Positions 1-64,000 of a DNA stretch of 64,000 nucleotides are shown one piece after another. The stretch's first letter is position 1, and every line of letters begins with the position of its first letter. Under the pieces are notes generated by a model, which was given only the letters and a program-made list of their open reading frames with translations, was not told the origin of the DNA and made no database searches. A program made the translations under genes and the position numbers. Source of the DNA: Thermodesulfovibrionales bacterium (lineage in GTDB: Bacteria > Nitrospirota > Thermodesulfovibrionia > Thermodesulfovibrionales > SM23-35); assembly GCA_963715195.1 (NCBI GenBank), contig CAVQRT010000007.1, positions 256,001 through 320,000 of the forward strand, read 5' to 3'.

Positions 1-769
1 CCGTTCCGGCAAACCCCTGCTTTGTTTTCATCGCGTTCGTAATCGCCTTATAGGATATTTCAGTATCGAATATATTTGCTTCCCGTCCGAGCTTTGCCGC
101 TGAATGAGCATCTGAGTTCGAAATCAGTGTAACTGCATCGAGCGACGAAAGCCTCCAGTTCATAGACGGATTTGAGGATAATCCCGTCTCGATAGCGTAA
201 ATATGTGGAGTCAGTTCATCAAAACATTCCTCCATGGAATCAAAACCTGAACCTGCACCAAAAACGGAGAAATGAGGCGTCCATGCATGTGCTGGGACGA
301 GCATCATCTCATCTGATATATCGAGAACCATTTTAAGCAGGGTTTTTGTATCGAGGCCGAGTATCGGTCGGCCATCGGACGAGATGTTGCCGATTTTTGA
401 AAGTGCTCGATTGAGCTCTGAGGCCGCGGCAAAATCAGGGGCAAGAATCAGGCTATGTACCTTCCTCACTCTTCCGTTCTTCGCATATATACAGCTCACC
501 TCTGTCGTGAGCATGAAACAGACTTCAGCCGTACAGATATCAGGAAGGGAGATTATCTTGTATTTATCCTTTAGTTTTAATAAATTATTACCACATACAT
601 CAAGTTTTTCTTTCAGTTCATGAAACCATTCAGGGTGGGTAAAATCTCCGGTACCGAGAACGGATATACCCTTTATCTGTGCCCATTTCCACAGACTCTC
701 AAGACATACGTCTCTGCTCGTAGCACGGGAAAATCTGGAGTGGATGTGCAGGTCAGCAAAAAAACGCAT
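1..769 (-). CDS. Endonuclease Q family / PHP-domain protein (partial, runs off window start)
   Basis: Read manually on the minus strand from ATG at 769: MRFFADLHIHSRFSRATS...GTGDFTHPEW..., later PAHAWTPHFS and SNSDAHS; PHP metal-binding motifs typical of the EndoQ family. Not in the ORF track because the stop lies outside the window. Confidence 0.85.
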   Translation of the reverse strand, partial: MRFFADLHIHSRFSRATSRDVCLESLWKWAQIKGISVLGTGDFTHPEWFHELKEKLDVCGNNLLKLKDKYKIISLPDICTAEVCFMLTTEVSCIYAKNGRVRKVHSLILAPDFAAASELNRALSKIGNISSDGRPILGLDTKTLLKMVLDISDEMMLVPAHAWTPHFSVFGAGSGFDSMEECFDELTPHIYAIETGLSSNPSMNWRLSSLDAVTLISNSDAHSAAKLGREANIFDTEISYKAITNAMKTKQGFAGT

Positions 770-775
770 GATTGG

Positions 776-1378
776 CTAATTCTTCTGCTTCCTTCTATGC
801 CAGAAAATATACAGAGCAACAAGCAGCACACATCCGATAATGATATACGCAGTCCATTGCCTGCTCACTTCCATGATTTTGTCTCTGTTATTTCCGACAA
901 AATACCCGATGTAAGCAAGAATCCACACCCAGATTCCGGCGCCGAATGCAGTGTAGAAACAGAATTTTAAAAGGTTCATTCTGCACAACCCTGCAGGAAA
1001 CGATATATAATGCCGAACCCCCAGTATGAGACGTCCGATGAATGTGCTGATGTTGCCATGCTTCAGAAAAAAAGCTTCACCCTTCCTGAAATGGCTTTCT
1101 GAGACTCCAAAATATTTTCCGTATCTCAGTATGAAAGGTCTCCCTAAGTAAATAGCGATGGCATAATTAAACAGAGCGCCAAGCAAACTTCCAGCTGTAC
1201 CCGAGACAACAACGCCGAACCAGTTCATCTGCTTCTGATAGATTAGATAGCCCGCAGGGGGGATGACGAGTTCAGAGGGCAGCGGAATAAATGTGCTCTC
1301 GATAAACATCAGGAAGATAATTCCTGAATAACCCATCGTACCGACCGCTTCCACAAGCCAGTTCAGGAAAGTGTTCAT
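776..1378 (-). CDS. DedA family membrane protein
   Basis: ESTFIPLPSELVIPPAG, GRLILGVRHYISFPAG motifs; hydrophobic; GAGGTG RBS. Confidence 0.9.
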   Translation of the reverse strand: MNTFLNWLVEAVGTMGYSGIIFLMFIESTFIPLPSELVIPPAGYLIYQKQMNWFGVVVSGTAGSLLGALFNYAIAIYLGRPFILRYGKYFGVSESHFRKGEAFFLKHGNISTFIGRLILGVRHYISFPAGLCRMNLLKFCFYTAFGAGIWVWILAYIGYFVGNNRDKIMEVSRQWTAYIIIGCVLLVALYIFWHRRKQKN

Positions 1379-1418
1379 CTCACCTCACTATGTATTCTCA
1401 TTATTATAGACCATGGAA

Positions 1419-1495
1419 TGGTCGGGGCGAGCAGATTTGAACTGCCGACCACTCACACCCCAAGCGAGTGCGCTACCAGGCTGCGCTACGCCCCG
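1419..1495 (-). tRNA. tRNA-Pro (GGG)
   Basis: Reverse complement CGGGGCGTAGCGCAGCCTGGTAGCGCACTCGCTTGGGGTGTGAGTGGTCGGCAGTTCAAATCTGCTCGCCCCGACCA: cloverleaf, anticodon GGG, T-loop GTTCAAATC, encoded CCA; follows ihfA-merR as commonly seen. Confidence 0.95.
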
Positions 1496-1505
1496 ATTGA
1501 TTGGT

Positions 1506-2174
1506 TTACTGCAGCTGACTCAGGATCTCCCTGAGTCTTTTTTTGACATGCTCAATTGCCGCTGAAGGCTGGCTGACTTCTCTTTTTTGAATATCTTTTG
1601 CAGGTCTCGATTCATTTCCAGCAGAGGCAACCCCAAGCTGTTTTCTGACCCCTTCAATGGTATATCTTTCCTGATACAGGAGATTCTTGATTGTGAGGAG
1701 GAGCTCGACATCCTTCTTTACATACACACGCTGTCCGGATTTGTTTTTCCTCGGTTTGAGAAACGGAAATTCAGTCTCCCAGTACCGGAGGACATACGGT
1801 TCCACATCCACGATTCTGCTCACTTCCCCAATCTTGTAAAAGAGTTTGTCCGGGAATGATATGGAAGTTTTCAGACTTTGCTGTGCCGACTTACTCATCA
1901 TCTTTTCCATGAAAGCCTTCAACTGGTTGCTTGCCCTGAACGTGATGACCCTTCTGGGAGTTATTTCAAGGTCATCTCCGGTTTTCGGATTTCTTCCCCG
2001 TCGCGCCATTTTTTGCCTCACATTGAATGTACCAAAACCCGATATCTTCACTGACTCACCTTCAATAAATGTCTGCTTCATGGTATCGAACAAAATTTCT
2101 ATGATCTCCTGAGCTTCCTTTTTAGAAAGTCCTATTTTCTCAAATATTTTTTCTACCAGGTCTGCTTTTGTCAT
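1506..2174 (-). CDS. ihfA: Integration host factor alpha fused in-frame to a MerR-type HTH regulator
   Basis: aa 1-90 MTKADLVE...VKISGFGTF...GRNPKTG...RRVITFRAS (IHF-alpha); aa ~108 onward [10 protein letters not shown]...VLRYWETEF...YTIEG (MerR HTH). Confidence 0.85.
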
Positions 2175-2325
2175 AATGTACCCTCAATTTTTCTTAATTA
2201 TATTAAGGGGATACATACTTGTCAAGAAGAATTTAGTTTGAGATAAAATTAATTTATCGCTATTTTTATTGTAATTATTCCATTTTAGCCTTGTATATGC
2301 GTGAAATAAAAATTATTATGTATTC

Positions 2326-2697
2326 GTGACATACGGAATAGGCATCGATATTATTCATATCGACCGCATGAGAAGGGTTGTGGGAAAATGGGGACAAAGG
2401 TTTCTGCAAAGGGTATTTACTCATGGGGAAATCTCCTACTGTTTTCAGAAAAAAAACCCTTACCTCTCCCTCGCAGTCCGCTTTGCCGCAAAAGAGGCAT
2501 TCATCAAAGCGACGGGCGCTGAAATTCCTGTTTCATTCACCGAGATTGAAGTGGTACATACCGGTACCGGGAAGCCTTCTTTTATCTTCAGTGAAAAAAT
2601 CAATGTCCATCTCAGGAACAAGAATATAACATCAGCTCATCTGAGTTTAAGCCATGATCATGAATACGGAGTGGCATCGGTATTTCTGGAACAATAA
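2326..2697 (+). CDS. acpS: Holo-[acyl-carrier-protein] synthase
   Basis: GIGIDI, RFAAKEAFIKA, HLSLSHD motifs. Confidence 0.95.
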   Translation: MTYGIGIDIIHIDRMRRVVGKWGQRFLQRVFTHGEISYCFQKKNPYLSLAVRFAAKEAFIKATGAEIPVSFTEIEVVHTGTGKPSFIFSEKINVHLRNKNITSAHLSLSHDHEYGVASVFLEQ

Positions 2698-2698
2698 A

Positions 2699-3583
2699 TC
2701 ATTCATGAAAGGGGAGCAGTTCATCCCCGGACGGTATCTGATTAGGTGGTGTTCTGAGTGAGTCCATCCCCGGCGACTCAATTGCAGGTACTGTTTCATC
2801 TCCTTCTGTGACTTCTTCAAATTCAGGCACCACGATCCCGCGCCTGACCAGTATGCTGTAAATCAAATCTGCCCGGTGAACAACATATCTGTTCTCCCCG
2901 ACGGGGTTATATTTTCTGGGATTCGGGAGGACCGCTGCAAGCCGCGCAGCCTCTTCCGGATTTAGTTCCGCAGGAGATTTGCCATAATAGTGGCGCGCCG
3001 CAGTCCCAATACCGAATATACCATGAGCACCCCATTCAGCCACGTTCAAATACAGTTCCAGGATGCGCCTTTTCTTCAGCACTTTCTCCATTCTCCATGT
3101 TATGATTACTTCCCTGATTTTTCGAACAGGGTTTTTTGCCGGTGAAAGGTAAAGGTTCTTTGCAAGCTGCTGGCTTATGGTACTGCCACCAAGCTTAAAC
3201 TTTTTTGCCTTCACATCTTTTTCGAGGGCTTTCCGAATCGCTTCGTAATCAAAGCCCTCATGACTCCAAAACTTATCGTCCTCTGCGATGAGGACCGCCT
3301 TTATCAGATAGGGGGATATCCGTGAAAGTGGCACCCATTGCTGCTGAATCCGGTATTTTTTCCCCGCGCGCTTCCATTCTTTTTCCCGGTATTTCATGAA
3401 AGAGGTTTTTTGGGGGTTTTCTTTTTTTAGCCGTGAAATATCCGGGACAAACAACAGGTAGGCTACAAAGCCGATAAGAAGAGGGAGAAAGAGAATCAGC
3501 ACTTTTTTCTTACTTCTGAATTTCCGTACCAATTCCTTCTTTCGTGAAGATCTCGAGAAGCAGGCAGTGCGGGATTCTTCCAT
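2699..3583 (-). CDS. mtgA: Monofunctional peptidoglycan transglycosylase (true start probably downstream of 3583)
   Basis: AEDDKFWSHEGFD, GGSTISQQLAKNL, RILELYLNVAEWG GT51 motifs; N-terminal TM. Confidence 0.9.
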   Translation of the reverse strand: MEESRTACFSRSSRKKELVRKFRSKKKVLILFLPLLIGFVAYLLFVPDISRLKKENPQKTSFMKYREKEWKRAGKKYRIQQQWVPLSRISPYLIKAVLIAEDDKFWSHEGFDYEAIRKALEKDVKAKKFKLGGSTISQQLAKNLYLSPAKNPVRKIREVIITWRMEKVLKKRRILELYLNVAEWGAHGIFGIGTAARHYYGKSPAELNPEEAARLAAVLPNPRKYNPVGENRYVVHRADLIYSILVRRGIVVPEFEEVTEGDETVPAIESPGMDSLRTPPNQIPSGDELLPFHE

Positions 3584-4406
3584 CGATGATGTGTGTTTTC
3601 GCGACCCCTCCCTCTATTGCCTTGACACATGCCTGCACCTTGGGGAGCATTCCTCCGGTAATTGTTCCATCACGGATGAGCTTTTTCACATGATTGCTTT
3701 TGAGCGTCGAGACCGTCCTCTTGCTCTTGTTGATGATACCAGGCACATCCGTCAGGAGGATCATTTTTTCGGCATGAAGCGCTGATGCGATCGATGAAGC
3801 CACAGAATCGGCATTGATATTCAACGTCTCGCCATTTGGTCCGGCGCCCACAGGAGAAATAACAGGGATAAAACCCTCTTTTTCAAGGCTCCTGATGACA
3901 TGCGGTTCAATATGCGTGACCTCGCCGACAAACCCGATATCGATCATTTCTTCGTCACCTGCTTCAGAAGATTTTTTGATAAGTTTCTTTTTTGCGGTTA
4001 TGAGCCCCCCGTCTTTGCCGCTCAGCCCGACCGCTTTTCCGCCGTGGCTATTGATCAGCGAGACAATCTCTTTATTGATCAGACCGCCCAGCACCATCTC
4101 TACGATGTCCATCGTCTCCTCATCGGTAATGCGCTGTCCCTGTATGAATTGGGGTTTCTTGCCCATTTTTTCCATGGTGACCGAGATCTTTGGACCGCCT
4201 CCGTGGACTATTGCAGTCCGTATGCCGATAAAGTTAAGCATCACGACATCTGTTGCGAAGGACTCTTTCAGATTTTCCTGAACCTGCGCAGCGCCTCCGT
4301 ATTTTATGACAAATGTCTTCCCGAAAAAATTGCGGATATACGGGAGCGCTTCTGTCAAAATCTCCGCCTTGGTAATGATGTCACTCATCTTCATATTCTT
4401 CTTCAT
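3510..4406 (-). CDS. argB: Acetylglutamate kinase
   Basis: VIKYGG, VHGGGP, NINAD, GGMLPKV, LLLEIFT..GIGT. Confidence 0.97.
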   Translation of the reverse strand: MKKNMKMSDIITKAEILTEALPYIRNFFGKTFVIKYGGAAQVQENLKESFATDVVMLNFIGIRTAIVHGGGPKISVTMEKMGKKPQFIQGQRITDEETMDIVEMVLGGLINKEIVSLINSHGGKAVGLSGKDGGLITAKKKLIKKSSEAGDEEMIDIGFVGEVTHIEPHVIRSLEKEGFIPVISPVGAGPNGETLNINADSVASSIASALHAEKMILLTDVPGIINKSKRTVSTLKSNHVKKLIRDGTITGGMLPKVQACVKAIEGGVAKTHIIDGRIPHCLLLEIFTKEGIGTEIQK

Positions 4407-4412
4407 ATTCTT

Positions 4413-4988
4413 CTATTTCCCAAAACAAGGGATGCAGACAATCTCGCCGTTCTTGACTCTCGCCTTCGGCTCCATCATCTTTTCCCCGCAGACTGCACAA
4501 CTGAGGCTCGCATAGATCTTTGCCTCATCGGGCAAAACCATGACCCCCTGAATGATTTTGAAAAGATCCTCATCCCGTGCATTGAGGATCATATCAATTT
4601 TTCTGGCTTTCCTGTCATGAACAGCCTTCAGAACTTCATCGAAGCGTTCACCCCGGATATACCTGTCCCAAATATGTTTTTCTTCGTTGGACTCAGGAAA
4701 TGTCCAGACCACCGATATCCGTATTCCTTCGCCGGAAGGTCTCCTGATAAAGGTATATACCTGTTTACCGTAATCCTTGAAGATCAGATTGCCCTTTCCG
4801 AATGTGCATCCTGTCATCACCTGGACGGCATCGACCGAGCAGGAATTATTTTCCACAATTGCAACGAGTTCTTCATCCGTTGCCCTCTCTCCGAAAGCAT
4901 TCAGAGCGCACAGAGCAACCCGGTAGCCGAAGGCAAGCCCGGGACACGAATGTCCGTGAAAATCTACAATGTCATCAAATGTTTTCAC
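4413..4988 (-). CDS. FmdE family protein with C-terminal zinc finger
   Basis: FHGHSCPGLAFGYR, CSVDAVQVMTGCTFGKGN, CxxC...CxxC. Confidence 0.9.
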   Translation of the reverse strand: MKTFDDIVDFHGHSCPGLAFGYRVALCALNAFGERATDEELVAIVENNSCSVDAVQVMTGCTFGKGNLIFKDYGKQVYTFIRRPSGEGIRISVVWTFPESNEEKHIWDRYIRGERFDEVLKAVHDRKARKIDMILNARDEDLFKIIQGVMVLPDEAKIYASLSCAVCGEKMMEPKARVKNGEIVCIPCFGK

Positions 4989-5202
4989 TGGAATGATTTT
5001 ACCTTAAAAGGAGAGATTTTTGTTGATGAAGATAAAAGGATAGGTTCTGCTGAATCATTTTTTGAGAACTATAGCAAACCAGATGAAAAAAACAGCACAG
5101 GGTACACAGTGCGCTACGAAGCCAACCGAAGAAGAAACGCTTTTTATTGCAGGGTGAACTTCTGCACACCGGGTTCCTCAGGCACATGTTACAATGAGAA
5201 AC

Positions 5203-7122
5203 ATGCTGAAAAAAGGTATCTGGATACTCATATCGATCGCTGGGGCGATCTCTCTCTCCGTCGTTGCAGGCATCATCAATCCGTCCGAAAAGATTAACGC
5301 CCTCTGGCTTATTGTTGCAGCAGGATGTTTCTATGTCATTACGTACAGATTTTACGGATCATTTCTCGCTGCAAAGGTGCTGGTAATTGACAGGAACCGG
5401 ACAACGCCGGCACAGAGAATCTTTGACGGCATTGACTATCACCCTACAAACCGATGGATTCTCTTCGGTCATCACTTTGCGGCAATCGCAGGGGCGGGTC
5501 CCCTAATCGGCCCGATGCTTGCCGCGCAATTCGGCTATCTCCCCGGATTCCTCTGGATTCTCATCGGCTCTGCACTCGGGGGAGCAGTTCATGATATGGT
5601 AATTCTCTTTGCTTCTGTGAGGAGAAACGGCAAATCCCTTGCACAGATAGCCGGTGACGAAATCGGACCGGTCGGGGGGATAGCAGCTGCTTTTGCAATA
5701 CTTTTCATCATCATCGTAGCACTTGCAGGTCTGGGGCTTGCTGTTGTGAATGCCCTCTCCCAGAGCCCCTGGGGCACGTTCACGATCACTCTCACCATTC
5801 CGACTGCATTGTTCATGGGGATATACCTCTACCGAATACGACCGGGGAAGATTGCTGAAGTGAGTATTTTTGGCGTACTCATGCTTTTGATTTCCGTTTT
5901 CGCAGGACATTATGTCCCCGGATCATTGCTCGATCCGTTCTTTAACCTTCCGAGGAACACCCTTGTCCTGTCGATAGTCATATACGGTTTTATTGCATCC
6001 GTCCTGCCGGTCTGGCTGCTCCTTGCTCCGAGAGACTACCTCTCAACGTATATGAAAATTGGAACGATATTTCTTCTGGCTGTTGGTGTGATGGTGATTG
6101 CTCCGGATATTCAGATGCCCCCGGTCACCAGATTTGCCAGAGGCGGAGGCCCAATCATTCCGGGAACCCTGTTCCCCTTCATGTTCATAACTATCGCATG
6201 TGGTGCTGTCTCAGGTTTTCATTCCCTTATATCATCGGGGACGACGCCGAAGATGATCATGAACGAAAAAGACATCCCGTTTATCGGATTTGGAGCGATG
6301 CTCGTTGAGGGTTTTGTGGCCGTCATGGCACTGATCGCCGCAACCATTCTCATTCCCGGTGATTATTTTGCCATCAATTCCACGCTCTCTTTTGAGGCTC
6401 TTGCCTCCCTGGGCTTTCCTGTCGAACGAATCACAGAGCTCTCGCAGATGGTAAAAACGGATGTTGCGGGAAGACCCGGTGGAGCAGTGTCACTTGCAGT
6501 GGGAATGGCCTCGATTTTTTCTGCCATCCCGGGAATGAAAGGCCTCATGCCCTACTGGTACAACTTTGCGCTGATGTTCGAAGCCCTGTTCATCCTCACG
6601 ACAGTCGATGCAGGAACACGGGTTGCCCGGTTTCTGCTCCAGGAACTGGGAGGAAAGGTCTATAAACCCCTTTCGAGGACAGGCTGGCTGCCGGGAAATA
6701 TTGGATCAAGCCTTCTTGTTGTCTGTGCCTGGGGGTACCTCATTTATTCCGGGAATATCTCTTCTATCTGGCCGATGTTCGGGGTTGCCAATCAGCTCCT
6801 TGCTGCGGTTGCTTTCGGAGTAGGAACAACGGTTATCGTAAAATCAGGAAAACTGAAATACGCATGGGTGACTTTCATTCCCATGGTCTTCATGTTTACC
6901 ACAACCTTCACCGCATCCTATCAATTGATAGGAATATTTCGTGAAAAAGCACTGCATGCGCTGACAGAGGCTGATGCCCTCACCTTTACATTAGATGCCT
7001 ATCTTGTTTTTATCATGGCTGCACTTGCAATCGTTGTATTGATAGACATGGCATGGAAACTCTCCAGACATCTCACCGGAAAGGTCGTAATCATCAATAA
7101 GAAGATCGACTTCAAAAGATAA
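5203..7122 (+). CDS. cstA: Carbon starvation protein A family transporter
   Basis: LFGHHFAAIAGAGPLIGP, ITIACGAVSGFHSLISSGTT, LTTVDAGTRVARF, IWPMFGVANQLLA. Confidence 0.95.
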   Translation: MLKKGIWILISIAGAISLSVVAGIINPSEKINALWLIVAAGCFYVITYRFYGSFLAAKVLVIDRNRTTPAQRIFDGIDYHPTNRWILFGHHFAAIAGAGPLIGPMLAAQFGYLPGFLWILIGSALGGAVHDMVILFASVRRNGKSLAQIAGDEIGPVGGIAAAFAILFIIIVALAGLGLAVVNALSQSPWGTFTITLTIPTALFMGIYLYRIRPGKIAEVSIFGVLMLLISVFAGHYVPGSLLDPFFNLPRNTLVLSIVIYGFIASVLPVWLLLAPRDYLSTYMKIGTIFLLAVGVMVIAPDIQMPPVTRFARGGGPIIPGTLFPFMFITIACGAVSGFHSLISSGTTPKMIMNEKDIPFIGFGAMLVEGFVAVMALIAATILIPGDYFAINSTLSFEALASLGFPVERITELSQMVKTDVAGRPGGAVSLAVGMASIFSAIPGMKGLMPYWYNFALMFEALFILTTVDAGTRVARFLLQELGGKVYKPLSRTGWLPGNIGSSLLVVCAWGYLIYSGNISSIWPMFGVANQLLAAVAFGVGTTVIVKSGKLKYAWVTFIPMVFMFTTTFTASYQLIGIFREKALHALTEADALTFTLDAYLVFIMAALAIVVLIDMAWKLSRHLTGKVVIINKKIDFKR

Positions 7123-7204
7123 CTGCTGTTTCACGCAAACCGAAACCAGTCGAAATGCTTAACCAAAAAAATGCATTTGAAACGTGCGGATATCGTTAGA
7201 AAAA

Positions 7205-8341
7205 TTATTTTTCAATACCGTAGTGTGCCTTCAACTCTTCCATGAACATTCGTATGGTAGTTTTGGGAATTGATTGCCGGTAATCAAAAGGATTGCACAT
7301 GAGATTTTTTGAAATAATCCTGACAATCATAAACCCCTCTTCTGTCCAGAAAATCCCTGTTTCGGCATCATGAACAGTCCGTATTTTTTCTTTCATCCTG
7401 TATTCCAGATCCGATATCCTGATACGCCTGTATTCAGTTCCCTCCGGATAGGCGGCATGGATATCATCAAGAGACATCCCGCTCCTCGCACATTTCTGCA
7501 GTTCAGATGCGAGCAGAGACAGAGCGGCTGCTCCATCTCCGGTATCCGGAAACATTTTATAGCTGACTGTGAGAGACTCGACAAGTTTTTCGTCCGGACT
7601 GTAATTCATCATAATCGTGAGGAATCTGCATATGACGAGGTATCTGTTAAGATAATCAGCCTGTTCTTCATTAAATTCGTACATTTCAATGAGTGCACTG
7701 AGCTGTGCAGAATCCGCTGCTATATCCAGACTCTTCGCTTCATCATAGAGAATTTGCTCGTTTTCGATATCCTCAAGAATGTTATTGCTTCTCCAGAGGA
7801 CATCGTGAATCCCCAGGCTATCCAGTACGGCAGCAGAATTCACGATGTATTTTTCTCTCTGTCCACGTTCCCCGATGCTCCTTTGAGAAACAGCCAGGCT
7901 TTTCTTTGCCCCGTTGGGATTTTCTCCTTTGGAATCCTCCGGGATTTGAGCGGAATTCCGGACATCCGCTGTATTGTCTATCAATGCCATCTCCGCTGTC
8001 ACATAACGGCTGAACGGACTTTCAGGAAACCTCTGTCTTACGTCGGTAAAAGTCTTCCTTGCTTCATCAACAGACTCTACCTGGAGAAGTGATTTTGCAA
8101 GCCAGAAGAGTCCTGCATCTTGAGCAGAGCTCTCAGGGAACTCTTCAAGGAACACCCTGAATTGCTGAATTGCCTTTTCCGGCTGATACGACAGATAAAA
8201 GTGATACGCACGATCAAAGAGCTGAAATTCCCGGTACGATGCTTCAGCTATTCCGGCGGACAACAGCATGCAGGTAATCAGGATGGAGATCAGCTTTGAT
8301 GCATTTTTACCGAAAACTTTTCCCATAGTGATTTGATCCAA
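7205..8341 (-). CDS. Exported TPR (CpoB/BamD-like) protein with a degenerate PPIase-like C-terminal region; start uncertain
   Basis: Signal-like segment, then AIQQFRVFLEEFPES..AGLFWLAKSL..RFPESPF TPR pattern; downstream of a SurA-like gene. Confidence 0.55.
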   Translation of the reverse strand: MDQITMGKVFGKNASKLISILITCMLLSAGIAEASYREFQLFDRAYHFYLSYQPEKAIQQFRVFLEEFPESSAQDAGLFWLAKSLLQVESVDEARKTFTDVRQRFPESPFSRYVTAEMALIDNTADVRNSAQIPEDSKGENPNGAKKSLAVSQRSIGERGQREKYIVNSAAVLDSLGIHDVLWRSNNILEDIENEQILYDEAKSLDIAADSAQLSALIEMYEFNEEQADYLNRYLVICRFLTIMMNYSPDEKLVESLTVSYKMFPDTGDGAAALSLLASELQKCARSGMSLDDIHAAYPEGTEYRRIRISDLEYRMKEKIRTVHDAETGIFWTEEGFMIVRIISKNLMCNPFDYRQSIPKTTIRMFMEELKAHYGIEK

Positions 8342-9246
8342 TCATTGAGCACCTTTTCTCTCTTCTGTTCAAAGAGGTCATTGTAAATCTCGGCTCTAAC
8401 TTCCTCGACCGGTTTATAGGTTTCGTCGGTTCTCTTGATGAGCCGAAGTATGAACACACCGTCACCCACCCAAATGGGATCACTGATTTCGCCCTCCTTC
8501 ATCGCAAACGCTTTCCGGTCAATGGGAGCAATCAATGCCCCACGGGCAAATTTACCCAATACCCCTCTATGACTTCTTAGAGGTTCATCGGAGTATTCGT
8601 CAACAAGACGCTCAAAGTTATCGCCATCACGCAATAATGCTACGATGCGGAGCGCCCTTCTCTTCATATCCGTAATTTCCGTGAGCGATGAGCCCTCCCT
8701 GAGCAGGAAGAAGATGGCGTTCAGCTCAACATATTCCGGGCTGTCGAGAAATTCCCGTTTATGGACCAGATAGAATTCCTCAATTTCCGGGTCTGTGATC
8801 AGCACCTTCGCATCAACTTCACTCCCCAGCATCTGCGAAATCAGTATTCTTTCTCTCACGATTGTGCGGAACTTCTCAAGATCTGTGCCGTCTTCTTTCA
8901 GAAATATCTCGAGGTCATCCTGTGACAGGTTGTTCAGGGATTTGAACTCTTCGATCGCCTTTTCGACTTCGCTGTCAGAAGCTTCCAGTCCCCTTCTTAC
9001 AGCTTCACGTGCAATCAGTTTTTCCTCAATGAGATGCCGCAGGAGGTTCTCATCGACACCATCACCAGACTGTCCGTCTGTTAGGTCTTTCGTAAAGAGC
9101 TTATAGTCTGCAAAGGTAATAACCTGATCATCGATGGTTGCGAGAATCCTGTCGACCGTTACTCCGCAGGAAATGCCCGGGAAGAAAAACAGCAAAGCAC
9201 CCGCAATGGCGATCAGTGCACAGAAACGATATGGTCTCGGGATCAT
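8290..9246 (-). CDS. SurA-like peptidyl-prolyl isomerase / periplasmic chaperone
   Basis: VDRILATIDDQVIT N-terminus, parvulin-like F..L...YSD...GVLG...GEISDPI. Confidence 0.85.
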   Translation of the reverse strand: MIPRPYRFCALIAIAGALLFFFPGISCGVTVDRILATIDDQVITFADYKLFTKDLTDGQSGDGVDENLLRHLIEEKLIAREAVRRGLEASDSEVEKAIEEFKSLNNLSQDDLEIFLKEDGTDLEKFRTIVRERILISQMLGSEVDAKVLITDPEIEEFYLVHKREFLDSPEYVELNAIFFLLREGSSLTEITDMKRRALRIVALLRDGDNFERLVDEYSDEPLRSHRGVLGKFARGALIAPIDRKAFAMKEGEISDPIWVGDGVFILRLIKRTDETYKPVEEVRAEIYNDLFEQKREKVLNDWIKSLWEKFSVKMHQS

Positions 9247-9722
9247 GAGTGAAATGCAGCAAAGAGCCTGTCATAGGTACTCATGATATGCTCAGGAATT
9301 ACCCTGACCTCATCGAAAACAGTCATAAAACTGGTATCCCCGGCCCACCTTGGTACCATATGCAAATGCATATGCTCTTCCATGCCGGCACCGGCGATCT
9401 TGCCGATATTGATGCCGATATTGAATCCCTCCGGCATGAATGCTTTTCTTATTGATGCGACCGAATGACGCGTCACTCTCATGAAATCGAGAAGAATTCC
9501 ATCATCAAGTCCGTCAAGTGCGGAAACATGCCGGTACGGCACAACCATGATATGACCGTTGTTATACGGATATCGGTTCATCATGACAAAATTGTGTGAA
9601 CTCCTGTACAGGATCAGATTATCCCTGTCTCTCTCCTGTTTCGGCAGCTCGCAGAAGATGCATTGCTGTTCCTTGTTCGAGAGAATATAATCCATCCTCC
9701 AGGGTGCCCAGATAACGTTCAT
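9243..9722 (-). CDS. HIT family hydrolase
   Basis: WAPWR, CIFC, NRYPYNNGH, HMHLHMVPRW histidine triad; GGAGG RBS before ATG 9722. Confidence 0.92.
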   Translation of the reverse strand: MNVIWAPWRMDYILSNKEQQCIFCELPKQERDRDNLILYRSSHNFVMMNRYPYNNGHIMVVPYRHVSALDGLDDGILLDFMRVTRHSVASIRKAFMPEGFNIGINIGKIAGAGMEEHMHLHMVPRWAGDTSFMTVFDEVRVIPEHIMSTYDRLFAAFHS

Positions 9723-10414
9723 ACATCCTCCTCCGGTATAGTGTGTCCGCATTCAAGTATTTCGAGAACTTTCTGCGCATCATTCCATGTAAGCCATTTA
9801 TCTTTGGGATTCCTCATAAGATACGCAGGGTGAAATGTCGGGACTAACGGAATTCCCCGGTAGTCGAAGACTTTTCCCCGTATCATGGTAATTTTCAGCT
9901 TTTCATTTCCCGTCAGGGTTGATACAGCTATCCGGCCGAGGGTCATAATAATATCCGGCCTGATAATATCAATCTGCCTTTCAAGGAAACCCGTGCATTG
10001 CTCCATTTCGTCCTTTTCCGGATCACGGTTCATCGGAGGCCTGCATTTCACGATGTTCGCAATATAAACCTCTTCCCGTTTCAATCCCATTTTTTCAATA
10101 AGCCTCGTAAGGAGCATCCCGGCTTCCCCGACAAAGGGTCTCGCCTGGATGTCCTCCTCTCTTCCCGGTGCTTCACCGATAAACATGAGCCGTGCATCAG
10201 GGTTTCCTTCTCCAAAAACAATGTGAGTCCTCTTTTTTTCAAGCTTGCACCTTTTACAGTCCCCGATCTCCTCCCGCAGATGTTTCATTGCCGTTTCCTT
10301 GTTCACACTCACCGGTCTCCTGCTGCCGCTTTTTAGCCGCAACGGCAGCCGCTCGAATCCCAGGGCCTGATAAAATTTCAAAGCGTTTATTATGTCTCGC
10401 TCTATTCGTGCCAT
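9719..10414 (-). CDS. Uracil-DNA glycosylase, family 4
   Basis: CKRC, GEAPG, PFVG, KCRPP, TFHPAY. Confidence 0.93.
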   Translation of the reverse strand: MARIERDIINALKFYQALGFERLPLRLKSGSRRPVSVNKETAMKHLREEIGDCKRCKLEKKRTHIVFGEGNPDARLMFIGEAPGREEDIQARPFVGEAGMLLTRLIEKMGLKREEVYIANIVKCRPPMNRDPEKDEMEQCTGFLERQIDIIRPDIIMTLGRIAVSTLTGNEKLKITMIRGKVFDYRGIPLVPTFHPAYLMRNPKDKWLTWNDAQKVLEILECGHTIPEEDV

Positions 10415-10429
10415 AAATACTTTAACTCC

Positions 10430-11281
10430 TCACCGTTCTCCCCATTTCAATTTTGTTCTCAGGATATTGAAGTAATCCCTCTCACATGGAATAAAAAACT
10501 GAGCTTTGAATGCGGATTTCCTGACCTGAACAATATCGTTCTTCCTGAGCGAAAAACCAACCTGGCCGTCCACGGTTAGAAAAACATCTTCAGTCAGAGA
10601 TTTGAGGACAATGTCAACACTCACGCCGTCGGGCAGGACAATCGGCCTGTTCGTAAGCGTATGGGGACATATCGGAGCAAGAATAATGCAGTTCAGCGTT
10701 GGAAATACAATAGGTCCACCCGCAGAGAGGGCATACGCCGTTGATCCTGTCGGCGTTGAGACGATCAGGCCGTCAGCCTTGAATGTTGCGACGTAATCGT
10801 TGTCAATATACGTCTCGAGGTCAATGATCCGTGCAAGAGCGCCCTTGTTGACGACAACATCGTTGACGACCAGGTACTCGGCTATACATTCACTGTGTCT
10901 GAGGACGCATGCGGTCAGCATCATCCTCCCTTCAACAGGACACTGTCCGCTGATCACTTTTTCGAGAACTTCAAAAATCTCTTCTTTCTGAACCGCGGTC
11001 AGAAAGCCGAGACCTCCGATATTGATGCCGAGTATCGGAATGCCTCTTTCTCCAACGAGCCGTGCAACGCTCAACATGGTGCCGTCGCCTCCAAGAACAG
11101 CAATAAAATCAACGAGCGGCGGGATCTGCGAACGCTGATGACCCTCAACATCCAGACCAGACGAGGTTTCGTAATCTACGTAGACTTCACAGCCTATTTT
11201 TCTGAGCCACGGGAGAAGCTCTTTCAGGATTTTCAGCGGCTCAGGATGGCCGGTCTTCGATATGATCCCGATCTTTTTCAT
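10430..11281 (-). CDS. nadK: NAD kinase
   Basis: GGDGTML, ND, DGLIVSTPTGSTAYALSAGGP. Confidence 0.95.
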   Translation of the reverse strand: MKKIGIISKTGHPEPLKILKELLPWLRKIGCEVYVDYETSSGLDVEGHQRSQIPPLVDFIAVLGGDGTMLSVARLVGERGIPILGINIGGLGFLTAVQKEEIFEVLEKVISGQCPVEGRMMLTACVLRHSECIAEYLVVNDVVVNKGALARIIDLETYIDNDYVATFKADGLIVSTPTGSTAYALSAGGPIVFPTLNCIILAPICPHTLTNRPIVLPDGVSVDIVLKSLTEDVFLTVDGQVGFSLRKNDIVQVRKSAFKAQFFIPCERDYFNILRTKLKWGER

Positions 11282-11699
11282 CCAACCCCTCAATGGTTAT
11301 TTCCCTAACCGTGCCATTCATATCAATCAAAGAGACGGCAATAGCATCTTCCGGCAGCCATCCTTCAGCCTTTTCAGCCCATTCGATGACGGTAATCCCG
11401 TCAACGCCTGGTTGATCCCAGATACCGATTTCGGTCAGTTCTTCGGTCTTTTCAATCCGGTAGAGATCGATATGAGTAAAAGGCGGAGATGTCTCATATT
11501 GTGTAATTATGGTAAAGCTGGCACTGGTAATATCCCGTTCACGAATGCCGAAAGCGCGGGCAATTCCTTTTACCAGCACTGTTTTCCCTGTGCCTAATTC
11601 ACCGTACAGGCATACGAAATCCCCTGGTCTCAGACACCGTCCCAGGCGATACCCGATCTCCATGGTCTCTTCAGGACTATTTGTAATATATTGTTTCAC
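11241..11699 (-). CDS. tsaE: tRNA threonylcarbamoyladenosine biosynthesis ATPase
   Basis: GELGTGKT Walker A, HIDLYR, IEWAE; likely GTG start overlapping upstream stop. Confidence 0.92.
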   Translation of the reverse strand: MKQYITNSPEETMEIGYRLGRCLRPGDFVCLYGELGTGKTVLVKGIARAFGIRERDITSASFTIITQYETSPPFTHIDLYRIEKTEELTEIGIWDQPGVDGITVIEWAEKAEGWLPEDAIAVSLIDMNGTVREITIEGLDEKDRDHIEDRPS

Positions 11700-12391
11700 A
11701 ATGAGAAACATTTTTCAAAGATTCCGATGAACCCCCCCTGTCTTCCGGCATGATTCCCATGATACCGGAAGGAATGAAAATCATGCGGATTACAGCGGGT
11801 GCATTCGGGTGATGTCCAGATGTTCTTCGGGGGAATTCCTTCAGAGAGCGCCTGAAGAATATTCGCCGAAGTGAGATCAAGATAAAATTTGTCGTTCATT
11901 GGTACCACATATTCTCCGGGCCCCGTTGCCGTGAAAACAGCATCTTTGACTTCGGCATCAACACAATAACATTCGCTTCTGATGCTCGGTCCGAACGCCA
12001 TGCAGATATCATGAGGATCCGAGCCGAATTTATCGACCATGAAGGAAAGGGTCTTCTTCATGATCTGAAGGGAAGTTCCCCTCCACCCCGCGTGAACAGC
12101 GCCGACGACAGATTGTGCCCTGTCATGGAGGATCACAGGGACACAATCGGCAACCTGCACACCGATCAGGATACCCCTGTTCCGCGTGACAACGGCATCT
12201 GCCGTCACCGGTGTGCGTTCATCATTGAGCAGCCAAACGATATCGGTATGTGCCTGCAGAGGCATGCAGATATCATCCTGACCGATCGAAAGGAGATTGC
12301 TGATTTTCTGACGGTCAGCACCGAGTGATTTGCGGGTAAAGAATGCCCTCACGCACTCATCAAAAATTTCCGGCAGTATGAGGGTATTCAC
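11696..12391 (-). CDS. pgeF: YfiH/PgeF family protein (purine nucleoside phosphorylase-like)
   Basis: QAH, VADCVPV, HAGWRG, CT, FHSFR motifs. Confidence 0.9.
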   Translation of the reverse strand: MNTLILPEIFDECVRAFFTRKSLGADRQKISNLLSIGQDDICMPLQAHTDIVWLLNDERTPVTADAVVTRNRGILIGVQVADCVPVILHDRAQSVVGAVHAGWRGTSLQIMKKTLSFMVDKFGSDPHDICMAFGPSIRSECYCVDAEVKDAVFTATGPGEYVVPMNDKFYLDLTSANILQALSEGIPPKNIWTSPECTRCNPHDFHSFRYHGNHAGRQGGFIGIFEKCFSL

Positions 12392-12402
12392 GGAATTCAG
12401 GG

Positions 12403-13956
12403 TTACCTCTGTGAGAGGAGAGCATGGAAAGCAGCGGGTAGTTCATCAATGAGGTCTGTAGCAATCAGAGAATGCTGTCCTTTCTTCGATGCAGCGAAAT
12501 CCCCCGCAAGACCATGCAGGTAAACCCCGAGAATGCAAGCGTGAAGCGGATTCCCGGTCTGTCCCAGCAAACCCGAAATCATGCCGGTGAGGACGTCTCC
12601 TGTGCCGGCAGCAGCCATTCCCGGATTCCCCGTGGAATTGACAAAGGCATTCCCCTCCGGAGAAGCAATCACCGTCGGAACACCCTTGAGCACAAGGAAC
12701 GTGTTGGTATCCTGGGCGAAGGAGATTGCCGTATCGATTCTGTTCTTTTCTATATCAGAAATATCCATATCCGAACCCTTCAGGAGGCTTTTCATCTCTC
12801 CAGGATGGGGGGTAAGAATAAGGGGAGCTTTTGCCTTCCTGAGCATTCTTATGTTTCCTGCGAGAGAACTTATCCCGTCGGCATCGATGACGACAGGGCA
12901 CGACGATTCTTTGATCATGTCCCGAAGGATCTTGACCGTATCGTCACTCACACCTATCCCGGGACCGACCGCCACAACAGAAGCCGTCTTGTGAATAAAA
13001 TCAAGAATGTTTTGAGATGCACCCGAGGAAAGAGAGCCGTTCCCTTTATCGGGAAGAATGAATGTCATCTCCTCAGTAAAGCATGACTGAAAAACACCTG
13101 CAAGAGACTCGGGCACACCTACAGTGACCAGACCGGCACCGCTTCGCAGGCAAGCCCTTGCAGCCATCCGTGCTGCCCCTGTCTTTCCGCGCGAACCGGC
13201 AACGATAAGGACATGACCGTACAGCCCCTTGTGTGAATAATTCTCCCGAAGAGGGATAAGGCTCGATGCATATGTTTTTTCAAGATATTCAACATTCAAA
13301 TGTTCTGATGTGATCAGGGTGCGGGGAAAGCCGATATCCTCGACAGAGAGCTCCCCCGAGAATGCAGCGCCGGGATGCAACAGATGCCCTCTTTTCGGAA
13401 GGCCAAAAGTGACTGTGTAATCAGCCTTCACTGCGTTTCCCAGAACCTGTCCATTGTCCGATGAAATTCCGGAAGGGATGTCGACAGAGAGAACAGGAAG
13501 CCCTGTTTTGTTGATCAGGCTGATTGCATCCGACAGGGTGCCGGTGACCGGCTTATTCAGGCCTGTACCAAGCATTGCATCAATGATTAACGTGTGTCGG
13601 CTAAAAATTGATACATGATGTAAAAAAAGCTCCCCAATCCTGTACATCGATACACCGAACTGTTCTGCTGCTTTATACTGAACCATTGCGTTACTGCTGA
13701 AATGCTCTGGTTCCGCCGTCAGGAAAACGCTCACGTCCCAACCATTATTATGGAGATGCCGTGCAGCAACAAGACCGTCGCCGCCGTTGTTTCCGCTCCC
13801 TGATATCACAATTATTTTTTTTCGGCCGAACAATTCGCTGACCCTCCGCGTAACAGCAAGCCCTGCCCTTTCCATGAGTACGGGACCGGACACGCAGAAT
13901 TCCTGGATGGTCTTCGTGTCGATATCCTTCATTTCCCGTGCCGTTACGACTTTCAT
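12403..13956 (-). CDS. nnr: Bifunctional NAD(P)H-hydrate epimerase/dehydratase
   Basis: LMERAG, GNNGGDG, DIPSG, TPHPGE, AGTGDVLTG. Confidence 0.95.
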   Translation of the reverse strand: MKVVTAREMKDIDTKTIQEFCVSGPVLMERAGLAVTRRVSELFGRKKIIVISGSGNNGGDGLVAARHLHNNGWDVSVFLTAEPEHFSSNAMVQYKAAEQFGVSMYRIGELFLHHVSIFSRHTLIIDAMLGTGLNKPVTGTLSDAISLINKTGLPVLSVDIPSGISSDNGQVLGNAVKADYTVTFGLPKRGHLLHPGAAFSGELSVEDIGFPRTLITSEHLNVEYLEKTYASSLIPLRENYSHKGLYGHVLIVAGSRGKTGAARMAARACLRSGAGLVTVGVPESLAGVFQSCFTEEMTFILPDKGNGSLSSGASQNILDFIHKTASVVAVGPGIGVSDDTVKILRDMIKESSCPVVIDADGISSLAGNIRMLRKAKAPLILTPHPGEMKSLLKGSDMDISDIEKNRIDTAISFAQDTNTFLVLKGVPTVIASPEGNAFVNSTGNPGMAAAGTGDVLTGMISGLLGQTGNPLHACILGVYLHGLAGDFAASKKGQHSLIATDLIDELPAAFHALLSQR

Positions 13957-14044
13957 AGAACAAATTATAGCACCAGTTTCATAAATCGTGCCTGTCCATA
14001 AGAGGGTTTACATTATTTATGATAGAATAAAGGTTCTCTTTACC

Positions 14045-15829
14045 ATGAAAAACATACGCAACTTTTCCATAATAGCCCATATTGATCACGGGAAGTCGAC
14101 CCTCGCCGACAGGCTCCTTGAATATACCGGTGCGCTCAGCGAGCGTGAAATGACTGCTCAGGTCCTGGATTCCATGGATCTCGAACGGGAACGGGGTATA
14201 ACCATTAAAGCCCATGCCGTGAGACTGAAATACACAGCTGAAAACGGAAAAACGTATATCCTCAATCTCATCGATACCCCCGGGCACGTTGATTTTTCCT
14301 ACGAGGTTTCACGTAGTCTTGCTTCATGTGAGGGCGCTCTTCTCGTGGTTGATGCTTCACAGGGCGTGGAGGCACAGACCCTTGCCAACGCATATCATGC
14401 ACTGGAACATAATCTTGAGATCGTCCCGGTCATCAATAAGATAGATCTCCCTTCTGCAGACCCCGAGGCGACAAAGAATCAAATAGAGGACACGATCGGC
14501 ATTGACTGTTCAGATGCGATCCTCACGAGCGCCAAAGAAGGCACGGGCACTCTTGAGATTCTCGAGGCCATCGTGAACAGGATCCCACCCCCGGGAGGAA
14601 ATGATGCGAAACCGCTGAAAGCCTTGCTCTTTGACTCATGGTTTGATAATTTTCAGGGAGTTATTGTCCTGGTGAGGGTTTTTGACGGAAAAATCGGCGC
14701 TGGAACCCGTATTCAGCTTATGTCATCCGGAAAGTGCTTCGAAGTCTCGCAGGTGGGTATTTTTTCCCCCAAGATGGAATCCGTGCATGAACTCTCATCT
14801 GGTGATGTTGGTTATGTCATTGCCGGGATAAAGCAGGTTACGGACACAAAAATCGGGGATACCATAACAAATGCAGACAATCCTGCACAGGAGCCATGCC
14901 CCGGATACAAAGATATCAAGCCTTTGGTCTTCTGTGGTCTGTATCCCACCCAGTCACACCAGTACGAAAATCTCAGGGATGCCCTGAACAAGCTGAGACT
15001 GAATGATTCATCCTTCATATATGAACCCGAAACGTCGCTCGCGCTTGGATTCGGTTTCAGATGCGGCTTTCTTGGTTTACTGCACATGGAGATCATAAAG
15101 GAGAGGCTTGAACGGGAATTCGACCTGTCACTCCTGAGCACGGCACCCACCGTCGTATACAGGGTAACACAAACGAATCAGGATATCTCGTACATCGAAA
15201 ATCCGGCATTGCTTCCTGAAAGGTATGAGAAGATAGAAGAGCCCTTTGTCCTGGTAACGATTTTTGTTCCGTCTGATTTTATCGGCCCTATTCTTGACCT
15301 CTGCCAGGAAAAGAGAGGCATTCAGAAAAGTTTCGCCTATATCGGAAAAGACAGGCTGAAGATCGAATATGAACTGCCTTTAAATGAAATCCTGTGGGAT
15401 TTCTATGACAGATTGAAGTCCCTCTCGAGGGGATATGCATCGATGGACTATGACTTCATCGGTTACCGGGAATCGCATCTCATCAAGCTGCATATTCTTC
15501 TGAATGGCGAAGTCGTCGACGCCCTTTCACTGATTGTCCATGCCGACAAAGCTTATTACAAAGGCCGCGAACTGACTGAAAAACTGAGAGAGCTCATACC
15601 GAGGCAGATGTTCGAGGTCGTCATACAGGCCGCAATGGGAAACAAGATCATTGCCAGGGAAAGCGTACGCGCACTCAGGAAAGATGTTATTGCCAAGTGC
15701 TACGGGGGTGATATAACCCGGAAGAGGAAGCTGCTGGAGAAGCAGAGGGAAGGGAAGAAAAGGATGAAGCAATTCGGAAAAGTTGAACTTCCGCAGGAGG
15801 CATTTCTGGCGGTGCTCAAAGTGAAATAA
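14045..15829 (+). CDS. lepA: Elongation factor 4
   Basis: [23 protein letters not shown] ... [17 protein letters not shown]. Confidence 0.98.
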
Positions 15830-15838
15830 TACGTATAA

Positions 15839-15924
15839 GGGTTCGAGGATTCGAGTGAAAACTAAAAGGATTGCAGAGGACACCAATCAAACACATACCC
15901 TGGCATCCTTGAAACCCGGGATCT
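15839..15924. repeat. Degenerate 8-mer tandem/inverted element overlapping the hemW 5' end
   Basis: GGGTTCGA GGATTCGA ... TGGCATCC TTGAAACC CGGGATCT; same unit as 22724-22815 and 48014-48082. Confidence 0.55.
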
Positions 15925-17102
15925 CTGAAAAATCTTTACAACCTTCTTCGCTTTACATCCATATTCCTTTCTGTTTACGTAAATGTGCTTATTGTGACTT
16001 TTTTTCTGTTCCATATGATGAATCATTCGCATACGCCTACACCAATGCGCTCTGTAAGGAACTGTACCTCAAACGTGCGAGTGCGGACAGACTGAAGACG
16101 GTTTACCTTGGCGGCGGCACCCCTTCACTGCTCCCTGACAGCTGTTTCAACCGGATCTTCTCATGCCTGAAAAATAACTTCCACTTTACTCGAGATGCCG
16201 AAATTTCTGTTGAAGCAAATCCCGGCACCCTTACCCAATCAAAAGTCGATCTCCTTGTTTCGCTCGGGGTAAATAGAATGAGCTTGGGGATTCAATCGCT
16301 CAGTGATAGTGAACTCAAGATTCTTGGCAGGATTCATGCCGCTGATGATGCCATTCGTTCTTTGGACATGATGCGAATTTCAGGTCTCCGCAATGTTTCG
16401 ATCGATCTCATGTACGGAATTCCGGGACAGTCGTTGGATTCATGGCACGAGACAATTGTCCGATCAGTCGAATATCTGCCGAAGCACATCTCGGCATATG
16501 AATTGACTCTCGAAGAAGGAACGCGTTTGTACAATGAAATAAAAAATCCTCCCTCTTTTTTAAAAGGGGGAAAGGAAAGATTTTTAGATGAATTTAAAAT
16601 GCCCCATGAGGACATTATCCTCGACATGTATGACCAAACAATCGATCATCTTCAAAGATCCGGCTATACACAGTATGAGATATCAAATTTTGCACAATCA
16701 GGCTTTCGGTGCCTCCACAATCTGAATTACTGGGAGAGAGGCGAATATATCGGAGCAGGTGCAGGAGCTCATTCTTTCCTCCAGGGGAAACGTTCAGTGA
16801 ACGTAAAAGACATTCATGATTATATTGAACGACTGAACAGCAACCAGCAGCCTGAAAGGGAATCAACGATGATCCCGCCTGCAGAAATTCTGAAAGAGTT
16901 TCTTTTCCTCGGATTGCGGGTTACAGAGGGCATTTGCATTACCGACGCAAAAAATCTTGGACTGGATATCGTCAGCGCTGTGGGGGAACTGGTTCAGGCA
17001 GGCTACCTCGCGGTAGAAAACGATTCTGTCAGATTTACAAGAAAGGGAATCGTTCTGTCAAATTCCATATACATCAGAATATTCGAGAAATTGGGGCTCT
17101 AA
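15855..17102 (+). CDS. hemW: Radical SAM heme chaperone HemW (HemN-like)
   Basis: LYIHIPFCLRKCAYCDF, GGGTPS, YEISNF, HNLNYW (HNxxYW). Confidence 0.92.
   Translation: MKTKRIAEDTNQTHTLASLKPGISEKSLQPSSLYIHIPFCLRKCAYCDFFSVPYDESFAYAYTNALCKELYLKRASADRLKTVYLGGGTPSLLPDSCFNRIFSCLKNNFHFTRDAEISVEANPGTLTQSKVDLLVSLGVNRMSLGIQSLSDSELKILGRIHAADDAIRSLDMMRISGLRNVSIDLMYGIPGQSLDSWHETIVRSVEYLPKHISAYELTLEEGTRLYNEIKNPPSFLKGGKERFLDEFKMPHEDIILDMYDQTIDHLQRSGYTQYEISNFAQSGFRCLHNLNYWERGEYIGAGAGAHSFLQGKRSVNVKDIHDYIERLNSNQQPERESTMIPPAEILKEFLFLGLRVTEGICITDAKNLGLDIVSAVGELVQAGYLAVENDSVRFTRKGIVLSNSIYIRIFEKLGL
16542..16585. repeat. Short palindromic insert inside hemW
   Basis: AAAAATC CT CCCTCTTTT TT AAAAGGGGG AAAGG AAA GATTTTT; translated as KNPPSFLKGGKERFL. 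Confidence 0.55.
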
Positions 17103-17181
17103 AAACTCATATTAATGGTGTCGCGTGTTCTGTTGACAAAGCATCGCCGTTCACATAATATCTCAGCTAAGGAGGTTAACC

Positions 17182-17586
17182 ATGAAAATTGTCGAGATAA
17201 TGACCAAGAAATTAGAAACCATAGAGGCTGATGCCCCGATTTATGATGCAATAGAAAAGATGATCGACAGGAGGATTCGATCTTTACTCATAAAGCCCAC
17301 TGATGAGAGGGATGTTTATGGTGTCATCACCGTGAGGGATATCGTCAATAAAGCACTTGCAAAGAATCTCGATCTGAACAAAACAAAGGTAAATGAGGTT
17401 ACATCAAAGCCCCTGGTTTGCGTTGATAAAGGCATGGATATCGACCATGCCATTACTCTCATGAATAAATTCAACATTTCCCGCGTTTTTGTGAATGACG
17501 GCAAGGAAATCATCGGTATTATTTCTTTGCTGGATGTCCTGTCTGCCGAGCTGATCAAGAGGGCACGAGAGGGTCATCGTGCTTGA
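17182..17586 (+). CDS. CBS-domain pair protein
   Basis: V.EIMTK, GVITVRDI, GIISLLDVL; AGGAGG RBS. Confidence 0.9.
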   Translation: MKIVEIMTKKLETIEADAPIYDAIEKMIDRRIRSLLIKPTDERDVYGVITVRDIVNKALAKNLDLNKTKVNEVTSKPLVCVDKGMDIDHAITLMNKFNISRVFVNDGKEIIGIISLLDVLSAELIKRAREGHRA

Positions 17587-18211
17587 GAAAATCTTCTTTG
17601 GCAGTAAAAAAGAACAGAACGTCATAGAAAAAATAAAGAAGCATATACTAATCCTCCATGATGCTGCGCACTGTTTTAAAAAAGCGATAGAAGAACAGGA
17701 TAAGGAGCAGCTGTACTGCGTTCCTGATCTCGAACGGGAGGCTGACAGCATAAGGAGAGAGATTATTTCCATGATCTATGAAGGTGCTTTCCTCCCGTAT
17801 CTCCGTTCCAATCTATGCAGGTTTGTTGAGATCGTAGAGAAAGCCTTTGATCTGCTTAAAGATGCCGCTTCTGAATTCGAAAATATGGGGCAGGAATTGG
17901 ATCAAGAGATAGAAGAAGAATGTATTAAGGTTGCTGATAGGAACATGAAAATGATCGATATGCTCCTGATTGCCTTTGAAACATTATTTGGCAAAGGCGA
18001 CTTGAGGGATAAAACCCTGGCTATAAGAATCTTTGAGAAACAGGTCGATGAAATAAAATTTGACCTGATAAAAAAACTGATCGGGAAAGAGGTCAGAAAC
18101 TTCTGGCATGGCAAGATGCTCTCTGACTTTGTAACGTCTCTCACGGAAATCAGCAACGTTATTGAGGACGCCAGTGATTATCTTATCATCATTAAGGTAA
18201 GCCTGAGATAA
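17579..18211 (+). CDS. DUF47 (PhoU-like) phosphate transport accessory protein
   Basis: LEREADSIRREI, EKQVD, NVIEDASD; upstream of a Pit transporter. Confidence 0.85.
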   Translation: MLEKIFFGSKKEQNVIEKIKKHILILHDAAHCFKKAIEEQDKEQLYCVPDLEREADSIRREIISMIYEGAFLPYLRSNLCRFVEIVEKAFDLLKDAASEFENMGQELDQEIEEECIKVADRNMKMIDMLLIAFETLFGKGDLRDKTLAIRIFEKQVDEIKFDLIKKLIGKEVRNFWHGKMLSDFVTSLTEISNVIEDASDYLIIIKVSLR

Positions 18212-18243
18212 CAGCATATGAGTCTGCATGTTTCCTCCGCTCA

Positions 18244-19176
18244 ATGACAGACCTGATACCCCTTGCGGCCTGCATCCTTATAGCCTTCGGGATCGGTTCC
18301 AACGATACTTCAAATGCGCTCGGTATTTCTATCGGATGCGGCATCATACGGTTAAAGAAAGCTTTACTGCTCTTTGGATGCTTCGTCGCGCTCGGGATAC
18401 TGCTGCAAGGCCACAAGGTCATGGAGACAGTCGGAAAGAATCTGCTGGACGTCACTCCTCCGATCATGAGCATAGCATTATCAGTGTCAGCCGTATTGAT
18501 AATTCTCTCCAACTGGAAGAAACTGCCCCTTTCAACCCACCAGGTCATAATTGGGAGTTTAACCGGTGCGGGAGTCGCCTCCGGGGTTCCAGTATCTTTT
18601 CTCTCCCTCCTGCAGATCTTTCTCTCGTGGCTCATTTCTCCACTTGTTGCTTTTTTCTCTTCCCTGTTCCTGTACAGAGCCATGGAAAAGACCATTTCAA
18701 GGCTTTCATTCTTTGACATAGAGAAAATGTTACGGGTTCTTCTGCTCCTGAGCGGCATATTGATCTCCTACAATACAGGCGCGAATGAACTTGCAACCAT
18801 TGCAGGTCCGGCCATCCATTCCGGGTTGATCGCAAAAACTCCGGCATCCCTCATAGGTTCGCTCTTTGTATTTCTTGGTGCAGTTCTGCTCAGTAAACGG
18901 GTAATAGAGACCATAGGGAAAGGAATTACCACCCTGGATCCTTATTCAGGCTTTGCAGCGCAGTTCGGGGCAGGTATCTGCGTATTATTCTTTACGGCTC
19001 TCGGAATGCCTGTATCGACGACTTACTGCATTATCGGTGGAATAAGCGGTGTCGGGATGTCAAAGGGGATGAAAACAATCAGGCTTGATCTCATCAGGAA
19101 GATTATCACAAACTGGTTTCTGGCGCCGACATTCGCATTTCTGATCAGCTATATGCTTATGGAGATAATTTTCTGA
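18244..19176 (+). CDS. Inorganic phosphate transporter (PiT family)
   Basis: GSNDTSN, PLSTHQ, GANELA, PVSTT repeated motifs. Confidence 0.88.
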   Translation: MTDLIPLAACILIAFGIGSNDTSNALGISIGCGIIRLKKALLLFGCFVALGILLQGHKVMETVGKNLLDVTPPIMSIALSVSAVLIILSNWKKLPLSTHQVIIGSLTGAGVASGVPVSFLSLLQIFLSWLISPLVAFFSSLFLYRAMEKTISRLSFFDIEKMLRVLLLLSGILISYNTGANELATIAGPAIHSGLIAKTPASLIGSLFVFLGAVLLSKRVIETIGKGITTLDPYSGFAAQFGAGICVLFFTALGMPVSTTYCIIGGISGVGMSKGMKTIRLDLIRKIITNWFLAPTFAFLISYMLMEIIF

Positions 19177-19192
19177 AATGCGTTTTTCCCAC

Positions 19193-19765
19193 CTACCCAT
19201 ATAACTTATCCATCACCCACGCCATATTCTCTCCAAGGTCCCTGAAGGTTCCGATACCTTCTTTATCCTTGAGCACATCTCCCGGATCGAGTCCTACACC
19301 GAGGTTCCAGTATGAAGAGCCGGGAACAATCATGTGATTGATACCAAAAAAGTAATTGATGCTCGAATAGACATGAACCGCACCGGCCCGTCTGACCGCA
19401 ACCACCGCCGCCCCTGCCTTTCTTTTCAGAAGGTAATCGTTTGCGATGGCAACAAGCCCTGCCCTGTCAATGAGCGCTTTTACTTCGGGAGTAACATTCG
19501 CGAAGTACGTGGGGGATCCGATGATGATGCCGTCCGCATCGATCATCCTCTCCATGAGGAGATTGAAGCCGTCCTTTTGTATACACTTACGATTTTTCTT
19601 CTCAAAACATTTAAAGCATGCCCTGCACGCTTTAATATCAGAACCGCCGAGCTGGATGAGATCTGTCTCTATACCTTCCTTCTGGAGAACTTCCAAGACT
19701 ATCTGTATGCAGTGATGGGTATTTCCCTTCTTACGCGGACTGCCGTTAAATGCAATAACCTTCAT
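19193..19765 (-). CDS. Iron-sulfur flavoprotein / NADPH-dependent FMN reductase family
   Basis: NGSPRKKGNT, CxxCxxC-x7-C, GSPTYF, KALIDR. Confidence 0.9.
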   Translation of the reverse strand: MKVIAFNGSPRKKGNTHHCIQIVLEVLQKEGIETDLIQLGGSDIKACRACFKCFEKKNRKCIQKDGFNLLMERMIDADGIIIGSPTYFANVTPEVKALIDRAGLVAIANDYLLKRKAGAAVVAVRRAGAVHVYSSINYFFGINHMIVPGSSYWNLGVGLDPGDVLKDKEGIGTFRDLGENMAWVMDKLYG

Positions 19766-19904
19766 GTTCTCCCTCCCAGGGTAATAGAATAATCAATTAT
19801 AATATCCTAACAGTTCATGAAGCACAATCTCGCAAGAACCTGATCGATAAAAAGTAGTAAAATACGTAAACTGTTATGCTGTTGTTCAGGGAGAAAGAAC
19901 TATC

Positions 19905-20048
19905 ATGAAAGATTGGGATTGGATCATCGGTTTGGCACTCCTCGTTGCATGGCTTGTTCTGATGCTTGTTGTGTTCCCGAAGCTGGGGGTGCCCACCTGA
20001 CGGACGATTCATCAGAAGGATTCGGGAAATCCTAAGAAGAAGTGCTGA
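19905..20048 (+). CDS. Putative 47-aa single-TM selenoprotein (31 aa if UGA 19998-20000 is a stop)
   Basis: AGGGAG RBS; MKDWDWIIGLALLVAWLVLMLVVFPKLGVPT-(UGA)-RTIHQKDSGNPKKKC; hairpin AGGATT-CGGGA-AATCCT beginning 16 nt after the UGA. Confidence 0.55.
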
Positions 20049-20079
20049 TCTTGTTCATAGGGCGAAGTGGCCTTACTCA

Positions 20080-20151
20080 GTCATGCTGAGCTTGTTTCAG
20101 CATCTCCTCCAAATACTGTTTTATAAGACCCCGAACCAAGTTCAGGGTGAC
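20080..20151. repeat. REP-like double-hairpin palindromic element
   Basis: GTCATGCTGAGCTTGTTTCAGCATCT ... AGACCCCGAACCAAGTTCAGGGTGAC; GTCA/TGAC termini and two internal hairpins. Confidence 0.7.
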
Positions 20152-21738
20152 AGTAATAAAGTTATCACTGCGATACTGATCCTTCTCTTCGTTTCTCTCT
20201 CCTGCTCACGGGAACCGGAAATAAAAAATCCTGATGCTGTCACGGTCGGGTTTCTCGCCGATGCAAAGAGGCTGCTTCCGCTCCTTGCTTCAGACAGCGC
20301 CTCCGGGGAGATCACCGGATGGATCTTTAACGGTCTTACCAAGTACGACAGGGATCTCAAGATAACCGGTGAACTCGCAGAGTCCTGGGAGGTTTCACCT
20401 GACGGCCTTCAGATACTCTTCCATCTCAGGAAAGGTGTCCGGTGGCATGACGGGGCTGAGTTCACCTCGGAAGACGTCCTTTTTACCTATAACACGGTAA
20501 CTGATCCAAAGGTCCCGACGCCTTACAGCAGCAACTATGGCCCGGTAAAAAATGTTGAAGCATTGGATAAATATACCGTAAGAGTTTCATATCATGAACC
20601 TTTCGCGCCCGCTCTTGAGTCCTGGGGCATGGGGATTTTACCTAAACATATACTTTATGATAATGACATAACTAAAGAAATTTACAGCAGAAAACCAATC
20701 GGAACTGGTCCGTATCGGCTCAGGGAATGGGTTACCGGTCAAAAGGTAATCCTTGAGGCAAATGCGGAGTATTATGAAGGGAGACCGGGAATAGACAAAT
20801 TCGTCGCACGGGTTATCCCTGATACTGCCACCATGTTTCTTGAACTGAAATTCGGCGGCATAGATTTTATGGGCCTTACTCCTCCTCAATATAAGCTTCA
20901 AGCAACCAAAGAAACCTTCAACAAATATTTTCAGAAATTCAGATATCCTGCTTTTGGATATACCTATTTAGGATACAATCACCTTGACCCACAATTTGCT
21001 GACATGCGGGTAAGGCGGGCTATTACCCATGCAATTAATAAAAATGACATCATCGCGGGGGTATTGCTCGGATACGGAACCCCCTGCACGGGGCCCTTTC
21101 CACCTGAATCCTGGGCCTATAATCCGAAAGTTAAAGACCTTGCATATGATCCTGATCTTTCAATAAAACTTTTGGGAGAGGCAGGCTGGAAATCAGGCAA
21201 AAACGGTACTCTCGAAAAGAATGGGAAACCATTTGAATTTACAGTTATTACCAATCAGGGCAATGAAGCGCGTCTCAAGACAGCTCAGATAATCAAGGAA
21301 AGCCTGAGAAAGATCGGGATCAGCATGAACATTAAGGTCCTCGAGTGGCAGGCAATGCTCCATGAATTCATCGACAAGAAACGGTTTGAAGCGATTATCA
21401 TGGGTTGGGGTCTGTCACGGGATCCTGATATGTATGATATCTGGCACTCTTCCAAGACAAAGGAGGGTGAGTTCAATTTTATTTCATACAAAAATACTGA
21501 AGTTGATCGTCTTCTGCTCGAGGGGCGTCGTACCTTTGATCACGGAAAGAGAACAGAGATTTACCACAGAATTCATGAAATACTTGCCGAAGAACAGCCG
21601 TATACTTTTCTCTATGTGCCCGATGCCCTGCCGGTTCTCCACAAAAGATTTAAAGGTGTTGAAAAAGCCCCGATCGGAATCTGGCATGATTTCATTCACT
21701 GGAAGGTCCCGAAAAACAGCATCGAGTGGTACAACTGA
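20083..21738 (+). CDS. Peptide ABC transporter substrate-binding lipoprotein (family 5); start uncertain
   Basis: LILLFVSLSC lipobox, LAESWEVS.DG...FHLRKGVRWHDG..FTSEDV, PIGTGPY. Confidence 0.9.
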   Translation: MLSLFQHLLQILFYKTPNQVQGDSNKVITAILILLFVSLSCSREPEIKNPDAVTVGFLADAKRLLPLLASDSASGEITGWIFNGLTKYDRDLKITGELAESWEVSPDGLQILFHLRKGVRWHDGAEFTSEDVLFTYNTVTDPKVPTPYSSNYGPVKNVEALDKYTVRVSYHEPFAPALESWGMGILPKHILYDNDITKEIYSRKPIGTGPYRLREWVTGQKVILEANAEYYEGRPGIDKFVARVIPDTATMFLELKFGGIDFMGLTPPQYKLQATKETFNKYFQKFRYPAFGYTYLGYNHLDPQFADMRVRRAITHAINKNDIIAGVLLGYGTPCTGPFPPESWAYNPKVKDLAYDPDLSIKLLGEAGWKSGKNGTLEKNGKPFEFTVITNQGNEARLKTAQIIKESLRKIGISMNIKVLEWQAMLHEFIDKKRFEAIIMGWGLSRDPDMYDIWHSSKTKEGEFNFISYKNTEVDRLLLEGRRTFDHGKRTEIYHRIHEILAEEQPYTFLYVPDALPVLHKRFKGVEKAPIGIWHDFIHWKVPKNSIEWYN

Positions 21739-22716
21739 ATGCCGATCATCCAGGTGGAAAATCTCGTCAAGAAATTCGGCAAAATTACTGCCGTCGATAC
21801 CATATCCTTCGACGTTGAGGAAGGCACGATCTTCGGATTTCTCGGTCCGAACGGAGCCGGAAAGACCACCACGATCAGTATCCTTTGCACCCTCCTCTCC
21901 CCGACTTCGGGCAGAACACTCATCGCAGGGTATGACTGTATGAAAGACTCCTCAAAGGTGAGGAATGCTATCGGCATTGTTTTTCAGGATACAACACTCG
22001 ATAAGGACCTCACCGCGTACGAGAACCTGATCTTTCATGCCTATCTGTACAGTGTTCCAAAAACAGAGATGAAAGAGCGGGTTCATGATGTCCTGAATTT
22101 TGTCGATCTCTATGACCGAAGAAACGATCTGGTCAAAAAGTTCTCCGGTGGCATGAAACGGAGGCTCGAAGTTGCCCGGGGACTGCTGCACAGGCCGAGA
22201 GTGCTCTTCCTGGATGAACCTACCCTCGGCCTCGACCCGCAAAGCAGAACGAATCTCTGGGAATTCATTACCGGGCTTCCCGGGAAACACAACGTCACCA
22301 TCTTCATGACTACTCACTACATGGAGGAAGCTGAGGTTTGCGACAGGATTGCAATCATAGATCACGGGAAAATCATTGCGATGGACACGCCCGATGAGCT
22401 GAAAAAAACAGTAGGAGGCGATGTCGTCTCCATAACGACTACGGACAATGAAAGCGCCAGATACGATATAGAACATGCGTTCCGCATGAACGTTGACGAA
22501 AAAGAAAATGCACTCTACATGACTTGCAGCAGGGGAGACACCTGTATTCCGGAATTGATAAGAACTCTGGGTGAAAGGGTTCTCTCGGTGAGAATTCAGA
22601 GGCCAACCCTGAACGATGTCTTTCTGAAACTCACCGGCAAGTCAATACGGGAGATCGAATCTTCCGGGAATGACTCGGTGCGCGAATCTGTCAGGGCATA
22701 CAGAAGGAGAAAATGA
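21739..22716 (+). CDS. ABC-2 exporter ATP-binding subunit (DrrA-like)
   Basis: GPNGAGKTT, FSGGMKRR, LFLDEPT.GLDP, TTHYMEEAE. Confidence 0.93.
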   Translation: MPIIQVENLVKKFGKITAVDTISFDVEEGTIFGFLGPNGAGKTTTISILCTLLSPTSGRTLIAGYDCMKDSSKVRNAIGIVFQDTTLDKDLTAYENLIFHAYLYSVPKTEMKERVHDVLNFVDLYDRRNDLVKKFSGGMKRRLEVARGLLHRPRVLFLDEPTLGLDPQSRTNLWEFITGLPGKHNVTIFMTTHYMEEAEVCDRIAIIDHGKIIAMDTPDELKKTVGGDVVSITTTDNESARYDIEHAFRMNVDEKENALYMTCSRGDTCIPELIRTLGERVLSVRIQRPTLNDVFLKLTGKSIREIESSGNDSVRESVRAYRRRK

Positions 22717-22723
22717 AAAGAAC

Positions 22724-22815
22724 GGGTTCGATGGTACGAGGATTCAAGGGTTCAAATGCTCTTGGAAACTATTTTCACATCACTGGGATCCTTGAATCCT
22801 TGACCTCTCGGTTCC
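22724..22815. repeat. Inverted array of 8-mer tandem repeats (intergenic)
   Basis: Left GGGTTCGA TGGTACGA GGATTCAA GGGTTCAA; right TGGGATCC TTGAATCC TTGACCTC TCGGTTCC. Confidence 0.7.
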
Positions 22816-22825
22816 TTCACGGGCT

Positions 22826-23590
22826 ATGGAACTGAACGCTATTTACGTTATTGTTGCACGGGAATTCAAAAAATTCATCCGGGAAAAGAGCCGCCTGATC
22901 TCTGCGATAGCACGGCCCGTCCTGTGGCTTTTCATCGTTGGAGCAGGGTTATCGAGGCTCGTTCCGCGCGATACCGGCGTGCCCTACACACAGTTCATTT
23001 TCCCCGGCATCATCGGCATGACAATCCTCTTCAGTTCGATCTTTTCATCCATATCGATCATATGGGACAAGGAATTCGGGTTCATGAAGGAGATCCTTGT
23101 TGCTCCCGTCTCCCGTCTCTCGATCGTCGTGGGAAAAGCATTGAGCGGGACCATCGTTTCAACGATTCAGGCCGTCATCATTCTTGCCCTCTTCCCCTTT
23201 CTCGGATTCAAACTCACCCTGATACAGGTTATATCGATTGTCTTCATCTGTGCTTCACTGTCTTTCTGCATTTCTGCGTTCGGCATTGTTCTCGCAACGT
23301 TCTATGACAGCTACGAGAGTTTCAGTGTCATCATGAACTTCATTATCATGCCGATGTTCTTCCTGTCAGGCGCGATGTATCCGGTTAAGCTCCTTCCGGA
23401 CATTCTGAAGGTTGTTGCAAAAATAAATCCCCTCACCTATGGAATTGATGCGCTAAAACACGTGATCTTTCCCCATAGCATAGGATCTATGGGACCCGAT
23501 TTCTCTCTGCTCACAAATGCGGCGGTAATCGTTCTCACGTCACTGGTATTTGTTTTTGTTGCAGGAAAAGCATTTGAAAGGAAACAGTAA
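22826..23590 (+). CDS. ABC-2 exporter permease (DrrB-like)
   Basis: DKEFGFMKEILVAP, PMFFLSGA.YP, NPLTYGIDA. Confidence 0.92.
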   Translation: MELNAIYVIVAREFKKFIREKSRLISAIARPVLWLFIVGAGLSRLVPRDTGVPYTQFIFPGIIGMTILFSSIFSSISIIWDKEFGFMKEILVAPVSRLSIVVGKALSGTIVSTIQAVIILALFPFLGFKLTLIQVISIVFICASLSFCISAFGIVLATFYDSYESFSVIMNFIIMPMFFLSGAMYPVKLLPDILKVVAKINPLTYGIDALKHVIFPHSIGSMGPDFSLLTNAAVIVLTSLVFVFVAGKAFERKQ

Positions 23591-23647
23591 CCGATATTTC
23601 CCTTCCCATGAAAAAATGGAAATGATAAACTATTGAACCGCGGGTGA

Positions 23648-24367
23648 ATGACAATGATGCCATTTTGTCTCATAGCGAAAACGATATCGGACGCATGGTT
23701 CCAGCTCATCTTTAATCTGTTTGATAAGGCATATTCACAGAATATTCAGAAAGGTTCCTTTGAAAACGAACAGTACCGCCTTCAGTATCCGGGCATTGCA
23801 GTCTTTATTGAACATCCATCGACTGATATCGTGCCGACCATCCCCCCCGGTCTCGGGATTCCCGCTCCGACGACCATGGAATACATTGAAGACTATTTTG
23901 CGAATTACCTGATGAACCCGGAACCGGGAGAAAATGAAACATATACCTATGCAGGCAGAATTCAACATCCGATGCCGGATGGCGGTTCGCAGCTTGAGCG
24001 AGTTGTGGATATGCTCCGGAGCACGCCGCTTACCAATCAGGCGGTCGTCGAAATCGCAACTCCTGAAGATCTCGACATCTGTTGCGGCAAGGACGGCAAG
24101 CTTGATCCCCCGTGCCTGAGACTGCTTGATTTTAAAGTGATACCATTGGACGATGCTTTCCTTCTGACCGTCAGTGTTTATTTCCGGTCATGGGACCTCT
24201 GGGCAGGGTTTCCGACAAACCTCGGCGGCATTGAACTCCTCAAGCAGTATGTGGCATCTGAAGCCTCACTGCAGAACGGGCCGATGTATGCATACAGTGC
24301 GGGTGCACATATCTATGGCTACCAGGAAGAAATCGCCCGTTTACGAACCCTCAGGAGAAAAAAATAA
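23648..24367 (+). CDS. Thymidylate synthase family protein (short, archaeal-like type)
   Basis: YTYAGRI, PPCLR catalytic Cys, FRSWD..AGFPTN, HIY. Confidence 0.8.
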   Translation: MTMMPFCLIAKTISDAWFQLIFNLFDKAYSQNIQKGSFENEQYRLQYPGIAVFIEHPSTDIVPTIPPGLGIPAPTTMEYIEDYFANYLMNPEPGENETYTYAGRIQHPMPDGGSQLERVVDMLRSTPLTNQAVVEIATPEDLDICCGKDGKLDPPCLRLLDFKVIPLDDAFLLTVSVYFRSWDLWAGFPTNLGGIELLKQYVASEASLQNGPMYAYSAGAHIYGYQEEIARLRTLRRKK

Positions 24368-24380
24368 CCTTGACGCAATG

Positions 24381-24410
24381 TTGACATTATCTGAATATAA
24401 GTGCTATTTT
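24381..24410 (+). promoter_or_regulatory. Putative sigma70 promoter
   Basis: TTGACA - 18 nt - TATTTT preceded by TGn. Confidence 0.5.
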
Positions 24411-24448
24411 TTTATAGTAAACTTAAAGGAGTATTGATTGCATCATTG

Positions 24449-24479
24449 ACCGCACATGTCGTCATATGCGGTTTTTTTT
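24449..24479 (+). terminator. Intrinsic terminator/attenuator in the leader of the FabK/NMO-like gene
   Basis: ACCGCACATG-TCGT-CATATGCGGT followed by a T run. Confidence 0.75.
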
Positions 24480-24521
24480 ATGCATGATTCCTGGATCACC
24501 GACCTTTGAAGATTACATTAT

Positions 24522-25622
24522 ATGAGCATGTCCGTCACGCGTATCGATAAACTGAAGCCTCTCACCATAGGTTCATTAACGGCAAAGCTCCCCATAATCC
24601 AGGGAGGGATGGGTATCGGGATTTCTCTGTCCGGGCTTGCTTCAGCAGTGGCTAATGAAGGCGGTATAGGAGTTATCGCAACAGCCGGGATCGGGATGAG
24701 CGAACCTGATTTCTTTAAGAATTCCTTCGAAGCAAATCTCAGGGCTTTGCGAAAAGAGATACGAAAAGCGAGGGAATTATCAAAAGGGATTCTCGGAGTT
24801 AATATCATGGTGGCTTTATCAGATTTTGCCGACCTCGTAAGAGCTGCAATTGAGGAGGGCATAGATATTATTTTTTCCGGAGCCGGACTGCCGCTCAATC
24901 TTCCCCAATTCCTGCCGGAAAAAGCCCGGACAACAATCGCCCCAATCGTATCCTCTGCAAGAGCAGCCGCACTCATCGCAAAAAAATGGTCAGAGAAATA
25001 CGGCCGCCTGCCGGATGCAGTTGTGGTGGAAGGACCCAAAGCAGGAGGCCATCTCGGGTTTAAAGAAGAAATGATTCATGATCCTGCATATTCTCTGGAG
25101 AAACTCGTTACGGAGGTAATTCAGGCAATGCACCCCTTTGAAGAAAGATACGGGAAATCAATTCCCGTCATAGCAGCCGGAGGAATTTATACCGGACAGG
25201 ATATCTTCCGGTTTTTTCAGTTGGGGGCATCCGGTGTCCAGATGGCAACACGGTTTGTTACCACGCATGAATGCGATGCATCTCTTGATTTTAAACAGAC
25301 ATATATCGATTCAAAAAAAGAGGATATGACGATTATCAAAAGCCCGGTAGGAATGCCCGGGAGGGCCATTAAAAATACCTTCCTCGAAGAAGTCAGTCAG
25401 GGGAAGAGGAAACCGTTTAAATGCCCTTACCATTGCCTGAAAACGTGTGATTACAAGAACAGTCCCTATTGCATTACCCTCGCTCTGATGAACGCAAAGA
25501 AGGGGAATTTATCACAGGGTTTTGCATTTGCCGGGGAAAACGCATACAGGGCAACTGGTATTACTTCCGTAAAGGAATTAATAGAGACCTTAAAAAGGGA
25601 ATATGCTGAAGCAGCCGGCTAA
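24522..25622 (+). CDS. Nitronate monooxygenase / FabK-like flavoprotein
   Basis: PIIQGGMG, SGAGLP, VEGPKAGGHLG, VIAAGGI, GVQMATRF; CPYHCLKTC...YCI cluster. Confidence 0.88.
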   Translation: MSMSVTRIDKLKPLTIGSLTAKLPIIQGGMGIGISLSGLASAVANEGGIGVIATAGIGMSEPDFFKNSFEANLRALRKEIRKARELSKGILGVNIMVALSDFADLVRAAIEEGIDIIFSGAGLPLNLPQFLPEKARTTIAPIVSSARAAALIAKKWSEKYGRLPDAVVVEGPKAGGHLGFKEEMIHDPAYSLEKLVTEVIQAMHPFEERYGKSIPVIAAGGIYTGQDIFRFFQLGASGVQMATRFVTTHECDASLDFKQTYIDSKKEDMTIIKSPVGMPGRAIKNTFLEEVSQGKRKPFKCPYHCLKTCDYKNSPYCITLALMNAKKGNLSQGFAFAGENAYRATGITSVKELIETLKREYAEAAG

Positions 25623-25626
25623 GGCT

Positions 25627-26698
25627 TCATGAGGATGCATCGACGGGAAACCGGATGGTAAATGTCGTTCCTTTTCCTTCTTCGCTCTTCACCGATATAG
25701 TGCCTTTGTGATCCTGAATGATCTTGAGCGCAAAGGTGAGTCCGAGTCCAGGACCATAGACCTTCGAAGTTACCATCGGATCGAAGATATTCTTGATTTT
25801 TTCCTGAGCGATGCCCTTTCCGGTATCTGAAATTTGCAGCTCCAGGTTATCGCTGTTCACCCTGCTCAGAATATTCAGCGTCTGTGCCCCGTTTTCCATT
25901 GCTTCCAGCGCATTTTTAATAAGATTGCAGAACGCCCGCTTCAGGAGTTTTTTGTCCGCGTTTATCAGAGGAATGCCCTCCTGAAGATCGGTTTCGACAT
26001 GTACTGCCTTCTGCACAATATCCTGTTTGAAGACAGTCAGGGAGTCCCGGACAACCTCATTGATGTCCGACGGTTCTTTGATCGATATCGAAATTGATTT
26101 CAGCTCGATCAGCTGCTTGATCATACTCTCGAGAACTGCGACATCCTCGATGATATACTGCAAATATTTCCTGTTCGGGTCATCTTCCTCCAGCTTGTTG
26201 AATACCTTGCGGGCAAACCCTCCAACTGATGTAAGCGGATTTCTGATCTCGTGTGCAACCTGTTCCATCATCTGCTCGAGGGCCCCGGATCTCTTCTTCT
26301 TCGACCTTTTTCTGATGGGTTGCCTTTATCGAGAGCAGAGACCTGATCCGCGCAGAGAGTTCCTTGTAGTCAAAAGGCTTTGCCATATAATCATCAGCAC
26401 CGATGTCAAGACCTTTGACTTTATGTTCGACTTCACCTTTTGCCGTAAGCATGAGAATCGGGATATACCTCGTTTTTTCATCCGCCTTGAGTCTCTGACA
26501 GACTTCATAGCCGTCTATTTTCGGCATCATAATGTCAAGGACGATCAGATCGGGATCATACTCAGGAACCTTCTTGAGCGCCTCTTCGCCGTTGTAAGCC
26601 TCTGCCGTGTCGTATCCTTCAGCCCGGAATCTCTTTTTCAGCAGTTCCACAGTATCTTCAGCGTCATCGACAATCAGAATCTTACTCGTGTTCTCCAC
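25627..26698 (-). pseudogene. Receiver + histidine kinase hybrid, split by a one-base frameshift near 26293
   Basis: REC domain (26180..26698, LDIMMP, AKPF) reads ...KKVEEE, then RSGALEQMMEQVAHEIRNPL (HisKA/HATPase) continues in another frame. Confidence 0.75.
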
Positions 26699-27083
26699 CT
26701 AAGATGCTCTCCCGCTTGCCCCGGATAAAAGATCTGATCTGATCAGGTAATTCACGAATATTGACTGGTTTAGAGATATATCCTTCGAATCCTGCCACTA
26801 TGACTTTTTCACGGTCTCCTTTCATTGCATGGGCAGTAAAAGCCACTATCGGGATGTCCTGGAATTCCTCCATGCCTTTCAGGCGTTTCGCAACCTCATA
26901 ACCATCCAGTTTCGGGAGTGAGATATCCAGCAGTATCAGGTCAGGCTTTTCTGCAACCGCCTTTTCTACGGCCTCCTCACCATCTTCAGCTTCAACCGTA
27001 ATGTACCCCTTGTTCCTGAGTACCTTTACGACAAGTTCACGATTATCCTGATTGTCCTCGACGATCAAAACCTTTCTCTGCAT
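26682..27083 (-). CDS. Single-domain response regulator (DivK-like)
   Basis: VEDN, LLDISLP, TAHAMKGDRE, YISKP. Confidence 0.92.
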   Translation of the reverse strand: MQRKVLIVEDNQDNRELVVKVLRNKGYITVEAEDGEEAVEKAVAEKPDLILLDISLPKLDGYEVAKRLKGMEEFQDIPIVAFTAHAMKGDREKVIVAGFEGYISKPVNIRELPDQIRSFIRGKRESILGGEHE

Positions 27084-27212
27084 AGAGCTGTTATTCCTCT
27101 GTAAACTGATCCTGCAAGATAGTTCGCTTCATATTATATCGGAACCCGTACATTTTGGTTTGTATCATTTTGGCAGGTAAAAGGTAATTTTGCCGGTATT
27201 TTGATGGATTCT

Positions 27213-29912
27213 TCACGAATCCCTGCCGATTTTCTGTATGGTGGTTTTGAGATCCTTGAGAAGGTCATCCTTCGTCAGAACGACGTTATTGAGGATACCC
27301 ATAATTCTGCCGTTCAATTTATCCCTCTCTTCATCCGACAACTCCCTCGGCGTCAGCACAATCAGCGGAATGTCTTTCATCCTATGCGCTGCCTTCAGAT
27401 ATTCAATAACATCGAATCCGATTTCGGGTGTCGCCAGATTCAGAATAATAAGATCAGGCATGAAATTCTCGATGGACCTTACGGCATCTGCACTGTTATA
27501 AGAGGTTGTTACCTGATATTCCGCCTCTTCAAGAACGCTTCCGATGAGCCTGACGGATGCCGGATCATTGTCTACAATCAGTATTCTCTTGATCTTGCTC
27601 ATCTTTTCAAGGGACTTGAGTTTCTTTAAAAGGACATCTTTGTCAACCGGTTTTACAATATACTCTGCTGCACCGAGGCTGAATCCCATCCTCTGATCAT
27701 CCACGATCGACAGAACGATAACCGGGATATCCTGGGTATCCGGGTCATTCTTCAGTTCCCGCAACACTTCCCATCCATCCTTGAGCGGCATCATGATGTC
27801 CAGGGTGATGGCCATCGGTTTTATCTGTTTTGCCTTTGCGACCGCCTCATCTCCACCCAGGAGGCCGACTACGGTATAATCGTCACCGAGATACTTGCAT
27901 ATGATATCAATCGCCTCAGGGTTATCATCGATCGCAAGAATAATTTTCTTGTCGTTTCCTTTTGCTGCTATATGTTCTACCAGGTACTCCTCGTCGACTT
28001 CCGTCACGATGCTTTTGATCAGATCACACCCTTTGCAGAAATCCACTTTCTCCGGGTATGCCGCTATTTTCATTCCGGTACAATGTGTTCCCATCATCAG
28101 CCAGCATCGCGGTTCGGCGCTTCCGTAAGCAGGACAGCTTGGCTGTCCGCACCGGATATACTCCCAGCAATGAATCGGTTTACCTCCGTATACCGGCTCC
28201 CGGAGGAAGTCATCAACAGGTTTTCCAAAATAGTCAGCCAGTCCCTCAGCCACCCTGGTCTCTATTACCGGTTCCGCACTCTTGTCCAGAATACTTTTCT
28301 TGATCGGAAGGGTAAAACAGAATGTGCTCCCCTCACCAACTTTACTGTTCACCCATATGATTCCCTTGTGCAGTGAAACCAGTCCCCGGGCAATACTGAG
28401 ACCAAGCCCGGTGCCTTCGTATTGCCGGACGGTCGTCAGATCAGCCTGCACAAACTTGTCGAATATCTTTGTGACATCTTCTTCCTTGATGCCGATTCCG
28501 GTATCCGCAACGGAAATTTCCATAAAAAGCGGCTCCTCTCCCGGTTTGATGCCCCTTTCTGAAATCCTCGCTGAGATGGTTATTCCGCCTTTTTGTGTAA
28601 ATTTAATCGCGTTGGACAAGAGATTGATCAGGATCTCCTTGACCCTGTCTTCGTCGCCATATATAAGGGGCAGATCCTCCGGGATATCAACCGTAAGATC
28701 AATGCCTTTCATCTTCATCTGGGGCTCAAAGGCGGTGGTCGCTGATGCAACAAGCCATTTCAGGTCAATCTCTTTCGGGTTAATTTTCATCTTCCCGGCT
28801 TCAATCTTCGAAATATCCAGAACATCATTGATCAGCTGCAGCAAATGTCTCGCATTGGTTGACACTTTGTTCAGGCTTTTCTTCTGGTCTTCGTTGACCG
28901 GTCCGTCAACACCATCGAACAAAAGATCGGTGTATCCTATAATGGCATTCATCGGTGTCCGGAGTTCGTGCGACATGTTGGCAAGAAATGTCGACTTCAA
29001 TTTGTCCAGTTCCCTGAGATCCTTGTTTGCCCTTTCGAGCAGATTCATGAGCCTCGTCCTTTCATTCAGCAAAGCGGTTTTCCTCTTAACCTCCTCTTCC
29101 AGCTTCTTGCTGAACGATGCAACACTCTCGACCATGTAATTAAAGGTTCTTCCCAGAATCCCTATTTCATCTTCAGTCTTCACCTCAACTTTCACGGATG
29201 TGTCGCCTTCTGCAAACTTTTTCGCTCTGTCGGCAAGCAGTTCCACCGGATGCCTGACCAGTTGGTTCACCATGACATATGAAAGGATAATAGCAATGGG
29301 AATAAGGAATGCAACGATGATGATCGTCCTGTTTCTCTGAGCGGTGACCTGTGCATAGGTCCGTTCGGCATCAAGGCGAACCACGATGCCTCCGAGTACT
29401 TTTTTTGTATTTCCATGACAGTGGAAGCAGTCCTGTTCATTCAAAATGGGCCGCATAACAACAATTTGTCTTCTTCCTGATACAAAATCTTCAAAAGGCT
29501 TTCGGGGATCAATCGTGGGTGCGATCCCCGTCTTGAGAGTCTCAGACAGTTTCCGGGAGATATTCCTGTTATTGATCGAGTCAGATAGGGTTGTGTTTAC
29601 TTTGTCGGTATCGGTCGAATAAACGACTTCCTGTTTAAAATCACAGATAAATACCTCAACATCCTTCATCTTCTCACGAATATCGGATAATTCCCTTTTA
29701 ATGGCCTCGCTGTCCCCGACCTCCATGGGATACTTGATTCCGGCATAAATTGAATCGGCAAGTTCGGTACTGAGTGCTGCTGCTATTTCCAGCCGGTCTC
29801 CCGTTCCAAAATAGATTCGCATGTAGATCTCCGTCATGAGAACAAGGAAAATGATAACGAGCATAGCAACCATTATCTTGTACCCTAATCTCTTCCGTAT
29901 AATCCCGAACAT
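27213..29912 (-). CDS. Hybrid sensor kinase: periplasmic CxxCH domain, HAMP, HisKA, HATPase, Cys-rich domain, two REC domains
   Basis: CFHCH between two TMs; ANMSHELRTPMN; GTGLGL; HCWEYIRC..SCPAY..RCWL..THC..FCKGC; TLDIMMP; second REC has ILNL. Confidence 0.92.
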   Translation of the reverse strand: MFGIIRKRLGYKIMVAMLVIIFLVLMTEIYMRIYFGTGDRLEIAAALSTELADSIYAGIKYPMEVGDSEAIKRELSDIREKMKDVEVFICDFKQEVVYSTDTDKVNTTLSDSINNRNISRKLSETLKTGIAPTIDPRKPFEDFVSGRRQIVVMRPILNEQDCFHCHGNTKKVLGGIVVRLDAERTYAQVTAQRNRTIIIVAFLIPIAIILSYVMVNQLVRHPVELLADRAKKFAEGDTSVKVEVKTEDEIGILGRTFNYMVESVASFSKKLEEEVKRKTALLNERTRLMNLLERANKDLRELDKLKSTFLANMSHELRTPMNAIIGYTDLLFDGVDGPVNEDQKKSLNKVSTNARHLLQLINDVLDISKIEAGKMKINPKEIDLKWLVASATTAFEPQMKMKGIDLTVDIPEDLPLIYGDEDRVKEILINLLSNAIKFTQKGGITISARISERGIKPGEEPLFMEISVADTGIGIKEEDVTKIFDKFVQADLTTVRQYEGTGLGLSIARGLVSLHKGIIWVNSKVGEGSTFCFTLPIKKSILDKSAEPVIETRVAEGLADYFGKPVDDFLREPVYGGKPIHCWEYIRCGQPSCPAYGSAEPRCWLMMGTHCTGMKIAAYPEKVDFCKGCDLIKSIVTEVDEEYLVEHIAAKGNDKKIILAIDDNPEAIDIICKYLGDDYTVVGLLGGDEAVAKAKQIKPMAITLDIMMPLKDGWEVLRELKNDPDTQDIPVIVLSIVDDQRMGFSLGAAEYIVKPVDKDVLLKKLKSLEKMSKIKRILIVDNDPASVRLIGSVLEEAEYQVTTSYNSADAVRSIENFMPDLIILNLATPEIGFDVIEYLKAAHRMKDIPLIVLTPRELSDEERDKLNGRIMGILNNVVLTKDDLLKDLKTTIQKIGRDS

Positions 29913-29965
29913 GTTTCCCCTTTTATTGCCTGTGTACTTTCTCCGGTCTGCTACCTACTATCTGC

Positions 29966-30451
29966 TTAATGTGCGCCTCCGTGAATCATCGGCTTGTACC
30001 TAAAAGCCCTGACCCGCTCGGATGTGTGACAGATTTCGCAATCTTCAATCCTCATTTTTCTTTTTATATACCGGGTGTCTCTCAAGCTGACATGCTTTTC
30101 ACCGGGGCCATGGCATACTTCACACCCGGCATTTTTCAGATGTGGTGTTTTTTCGACACTTATAAACCCGCCCGGCTTGCCGTAGCCAGTCGTGTGACAG
30201 GCATAACATCCTTGCATCTCTTCTTCGGTTAATCCCTTTTGCAACCTCTCGATGCTCCTGAAAGAGGTAGCCTTTTTTGCATATGCTATGAAATTCCGGT
30301 ATTCGTCCTCATGACAGGCCCTGCAGGCTTCAGAACCGACATATCGCGGGACATTTTTTGTCCCCTGTTCTGGTGAAGATGAAGAAGGGACCAAACAAGA
30401 GAGGATGATAAACAGGATACATTGTACCGCAATATTTGAAAGCCTCTTCAT
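29966..30451 (-). CDS. Periplasmic tetraheme cytochrome c (c554-like)
   Basis: Signal peptide; YVGSEACRACH, CYACH, CEVCHGPG, CEICH; GGAGG RBS. Confidence 0.9.
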   Translation of the reverse strand: MKRLSNIAVQCILFIILSCLVPSSSSPEQGTKNVPRYVGSEACRACHEDEYRNFIAYAKKATSFRSIERLQKGLTEEEMQGCYACHTTGYGKPGGFISVEKTPHLKNAGCEVCHGPGEKHVSLRDTRYIKRKMRIEDCEICHTSERVRAFRYKPMIHGGAH

Positions 30452-30503
30452 GACCTTATTTTCCTCCATCATATGAAATTTTGCAACTCAGGTATAATGA
30501 GAT

Positions 30504-31271
30504 ATGGCTTTCGTGGTTGCGTTTGCAGGAAAAGGCGGGACAGGGAAAACAACCCTCGCAGGTCTTACCATCCGCTACATTATCGAGAAAAAGAAGATGC
30601 CGGTACTTGCGGTGGACGCTGATCCAAATAACTGCCTTAATGAAGCATTGGGCGTTGATGTTCTTGCAACGATAGGAAATCTCCGTGAGGACTCCCTGAC
30701 ATTGATCAGAAGCGGTTCCGAAAGGCCCGGCGGAATGTCCATGGAACAGATATTCGATTACCAGGTCCAGCAATCACTCATTGAATCAAACGGCTTCGAC
30801 CTGATGGTTATGGGGAGGCCTGAAGGCCCCGGATGTTATTGCGCTGCCAACAACATTATCAGGAAATACACTGACAGGCTTTCGGCAAGCTATCCATATG
30901 TCGTGATAGACAACGAGGCCGGTATGGAACACATCAGCAGAAGGACAACGCATATGGTGGATATTCTTCTGATCGTCAGCGATCCTACCGTGAGGGGGAT
31001 GCATACTGCAAAGAGAATCAGGAAGCTTGTTGATGATCTGCATCTCGAAGTCGACAGATGTGCAGTCATCATCAACAGGGCCGCAGCGAATGAGATATCA
31101 GCACTGCAAAGACACTCTGAGGAAGACAGGCTTTCAATTGCGGGTATCGTACCGCATGACCCTTCGATTGCCTATTTCGATCTGATGGGGAAACCTGTCT
31201 TTCAGATTTCAGCCGGCTCTGAGTCACTCAAGGCTTTCTTTCACATACTGGATTCATTGAAAATCCCATGA
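30504..31271 (+). CDS. CooC/AcsF-type nickel insertion ATPase
   Basis: GKGGTGKTT, VDADP, GPGCYC, DNEAGMEH.SR. Confidence 0.9.
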   Translation: MAFVVAFAGKGGTGKTTLAGLTIRYIIEKKKMPVLAVDADPNNCLNEALGVDVLATIGNLREDSLTLIRSGSERPGGMSMEQIFDYQVQQSLIESNGFDLMVMGRPEGPGCYCAANNIIRKYTDRLSASYPYVVIDNEAGMEHISRRTTHMVDILLIVSDPTVRGMHTAKRIRKLVDDLHLEVDRCAVIINRAAANEISALQRHSEEDRLSIAGIVPHDPSIAYFDLMGKPVFQISAGSESLKAFFHILDSLKIP

Positions 31272-31436
31272 GATTTACCGATATCCCGAATAGTTCTTAT
31301 AAAATTGTTTTTATCAAATTTCCCTTGATTTTTTTATACATCGGTTATAAAATTTCGGTCAATTTGGCATTGACAAAGCTTTCCTGTTGTATTATTTTTG
31401 ATATACGCAAGTATCCTGGAAGGAGGTGAGAATTTA

Positions 31437-31631
31437 ATGAAAAAGGTTATCGCTTTACTATTGGCATTAATGTTGTTGGTTGTTTTTTCAGTGGGTTGCA
31501 AACCGGCTGAGACACCAAAACCGGCAGAAGCTCCGGCACCGACAACGGAACAGGCTCCGGCTCCAGCTCCGGAACAGGCTCCGGCTCCGGCACCGGAACA
31601 GGCTCCAGCTCCTGAGAAGCCAGCACACTAA
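31437..31631 (+). CDS. Small Pro/Ala-rich lipoprotein
   Basis: GGAGGTG RBS; MKKVIALLLALMLLVVFSVGC lipobox; (EQAPAPAP)n tail. Confidence 0.8.
   Translation: MKKVIALLLALMLLVVFSVGCKPAETPKPAEAPAPTTEQAPAPAPEQAPAPAPEQAPAPEKPAH
31547..31613 (+). repeat. 24-bp coding tandem repeat, about 2.8 copies
   Basis: GGAACAGGCTCCGGCTCC(A/G)GC(T/A)CC units. Confidence 0.85.
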
Positions 31632-31645
31632 GAAGATAGTGGAAT

Positions 31646-31688
31646 ATTCAGGGGACAGAACTTTTTTGTCCCCTGAATTTGCTTTTTC
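31646..31688 (+). terminator. Intrinsic terminator
   Basis: ATTCAGGGGACA...TGTCCCCTGAAT 12-bp stem followed by TTGCTTTTT. Confidence 0.8.
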
Positions 31689-31736
31689 GGGCTGAAAACT
31701 GCTATAGTTTATCCAATTGCGGGTCGCGTTAATCTG

Positions 31737-31765
31737 AAGAGTGGGTTCCCCCACTCTTTTGTTTT
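31737..31765 (+). promoter_or_regulatory. rimP leader hairpin/attenuator
   Basis: AAGAGTGGG-TTC-CCCACTCTT-TTGTTTT directly upstream of rimP-nusA, matching the GTGGG/CCCAC leader commonly seen there. Confidence 0.75.
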
Positions 31766-31818
31766 GGAGGATGTTTACGTTTAGGCATACGCTTGGTTGA
31801 AAAGGCTGTTGTCCGGAA

Positions 31819-32271
31819 ATGAACACTATGAGGCAAAGAATTGTTAAGTTAGCAGAGCAGGCTGCTGAGGAGCAGGGTGTTGAACTCTTCGGCATTGATC
31901 TGCTGGGAAAGGGAAAATTATTGCTGAGAGTGTTTATTGATAAAGACGGCGGTGTCACCCTCGAAGAGTGCGAGAGGTTCAGTAAAGGCCTCGGTATCAT
32001 CCTTGATGTTGAAAACCCCATTTCGGGTTCATACACCCTGGAAGTATCATCACCGGGCATGAACCGGCCATTGAGAAGTCTGAAAGACTATGAAAAAAAT
32101 ATGGGGAAGCTTGCCCGTATTATCACAAAGGAAAAGATCGAAAACCAGAATTTCTTTGTCGGTCGCATATCAGCGATTCATGATGGAATCATCCATCTGC
32201 GTGCAGGCGAACACGATGTATATATCCCTGTTGAAAACATCTCGAGAGCCAGTCTGGAGATAGAAATATAA
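31819..32271 (+). CDS. rimP: Ribosome maturation factor
   Basis: LRVFIDKDGGVTLEEC, YTLEVSSPG..RPL. Confidence 0.95.
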   Translation: MNTMRQRIVKLAEQAAEEQGVELFGIDLLGKGKLLLRVFIDKDGGVTLEECERFSKGLGIILDVENPISGSYTLEVSSPGMNRPLRSLKDYEKNMGKLARIITKEKIENQNFFVGRISAIHDGIIHLRAGEHDVYIPVENISRASLEIEI

Positions 32272-33359
32272 TGTCAAAGGAACTTTTTCATGTAGTCGAG
32301 CAGATCAGCAAAGAAAAGGGTATTTCAAGAGAAATTTTAATCGAAGCCCTTCGCTCTGCGCTGCTTTCCGCGGCACGAAAAAAGTTCGGCGGAAGGACAA
32401 ATATTGATCTGAACATCGACCCGAAAACATACGATATCTCGTTCTTTGAAACCAGAAGGATTGTTCAGACTGTCTCCGAGGCAGATGAGGAAATTTCAAT
32501 CGTCGAAGCACGGAAAATCTCACCTGATGCAGCAGAAGGGGGTATTCTTACCATACCTCTCGATCTGCACGACTTCAGCAGGATAGCCGCTCAAACCGCA
32601 AAGCAGGTAATTTTTCAGAAGATGCGGGAAGCAGAAAGGGATGTTATTTACAACGAATTCAGTGATAAGGTCGGTCAGGTCGTCAGCGGAGTAGTCATGA
32701 GAAAGGAAAAAGGCGTATATTTCCTCAACCTCGGCAAGACAGAGGCAATTCTTCCCATGAAGGAAGCCCTCCCGAATGAAAATCTGAAAAGAGGCGATAC
32801 GATCAGGGCATATATAGAACAGGTGAAGATCACCCCGAAAGGTCCTGCTATTCTGGTCACAAGATCAAGTCCTCAATTTGTAGCAGCCCTTTTCAGGATG
32901 GAGGTACCGGAAATCAACGATGGACTGGTTATTATTAAGGATATTGTGAGGGAGCCGGGAGAGAGGACAAAGCTTGCGGTTTTTTCAAAAAATCCGTCCA
33001 TTGATCCCGTAGGGGCCTGTGTCGGCATGAAAGGTACGAGGGTACAGTCGATCGTGCGTGAACTCCGGGGTGAACGGATAGATATCATTCCATGGACCGA
33101 TGACCCGAGACAGCTTGTTGCGCGGGCGTTGAGTCCTGCATCAGTGGATAAAATCGGCATTAACGAGGAAACAAAGACCGCAATGGTCGTCGTCAATGAT
33201 CAGCAGCTCTCCCTTGCGATAGGCAAAAGGGGTCAGAATGTCAGGCTTGCCATGAAGCTTACGGGATGGGATATCGATATCCTGAGCGAATCCGAATATT
33301 CCAAGATGCGAATAGAAGAGGCTGACAAGACATTCTCTCCGCCTTCTTCTGATGCCTGA
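32271..33359 (+). CDS. nusA: Transcription termination factor NusA
   Basis: RIAAQTAKQVI, REPGERTK, DPVGACVG, LSLAIGKRGQNVRLA. Confidence 0.97.
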   Translation: MSKELFHVVEQISKEKGISREILIEALRSALLSAARKKFGGRTNIDLNIDPKTYDISFFETRRIVQTVSEADEEISIVEARKISPDAAEGGILTIPLDLHDFSRIAAQTAKQVIFQKMREAERDVIYNEFSDKVGQVVSGVVMRKEKGVYFLNLGKTEAILPMKEALPNENLKRGDTIRAYIEQVKITPKGPAILVTRSSPQFVAALFRMEVPEINDGLVIIKDIVREPGERTKLAVFSKNPSIDPVGACVGMKGTRVQSIVRELRGERIDIIPWTDDPRQLVARALSPASVDKIGINEETKTAMVVVNDQQLSLAIGKRGQNVRLAMKLTGWDIDILSESEYSKMRIEEADKTFSPPSSDA

Positions 33360-35442
33360 GGATCCCCCAGATTTTCCCATTCAATATATAAAGGGTGTAG
33401 GACCCCACCGGGCAAAACTCCTGAAACATCTCGGCATCAGAACCGTCAAAGATGCCCTATATTATCTGCCCTACCGCTATGAGGACAGAAGCACTATGAA
33501 AAAAATCAGCGGCCTCGCCTACGGTCAGACAGAGACGGTTGCCGGCACCGTGATTTCCGCAAGGGTGATAAAAACATCCGGAAGAAATTTCAGGATTTTC
33601 GAACTGGGTATCAATGACGGCAGCGCATTGCTAAAGGCAAAGTGGTTCAATCAGCCTTTCATGAAAAAAACCTTCACGGTCGGCACCAAAGTTGTGCTCT
33701 GCGGAACGGTCAGGAAGAATCCTTACTGGGGAATCGGTTTTGAAATGGACAACCCAGAATATGAAGTGATCAGCGACGCGGACGATGCTTCCATACACGT
33801 AAACAGGCTCGTTCCGGTGTACAGAGTCACCGGCGGCCTCAGCGTCAGGCAGATGCGTTCAATCATGTTTCAGGTGGTCAACACCCATAGCAATGATGTA
33901 ATTGACAGCGTTCCCCCTGAAATCCTCAAAAGGACTGCGCTCCCGGAATTGACTCCGGCTCTCACTCAGATACATTTCCCGGATGCCGGCACCGATATGA
34001 ACCTTCTGAACCGCGGGGAAAGCGCCTTCCATAAACGGCTCTCGTTTGATGAACTCTTTCTGCTTGAACTCGGACTCGCCGTGTTAAAAAAAGGTACGCT
34101 GTCTGAAAACGGCATAGCGTTTCAACCTTCGGGTCTCATTTTGAAAAATCTCATTGATTCCTTGCCGTTTGATCTTACGAGGGCCCAGCAAAAAGTCTTC
34201 AGCGAAATCCTGAATGACATGAAGAGGGCATGCCCGATGAACAGACTTATACAGGGCGATGTCGGATGCGGAAAGACAATCGTGGCATTGATGGCCATGG
34301 TGACAGCCGCGGAGAATGGTTATCAGTCGGCACTCATGGCACCGACAGAGATACTCGCCGAACAGCATTACCTGAGCATATACAGAACTTTGGAAAAACT
34401 GGGTCTGAAAACGTGTCTTCTGACCGGAAGCAGCAGGGACAGACCACTTCAGCAGATCGCTTCAGGAAAAATAAACATGGTAGTCGGTACCCATTCCCTG
34501 ATCCAGGAAGGAGTAAGTTTCGGGAATCTGGGCCTGATTATCATAGACGAACAGCACCGGTTTGGTGTCATGCAGAGGGCTCTCCTGAAAAGAAAAGCCC
34601 TGAATCCGGATGTACTCGTTATGACAGCAACTCCCATCCCAAGAACACTTGCACTCACCCTGTTCGGTGACCTTGATTATTCTGTCATTGATGAACTTCC
34701 TGCGGAAAGACGCCCGGTCAAAACTCTCCTTTTTCAGGCAGATCAAAAAGAACCGGTATACCGGCTTATCCGGGAAGAGGTAAAAAAGGGGAGACAGGTT
34801 TATGTTGTTTATCCGGTCATTGAAGAATCGGAGAAAACTGATCTCAGGTCTGCGCTCAACGGGAAGACGGCCTTTCAAAAGGTTTTTCCCGGATTGAAAA
34901 TAGGTCTCATGCACGGAAGAATGAAGACACAGGACAGGGAACAGGTCATGGCATTATTCAGACAGGGAGAGATCGACATCCTTGTCTGTACAACGGTAAT
35001 CGAGGTCGGTGTCGACGTGCCAAATGCGTCGCTTATGATTATAATACATGCAGAGCGGTTCGGCCTTTCACAGCTTCATCAACTGCGCGGCAGGATAGGC
35101 AGGGGACCGTATCAGTCCTTTTGCATTTTGCTGGCGTATGCGCCCTATGGAGAAGAGGCCGGGAGGCGTCTTGACATCATGGTAAAGAGCAATGACGGCT
35201 TCAGGATTGCCGAGGAAGACCTGAATATTCGGGGGCCAGGAGATTTTTTCGGTACCCGGCAGTCCGGGATGCCCGATCTCAAAATAGCGAATATCGTGCG
35301 GGATGCCGGGCTTCTCAATCAAGCAAGAGAGGAGGCATTCAGCCTCATTGAAGACGATCCTGACCTAAGGGAATACCCTCTTCTCAAACGTTCGGCTGAA
35401 CATTTCTGGGAAGAGAAAATCGAACTGTTGAAGACCGGATAG
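33352..35442 (+). CDS. recG: ATP-dependent DNA helicase RecG
   Basis: QGDVGCGKT, DEQHRFG, MTATPIPRTL, QLHQLRGR.GRG, DGFRIAEEDL..RGPG. Confidence 0.97.
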   Translation: MPEDPPDFPIQYIKGVGPHRAKLLKHLGIRTVKDALYYLPYRYEDRSTMKKISGLAYGQTETVAGTVISARVIKTSGRNFRIFELGINDGSALLKAKWFNQPFMKKTFTVGTKVVLCGTVRKNPYWGIGFEMDNPEYEVISDADDASIHVNRLVPVYRVTGGLSVRQMRSIMFQVVNTHSNDVIDSVPPEILKRTALPELTPALTQIHFPDAGTDMNLLNRGESAFHKRLSFDELFLLELGLAVLKKGTLSENGIAFQPSGLILKNLIDSLPFDLTRAQQKVFSEILNDMKRACPMNRLIQGDVGCGKTIVALMAMVTAAENGYQSALMAPTEILAEQHYLSIYRTLEKLGLKTCLLTGSSRDRPLQQIASGKINMVVGTHSLIQEGVSFGNLGLIIIDEQHRFGVMQRALLKRKALNPDVLVMTATPIPRTLALTLFGDLDYSVIDELPAERRPVKTLLFQADQKEPVYRLIREEVKKGRQVYVVYPVIEESEKTDLRSALNGKTAFQKVFPGLKIGLMHGRMKTQDREQVMALFRQGEIDILVCTTVIEVGVDVPNASLMIIIHAERFGLSQLHQLRGRIGRGPYQSFCILLAYAPYGEEAGRRLDIMVKSNDGFRIAEEDLNIRGPGDFFGTRQSGMPDLKIANIVRDAGLLNQAREEAFSLIEDDPDLREYPLLKRSAEHFWEEKIELLKTG

Positions 35443-35452
35443 GGGGAATCAT

Positions 35453-35767
35453 ATGTTGAAGAGAATAAAGGACAGCTTTGACCATGGTGTCGCAAAAATT
35501 AAATGGTTTTCCTCACTGATATCGGACCGCGTGAAGGTGGAGTTGTCTGTCATAAAACTGCTCTATGAATCCGATCAGATGGAAAAAAGGAAGGAAGATT
35601 TAATGAGGACAATAGGCCGGCGTGTCATTGAGTTGAAAGAGTATTCCGACAGGCAGGTTCTGAATGACAGCACCATTGCAGAGGCGATTGCTGAGATTGA
35701 ACAAATCACCCTCGAAATTGAACAGACGAGGAAAAAGGCTTCGGAGATAAGCAAGATAGAGGAGTAA
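35453..35767 (+). CDS. Hypothetical coiled-coil protein
   Basis: 104-aa ORF with RBS, coupled to pilD; helical, charged. Confidence 0.7.
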   Translation: MLKRIKDSFDHGVAKIKWFSSLISDRVKVELSVIKLLYESDQMEKRKEDLMRTIGRRVIELKEYSDRQVLNDSTIAEAIAEIEQITLEIEQTRKKASEISKIEE

Positions 35768-36543
35768 TGAGTGATATCGCACCCTATATAATCATTTTCT
35801 CTCTTGGTGCCCTCGTCGGCTCTTTTCTGAATGTCTGCATTTACCGCGTTCCGCGGAATCTTTCGATCATCTTTCCCTCCTCAAGATGTCCTTCCTGCAA
35901 TACGCCGATCAAACCATATGATAATATTCCTGTCCTCAGTTATATCCTGCTCGGCGGCAAATGCAGGGTTTGCAACACAGGCATATCTTTGCGGTACCCG
36001 TTTGTTGAACTGCTCAATGCGGCACTCTATGTTCTCGTTCTCTACAGTTTTGGATTTGCATGGCATGCCGTTATCTATGGAATTCTGTGTTCTGCCCTCG
36101 TTGTGATAACCTTTATCGACCTTGACTTTCAGATTATTCCCGACGTCATAACCCTGCCGGGAATCCTCATCGGGATTGTCGCGGGTTCTCTGCTGATGCC
36201 GGATCCTTTTGCGAGACATGCCCTTCTCGGATTCAGGGCGTCTGCTGCGGGTCTCCTCGCTGGCGGTGGACTCTTCTATGCAATAGCGGTACTCAGCAAG
36301 GGAGGCATGGGTGGCGGAGATATCAAATTGATGGCCATGGTGGGTGCTCTCATGGGATGGAAATCCGTTTTTTTGACAATATTTCTTGGGAGCCTTACCG
36401 GTGCTCTCTTCGGGATAGTTCTCATGGTTACCCAGGGCAAGGGCAGAAAGACCAAAATACCGTTCGGACCGTTTCTCGCCCTCGGGACATTGATAACCCT
36501 TTTCTACGGACAGGAAATTTTTTCCTGGTATTTTTCCCGGTGA
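35767..36543 (+). CDS. pilD: Prepilin peptidase
   Basis: GSFLNVCIYR, two CxxC, IDLD..IIPD, MGGGDIKL, IPFGPFL. Confidence 0.95.
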   Translation: MSDIAPYIIIFSLGALVGSFLNVCIYRVPRNLSIIFPSSRCPSCNTPIKPYDNIPVLSYILLGGKCRVCNTGISLRYPFVELLNAALYVLVLYSFGFAWHAVIYGILCSALVVITFIDLDFQIIPDVITLPGILIGIVAGSLLMPDPFARHALLGFRASAAGLLAGGGLFYAIAVLSKGGMGGGDIKLMAMVGALMGWKSVFLTIFLGSLTGALFGIVLMVTQGKGRKTKIPFGPFLALGTLITLFYGQEIFSWYFSR

Positions 36544-36549
36544 CGTAAA

Positions 36550-37803
36550 ATGACCGCGGAGATTATCTTCTTTTATTCGATCGCCGTAATCGTTGCCGGT
36601 GCAATACTTCTGTTTTTTTTCCGGCTGCTGCTCCGGTATTCCGGAGCAAAGAAAATCAAGGAGGACAAGGATTCATCTCAGGTAGGATTTGTCGTTGATA
36701 CGTTTCATGAACTTGTTTCACAGCTCAAGGAGAAGGAGAAAGAGCTTGAAGTCCTGAGGAAGATGGCGGAAGACAGGGCAACCGCAATAGAAGGGTACAA
36801 TGAAAATATCCTGCAGAGCGTTCAGAGCGGAGTCATAAGCTTCGACGAGGAGATGAAGATCACAAAAATAAATCTTGCCGCCTCGAAAATACTGGAAATT
36901 CAGGGAGACAGCATGATCGGTCAATTTCACGATGCGGTCCTGAATAAACCAATTACCGATTTTCTGAGGGACAGGAAAATCATTGAACGCGGTGAGATTA
37001 GCTATGTCACCCCCTCAGGGAAGAGAATCTGGCTCGGGCTCACGCTTTCACCGCTGAAAAACAGCGAAGGCACAACAATCGGACAGATCCTGATCTTTAC
37101 CGACCTCACCCACCTCAAGGCAATCGAGTCCCAGATGGAACTGCGGAACAAACTCTCAAGCCTCGGTGAGATATCTGCCGGGATAGCCCACGAGTTAAGA
37201 AACCCGATGGGCGTCATAGCGGGGTACACAAAGATCCTCTCAAAAAAAGCTGAAAGCTCCCTCATGCCAACCGTCGATGCCATATCCAGAGAAATCATCG
37301 TCATGGACAGAATCATCTCCGATTTCCTGTCATTCGCACGACCTGTCGAACTGAATCCCGCGGATATCGATCTCAAGGCGATTATCGAATATTGTCTCAT
37401 GGCAACCGCAGAGAAGCGGAATGATATTGATCTTCGAATCGGGATCGCAAACCTGCCCCTCATGAAAGGTGATGAAGTGCTTATGAGACAGGCATTTATC
37501 AATCTCATTCAAAATGCTCTCGAAGCAATGCCGCAGGGTGGAACGCTGACAATCAGAGGGATCCCGTCAGGCAACGATTATCTGGACATCACTGTCACAG
37601 ATACCGGCCACGGCATTTCTGAAAATGTAAAAGACAAAATTTTCCTCCCGTTTTTTACCACCAAAGAGAAGGGAACAGGCCTTGGGCTTGCAATCGTACA
37701 CAAGATTGTGATATCACATGGCGGGAGCATTCACGTTGACAGCAGTGACAAAGGAACAGCATTCAGGCTCCGCCTTCCGGTGGGAAGCACACATACACCC
37801 TGA
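36550..37803 (+). CDS. PAS-domain sensor histidine kinase (NtrB/PilS-like)
   Basis: TM, PAS, AHELRNP, PFFTTKEKGTGLGL. Confidence 0.9.
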   Translation: MTAEIIFFYSIAVIVAGAILLFFFRLLLRYSGAKKIKEDKDSSQVGFVVDTFHELVSQLKEKEKELEVLRKMAEDRATAIEGYNENILQSVQSGVISFDEEMKITKINLAASKILEIQGDSMIGQFHDAVLNKPITDFLRDRKIIERGEISYVTPSGKRIWLGLTLSPLKNSEGTTIGQILIFTDLTHLKAIESQMELRNKLSSLGEISAGIAHELRNPMGVIAGYTKILSKKAESSLMPTVDAISREIIVMDRIISDFLSFARPVELNPADIDLKAIIEYCLMATAEKRNDIDLRIGIANLPLMKGDEVLMRQAFINLIQNALEAMPQGGTLTIRGIPSGNDYLDITVTDTGHGISENVKDKIFLPFFTTKEKGTGLGLAIVHKIVISHGGSIHVDSSDKGTAFRLRLPVGSTHTP

Positions 37804-37866
37804 TTATCCGGCATCAATAGCTTTATCGACAAGAATTACGGATAGAGCAGTTCCTGAAAAAAACTC

Positions 37867-37896
37867 TTGACAATTCTTATTTTATTGTTATATATA
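37867..37896 (+). promoter_or_regulatory. Putative sigma70 promoter of the Hsp20 operon
   Basis: TTGACA followed 16-18 nt later by TATATA. Confidence 0.65.
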
Positions 37897-37902
37897 AATA
37901 TA

Positions 37903-37929
37903 TTAGCACTCACGATATGAGAGTGCTAA
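37903..37929. promoter_or_regulatory. CIRCE element (HrcA operator)
   Basis: Perfect TTAGCACTC-N9-GAGTGCTAA upstream of three Hsp20 genes. Confidence 0.97.
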
Positions 37930-37979
37930 TCCAATATTAATTGATTTTCAAGACAATTTTCACAGGGAGGTGAAAGATT

Positions 37980-38411
37980 ATGTTATGGTCAGATTTGGAA
38001 AAGCTTGGAAGGTTTTGGGACCCGTGGAGGGAGTTTGAGCGCATGCAGCGTTCTCTCTCAGGGCGGACATTTTCTTCCTCCGCGGAATTCCCTCTGGTCA
38101 ATGTGTGGACATCCGGCGATGAAGCGATATTCACTACTGAAATCCCGGGAGTTGATCCGAAATCAATCGACATCTCGGTTGTGGGGAAAACGGTTACCAT
38201 TCGCGGGTCGCGCGATCCGGAAAATCTCAGCGAAGGAGCGTCCTATCACCGGAGAGAGCGGTGGACCGGGCAGTTTACAAAATCTGTCGAAATGCCCTTC
38301 TCCATTGAAGCATCTAAAGTTGAAGCGAAATTCAGCAGGGGCGTACTCCGCATAACCGCCCCGCGCGCAGAAGCCGAGAAACCGAAAAAAATCGCAGTAA
38401 AATCAGACTAA
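37980..38411 (+). CDS. Hsp20 small heat-shock protein
   Basis: FPLVNV, EIPGV, RRER..G.F, GVL.IT.PR. Confidence 0.93.
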   Translation: MLWSDLEKLGRFWDPWREFERMQRSLSGRTFSSSAEFPLVNVWTSGDEAIFTTEIPGVDPKSIDISVVGKTVTIRGSRDPENLSEGASYHRRERWTGQFTKSVEMPFSIEASKVEAKFSRGVLRITAPRAEAEKPKKIAVKSD

Positions 38412-38435
38412 GTGTATTAGAGGAGGTGATTGTAT

Positions 38436-38843
38436 ATGGCGGAACCAGCCAAGGAAGTACAGAAAAAAGAAGCTGAAACACCCGAAAAGGGGGAACTCAC
38501 AAGGGCACGGAGGATATTTTCCCCTGCCGTTGATATCATAGAGCGGAAGGACGACATTGTCGTTGTAGCGGATATTCCCGGTGTTGATGATAAAACAATA
38601 GATATCACCCTTGAAAAAAATGTCCTCACTCTCTATGGCAGGGTAGAAGCTGATATCCCGGAAAAACACACCCTCTGCCTTTCCGAGTACGGCATCGGGG
38701 ATTATCAGAGAGTTTTCACCCTTACCGATGAGGTTAACAGAGAGAAGATCGAGGCAACCGTCAAAAACGGTGTTTTAACCATTCTTCTGCCCAAGGCCGA
38801 GATTGTGAAAACTAAAAAAATATCGGTCAGGGCTGGAGCATAA
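38436..38843 (+). CDS. Hsp20 small heat-shock protein
   Basis: PAVDIIE, ADIPGV, NGVLTILLPK. Confidence 0.93.
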   Translation: MAEPAKEVQKKEAETPEKGELTRARRIFSPAVDIIERKDDIVVVADIPGVDDKTIDITLEKNVLTLYGRVEADIPEKHTLCLSEYGIGDYQRVFTLTDEVNREKIEATVKNGVLTILLPKAEIVKTKKISVRAGA

Positions 38844-38858
38844 CGAAGAAGGGAGGTA

Positions 38859-39356
38859 GTGAATATGACGAAGAAAAATGTCATACCATCCGAAAAAAAG
38901 AGTGTACCGGTAAAACGCGAGGAGTATCATCCTTTCTCGCTCCTTCGTGAGGAAATGAATACGCTCTTTGACAATTTCTTCCGCGGCTTCGAAATTGAAC
39001 CGTTCAGGAGCCGTTTTGGAGCTTTCAGTCCGAGCATTGATGTGAAGGAATCCGATACGGACATCTCGGTCACTGCGGAGCTTCCGGGTATGAATGACAA
39101 GGATATCGATGTCTCCCTGACGAGGGATTCCCTCACAATCAAAGGCGAAAAGAAAGAAGAGAAGGAGGAAAAGGGGAAGGACTACTACCGCATGGAACGG
39201 TCCTTTGGATCATTCAGCCGCACCATTCCTCTGCCTTCAGAAATTGCCACGGACAAGGTCAAGGCCGAATTCAAGAAGGGATTGCTGACCGTTACCCTCC
39301 CCAAGACAGAAAAAGCGATCAGGGAGACAAAAAAGATTTCTGTAAAAGCAGACTAA
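38859..39356 (+). CDS. Hsp20 small heat-shock protein
   Basis: PSIDVKE, AELPG, ERSFGSFSR, GLLTVTLPK. Confidence 0.93.
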   Translation: MNMTKKNVIPSEKKSVPVKREEYHPFSLLREEMNTLFDNFFRGFEIEPFRSRFGAFSPSIDVKESDTDISVTAELPGMNDKDIDVSLTRDSLTIKGEKKEEKEEKGKDYYRMERSFGSFSRTIPLPSEIATDKVKAEFKKGLLTVTLPKTEKAIRETKKISVKAD

Positions 39357-39371
39357 TCTGAACATTACCGG

Positions 39372-39400
39372 CGTGCCGGCATGTTTCCATGCCGGCATGT
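39372..39400. terminator. Strong inverted repeat after the Hsp20 operon (no T tract)
   Basis: GTGCCGGCATG-TTTC-CATGCCGGCAT. Confidence 0.45.
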
Positions 39401-39436
39401 CATTCCAATCCCCTCTCCCTTCCTTTATAATCAAGC

Positions 39437-41572
39437 ATGCATATGATGCGTGCGCCCTCACCGTATCTCTTCATCCTCATGGGCACTACATCACTGCTGC
39501 TCCAGATAACCGTCCTGCGCCTCCTGCTTGCGACATTCTCGGGCAACGAACTCGATATCGGCATCACCCTCTCCTTCTGGCTTATCTATGTCGGCATTGG
39601 AAGTTATGCAGGGAAAAGGATCTCATTCAACCGCGCGTTCTGTCTTTCTTTTGTTTTCATTGCCCTTCTCACCCTGCCGACCGCTTTAGCAATAAAGACT
39701 GTCAGGGTTCTTTTATCCCTTGAACCGGGTGAAGCGGTATCCTTCGTGGACACGGTTCTGTCAACAGCACTGATACTGCTGCCCCTCTGTTTTATTATCG
39801 GGATTCAGTTCCCCCTGGCTGTTTCATATGCGGGAACCGTAAATCCTGCGGGCAGGATTTACGGTCTTGAATCTCTCGGTGCATTCTGCGGAGGCATTCT
39901 GTTCACATTCCTGATTTCATCCAGGATCAGCGCCCTCGAACTCTGCCTCGTTCTTTCCCTCATAAATATAGCAGCTGCAGTATATTTTTCCAGAAGAAAA
40001 TTGATCCTTCTGTTCATCATCGTTCCAATTTTTTTCTATGTCATTTTTCACGCCTCTGCCCCATCTTTTTTATGGAGGGGTGCGCAAGTGGTCCGTGTGG
40101 GTGAATCAAGGTTGGGCGAAATTGCGGCAATCACTATCGGCAAGCAGTCGAGTATCTATGCGAATGGACAGCTTGTATTCAGTTATCCCGATGCCCAGAC
40201 TGAGGAGATGAGCATCCATTTCCCCATGACCCTGCATCCTTCCCCGAAGGATATCCTCGTCATTGGAGGCTCACCGGGAATATTCAGGGAACTCCTGAAA
40301 TATCAGGTAGCCCGGGTTGATTTTATAGAGCTTGACCCTAAAATAATCGATTTTTCACTCGAGCTCCTGAAAAGCCCAGAAGATCTGAATGCAGTGCAGG
40401 ATTCCAGAATTCATATCATTATTCAGGATGGAAGGCGGTTCATCAAAAGTCTCAGGAACCGGACTTACGATATGCTAATCCTTAACCTCCCACAGCCGTC
40501 AACGGCAAGCATCAACAGATTCTACACCATTGAATTCTTCAGGGAGGCACGGAATGTTCTGAAGAAAGACGGCATCCTCACGATGCACATGCCCCGATCA
40601 GCGGGGTACATGGGCAAAAGCATGCAAACTGCAAGTGCTTCAATCTACAACTCTCTCCTGTCAGTCTTCCCGCATGTTGAGGTGACGTCGCAGGAATATG
40701 GACTGCTCTTTTCATCAGATACGCAAATCAATAATGATGCCGATCTTCTCAAAAGGAGATATATGGAAAGAGGCTTGCCTGTCAGATATTTTCATTCCTA
40801 CATCTTCCGGGATGCCTTTTCGCCATTCGGAGTGAATTATGTAAAACAGCGGCTAAGTGAAATAAAATCCGTCAATACGGATTTTCAGCCATCTGCATAT
40901 CTCTTCAATCTCATGCTCTGGGCTGAAATCCATGGAGGCAAGTCTCTCCATCACTTTCTGCAGATCAAAAGGTGGCAGCTGCTCGGTACCATAATAATCA
41001 TCCTGTCTTTTTTATCGCCTTTTTTGTTCCGGCATCGAAAGAGAGTTATCTCTTTTTCAATATTCACAACAGGGTTTTCCGGAATTTCCTTTCTGCTGAT
41101 TGCTATTCTTGCCTGCCAGTCGCTGCATGGGTATGTATACGAAATGATCGGGATACTGTCAGCCTTGTTTATGATTGGTCTCTGGGCAGGCACAGCGGTC
41201 TCCGGAACACTCCAAAAACCGCTTAGGACTTTATTGCTCCTCGATATGAGTTGTATCCTTCTCGCGGTTTCCTCGGTGTTTCTCTTTCAGGAATCAGGAA
41301 GCCTGTACGTGATAGTTTTTGTTGCAGGAATCCTGTGCGGCGCGCAATTCAGCGCAGCCAATCTGTCTGCCGGAGAATCAATGTCAGGGAGCAGGCTCTA
41401 TGCACTCGATCTGTTCGGATCATTCGTTGGTGCACTGATATCAACGCTGATTATTATCCCGCTTTTCGGCATCCCGACTGCACTGGTGCTCATAGCCGTG
41501 ATAAAGACCTTCTCAGCAGCGATGATATTCAACCTGCGACCCGTTCACACCAGTCGGTATTGGGCACTTTGA
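39437..41572 (+). CDS. Membrane-fused spermidine synthase-like protein
   Basis: TM blocks (FSGNEL, GRIYGLESLG, LYALDLFGS) flanking LVIGG, IELDP, DGRRF, NRFYT.EFF. Confidence 0.85.
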   Translation: MHMMRAPSPYLFILMGTTSLLLQITVLRLLLATFSGNELDIGITLSFWLIYVGIGSYAGKRISFNRAFCLSFVFIALLTLPTALAIKTVRVLLSLEPGEAVSFVDTVLSTALILLPLCFIIGIQFPLAVSYAGTVNPAGRIYGLESLGAFCGGILFTFLISSRISALELCLVLSLINIAAAVYFSRRKLILLFIIVPIFFYVIFHASAPSFLWRGAQVVRVGESRLGEIAAITIGKQSSIYANGQLVFSYPDAQTEEMSIHFPMTLHPSPKDILVIGGSPGIFRELLKYQVARVDFIELDPKIIDFSLELLKSPEDLNAVQDSRIHIIIQDGRRFIKSLRNRTYDMLILNLPQPSTASINRFYTIEFFREARNVLKKDGILTMHMPRSAGYMGKSMQTASASIYNSLLSVFPHVEVTSQEYGLLFSSDTQINNDADLLKRRYMERGLPVRYFHSYIFRDAFSPFGVNYVKQRLSEIKSVNTDFQPSAYLFNLMLWAEIHGGKSLHHFLQIKRWQLLGTIIIILSFLSPFLFRHRKRVISFSIFTTGFSGISFLLIAILACQSLHGYVYEMIGILSALFMIGLWAGTAVSGTLQKPLRTLLLLDMSCILLAVSSVFLFQESGSLYVIVFVAGILCGAQFSAANLSAGESMSGSRLYALDLFGSFVGALISTLIIIPLFGIPTALVLIAVIKTFSAAMIFNLRPVHTSRYWAL

Positions 41573-41578
41573 AGTCCT

Positions 41579-43096
41579 CTATGATTGCTGCTTCTTCCTC
41601 GCTTCAAGCTTGTTCAGCGCGTTGATGTATGCCTTGGCAGCGGCAACGATGATATCGGTATCGGCGCCGTGACCACGTGCAGTCCTGTCGTCCTCTTCCA
41701 GAGATACCGTCACCTCTCCGAGCGCATCCGTTCCTCCGGTGATTCCCTTGACCTCAAACTTGAGGAGCCTGCTCTTGGTGCCGGTCAGCGATACAATGGC
41801 CTTGTAGGTTGCATCAACAGGCCCGTCACCGTATTCAATCCTGTCGAGAATCGTTTCGCCGACTTTCAGTTTCACAGCAGCCGTTGGTTGCTGCCTGAAG
41901 CCGCTCACGATGTGAAGATCCACGAGGCTGTAAAATTCAGGCACCTTCGTGACCCCTTCTGAAACGAGAGCCTCAAGATCCTCATCGAATATGTCTTTTT
42001 TCTGATCGGCGAGTCGCTTGAACCGTTCGAACGCCGTATTCAGATCTTCGTCTTCCAGTATATAGCCGAGCTCTTTCAGTCTGGTTTTGAACGCATGCCT
42101 TCCTGAGTGCTTGCCCATAACGAGTTTCGCGGCACGCAGTCCGATACTTTCGGGCCTGATGATTTCGTAGGTCGATTTCTCCTTCAGAAGCCCGTCCTGG
42201 TGTATCCCTGACTCATGTGCAAATGCATTCGCTCCGACGATTGCCTTGTTGGGTTGCACAGAGATACCTGTTATCTTGGTCACCATCCTGCTGCTCCGCA
42301 TAATCTCTTCGGTACGAACTTTTGTATCCGCATCGAAAATGTCACGCCGCGTTCTGAGTGCCATCACAACTTCTTCCATCGAGCAGTTCCCCGCGCGCTC
42401 TCCGATACCATTCACAGTACATTCAATCTGTCCCGCGCCGTTCAGGACCGCAGACAGAGAATTGGCCGTTGCCAGTCCAAGGTCATTGTGACAGTGCACC
42501 GAGATTACCGCATTTTGGATATTGTCGACCCTGTCATGGAGAGCCTTGATCATCGGCCCGAATTCCGCAGGAATACTGTATCCGACGGTATCGGGAATAT
42601 TTACCGTTGAAGCACCCGCTTCGATCACCGCCCCGACAACTTCACATAGATATCCGATATCTGTTCTCGTCGCGTCCATCGGGGAGAACTCGACATCATC
42701 GACGAGACTCCTTGCCAGCCTTACCATTTCGACAGACCTCTTCAACGCCTCCTCCCTGCTCACACGGAACTGGTGCTTCAGGTGGATATCGGACGTTGAA
42801 TGAAAGGTGTGTATCCTCTTTTTGGGTGCGTCTTTCAGGGCTCTCCACGCACTTTTTATGTCCTCCTCGCGGGCGCGTGCGAGACTGCAGATAATCGGCC
42901 CTTCAACTTCGCCTCCGATAGTTTGTATGGCCTCAAAATCACCCGGTGAACTGAAGGCAAACCCGGCTTCGATAACATCAATACCGAGCCTGGCAAGCTG
43001 CTTCGCCAGCGCCAGCTTCTCGTGAACATTCATTGATGCACCGGGTGACTGCTCACCATCACGCAATGTCGTATCAAATATTTTTATCATTCTCAT
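41579..43096 (-). CDS. leuA: 2-isopropylmalate synthase
   Basis: FDTTLRDGEQSPG, HCHNDLG, GERAGN, HESGIHQDG, GPVDA. Confidence 0.96.
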   Translation of the reverse strand: MRMIKIFDTTLRDGEQSPGASMNVHEKLALAKQLARLGIDVIEAGFAFSSPGDFEAIQTIGGEVEGPIICSLARAREEDIKSAWRALKDAPKKRIHTFHSTSDIHLKHQFRVSREEALKRSVEMVRLARSLVDDVEFSPMDATRTDIGYLCEVVGAVIEAGASTVNIPDTVGYSIPAEFGPMIKALHDRVDNIQNAVISVHCHNDLGLATANSLSAVLNGAGQIECTVNGIGERAGNCSMEEVVMALRTRRDIFDADTKVRTEEIMRSSRMVTKITGISVQPNKAIVGANAFAHESGIHQDGLLKEKSTYEIIRPESIGLRAAKLVMGKHSGRHAFKTRLKELGYILEDEDLNTAFERFKRLADQKKDIFDEDLEALVSEGVTKVPEFYSLVDLHIVSGFRQQPTAAVKLKVGETILDRIEYGDGPVDATYKAIVSLTGTKSRLLKFEVKGITGGTDALGEVTVSLEEDDRTARGHGADTDIIVAAAKAYINALNKLEARKKQQS

Positions 43097-43824
43097 GCTG
43101 TTATTCCTTCCTTGCTCTTATGCCTTCTTCTCCTGGAAAAGAGAACAATATTTTCAATTATACCCCCGACGAGGTAAATCATGGCAAACAGAAAGAGCGA
43201 TACCGGCGGGTGCATAACAATAAGCATCAGAATAATCACAAAAGCCACAAGAATCCAGAATGGTTTCCGTCTCCGGAAATCGAGCTCTTTTGCTCCATGG
43301 AATCGCAGCGTGCTGACCATCAGAAATGCCAGAAGGATTGTCAGTCCGAGCAGGAGGATATTCTTATCCGGAAGTGTTTCCCACAATTCGTAATAAAAGA
43401 GTACAAGGGTAGCAACGATTGACGCTGCAGCCGGTATCGGCATGCCCGTGAATGCCTTGGATTCGGCAGAACCCATCTGGACATTGTACCGGGCAAGCCT
43501 GAGGGCACCGCACGCAAGAAACCAGAATGCCGCAACCCATCCCAGTCTTCCAAATGGCGTAAGCGCCCATTTATAAATCATTACGGACGGTGCAACACCG
43601 AATGCAACGAGGTCGGAGAGTGAATCGAGCTCGATTCCGAACCGGGTCGTACTGTGCGTGAGACGGGCAACCCATCCGTCAAGGCCGTCGAAGATCGTTG
43701 CGAAGAGAATCCCCCACGCTGCATGGATATAATTTCCCTTCAGCGATGCAAGGATTGAGTAAAATCCGAGAAGCATGCCGCACAGGGTGAGCGTATTTGG
43801 AAGAATATATATCCCTTTTCTCAT
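43093..43824 (-). CDS. pssA: CDP-diacylglycerol--serine O-phosphatidyltransferase
   Basis: DGLDGWVAR...G.ELDSLSD..AFGVAP, LRLARYN. Confidence 0.95.
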   Translation of the reverse strand: MRKGIYILPNTLTLCGMLLGFYSILASLKGNYIHAAWGILFATIFDGLDGWVARLTHSTTRFGIELDSLSDLVAFGVAPSVMIYKWALTPFGRLGWVAAFWFLACGALRLARYNVQMGSAESKAFTGMPIPAAASIVATLVLFYYELWETLPDKNILLLGLTILLAFLMVSTLRFHGAKELDFRRRKPFWILVAFVIILMLIVMHPPVSLFLFAMIYLVGGIIENIVLFSRRRRHKSKEGITA

Positions 43825-43906
43825 TCTGTAATTATAATAGAAAGCAGTAGTCTTTGCTCATTATTGCGTCAACTGCTTTCGGTATTCATGTCAGATGCGA
43901 TTTGAA

Positions 43907-44563
43907 TTATGCCCTGGCGGGAGGATTCACAATAGACTGATCAGTATTCGCACTATCGGTAATCCGCACAACTCTGCCATGAACCTGCAACCTGCCCTCA
44001 GAAAATAACCTGATTGCCTCAGGATAAATCTTATGCTCCATCTCAAGTATCCTTTCCGAAAGGGTCTCCTCGGTATCATGATGGTAAACCGGTACAGCAG
44101 CCTGGATAATGATCGGTCCGGTATCCACACCTTCATCCACGAAGTGTACGGTGCACCCAGATATTTTCATACCGTAATCAACGGCCTGTCTCTGTCCGTG
44201 CAATCCCGGGAATGACGGCAGGATCGCTGGGTGGATATTCATAATCCGGTTAGGGAAGGCATCGATGAGGGGTTTTCCTACGATACGCATGAATCCGGCC
44301 AAAACAACAAGCTCCGTATTCCTCTTTCGGAGCTCATCAGAAACTTTCCCATAGAATGTGTCCCTTGATCCGAATTCTGCCGGATCGAGAACAACATATT
44401 CTATGTTGTTCTTCTTTGCTCTCTCTATCGCACCTGCAAAGGGATTATCGGTTATCAGGACTGCTATCTCTGCAGAAAGGTTCCCTTGGCGGATAGCATC
44501 GATAAGTGCCTGAAAATTTGAACCTCTTCCCGAAGCAATGACACCGATTCTCAGAACTGCTAT
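43907..44563 (-). CDS. purN: Phosphoribosylglycinamide formyltransferase (apparent ATA start)
   Basis: Frame open from 44563: IAVLRIGVIASGRGSNFQA...LAGFMR...NIHPAILP.FPG...GCTVHFV..GVDTGPII; GGAGG 5 nt before ATA; ORF track only caught the C-terminal part. Confidence 0.92.
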   Translation of the reverse strand: MAVLRIGVIASGRGSNFQALIDAIRQGNLSAEIAVLITDNPFAGAIERAKKNNIEYVVLDPAEFGSRDTFYGKVSDELRKRNTELVVLAGFMRIVGKPLIDAFPNRIMNIHPAILPSFPGLHGQRQAVDYGMKISGCTVHFVDEGVDTGPIIIQAAVPVYHHDTEETLSERILEMEHKIYPEAIRLFSEGRLQVHGRVVRITDSANTDQSIVNPPARA

Positions 44564-44575
44564 CGTTTCCTCCGA

Positions 44576-45541
44576 TTATAATCTGATTTCTATCCGTGAA
44601 CGTTCCCGAAGGCCTTTGATATAGCTTCTATATTTCTCTGTAAAAGCCTCTTCCTCCAGCTGCGCACGAATACTGTTATTTTGTTCATCATTGCTTTTTG
44701 CAGAGACTCGTTCCTCAAGCTTGATGATATGAAGTCCCTTGTCAGTCCAGAAAGGCATACTGACATCTCCAACCTTCATTGAGGAAAGTGCATTGATGAA
44801 TTCCTCTGCCATATCGCTTTTTTTCAGGTAACCGAGATCGCTGCCGATTTTTGCAGATGGGTCTTCCGAATATTCCCATCCCACAGCAGTAAAATCTTCT
44901 CCTGCCTTCAGTCTCTGTACAATCATAGCCGCCTTCTCTTCAATCGCAATTCTCCCGCCCTCATCCTGTGGCTTCTTAAAATAAATTTGCCGCAGCCTGA
45001 ACTCTTCCTCTCCTGCAGGATTGTCATTGTGCGCCTTCATATAGTTCTTGACCTGCTCATCAGTAACGACAACTTTTTTTCTGATCTCATGATTCACCAA
45101 CTGACTGATAAGAATCTGATCGGAGAGTCTTTTCTTGTATTCATTGAAGCTGAGTCCTTCTTTTTTCAGGGATTCCTCAAGCGCTGCGTCAGTCATCTGG
45201 TATTTCTTTTTGATATTTTCGATAGCCTCCTTCACTTCATCCTCACGGACCTGGAGACCGAGTCTCCTGGCCTCCTGCATCTGGAGCCTCATATCGATAA
45301 GCTTGTCCAGGAACTCAGCCTCGTTGCGCCTGAAAATCTCGTTCCTCTCTTCAGCATCCAAAGACCTGACCTGATTAGATGCTTCAGATTCCATGACCGA
45401 GTAAAGCTCACTCCAGGTAATCACCTCAGCATTGACCACGGCAACAACGCGGTCGAGCAATATAGCCGCATGGAGTGTTTGTTGCGAGGCTAAAAAGGCA
45501 GATGCAGCGACAAGGAATGCTATTATACACCGTTGTATCAT
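44576..45541 (-). CDS. SurA-like peptidyl-prolyl isomerase
   Basis: LDRVVAVVNAEVIT, YSED...DLG, GLHIIKL. Confidence 0.88.
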   Translation of the reverse strand: MIQRCIIAFLVAASAFLASQQTLHAAILLDRVVAVVNAEVITWSELYSVMESEASNQVRSLDAEERNEIFRRNEAEFLDKLIDMRLQMQEARRLGLQVREDEVKEAIENIKKKYQMTDAALEESLKKEGLSFNEYKKRLSDQILISQLVNHEIRKKVVVTDEQVKNYMKAHNDNPAGEEEFRLRQIYFKKPQDEGGRIAIEEKAAMIVQRLKAGEDFTAVGWEYSEDPSAKIGSDLGYLKKSDMAEEFINALSSMKVGDVSMPFWTDKGLHIIKLEERVSAKSNDEQNNSIRAQLEEEAFTEKYRSYIKGLRERSRIEIRL

Positions 45542-45764
45542 CGAATAACTTTAATCTCTCTCCTATGCGAAAAAATGATACGGACTAATTGTATACCATA
45601 AAGAACTGCTCAAACTCAAACAGTCCTTATGCTTGTTTTTCCATAGTACTTATTCTATCATACTAAAGACCTCTCGCGAAGGCGGCTTTTAATCACGATT
45701 TTAGCCTCCTCTGTAAAATCGGTTGAAGCGTTCGTTCTCTTGAGAATACAAAAGAGATGACTTC

Positions 45765-46229
45765 ATGATGGAAGAAACCCTTCAGAAGATACTCGATGAG
45801 AATAAGGAACATGAGGGGAATATTATCACCATCCTTCAAGGTATCGAGAAAGAATTCGGCTTTATTCCTGAAGAAGCAGTAGGCTGGTTTTCGAAGAAAC
45901 TTGATATCCCTCCAAGCCGTTTTTTTGGAACAGCAACTTTCTACTCCCAGTTTCATCTGAAACCGAGAGGCAAACACATCATTGCCGTCTGCCGCGGCAC
46001 AGCATGCCATGTGAAGGGTTCTGAAAAATTGCTTAACAGACTCCTTCTCGAACTTGACATCCCCCCTGACGAAGACACAAGTCCGGATCTAAAATTCACG
46101 GTTGCAAAGGTAAATTGCATCGGCGCCTGTGGTATTGCACCGGTCACGATGCTCAATACCACTGTACTCGGTAATACCACCCTCATGAAACTCGCAAAAG
46201 AAATTAAGAACCTAAAGGCGAATGAATAG
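45765..46229 (+). CDS. NuoE/HydC-like [2Fe-2S] subunit of a formate dehydrogenase complex
   Basis: ATFYSQF, CRGTAC, CIGAC. Confidence 0.92.
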   Translation: MMEETLQKILDENKEHEGNIITILQGIEKEFGFIPEEAVGWFSKKLDIPPSRFFGTATFYSQFHLKPRGKHIIAVCRGTACHVKGSEKLLNRLLLELDIPPDEDTSPDLKFTVAKVNCIGACGIAPVTMLNTTVLGNTTLMKLAKEIKNLKANE

Positions 46230-48001
46230 GGAAATCATCATAAAAGTATGTACCGGAACGAGTGGTGTTGCTTCAGGTGGTAAGGAGGTATTAGCAACAT
46301 TCAGAAAGATCATTGCCTCTGCATGCATTGAAGCCACCATCTATGAAAGATGTTCAGCACAGCAGTCCGGCTGCAGGGGATTCTGCAAAAAAGACGTCCT
46401 TGTTGATGTGATCATCAATGGAGAAAAAACAACGTACACGCATATAAAACCTGACATGGCCACTAAAATCTTTGAAGAACACATCATGCATGGCATACCG
46501 GTTAATGATTGGGTTGCCGGCAAAGAATATGATGATTTCCACAAGAAACAGACAAAAGTAGTGCTCGCGTCCTGCGGAGAGATCGATCAGGAAGACATTC
46601 ACGCCTACCGTGCAATTGGAGGGTATGAAGCGTCTCAAAAAGCAATTCTGTCAATGACGCCTGGGGAGATAATCGCTGCCGTTAGGCAGTCCAATCTACG
46701 AGGACGCGGAGGCGGCGGTTTTCCTACAGGGCTGAAATGGGAACTCTGTTCACGTTTCACATCCGACATAAAGTATGTTATCTGCAATGGAAATGAAAGC
46801 GACCCAGGCGCTTTCATGGATACATCAATCATGGAGGGAAATCCGCATTCCGTTATTGAAGGCATGATCATCTGTGCAAAAGCCATAGGATCCCATCAAG
46901 GTTATATCTATACAAAAGCCGAATATTCTTTAACGGTGAAACGGTTACAGAAGGCCATTGAACAATGTTACGAAATCGGATTACTCGGGAAGGGTATCTT
47001 AGGCACAAAGTTCGATTTCGATTTGAGGGTGTTCCAGGGTGCGGGTGCCTTTGTCTGTGGCGAGGCTACCGCGCTGATGCGTTCGATTGAGGGGAAACGG
47101 GGCATGCCGAGCTCGAAGATGTGGCGCACTGTAGAAAAAGGATTATGGGATAAACCAACAGTCCTGAATAACGTCGAAACGTTTGCAAATATCCCAAAAA
47201 TCATTCTCAAGGGAGCACAGTGGTTCAGACATTTGGGAACTGAGAGAAGCGGGGGTACAAAAGTATTTTCTCTTTCGGGGACCGTGAAAAATACCGGCTT
47301 GATCGAAGTACCGATGGGGACCACCTTACGGGAAATTATCTTCGATATCGGTGGTGGCATCGAGGGAGGAAAAGCATTCAAAGGGGTACACATAGGAGGG
47401 CCTACAGGTGGGTGCATTCCCGCTGAACTGCTTGATACAGAAGTGGATTATGAGTCTCTTAGCGCAGGCCGGCTCGATGATGGGCTCAGGCGGGATGGTG
47501 GTTCTCGATGAGACAAACTGCATGGTCAATACCACGAAGTTCTTTGTTGAAATTACACAGGCAGAATCCTGCGGGAAGTGCACGCCCTGCAGGATTGGCA
47601 CGAAAAGGATGCTCGAAATTCTTGAAAGGATAACAGCCGGGAAAGGAAGAGAAGGCGATATAGAATTGCTTGAAGAACTCGGACGTTACATACGGGCAAC
47701 ATCATTATGCGGATTGGGCATGACTGCCCCGAATCCTGTGCTGAGTACGCTCAGATATTTCAGAGGCGAGTATGAACAACATATCAGGAACAAAAAATGC
47801 CCCGCTGCCGTGTGCAAAGATCTGATCACCTATTCGATCCTCAAGGACATCTGCACCGGTTGCGGTGCATGCAAGCGCGTTTGCCCTGCAGATGCGATAA
47901 GAGGCACCAGAAAGAAACCACACCGTATCGACGAAGAGATATGTGTCAAGTGCGGGACATGTTTTGATGCATGCAAGTTCAAAGCAATTACAAAAGCGTG
48001 A
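46222..48001 (+). pseudogene. NuoF/HydB-like flavin subunit, split by a one-base frameshift near 47460
   Basis: LRGRGGGGFPTG, GAGAFVCGE, GGPTGG..VDYESL, then AQAGSMMGSGG, ESCGKCTPCR and two ferredoxin motifs in the next frame. Confidence 0.8.
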
Positions 48002-48013
48002 AGGAAAAAGAAA

Positions 48014-48082
48014 GGATTCAAGAATTTGATTTATGAAAATAGTCATTCTTGAATCTTCAAAGCCTTGGGTCCTGGAACCCTT
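48014..48082. repeat. Degenerate inverted 8-mer array (intergenic)
   Basis: GGATTCAA GAATTTGA ... TTGAATCT TCAAAGCC TTGGGTCC TGGAACCC. Confidence 0.55.
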
Positions 48083-48087
48083 AATAT

Positions 48088-50847
48088 ATGATTACACTTA
48101 AAATAGACGGCCAGAAAATAACCGTCGGGAAATCATCAACGGTGCTCCATGCAGCACGGAAGCTCAACATTCCCATTCCCACGTTGTGCCACCATCCCGA
48201 ACTGTCACCCTTTGGCGGGTGCAGACTCTGCCTGGTCGAAATAAAAGGTTCTCCCAAACCGGTTGCTTCCTGCTCAACCCTCGTGCGGGACGGTATGGAC
48301 GTTATCACTTCGAGTCCCCGTCTGGAACAACTGAGGAGAACAACACTCGAGCTTATTCTCTCCGATCATCCCAAAGACTGTATGGTCTGCGAAAGAGCCG
48401 GGGATTGCAAGCTCCAGGAACTGGCATATTTTTACGGTATCAGAGAAAACCGTTTTGAGGGCGAACAGAGGTTTTACGAGAAAAAGGATAATAATCCATT
48501 CATCTCGCGAGACATGGAAAAATGCATTCTCTGCGGACAGTGTGTTCGGGTATGTGATGAAATTCAGGGGGTCGGAGCCATTGATTTTGCTTACAGAGGG
48601 ATGAAAACAAAGATCACCCCTGCATTCGAGAAAGACCTTGACTGTGAGTTCTGCGGGCAGTGCGTCGCCGTATGTCCCACCGGTGCACTCACGGGAAAGA
48701 TGTGGGCACGGAGAGGCAGACAGAGTTTCCAAGAAGTCGATACCATCTGTCCTTACTGCGGATGCGGCTGCACCATAACGCTCCATGTCATGAGGAACGA
48801 GGTTATCAGGGTTTCTTCACGCATGGATACCTTTCATGAAGGATGGCTCTGTGCAAAGGGCAGCTTCGGCTATGGATTCATCAACAGTCCTGACCGCCTG
48901 AAAAAACCCTTGATTCGCATTGTACCGAAAGATACTTCTCCGGGGTCTCCTTTCGCCTCCAACCTTAAGCCTCACGCCTCTCACATGCATCCTTCATCCT
49001 TCTTCAAAGAAGTTTCATGGGAAGAAGCGCTTGATTATACAGCAGAACGTCTAAAACAGATCAAAGAACAATACGGGCCTGATTCTATCGGAGGGCTTTC
49101 TTCAGCCCGCTGCACAAATGAGGAAAATTACCTTTTTCAAAAATTTTTTCGTGCCGTTATCGGAACAAACAATATCGATCATTGTGCACGATACTGACAC
49201 AGTTCATCCGTGGCCGGTCTGGCCGCTGTGTTTGGCTCCGGAGCGATGACAAACTCGATACCGGAAATCGTAAACCATGACGTTATCTTTGTCATTGGCT
49301 CAAATACAACAGAGACCCATCCGATTATCGGCCTCAAAATGAAAAAGGCCGTCAGGCAGGGTGCAGATCTCATCGTTGCGGACCCGAGAAAGATTGATCT
49401 TGTCAGATTCTCCCGTTTATGGTTACAGCAGAGACCAGGGACCGATATTGCCCTTCTGAACGCTATCATGCATGTTCTGGTAAAAGAGGATTTGATCGAC
49501 AAGAAATTTATCACGGAGCGTGCGGAGGGCTTTGAAGTCTACAAAGAATCGTTGAGCGAATATACTCCGGAAAAAGGAGCGCTGATCACAGGCGTTCCCA
49601 AGGAAGACATTATCAAAGCGGCTCTTCTCTACGGGAATGCAGTTCGTCCGGGAATCTATTACACCATGGGGATCACCCAGCATACTCATGGAACGGAAAA
49701 CGTCTTTGCAATAGCAAATCTGGCGCTGATGACAGGTAATCTCGGGAGGGAAAGTACAGGAGTCAATCCATTGAGAGGGCAGAACAATGTTCAGGGAGCA
49801 ACGGACATGGGGTGCATACCAGATTTTCTCCCCGGATATCAGAAAACAACGTTGCCCGGTGTCAGGCAAAAGTTTGAAAAAGCATGGGGAGTCCGCCTGC
49901 CTGATACAGTAGGTCTGACCGCAACAGAAATGATCAGAGCAGCTCAGAAGGGAAGCCTGAAAGCACTGTATATTATGGGTGAAAACCCTGTTCTGAGTGA
50001 TCCTGATGTTCATCATACTATGCAGGCACTCAATCAAATGGATCTCCTTGTTGTTCAGGACATTTTCCTTACCGAGACCGCCGCGCTTGCAGATGTTGTT
50101 CTTCCTGCGGCATGTTTTGCCGAAAAGGATGGTACATTCACAAATACTGCGAGAATGGTTCAGCGGGTAAGAAAGGCTCTGGAGCCTCCTGGTGACGCAA
50201 AAGAGGATTCTTATATCATCGTTGAACTGGCAAAGCGTTTCGGTTTTGATATGACATATGACATAATTGAAGATGTATTCAGGGAAGCCGGAAAACTCTG
50301 GCCCGCAGTCGCCGGTATCAGTTACAGGCGGATATCGAAAACAGGTCTTCAGTGGCCGTGCCCGACCCATAACCATCCGGGAACACAGTATCTGTTCAAG
50401 GGTTCTTTTCCCCGGGGGAAGGCTACTTTTAAACCGGTACTGTTTAGACCATCTGAAGAACTACCCGATCCCGAATACCCTTTTTTGCTGTCGACAGGAA
50501 GAAACCTTTTTCATTATCATACGGGTTCAATGACAAGAAGAGTCGCTCCGATTGACCGTATATCGCCCAGGGCATACATTGAGATGCACCCTGATGATGC
50601 ACATGTACTGGGTGTCAGCGACGGAGATGCAGTGCGCGTATCTTCTCGAAGAGGGGTGATAGAGCTTGCTGTTCTCGTTTCCAGTCGTCCTTTAAAAGGC
50701 ATTGTCTTTATCCCTTTCCATTACCGTGAAGCAGCAGCAAATATGCTTACCAATGTTGCGCTCGATCCGATTTCGAAGATTCCTGAACTGAAGGTGTGCG
50801 CGGTCAAAATCGAGCGTATAGCGATTTCCCCTGATATAAAACAGTAA
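48088..50847 (+). CDS. Selenocysteine-containing formate dehydrogenase alpha subunit with NuoG-like Fe-S N-terminus (919 aa, Sec370)
   Basis: ORFs 48088..49197 and 49210..50847 share a frame and are joined by TGA in NIDHCARY-U-HSSSVAGL; CPYCGCGC, LRGQNNVQGA, PELKVCAV. Confidence 0.95.
49198..49230 (+). promoter_or_regulatory. Bacterial SECIS element
   Basis: CACAG...GTGGCC-GGTCT-GGCCGC..CTGTG directly after the UGA; GGTCT apical region as in E. coli fdhF. Confidence 0.88.
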
Positions 50848-50863
50848 AAAGGAGGTGTATACC

Positions 50864-51319
50864 ATGATTAGTATCGATATGTTAAAGCAGCAGGTTCTGC
50901 TGGAGAACATCGATGAGGCGGGACTGAGCAAAATAGCCAAAATAATAAAACAGGTCTCTATCAAAAAAGGGGAACAACTTTTCAAAGAAAAGGACGAAAC
51001 GAGCGGTCTCTGGCTAATCCATTCGGGGAAAATCGAAATATCGAGGATGACCGCTGATGGCTGGAGACAGACCCTTGTTGTCCTGCCCGCAGGTCATTTC
51101 TTTGGAGAACTGTCGATCCTCGAGAACAGAAAGCATGTAGCTTCTGCCACTGCTCTTGAAGATTCTGATCTCCTCCTGATTCCAAAGGAAGACTTCGATA
51201 ATCTGGTGCAGAGGGACTGTGCTTTTGCTCTGCAACTGGTGATAACACTTGCCATCGTTATGAGCAAAAATCTGAGGCGTATGAACGATAAATTTCTCAG
51301 TGCACTAATCAGCTACTGA
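50864..51319 (+). CDS. Stand-alone cyclic nucleotide-binding domain protein
   Basis: KGEQLF, SGKIEI, FFGELSIL...ASATA; no HTH. Confidence 0.88.
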   Translation: MISIDMLKQQVLLENIDEAGLSKIAKIIKQVSIKKGEQLFKEKDETSGLWLIHSGKIEISRMTADGWRQTLVVLPAGHFFGELSILENRKHVASATALEDSDLLLIPKEDFDNLVQRDCAFALQLVITLAIVMSKNLRRMNDKFLSALISY

Positions 51320-51322
51320 AAA

Positions 51323-51411
51323 CAGTAGACAGTTGGTAGTAGGTAGTAGACAGGAAAATATAATATTACATAACATTTTCCCCCTCTGCTACCTGCTATC
51401 TGCTACCTGCT
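51323..51411. repeat. Inverted array of 7-mer tandem repeats (intergenic)
   Basis: CAGTAGA CAGTTGG TAGTAGG TAGTAGA ... CTCTGCT ACCTGCT ATCTGCT ACCTGCT. Confidence 0.75.
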
Positions 51412-51430
51412 AAAAAAAGGGGGTTTTACG

Positions 51431-53194
51431 ATGTCTCTTGATCCAACAAAACAAGCTGACTGGGAGATAGCACAAGCGTCAGAAGCATACATGAAAACTG
51501 TCAACCAGTTGGGCGACGAACTGGGGCTGGCAAAGCATGAACTGCTTCCTCACGGGCATTATATCGCTAAACTCGATTTCAAAAGCATCCTGAACCGCCT
51601 GCATACAAAACCGGACTGCAAGTATATCAACGTAACTGCAATCACACCGACACCCCTCGGGGAAGGGAAATCCACGACCACCATAGGACTTACGCAGGGG
51701 CTTGGCAAGAGAGGGAAAAACGTCATCGCTGCCATACGTCAGCCATCCGGCGGGCCAACAATGAATATCAAAGGATCCGCAGCAGGCGGCGGCCTGTCGC
51801 AGTGCATTCCGCTGACTCCATTTTCACTGGGGCTGACGGGTGATATCAACGCAATCATGAATGCGCATAATCTCGCCATGGTCGCCCTCACTTCAAGAAT
51901 GCAGCATGAGTTCAATTATACCGACGACCAGCTCTCTAAAAGAAAACTGAGGAGACTGAATATTGACCCCCGTTCAGTTGAGATGAAATGGATCATGGAT
52001 TTTTGCGCACAGTCTCTCCGGGAAATCATCATCGGTCTCGGCGGGAAGAATGATGGATTCATGATGCATTCAGGTTTTGCAATCGCCGTTTCGTCAGAAA
52101 TCATGGCAATTCTGGCGGTTTCAAAAGATCTGAAGGACATGCGTGAGAAGATGGGAAAGATTGTCGTTGGATATGACAAAAGCGGAAAACCGGTGACAAC
52201 AGAGGATCTTGAAGTGGCGGGAGCAATGACGGCATGGATGGTCGAGGCGCTCAACCCGAATCTCATGCAGACCATCGAGGGCCAGCCTGTCCTTGTTCAC
52301 GCCGGCCCGTTCGCGAACATTGCCATCGGACAGTCTTCGATCATCGCTGACAGAGTCGGGCTTAAGCTCGGTGATTACCATATTACTGAATCAGGGTTCG
52401 GGGCTGACATAGGGTTCGAAAAATTCTGGAATCTAAAATGCAGATTTTCCGGTCTGAAACCCCTTGCTGCAGTTATTGTCTCGACGATACGGGCGCTGAA
52501 ATGCCACGGTGGTGCGCCGATTCCGGTTCCCGGAAGACCAATGCCGGCAGAATACGGGAGTGAAAATGTCGCATGGGTTGAAAAAGGCTGTGATAACCTC
52601 ATTCACCATATCCATACGGTTAAGAAAGCAGGCATCAACCCGGTTGTCTGCATTAACGCATTCTATACAGACACGGAGAATGAAATTAAGGCCGTCAGAA
52701 GGCTTGCGGAAGGAGCAGGAGCTCGTGTTGCCCTTTCAAAACACTGGCAATTCGGTGGCAACGGAGCTCTGGAACTTGCCGATGCAGTCATTGATGCGTG
52801 CAACGAACCGAATGATTTTCATTTTCTCTACGAACTTTCCACTCCTCTGCGCAACCGCATAGAACTTATTGCCAGTGAAGTTTACGGCGCCGAAGGTGTG
52901 GAGTACTCTCCCGACGCATTGTCAAAAGCAAAAAGAATGGAAGAGGATCCCGAGATTTCGAAACTTGGAACCTGTATGGTCAAAACCCACCTTAGTCTTT
53001 CTGATAATCCAGGGCTGAAGGGTGTTCCAAAAGGATGGAAGCTCTTTGTGCGGGATATTTTGACGTATAAGGGGGCGGGATTTGTCGTCCCGGTTGCGGG
53101 TGCCATTAAACTCATGCCCGGAACAGCTTCAGACCCCGCATTCAGACGTATCGACGTTGATGTCGAAACCGGAAAAGTGAAAGGCCTCTTCTGA
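51431..53194 (+). CDS. fhs: Formate--tetrahydrofolate ligase
   Basis: [48 protein letters not shown]. Confidence 0.97.
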
Positions 53195-53198
53195 GATC

Positions 53199-54131
53199 AT
53201 GAAAAAAGTCGGATTTATCTATGATGACATATTTCTGAAGCATGAGATGCCTCCCGGTCATCCGGAATCGCCGCAGAGGCTGATCGCAATCCTTGAAACC
53301 CTGAAAGCATCGGAATGCTGGGACCGGCTCATCCATATCAAACCGAGACGGGCAGGCGATGAAGACATCCTCGCTGTGCATACCGGCGATTACCTGAAGA
53401 GAATGCAAAACTTTACCGGCTTTTACGATGGAGATACCTATATCTCCGAACACACTTTTGAGGCTGCCCTGTTTGCTGCTGGAGCCCTTATTGAGGCAAT
53501 AGGCCGGTGCAAAAACGGTGAAATCGAAAGGGCATTCTGCGCCGTCCGCCCGCCCGGCCACCATGCCGAAGCAGATGCCGCGATGGGCTTCTGCATATTC
53601 AACAATATTGCGATCGGAGCCCGCTATGCCCAGAAGGCCGGATACCGGAAAGTCTTCATCGTGGACTTCGACGTTCATCACGGTAACGGAACACAGCACA
53701 TCTTTGAGGATGACGACTCGGTCTTCTATTTCAGCACCCACCAGTACCCTCATTATCCGGGAACCGGAAGTGATGGAGAGAGAGGAACGGGCAAAGGAGA
53801 AGGGTATACCTATAACATTCCCATGCCCTACGGCACGGGAGACAAGGATTTCTTTGTTGCCTATCGCGATATCCTGCCCCGACTTGTAAAAAACTTCCGT
53901 CCTGACATCATACTGGTATCAGCCGGTTATGACATCCTTCTTCAGGACCCCCTTTCCGGGTTTAAAGTGACGAGTGAAGGAATGCGGAGCATCATACGGG
54001 GAATCCTCCTGCGCTCTACTGCCACATACCTTCCGCCGCTTCCATATGTCTTTGCTCTCGAGGGAGGATACGACCTCAAAGCCCTCGGTGATTCAGTCCT
54101 TCAGACAATAAAAGAATTGCTTGAACCTTAG
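53199..54131 (+). CDS. Zn-dependent deacetylase (HDAC/AcuC-like)
   Basis: HPE, RPPGHHA, GFCIFNN, DFDVHHGNGT, LEGGY. Confidence 0.93.
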   Translation: MKKVGFIYDDIFLKHEMPPGHPESPQRLIAILETLKASECWDRLIHIKPRRAGDEDILAVHTGDYLKRMQNFTGFYDGDTYISEHTFEAALFAAGALIEAIGRCKNGEIERAFCAVRPPGHHAEADAAMGFCIFNNIAIGARYAQKAGYRKVFIVDFDVHHGNGTQHIFEDDDSVFYFSTHQYPHYPGTGSDGERGTGKGEGYTYNIPMPYGTGDKDFFVAYRDILPRLVKNFRPDIILVSAGYDILLQDPLSGFKVTSEGMRSIIRGILLRSTATYLPPLPYVFALEGGYDLKALGDSVLQTIKELLEP

Positions 54132-54198
54132 CTTCTTTCTGCCTTGTTTGCTTCAGGTTGATTTTTCCCTCATTGAAATAATATAATTCTTTTTAATT

Positions 54199-55521
54199 AT
54201 GAGGTATAAGAAGATAATCTTAAAGAAAAAGTTTATCTTTGTCACAGTTCTGTTAACTTTTCTTGTCACATTTTTCTTCTGCACGGACGTCTTCACTGAT
54301 GAAAAGAAAACCAAAGTTCTGGTCATAAGCATCAGCGGCGTCATCAACCCGGTCTCAGCAGAATTTATCGGGAAAAGTATCGGAAAAGCTCAGGAAAAAG
54401 AGGCTGAAGCTCTCGTGATCGAACTTGATACTCCGGGCGGTCTTGATACTTCGATGAGAAGCAGTGTGAAAGACATAATCGGAAGCGAGGTGCCTGTTGT
54501 CGTATTCGTTTCCCCAAGCGGAAGCAGGGCAGCCTCTGCCGGAGTTTTTCTGACGCTTGCCGCCCATATCGCGGCAATGGCTCCCGGCACCAATATCGGA
54601 GCCGCCCATCCCGTCGGCATCGGAGAGAAGATGGACAAAACCATGGCCGAGAAGGCTACAAATGATGCAGCGGCCTATATCAAATCGCTCGCCGAACGGC
54701 GCGGGAGAAATGCCCAATGGGCTGAGAATGCCGTCAGGAAAAGCATATCCGCGACGGAAAGCGAGGCGCTCAAAGAACATGTCATAGACCTTGTTACAAA
54801 GGATATTATGTCACTTCTCTCCGACATCGACGGCATGCACGTTCAGACTGCTTTTGGGGAAAAAAAGCTGAGAACAAAGAATGCGATGGTAATACGGGAG
54901 GAACTGGGGCTCAGACACAAAATTCTGAATCTGATTTCAGATCCGAACATTGCCTATGTTCTCATGCTCCTTGGCTTTTACGGCCTGTTCTTTGAACTCA
55001 CCAATCCGGGGTCTCTGTTCCCGGGCGTTATCGGGGGTATTTGCCTCATTCTCGCTTTCTATGCATTTCAGACTCTGCCGGTCAATTATGCCGGCCTTCT
55101 GTTGATCATCCTCGCGCTGATCCTCTTCATTCTCGAGATCAAGATCACATCCCACGGCATACTGACAATCGGGGGGATCATAGCAATGATTATCGGCTCA
55201 CTGATGCTGTTCGAATCTCCTGCTCCGTTTATGAAACTCTCCCTCACGCTCGTTCTGCCCGCTGTCCTCATCACCGCCCTCTTCTTTTCCGTGACCCTAG
55301 CTCTTGCATTTAAGGCACACCGGAGAAAACCGGTGACCGGGGCTGAGGGTCTCATCGGTGAACCCGGTATTGCCGATACAGATATCACCAGGGATGGCGG
55401 CATGGTTTTCCTGCATGGAGAGATATGGTCTGCATACTCGGAAGAACCGATATCAAAGGGAACCAGAATAACTGTTGACACGGTATCGGGGCTGAAAGTA
55501 AAGGTAAGGAAATCTCAGTGA
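54199..55521 (+). CDS. NfeD-type membrane-bound serine protease
   Basis: LDTPGG, AASAG, TNIGAA, C-terminal GEIWSA OB-fold; upstream of stomatin. Confidence 0.93.
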
Positions 55522-55576
55522 AGAGATCTTCAGCATATTTTCACACGATTCACCAAGCGTAAAAAAGGAGGTATCT

Positions 55577-56377
55577 ATGCCGTTAGCACCGTCTTTTATA
55601 AGTTCTCTCCTGATCGTATTCCTCGTTGTCTATTTTCTCTCGAGTGCGATAAAGATTCTAAAGGAATATGAGAGAGGTGTTGTATTCAGACTCGGAAGAA
55701 TTATCCCTGTCAAAGGGCCCGGATTAGTCATTATCTGGCCCATTATTGACAAACTGGTAAGAGTAAGCCTTCGAATCGTCACCATGGACGTTCCGTCACA
55801 GGACATTATAACGAAAGATAATATTACGGTAAAAGTCAACGCTGTAGTCTATTTCAGAGTTATGGCCCCGATAAAGGCAATAACAGAAGTTGAAGATTTT
55901 TATTTTGCAACATCACAGATAGCACAAACAACGCTCAGAAGCATACTCGGCCAGAGTCAGCTTGACGACCTTCTTACGAAAAGGGAAGATTTGAATGCCG
56001 AACTGCAGAAGGTCATAGACTTTCAGACAGAGCCATGGGGAATCAAAGTCACTGCAGTCGAAGTCAAGAATGTTGACCTGCCCGAAGAGATGCAGAGGGC
56101 AATAGCAAAACAGGCGGAGGCAGAGCGGGAAAGAAGGGCAAAGGTCATCCACGCTGAGGGAGAATTTCAGGCTTCTCAGAAACTTGCAGATGCAGCAAAC
56201 ATCATTGCGACAGCTCCGTCGGCATTGCAGCTCAGGTTTCTTCAAACACTCACCGAAATCGCAACAGAAAAGAATTCAACCATCATCTTTCCGGTGCCGA
56301 TAGACCTGTTGAGACCATTTCTGGAAAAACATGAAGTCAAGATTCCCGAGAGCACTCGCATACAGGGAACCTCATAA
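55577..56377 (+). CDS. Stomatin/SPFH family protein
   Basis: [34 protein letters not shown]. Confidence 0.95.
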
Positions 56378-56529
56378 AGGATATTCAGACGATGGCATAC
56401 ATCAGCTGGGAAACCATCCATGAACAAAAAATGGAAGGGGAGTAGAGAGTGTAGAGCATTCATAAAAGAATGGAACCCGGACGTTTTGCCCGTACACAGA
56501 ATATAGAAAAAATATGAGGGGGAGGACTC

Positions 56530-57810
56530 ATGGAACACGTATATATCGACCGGCCGTATGATATGAGGAGACATGAGCGGACGCCATCCGCACAACCGAT
56601 TCATTACCTGGTCAGCATGATCGAAGCAAAAAACCGGACGTGGCTCTCCTGTAAAGGCCAGCTTCTCGATATCAGTGAAGCAGGGATCTGTATTCAGACC
56701 AATCATCCGCTCTCTCCAGGCAACATTGTATGGTTTAATGGAACCTCAGAAGAAAAGGCAGGTTTTGTCCGATGGTGCCGCCGGCTTGACAGCACATACA
56801 AGATCGGCATTGAGCTGGATAAAACCCATATCAGGAAGCTCGACGAGGCGACCGATACATTCATGAAAACTCTGAAACAGATCGAGGAACAGTGCTCGGA
56901 TCATGCAGAAAATCCTGATGAGATATTACGCAAGGTCCAGCAAGCAGTCGACGGTGTCTGCATTGCCTGCGAGACTTTCGAGAAAGAGATCGGGGACAAG
57001 GACGTCATTCGTGATTCGCAGGTCAGGTTTCGCGAAAAAACCAATTCCATCCTCTCAAAAAGCTATTGCATAAACCGGGCCCGTACCTGGCCGCAGGGCT
57101 ACCAGGGCGATTACAAGACCCTTGAAGGCATATACCGGAACACCCCCCTTTCAGAGGGAATCGGCTACTATCTTGATCTGTGGGGCTTGAATGTTTCCCT
57201 TGCCGCAGCCGTGAGGAACAGGATAAAGAAACTCGAAACGCTCTTGCGGGATGAACTCCGGCAGAGGATGTTTCCGTCCGTCATGAACATCGCCTGCGGT
57301 TCGTGCAGGGAAGTTTTCGAATTGGCCACTGACATAGCAAAATCAGGCGCCAGATTTACCTGTATTGATCTGGACGACGATGCGCTCGCCTTTTCCGCAA
57401 ACCGTCTGTCGTTTACTCCCATCTCACCCCTGACGTCCGATCAGGTGGTGATGAGGAAATACAATGCGGTGAGGATGTTCGATCACGAGCTGAACCTGCA
57501 GGAATTCGGTATGCAGGATATCATTTACAGTGTTGGTTTTTTTGATTATCTGCCGACCGATTTTCTTATCAATCTGTTCAGGTCTCTGTATGCGCTTCTC
57601 AAACCGGGAGGAAAGCTCATTGCTTCTTTCAAAGATGTCTCCCGCTACCGGTATCAGGAATATCACTGGATATTTGATTGGGATGGCTTCCTCCAGCGGA
57701 CTGAAGAGGATTTCAGACGTATCCTGTCCGATGCAGGCATGCCCGATTCTTCGATTTACGAAACACGCGAAGAATCAGGGGTGATCGTCTTCTACATAGC
57801 TACGAAATAG
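56530..57810 (+). CDS. PilZ domain fused to class I SAM-dependent methyltransferase
   Basis: RRHER (RxxxR), DISEAG (DxSxxG), VRW..IGIEL; WPQGYQGDY; NIACGSCRE motif I; IDLD; DIIYSVGFFDYL; LKPGG. Confidence 0.85.
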   Translation: MEHVYIDRPYDMRRHERTPSAQPIHYLVSMIEAKNRTWLSCKGQLLDISEAGICIQTNHPLSPGNIVWFNGTSEEKAGFVRWCRRLDSTYKIGIELDKTHIRKLDEATDTFMKTLKQIEEQCSDHAENPDEILRKVQQAVDGVCIACETFEKEIGDKDVIRDSQVRFREKTNSILSKSYCINRARTWPQGYQGDYKTLEGIYRNTPLSEGIGYYLDLWGLNVSLAAAVRNRIKKLETLLRDELRQRMFPSVMNIACGSCREVFELATDIAKSGARFTCIDLDDDALAFSANRLSFTPISPLTSDQVVMRKYNAVRMFDHELNLQEFGMQDIIYSVGFFDYLPTDFLINLFRSLYALLKPGGKLIASFKDVSRYRYQEYHWIFDWDGFLQRTEEDFRRILSDAGMPDSSIYETREESGVIVFYIATK

Positions 57811-57823
57811 ACCGGAATGCACT

Positions 57824-59056
57824 ATGGGTAAGAACATCGTTATCACCGGCATCGGCATCGTATCACCCGTTGGAACGGGAAGAAACAATTACTGGGATGC
57901 CATCTTTCAGGGAAAATCCGGGTTCAGGCCGATAACCGTCTTTGATGCTTCATCGTTCACGGTATCTCTTGCCGGTGAGATACCTGACTTTGATCCTATT
58001 ACTTTTCTCGGCAAAAAAGGATTGCGGGAACTCGACCGGAGCACAAGACTTCTTACTGTTGCGGCAAAGCTCGCCCTCGAAGATAGCACGCTCGTGATAA
58101 CAGACGAGAACGCTCCTTTTACCGGAGTCGCAATCGGAACCACATTCGGAAGCCTCCATAGTATCTTTCAGTTCGACCGTGTAGGCCTCACCGATGGTCC
58201 CCGCTTGGTTAACCCGTCACACTTCCCGAACACGGTTATCAATTCTCCTGCAAGCAGGGTTTCTATACGCTTCGGATTAAAAGGATTTAACACCACCATA
58301 TCGACAGGATTCTGTGCAGGCATCGACGCTGTTTCCTATGCATCTGATTTTATCAGATTAAACAGGGCTGACATCGTTTTGACCGGTGGTGTCGAAGAAT
58401 TGTGTGAGGAGACCTTTATGGGTTTTTCCAGGCTCGGATATCTGTCGGGGTCGGATCATTCAGACCCACTCTGCTGCCCTTTTGATGGTCGAAGAAACGG
58501 AACAATACTTTCCGAAGGTGCCGGAGTTATTGTCCTTGAAGATGAAGATCATGCCGTAAAGAGAGGTGTTTCTATTCTAGCAAAAATAGCAGGCTACGGA
58601 AATGCCTTTGATCCGTCAGCAGACAAGGGTTTCAGCCATACAGGGTCAGGATTAAAGAAGGCGATTGCATATGCTCTGAAAGAATCCTCTCTCACCACTC
58701 GCGATATTCAGTATATCTCTGCCAGTGCCAATTCAACACCAGGCTTAGACAGGATGGAAACAGAGATAATTAAAGCCGTGTTTGGTGAACGGGCTTTCTC
58801 CATCCCGGTTAGTTCTATCAAATCAATGGTCGGTGAGACGTTCTCCGCCTCCGGTGCATTCGCTGTAGCTGCAGCAGTCGGTGCGATACAGCATGGGATT
58901 ATTCCACCGACGGTAAATTACCGTGAAAAAGATCCCTCATGCGACCTCGATTACGTTCCAAACAAGGCAAGGGCATCAGAGATAAAACACGTTCTTGTCA
59001 TATCGTCTGATCCGTATGGAAACAACTCTGCAATTATTGTAGGGAAATATGAGTAA
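57824..59056 (+). CDS. Non-catalytic ketosynthase homolog (chain-length-factor-like)
   Basis: FabF fold, but STGFCAG, ISASANST and KSMVGET replace STAC, AHGTxT and KSMxGH. Confidence 0.85.
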   Translation: MGKNIVITGIGIVSPVGTGRNNYWDAIFQGKSGFRPITVFDASSFTVSLAGEIPDFDPITFLGKKGLRELDRSTRLLTVAAKLALEDSTLVITDENAPFTGVAIGTTFGSLHSIFQFDRVGLTDGPRLVNPSHFPNTVINSPASRVSIRFGLKGFNTTISTGFCAGIDAVSYASDFIRLNRADIVLTGGVEELCEETFMGFSRLGYLSGSDHSDPLCCPFDGRRNGTILSEGAGVIVLEDEDHAVKRGVSILAKIAGYGNAFDPSADKGFSHTGSGLKKAIAYALKESSLTTRDIQYISASANSTPGLDRMETEIIKAVFGERAFSIPVSSIKSMVGETFSASGAFAVAAAVGAIQHGIIPPTVNYREKDPSCDLDYVPNKARASEIKHVLVISSDPYGNNSAIIVGKYE

Positions 59057-59099
59057 ATAGTGTTAAGGATTTTTAATACAGGCAGTTCACGGAGAGGTA

Positions 59100-59537
59100 A
59101 TGATGGAACTTGATTTTGAACAGATTAAAAAAGTCATACCGCAGCGGTTTCCTTTCATCATGATCGACAGAGTCATCAATGTGAATCCGGGGAAAGAAGC
59201 CACAGCAATAAAAAATGTATCAGGAAATGACATATTTTTTCTCGGCCATTTCCCTGAGAAAGCGATCATGCCGGGCGTTGCCCTGATCGAGGCAATGGCC
59301 CAGACAGCCATTATTCTGTTCGGTGCAGGAGAAAATGCAGCCTCAGGAGATACTCTCTATTTTCTCGGTTCGGTCAAGGCACGCTTTTATCATCCGGTAG
59401 TGCCGGGTGACTGCATGACAATCAAAGCGGTCAACGTAAAATCCCTGCCCTCTGGTGCATATGTGACAGCCGAAGCAACGGTCGATGACAGGAAAGTATC
59501 AGAGGCAGAACTTGTCTTCAGTGTGAAAAATGAATAA
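59100..59537 (+). CDS. 3-hydroxyacyl-ACP dehydratase (FabZ-like)
   Basis: PQRFPF..IDRV, FLGHFP...MPGVALIEAMAQ, V.PGD. Confidence 0.93.
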   Translation: MMELDFEQIKKVIPQRFPFIMIDRVINVNPGKEATAIKNVSGNDIFFLGHFPEKAIMPGVALIEAMAQTAIILFGAGENAASGDTLYFLGSVKARFYHPVVPGDCMTIKAVNVKSLPSGAYVTAEATVDDRKVSEAELVFSVKNE

Positions 59538-60744
59538 GCGTGTTGTCATAACGGGTCTGGGTGCTGTTTCCTCAATCGGTATCGGATGGGAATCATTCTG
59601 GGACAGTCTTGTAGCAGGCAGGTCGGGTATCAGCGATGTTACCTCATTTGATACATCCGGCCATTTTACCCACAAGGGCGGCGAGATCAAAATCTTCATT
59701 CCCGATGAGTTTATACCTCCGGACAAGCTGAACATACTCAGCCGTTCTTCCCAGTTTGCTGTTGCGGCCGCACACCTTGCGGTCCGCGATGCACACCTCT
59801 CACCCGACGAGCTCTCAGCTATTACTGCTGGCATCTGCATCGGTACGACCATGGGTTCGGTGCAGACTTCAGAGATTATCAACCAGATGATCGTCCTGCA
59901 GGGCAAAACTGATTTCAGCAATGATCTGATTTGCCAGGTGCCGACACACTCAACTCCAGCAGCGGTTGCACGGGAGTTCGGCATTACAGGGCCCAATCTG
60001 ATGTTCTCCACCGCCTGTTCGGCGGGCAATTATGCAATCGGATACGGTTTAGACCTCATTCGGCTTGGGAAGACTGATGTTATTCTTGCGGGAGGATCGG
60101 ATCCTTTTTCAAAGGTGGCTTTTACCGGATTCAACCAGTTCGGTGCAGTGGCTCCTGAAAAATGTCAGCCCTTTGATAAAAATCGCAAAGGCATGATGGT
60201 TGCAGAAGGTGCGGGCATGCTTATCATCGAATCTCTTGATCATGCACTCACGCGCAATGCCCCCATATATGCCGAAATCGCAGGGTACGGGTTGAGCTGC
60301 GATGCACACCATATGACGCTCCCCTCTGTTGAAGGCGTCTCACGCTGCATGATGCAGGCTTTGCGGGAAACCAGAATCACGACCGAACAGGTTGATTACA
60401 TCTGTGCCCACGGCACGGGCACCCCCGCAAACGACAGGGCAGAGTGTGCGGCGATACGGAATGTTTTCGGCTCCCGTACAAAGGACGTGCCGGTCAGTTC
60501 AATAAAATCCATGATCGGTCATACCATGGGAGCGGCATCTGCACTCGAAGCTATCTCATGTGCCCTCACGGTAAAAAACAACATAATCCCGCCAACAATA
60601 AATTATGAGACGCCTGATCCGGAATGCGATATCGATTGCGTTCCAAATCAGGCACGCGGGCATGAAGTGAATATTGCCTTGAATAATTCCTATGCGTTCG
60701 GAGGAAATAATGCATCACTGATATTGCGGAAATATATCCCATGA
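59530..60744 (+). CDS. Beta-ketoacyl-ACP synthase (FabF-like, active)
   Basis: STACSAG, AHGTGT, KSMIGHT, FGGNN; Cys-His-His triad intact. Confidence 0.94.
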   Translation: MNKRVVITGLGAVSSIGIGWESFWDSLVAGRSGISDVTSFDTSGHFTHKGGEIKIFIPDEFIPPDKLNILSRSSQFAVAAAHLAVRDAHLSPDELSAITAGICIGTTMGSVQTSEIINQMIVLQGKTDFSNDLICQVPTHSTPAAVAREFGITGPNLMFSTACSAGNYAIGYGLDLIRLGKTDVILAGGSDPFSKVAFTGFNQFGAVAPEKCQPFDKNRKGMMVAEGAGMLIIESLDHALTRNAPIYAEIAGYGLSCDAHHMTLPSVEGVSRCMMQALRETRITTEQVDYICAHGTGTPANDRAECAAIRNVFGSRTKDVPVSSIKSMIGHTMGAASALEAISCALTVKNNIIPPTINYETPDPECDIDCVPNQARGHEVNIALNNSYAFGGNNASLILRKYIP

Positions 60745-60759
60745 AGGAGGCCGTGAAAA

Positions 60760-61029
60760 ATGAAAGAAAACACCCTCGAAAAGGAAATCATCTCTATTAT
60801 TGCAGACGTTTCAGGATTTGATCCCGGGGAGATTACGCCAGAAGCCAAATTGGCCGATGATCTCGAAATTGATTCAATTAAAGCAATCGAGATCGTTGTT
60901 GCGATCGAAAAGAAATACAAGGTTTCGGTTCGGGATGAAGATGTCCCGAAGATTACCACTGTCAGCGAGACCGTAGCAGTCGTCCACAAGCTCCTGAATC
61001 AGGAACTCGCAACGAATGTCAGGAACTGA
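60760..61029 (+). CDS. Acyl carrier protein
   Basis: DLEIDSIKAIEIV phosphopantetheine Ser; acidic, 89 aa. Confidence 0.93.
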   Translation: MKENTLEKEIISIIADVSGFDPGEITPEAKLADDLEIDSIKAIEIVVAIEKKYKVSVRDEDVPKITTVSETVAVVHKLLNQELATNVRN

Positions 61030-62452
61030 TCGCCCCTCATATGATGCCGTTATTATTGGTTCAGGGATAAGCGGGCTGATATGCGGAAGCTACCTTGCAA
61101 AGGCCGGACTGAAGGTGCTCATTGCAGAGCAGCATCATCAGCCGGGGGGATACTGTACATCGTTTGTGAGAAAGGGCATCACCTTTGATGCTGCTGCACA
61201 TTCGTTTGGCGGGTACAGGGAGAACGGTATCATCCGGAAGGTTTTCAATGATTTCCGCCTGAATGACAACGTGGCCGTTACAAGGTATGACCCAACGGAC
61301 GTAGTCGTATCACCTGACTCTGAAATCTCCCTGTGGTCTGATCTCGAAAGAACGATTGCAGATCTCGGATCCTCATTTCCGGACGAACAGGATAATTTCA
61401 GGAAATTTGCGAGCTTTTTGCTGAAGCCCGATCCTCAGTCGTTTGCCGGCATGCGGCGCTGGACCTTCAAAGACCTGCTCGACCACTATTTTCGGAACGA
61501 TAAACTCAAATCCATGCTCTCTTTCCCGATTTTCGGAAATGGTGCCCTCCCCCCTGCTCGCATGTCTGCTTTCATCGGTGCCAAGATATTCACTGAATTT
61601 ATTCTCGATGGCGGATATTACCCTGAAGGCGGAATGCAGAGGCTTTCAAATGCCCTCGCAGAGAGTTTTCAGCATTTCGGCGGGGAATTGTTATTGTCCT
61701 GTCCTGTCAGCAAAATTATCATAAAAAATGGTGGGGCAGCCGGTATAGTCATCGGAGGCAAGATGCCCGTCAGTGCAGGGTCGGTTGTCTCGAATTGCGA
61801 CGCAAGACAGACATTTCTCAGAATGATCGGCAAAAAACACCTTCCCCTTGAGTTCATGAACAAGCTTAATCGGATGCAGCCGTCACTCTCCATGTTCGTC
61901 CTCTATCTTGGTCTGGATCAGGAATTTGAGAACACACTGCATGCCGGTTCGAATATCTGGTATCTCTCTCATTATGATCTGGAGAAAATGTACCGGTCCG
62001 CTGCACGTCGCTCACCGTCCTCGATTGATGAGTGCATGGTGCGCATCTCTCCTGACCGAAAAAGCCTGCTGGCCTTTACAAATACCTCTTTCAGAAACAG
62101 GGCATTTTGGTCCGACAGCAAATCAAAATTTATCGATGGGTTCATAGCACGACTCTCACGCATCATGCCGGGTATTTCACAGCACATTCTTTACAAGGAC
62201 GCAGCAACCCCTTCCACTATGGACCGTTACACGTCAAATTATCGCGGAGCTGCATACGGATGGGAGAGCACCACCGCCCAGCTTGCCGATCCTGATTTCA
62301 GGAGACCTTCTTTCATTCGTCACTTATACCTGACCGGTCATTGGTCGACACAAGGTCTCGGCATTCCGGGTGTTGCATATCTTGGATATGATACCGCGAC
62401 ATCAGTTCTTAAAAGAAGAAAAGCCTCTCTTTCACAATCTTCTCCTGAATAA
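61016..62452 (+). CDS. FAD-dependent oxidoreductase, phytoene desaturase/all-trans-retinol reductase family
   Basis: IIGSGISGL, EQHHQPGG, YYPEGG, ATP.T..RYT....GAAYG, LYLTGHW. Confidence 0.9.
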   Translation: MSGTDRPSYDAVIIGSGISGLICGSYLAKAGLKVLIAEQHHQPGGYCTSFVRKGITFDAAAHSFGGYRENGIIRKVFNDFRLNDNVAVTRYDPTDVVVSPDSEISLWSDLERTIADLGSSFPDEQDNFRKFASFLLKPDPQSFAGMRRWTFKDLLDHYFRNDKLKSMLSFPIFGNGALPPARMSAFIGAKIFTEFILDGGYYPEGGMQRLSNALAESFQHFGGELLLSCPVSKIIIKNGGAAGIVIGGKMPVSAGSVVSNCDARQTFLRMIGKKHLPLEFMNKLNRMQPSLSMFVLYLGLDQEFENTLHAGSNIWYLSHYDLEKMYRSAARRSPSSIDECMVRISPDRKSLLAFTNTSFRNRAFWSDSKSKFIDGFIARLSRIMPGISQHILYKDAATPSTMDRYTSNYRGAAYGWESTTAQLADPDFRRPSFIRHLYLTGHWSTQGLGIPGVAYLGYDTATSVLKRRKASLSQSSPE

Positions 62453-63595
62453 GGCAAAAAACTGCTCCTTCACCCGCTCCAACAGGGGACGATTACTCCA
62501 TGCTTCAAAGTTTATCTGCACTGAGTGCTTTAAATCTTCTTTAAATATTTCTATCATCTGCCTCCCGAATTCCTGATCGAAAATACCTACATTCCCCTCG
62601 TCGTTTTTTCTGAGAGACTGGAAATCCAGATTTGCCGATCCGATGACACTCCAGACGCCGTCAAATACTGCTGTTTTTGCGTGGAGAATCTCTCCCTGAT
62701 ACGTATACACTTCAACCCCTGCTTGCAAGAGCTTCGTAAAAAATGCCCTCCCAACATAATGGGCTGCTGCAACATCCGACTTGCCTGGGAGAAGCAGTTT
62801 GACATCAACGCCCCGGGATTCAGCTTCCTCGAGCACATGGAGCATCCTCCTGCTTGGCGCAAAGTATGCCGTTGTCAGGTAGATACATGTTCGTGCCTGA
62901 TGAATACTGTAATAGAGCAGTTTCCTCATCTTACGGCGACTTTTTGCAGAATTTACAAATATCGGAAGTACCGGTAACCCAGCTTCAACTGGTTCTGTTG
63001 GTTTATCAAAACTGATTGACGGACCCTTCCATACGTTCCAGCTCTTTTTGAATATTTCGAGAAGAGTTTTTGCTATGGGACCTTCAAGAAATATCCCGGT
63101 ATCGCGCCACCCTTTTCCGTGTCTAAACCTGCGGTATCCCCTGTACTCATTTGCGATATTCAGCCCACCGGTAAAGGCCAAAACACCGTCAATGATTATG
63201 AGTTTTTTGTGATCTCTGTGTACATAGTGAAAAGGGTCCATCCACTTGAACGGATGAGAAGCCCTTATCTGCACCCCTACATGCCTCAGCTCTCTCCAGA
63301 ATTCTTTAGGGGTTCCGAAAGACCCAAAATGATCGTAGAGGATATAGACCTTTACTCCCTTATTGGCTTTTCTTTTCAGTATTGCTGCGAGTTCTTTACC
63401 GGTTTCATCATTCCTGAAGATATAAAATTCGAGGCATATCAACTCCTTCGATTTTTCTATAGCATCAAATATTTTTCGGAATGAATCCTTTCCTTTCCAC
63501 AAAAGGGTTACCCTGTTTCCGTCGGTAAATGGGATGCCGTATTCTTGTGCTATATTGTCAGTACTGAATGCGGGATTGTTCTGTTCAAAGTCCAT
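62432..63595 (-). CDS. Cardiolipin synthase-like phospholipase D (ClsB type)
   Basis: Two HKD motifs: HKKLIIID and HAKTAVFD; GSANLD. Confidence 0.92.
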   Translation of the reverse strand: MDFEQNNPAFSTDNIAQEYGIPFTDGNRVTLLWKGKDSFRKIFDAIEKSKELICLEFYIFRNDETGKELAAILKRKANKGVKVYILYDHFGSFGTPKEFWRELRHVGVQIRASHPFKWMDPFHYVHRDHKKLIIIDGVLAFTGGLNIANEYRGYRRFRHGKGWRDTGIFLEGPIAKTLLEIFKKSWNVWKGPSISFDKPTEPVEAGLPVLPIFVNSAKSRRKMRKLLYYSIHQARTCIYLTTAYFAPSRRMLHVLEEAESRGVDVKLLLPGKSDVAAAHYVGRAFFTKLLQAGVEVYTYQGEILHAKTAVFDGVWSVIGSANLDFQSLRKNDEGNVGIFDQEFGRQMIEIFKEDLKHSVQINFEAWSNRPLLERVKEQFFALFRRRL

Positions 63596-63701
63596 ATTAC
63601 ATCATTGCGGAAAAAGGACTTTCTGTCAATCGACATACTCTTTCAGATCGTGTATATTTTCCTTTCAAATCAGCTATAATGAGTATGTTTGTTATAACAT
63701 A

Positions 63702-64000
63702 ATGAATATTTATATAAAGGAACGTAAAGAAGCAGATTATGTCTGTGACGCACTGATACTGCCCTTTACAGAGGATGACACTGAACCCTATAGCGGTCTC
63801 CACCCCTCATTATCAAAACTGATCAAACGGGTATTCGCGAAAGAATTTCACGGCAAACAGACCGAATGCCTTCTTGTGCCTGCTCCTGAGGATTTGAAAC
63901 CCAGGAGAATTCTCCTTATCGGGCTCGGGAAAAAAGAGGGTGTTACGACTGAAAAGGTGAGACAGGCCGGTGGAAAGTCAGGCATCTTGCTGCGCGATGC
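63702..64000 (+). CDS. pepA: Leucyl aminopeptidase N-terminus (partial)
   Basis: MNIYIK...EFHGKQTE...RRILLIGLGKK....EKVRQAGG, M17 N-terminal pattern; runs off window end. Confidence 0.8.
   Translation, partial: MNIYIKERKEADYVCDALILPFTEDDTEPYSGLHPSLSKLIKRVFAKEFHGKQTECLLVPAPEDLKPRRILLIGLGKKEGVTTEKVRQAGGKSGILLRD

Follow-up and report, generated by a model that had tools for sequence, protein, structure and literature searches.

The six-gene operon described here, from an uncultured anaerobic Nitrospirota bacterium, probably forms, with a hybrid sensor kinase encoded elsewhere in the genome, a make-and-sense system of the PhcB/PhcS kind, in which a short acyl methyl ester would be produced on an assembly line of its own. 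Anatomy, homologies, synteny and co-variation of the genes are the direct basis of this reading. A preliminary description of the 64,000-nucleotide stretch analysed (the window) had left the product as either a special lipid or a fatty-acid methyl ester signal; homology of the methyltransferase to PhcB and the evidence for a PhcS-like receptor support the latter. A literature search, in which subscription journals were sparsely covered, found no papers on the operon.

The six open reading frames are co-oriented and all intact in the ORF calls of the window (Table 1), with intergenic gaps, from the methyltransferase to the CrtI-like gene, of 13, 43, -8, 15, and -14 bp. Their tight spacing and the domains first assigned to them were confirmed by the ORFs, Pfam and catalytic residues, as was the lack of a ketoreductase, radical SAM, ligase or cyclase in the stretch bounded by the SPFH gene upstream and the PLD gene that converges on the operon (ORFs, Pfam). 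The arrangement is not a chance one, because the same gene order was seen again in 29 fetched loci, and the methyltransferase is, as had been proposed, co-conserved with the cassette across related loci. No signal of horizontal transfer was found in base composition (gene GC 0.45-0.51, window 0.474). Scans for promoters (17 promoter-like sites vs. 11.2 ± 3.7 in shuffled sequence) and terminators (9 vs. 7.8 ± 3.2) were uninformative. The tentative Shine-Dalgarno/mini-ORF pattern is present in 5/13 family loci and 3% of shuffles, having been framed after sight of the same sequences. In two public runs, one RNA contig spans the junction of the methyltransferase and dead ketosynthase genes only (57667-57859), the contigs being short (longest listed 435 bases). 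The PLD gene adjoins only some of the same-genus loci.

Table 1. Features of the operon and its surroundings (window positions, except for the kinase)
Feature	Coordinates	Strand	Evidence
Shine-Dalgarno-like site and start-stop mini-ORF, 5′ of methyltransferase (tentative)	56438..56454	+	Pattern in relatives
PilZ-fused PhcB-like class I SAM methyltransferase, 426 aa, putative methyl-ester synthase/chain release	56530..57810	+	Pfam PilZ and Methyltransf_12
PilZ motif segment of methyltransferase	56566..56685	+	Both motifs in 118/120 homologs listed
Dead ketosynthase KS1, chain-length-factor-like subunit, 410 aa	57824..59056	+	Pfam KS; triad lost
FabZ dehydratase, putatively of amxFabZ type	59100..59537	+	Pfam FabA-like; NCBIfam FabZ above cut-off; H50/E64 kept
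Active-type ketosynthase KS2, 404 aa	59530..60744	+	Pfam KS; C163, H294, H331
Dedicated acyl carrier protein (ACP), 89 aa	60760..61029	+	Pfam PP-binding; D38-S39
CrtI/CrtISO-like FAD oxidoreductase, 478 aa, candidate for double-bond tailoring	61016..62452	+	Pfam Amino_oxidase
PLD-family, cardiolipin-synthase-like gene, convergent	62432..63595	-	Pfam PLDc_2; site where relatives have sensor kinase
PhcS-like hybrid kinase, 716 aa, outside window	contig C6 77156-79306	-	Membrane sensor-PAS-HisKA-HATPase-REC

The methyltransferase is laid out as a PilZ domain (residues 13-103), a helical region (100-245) and a Rossmann core (246-426). Its PilZ domain scores 25.3 bits with Pfam (cut-off 22.5) and has intact RRHER (13-17) and DISEAG (47-52) motifs, and a model of the protein (pLDDT 89.6) places six strands within residues 23-96, followed by a helix at 100-123. 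Judged by its motifs, the domain is a predicted c-di-GMP receptor of the canonical kind defined in 10.1101/814665. Binding of c-di-GMP is very likely, and control of methyltransferase activity by this messenger may reasonably be expected, with less confidence. The intact motifs agree with the original headline of a c-di-GMP-gated enzyme, but PilZ is missing from 26 of the 45 related loci, which weakens that headline and makes such control an add-on. One locus (L066) carries PilZ with the variant motifs RKHVR and NSSETG.

Profile and pairwise comparisons identify the methyltransferase as a distant relative of PhcB, the methyl-ester signal synthase of the Ralstonia type. The reference was a 468 aa Paraburkholderia protein (L107), not Ralstonia PhcB itself, named PhcB-type by synteny and R22 (PMC6989110); identity to it is 25% over 209 aa (E-value 1e-12). 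An HMM of 120 methyltransferase homologs matched this protein with an E-value of 6e-18, the next among 6,496 genome ORFs being 0.29, and 26 of the 120 homologs listed bear the JGI name “3-hydroxypalmitic acid methyl ester biosynthesis protein.” A fold search named neither a carboxyl-methylating relative nor a characterised close one; its best match was the uncharacterised 3ocj (Z 22.9, rmsd 3.2, 249 aligned), followed by C-, O-, and N-methyltransferases. Two type I PKS proteins end in the same methyltransferase domain.

The six-gene set is incomplete, its relatives ending in a sensor kinase which is the steadiest partner of the methyltransferase. With loci below 40% identity or 230 aligned residues omitted from the counts, 43 of 45 related loci have the kinase gene downstream of the methyltransferase in the same orientation (contig ends cut off the other two), the two genes being direct neighbors within 150 bp in 13 loci, while 14/43 loci have methyltransferase and sensor without the cassette. 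A close methyltransferase is present in 75 genomes, 72 of which have the sensor and three of which lack it; among 401 genomes, 279 have neither and 24 have the sensor but yielded no methyltransferase in the search. Methyltransferases that carry a cassette group in a single clade (32 rows, SH-aLRT 98) amid two-gene pairs, and it is likely that the cassette was inserted into a methyltransferase-sensor pair, as read from a quick, midpoint-rooted tree with long outgroup branches.

In the source genome the kinase is full length, single copy and unlinked to the operon, sharing 52% identity over 713 aa with the in-operon kinase of locus L026. Five hydrophobic stretches were scored in its sensor domain, placing it in the membrane. 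The sensor HMM matched the PhcS-type membrane domain with an E-value of 3e-16 (next genome ORF 0.078) and a score of 61.5 bits, the best of 1,000 shuffles reaching 13.7; by this profile evidence the two domains are homologous. The gene is followed by a convergent fabH, and the kinase occupies this fabH-plsX site in two further genomes (G024, G286) as well; G003/G414 has the same two junctions as the source genome, with proteins 69-86% identical. This cognate kinase, the most constant partner, lay outside the stretch covered by the preliminary description.

In KS1 the catalytic triad is replaced (Cys by F163, His by S301 and His by E338), while that of KS2 (C163/H294/H331) is kept in 37/37 rows. 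Their best solved matches are 9s5h_C for KS1 (387 bits, next 293) and 9s5h_B for KS2 (507 bits, next 356 for 6kxd), and the tunnel residues F134/T137/V138 of KS1 are unchanged in 49/49 loci rows. These features fit a predicted KS/chain-length-factor (CLF) heterodimer. FabZ has 8ayd/7qv0 as its best solved matches and Ile71 in its tunnel, where canonical FabZ has Gly; Ile is found in 28/28 rows at this position (amxFabZ position 69). PMC10139942 gives the amxFabZ signature as Ile at 69, a hydrophobic residue at 115 and Ser/Thr at 96. Position 115 is Leu in 28/28 rows; at position 96 the operon's FabZ has Tyr and most relatives have Leu, as against Lys/Arg in canonical FabZ. The ACP has its Asp-Ser in 37/37 rows and best matches mycobacterial AcpM (59 bits; amxACP-type chains 47-48), a second, housekeeping ACP being separate on contig C31. 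Solved matches, triads and tunnel residues thus bear out the earlier KS/CLF reading and link to anammox Cluster I. The description of the set as minimal, with no ketoreductase, holds for the operon here, but FabG lies within 18/29 cassettes of related loci. A cassette FabG was not found in the source genome with the L026 query, and the absent ketoreductase is a trait of its own family of locus.

The CrtI-like enzyme falls far short of the cut-offs of three carotenoid models (122-128 bits) and is proposed to set the type of signal by double-bond tailoring. Trees were compared for 22 loci with all six parts, and later for 20 with the near twins L052 and L054 dropped. The flavoenzyme and sensor domain trees are correlated (partial r 0.57, permutation p 0.0005, 20 loci), and the sensor-domain tree has 6/9 supported splits in common with the flavoenzyme as against 0/9 with the methyltransferase, dead KS (KSd), active KS (KSa), PAS or kinase core. 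This is as expected of matched signal and receptor types; the flavoenzyme also adjoins the sensor, so that joint transfer by proximity can account for the common tree, and kin are not independent.

The same core is found in Omnitrophota with different chain-release enzymes and 7TM kinases. Among 13 complete cassettes outside the clade, the methyltransferase slot is occupied by a thioester reductase (three), an acyl-ACP-reductase-like protein (three), a LuxD-like thioesterase-methyltransferase fusion (one), a PhcB-like methyltransferase (one) or a third KS (five), and a kinase gene belongs to the same gene run in 12, the remaining one being cut. Seven of 16 Omnitrophota loci consist of KSd-FabG-FabZ only, without adjoining KSa, ACP or kinase. 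Close relatives of the dead KS occur in 58/401 Nitrospirota and 30/201 Omnitrophota genomes searched. The Omnitrophota KSd proteins (339-498 bits) are mostly nearer KS1 than is 9s5h_C, so anammox provides the closest solved relative rather than a demonstrated sister group; no anammox-like representative was recognised among 150 KS hits.

In the proposed mechanism, the KS and dead KS heterodimer would initiate and lengthen a short chain carried by the dedicated ACP, as suggested by the C6-C8 preference of the solved anammox pair. Housekeeping FabG would reduce the chain, being proposed because this family of locus has no cassette FabG, and FabZ would dehydrate it. The flavoenzyme may then reduce, shift or add a double bond, fixing the signal type, before the PhcB-like methyltransferase would free the chain as a methyl ester, a role suggested by PhcB and by the position that the gene takes up. 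The kinase on contig C6, for which homology and co-inheritance are observed, would bind and read this ester in the membrane, and c-di-GMP probably tunes the ester-release step through PilZ in the source lineage.

Several observations count against the make-and-sense reading, namely the 25% identity to a PhcB-type stand-in and the fold search without a carboxyl-methylating relative, the unlinked synthase and sensor of the source genome together with the sensor-only (24/401) and methyltransferase-only (3/75) genomes, the anammox heterodimer, which stalls at acetoacetyl-ACP in vitro (preprint), and the reduced Omnitrophota loci. The low identity would allow an altered chemistry, and with C- and O-methyltransferases among the nearest characterised folds and a sensor that sits in the membrane, the pairing could be the same with a chain methylated on carbon or hydroxyl and retained in the producer's membrane, where it would serve the kinase as a private cue. 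This is unlikely, as sister cassettes have chain-release enzymes at the position of the methyltransferase, no second release enzyme was found in the operon (Pfam), and orphan sensors in 24 genomes suit a shared, diffusible cue.

A special membrane-lipid pathway of the ladderane-precursor or polyene type, with the kinase merely a regulator, is improbable. The KS pair and FabZ do have their best solved matches in anammox Cluster I, the PLD-family gene adjoins the operon and 1/29 cassettes (L101) has a B12 radical SAM gene; however, the protein of the latter scores only 55 bits on TIGR04072, and no ladderane-type radical SAM of this family is above cut-off in the source genome (best 158 vs. 360), which weakens the lipid branch first put forward. 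The operon also has no acyltransferase, the PLD gene is not a constant neighbor even in the genus, methyltransferase and sensor occur together without the cassette, and it is the sensing domain and not the kinase core which tracks the flavoenzyme. Decay or repurposing of an operon decoupled from its sensor is still less probable: the kinase is on a different contig, cassette FabG was not found and the genome has a contamination figure of 6.57%, but all six frames and the catalytic motifs are intact, the kinase is complete and single copy, and its site and both junctions recur in related genomes.

If the make-and-sense reading is true, anaerobic Nitrospirota gain a cell-cell signalling system, Phc-type methyl-ester signalling extends far past Burkholderiaceae, and there is a case of a signal built on a KS/CLF line of its own, with specificity groups of enzyme and receptor. 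A broader and rather speculative possibility is that the Cluster I-type KS/dead-KS/FabZ/ACP core is a widespread modular lipid-signal synthase, its interchangeable release (methyl ester, alcohol, aldehyde, free acid, condensation) and tailoring enzymes being matched to swappable sensing domains, giving chemical “dialects” among uncultured anaerobes, with c-di-GMP gating output here. In that case the anammox cluster would count as one derived member of the group, and the core alone would not be evidence for ladderane chemistry. The operon family also touches ladderane biosynthesis, as PMC10139942 calls Cluster I exclusive to anammox bacteria, yet its dead KS has close relatives in Nitrospirota and Omnitrophota. 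Ladderane-like clusters had already been noted in non-anammox phyla and are now given a testable role.

Aryl polyene clusters have a starter-loading ligase, ketoreductase and transfer enzymes beside their KS pair, none of which is present between 55.5 and 63.6 kb of the window. Like the highly reducing type II PKS of ishigamide (Iga11/Iga12), represented by the second-best KS2 match 6kxd, the operon has an active KS with a dead partner, an ACP and a dehydratase, but it lacks a ligase or amide-forming enzyme and belongs to a methyltransferase/sensor pair. Anammox Cluster I (kustE3603-3608) encodes amxACP, amxFabZ, amxFabF2, amxFabFmut, a phytoene-dehydrogenase-like protein and a B12 radical SAM. 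Shared with it are the tunnel Ile of amxFabZ, the F-x-x-T-V tunnel residues of amxFabFmut (roles in the amxFabF2/amxFabFmut pair are from a preprint), the dead-triad partner and the phytoene-dehydrogenase-like gene. The operon differs in lacking the radical SAM, in gene order, in an ACP nearer AcpM and in the joined PhcB-like enzyme and kinase.

The phcBSRQ system of Ralstonia, Cupriavidus and Paraburkholderia, which in the genome set of PMC5995829 was intact in Cupriavidus and Ralstonia alone, has methyl 3-hydroxymyristate/-palmitate as signals, PhcB as methyltransferase and PhcS as kinase. Both systems have a homologous methyltransferase and membrane sensor domain, with the synthase first and the sensor downstream. 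Unlike phcBSRQ, the operon family has a KS/CLF-FabZ-ACP-flavoenzyme cassette between these genes and a PAS-containing hybrid kinase with its own REC; the operon has no separate PhcR/PhcQ, nor does a conserved receiver pair follow the kinase in close loci. The N-terminus of the methyltransferase is a canonical PilZ domain, whereas the PilZ HMM has no match in that of the PhcB-type protein. An ester other than methyl 3-hydroxymyristate/-palmitate is predicted from the presence of FabZ and the flavoenzyme and from the short-chain signatures of the tunnel.

The six-gene operon reported in the preliminary description was found to be intact and co-oriented, and the residues of its dead and active KS were verified. 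Its genes are spaced by 13, 43, -8, 15 and -14 bp and are assigned by Pfam, in order, to PilZ plus methyltransferase, KS, FabA-like hotdog (FabZ), KS, ACP and a flavin amine-oxidase-family protein (the CrtI-like flavoenzyme). Phe, Ser and Glu occupy the three catalytic positions of the first KS, and the second retains Cys163, His294 and His331. The window corresponds to G000:C7:256001-320000. Each gene is present as one copy in the source genome (G000), the housekeeping fabG-acp-fabF of which lies on contig C31. The operon's closest loci are found in Nitrospirota, several of them Thermodesulfovibrionales. An NfeD-SPFH pair sits ahead of it throughout the family and is absent there in most other families. 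A Shine-Dalgarno-like site with mini-ORF precedes the methyltransferase gene in 5 of 13 family loci versus 3% of shuffles, a pattern picked post hoc from the same sequences. Small genes of the DUF559, PD-(D/E)XK and 23S-IVP families are interposed among cassette genes in two fetched loci (L062, L078).

Coordinates of the operon, its surroundings and related features (G, genome; C, contig; L, fetched locus)
Feature	Location	Remarks
Histone-deacetylase-family, NfeD and SPFH genes	window 53199-56377	Upstream of operon; Pfam
Shine-Dalgarno-like site, then start-stop or 2-3 codon mini-ORF	window 56438-56454	About 80 nt before methyltransferase reference point
Six-gene operon	window 56530-62452	Six ORFs, by ORF reading
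Dead KS residue 164, Cys	window 58313-58315	One residue past lost catalytic position; invariant, 49/49 rows
Second fabF	G000:C7:414242-415495	Intact
Housekeeping fabF	G000:C31:98836-100081	Read in two frames; frameshift, real or assembly error
Sensor kinase	G000:C6:77156-79306	Whole, 716 aa, single copy; convergent with plsX-fabH
Distant methyltransferase relative	L083:3378-4844	cNMP-binding domain where PilZ would be
1124-aa fusion	L084:1849-6342	Pyruvate-dehydrogenase-like E1, lipoyl and FabH domains; distant PhcB-like methyltransferase directly after
Type I PKS, KS-ACP-methyltransferase	L090:9694-12831	Enterobacter plasmid
Type I PKS, KS-AT-KR-DH-methyltransferase	L094:6316-13860	Genome G210
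B12-binding radical SAM gene	L101:3386-4696	Between ACP and flavoenzyme, one cassette; 55 bits on TIGR04072 (cut-off 360)
Release slot: thioester-reductase-like protein	L111, L118, L119	Score below NCBIfam cut-off
Release slot: acyl-ACP-reductase-like protein	L120, L121, L123	Score below NCBIfam cut-off
Release slot: LuxD-like thioesterase fused to methyltransferase	L124	Score below NCBIfam cut-off
Release slot: PhcB-like methyltransferase	L126	Score below NCBIfam cut-off
Release slot: third KS	L108, L109, L110, L113, L125	Score below NCBIfam cut-off

The name 'extracellular factor (EF) 3-hydroxypalmitic acid methyl ester biosynthesis protein' (JGI) is carried by 26 of the 120 methyltransferase homologues listed, most others being unnamed. 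The PhcB-type reference was a Paraburkholderia graminis plasmid operon (L107) with a 468 aa methyltransferase, a 445 aa kinase and two receiver proteins; its methyltransferase has Arg22, which is reported as conserved in PhcB of Ralstonia, Cupriavidus and Paraburkholderia (PMC6989110). The window methyltransferase shares 25% identity with this protein across 209 aa (E 1e-12), and an HMM built from the 120 homologues finds it at E 6e-18, against 0.29 for the best other of the genome's 6,496 ORFs. By sequence, the enzyme is thus recognisable as a PhcB relative. In its AlphaFold model (pLDDT 89.6), a PilZ barrel and a helical region are joined to a class I Rossmann core, with the uncharacterised 3ocj as top structural match (Z 22.9, rmsd 3.2, 249 aligned).

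Both PilZ motifs, as defined in 10.1101/814665, are kept in 118/120 homologues, the domain averaging 54% identity. A GG[DE]EF motif occurs in 14 ORFs of G000, which also gives 26 PilZ matches. The domain probably binds c-di-GMP, and gating of the methyltransferase by this messenger is plausible. PilZ is a lineage add-on, as it is missing in 26 of 45 loci, among them every one of the 13 cassette rows in family f25, and is replaced by a cNMP domain in a distant relative (L083).

The methyltransferase has its constant partner in a sensor kinase. In the 45 fetched loci whose methyltransferase shows at least 40% identity, a membrane-sensor/PAS/hybrid kinase lies downstream on the same strand in 43, the other two being cut by contig ends; in 13 of the 45 its start is no more than 150 bp away, without intervening fatty-acid genes. 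Across 401 Nitrospirota genomes, in which kin are not independent, the sensor is present in 72 of the 75 with a close methyltransferase, 24 have a sensor and no methyltransferase match (possibly orphan receptors) and 279 have neither. The sensor domain matches the PhcS-type domain at 26% over 188 aa, and its HMM scores there at E 3e-16, with 0.078 for the next ORF of the genome, and at 61.5 bits versus 13.7 for the best of 1,000 shuffles, so that it can be classed, on sequence, as PhcS-like. The kinase gene of G000, convergent with plsX-fabH, is apart from the operon, a split also seen in G003/G414; the same fabH site holds ACP-CrtI-kinase in G024 and the kinase in G286. In two assemblies of this lineage the operon has therefore been split, with the break falling after the flavoenzyme and ahead of the kinase. 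In G001 and G002 (L066, L068) the in-operon kinase, of 592-597 aa, stops short of the receiver domain and abuts a convergent PLD-family gene.

Within 22 loci, the pairwise identity of the sensor domain tracks that of the flavoenzyme, with a partial r of 0.64 (permutation p 0.0005, such tests on related loci overstating significance; r = 0.57 with two near twins dropped). It does not track that of the methyltransferase, either KS, the ACP or the core of the kinase, for which partial r lies between -0.10 and 0.13. With the twins dropped, the flavoenzyme tree shares six of the sensor's nine supported splits, and the methyltransferase, KS (dead or active), PAS and kinase trees share none; the methyltransferase, PAS and kinase trees follow host family. 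The exchange border falls within the kinase gene, at the membrane domain/PAS boundary. Sensor and flavoenzyme could have been transmitted together through proximity alone. The shared tree is also what one would expect to see were the ligand read by the sensor domain determined by the flavoenzyme. In three loci where a second methyltransferase replaces the flavoenzyme, the sensors are 51-63% identical mutually and 37-48% to those of flavoenzyme-bearing family mates.

Of the 43 loci with a downstream kinase, 29 have the dead KS, all 29 with active KS and ACP, joined by flavoenzyme in 24, FabZ in 22 and FabG in 18; no cassette FabG was found in G000, the only match being the housekeeping FabG (45%). 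In a quick tree the cassette-bearing methyltransferases group as a single clade of 32 rows with an SH-aLRT of 98, and the two-gene pairs lie alongside it. Outside this clade, 20 dead-KS loci were fetched (4 from Nitrospirota and 16 of 30 Omnitrophota matches), 13 of which have the full cassette and seven only KSd-FabG-FabZ. A kinase gene lies in the same run in 12 of the 13, with HisKA_7TM in 11 of these (L109 is cut). In these related cassettes (L108-L127) the release enzyme is swapped and the kinases are of the HisKA_7TM-GAF type. A FadL-type transporter lies upstream of the cassette in L119, and that of L108 ends in a REC-HD protein. L112, L114-L117, L122, L127 and L038 have dead KS and FabG (and FabZ) without adjacent active KS or ACP, riboflavin genes adjoining the set in L112 and L038. 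A PhcB-like domain is also the last domain of two type I PKS proteins, as a candidate methyl-ester release domain, and PhcB is thought, according to PMC4549310, to act on 3-hydroxyacyl-ACP. Together, the swapped enzymes, the PKS-terminal domains and this proposed substrate support chain release as a methyl ester by the methyltransferase, which sits in the release-enzyme slot.

With moderate confidence, we regard operon and kinase as a PhcB/PhcS-like make-and-sense system for a short acyl methyl ester. Among solved structures, its dead KS is closest to 9s5h_C (387 bits, next 293), its active KS to 9s5h_B (507, next 356) and its FabZ to 8ayd/7qv0 (118 and 114, next unrelated 107); from chain pairing and residue pattern we infer these entries to be anammox proteins. 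In the anammox 'ladderane' candidate Cluster I, amxFabF2 pairs with amxFabFmut in a heterodimer of KS/chain-length-factor type that yields acetoacetyl-ACP and crosslinks best with C8 probes (10.64898/2026.05.19.726425). Its tunnel residues Phe135/Thr138/Val139 (same source) correspond to F134/T137/V138 of the dead KS, invariant in 49/49 rows, and the tunnel Ile of amxFabZ, described in PMC10139942, is present in 28/28 rows. Given these matches and the C8 preference, a short product of about C6-C12 would be likeliest. Anammox bacteria are not alone in having the dead-KS type, which is matched at E 1e-100 or better in 58/401 Nitrospirota and 30/201 Omnitrophota genomes; ladderane-like clusters without an assigned role have already been described from non-anammox phyla (PMC2649909; 10.1101/2022.12.20.521206). 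No published description of this operon was found in the literature searched. The operon shares the Cluster I core but is not a Cluster I member, since the B12 radical SAM enzyme is absent from it by Pfam and from the genome above the TIGR04072 cut-off, and it likewise falls outside the PhcB/PhcS system in having no PhcR/PhcQ and in possessing a private cassette.
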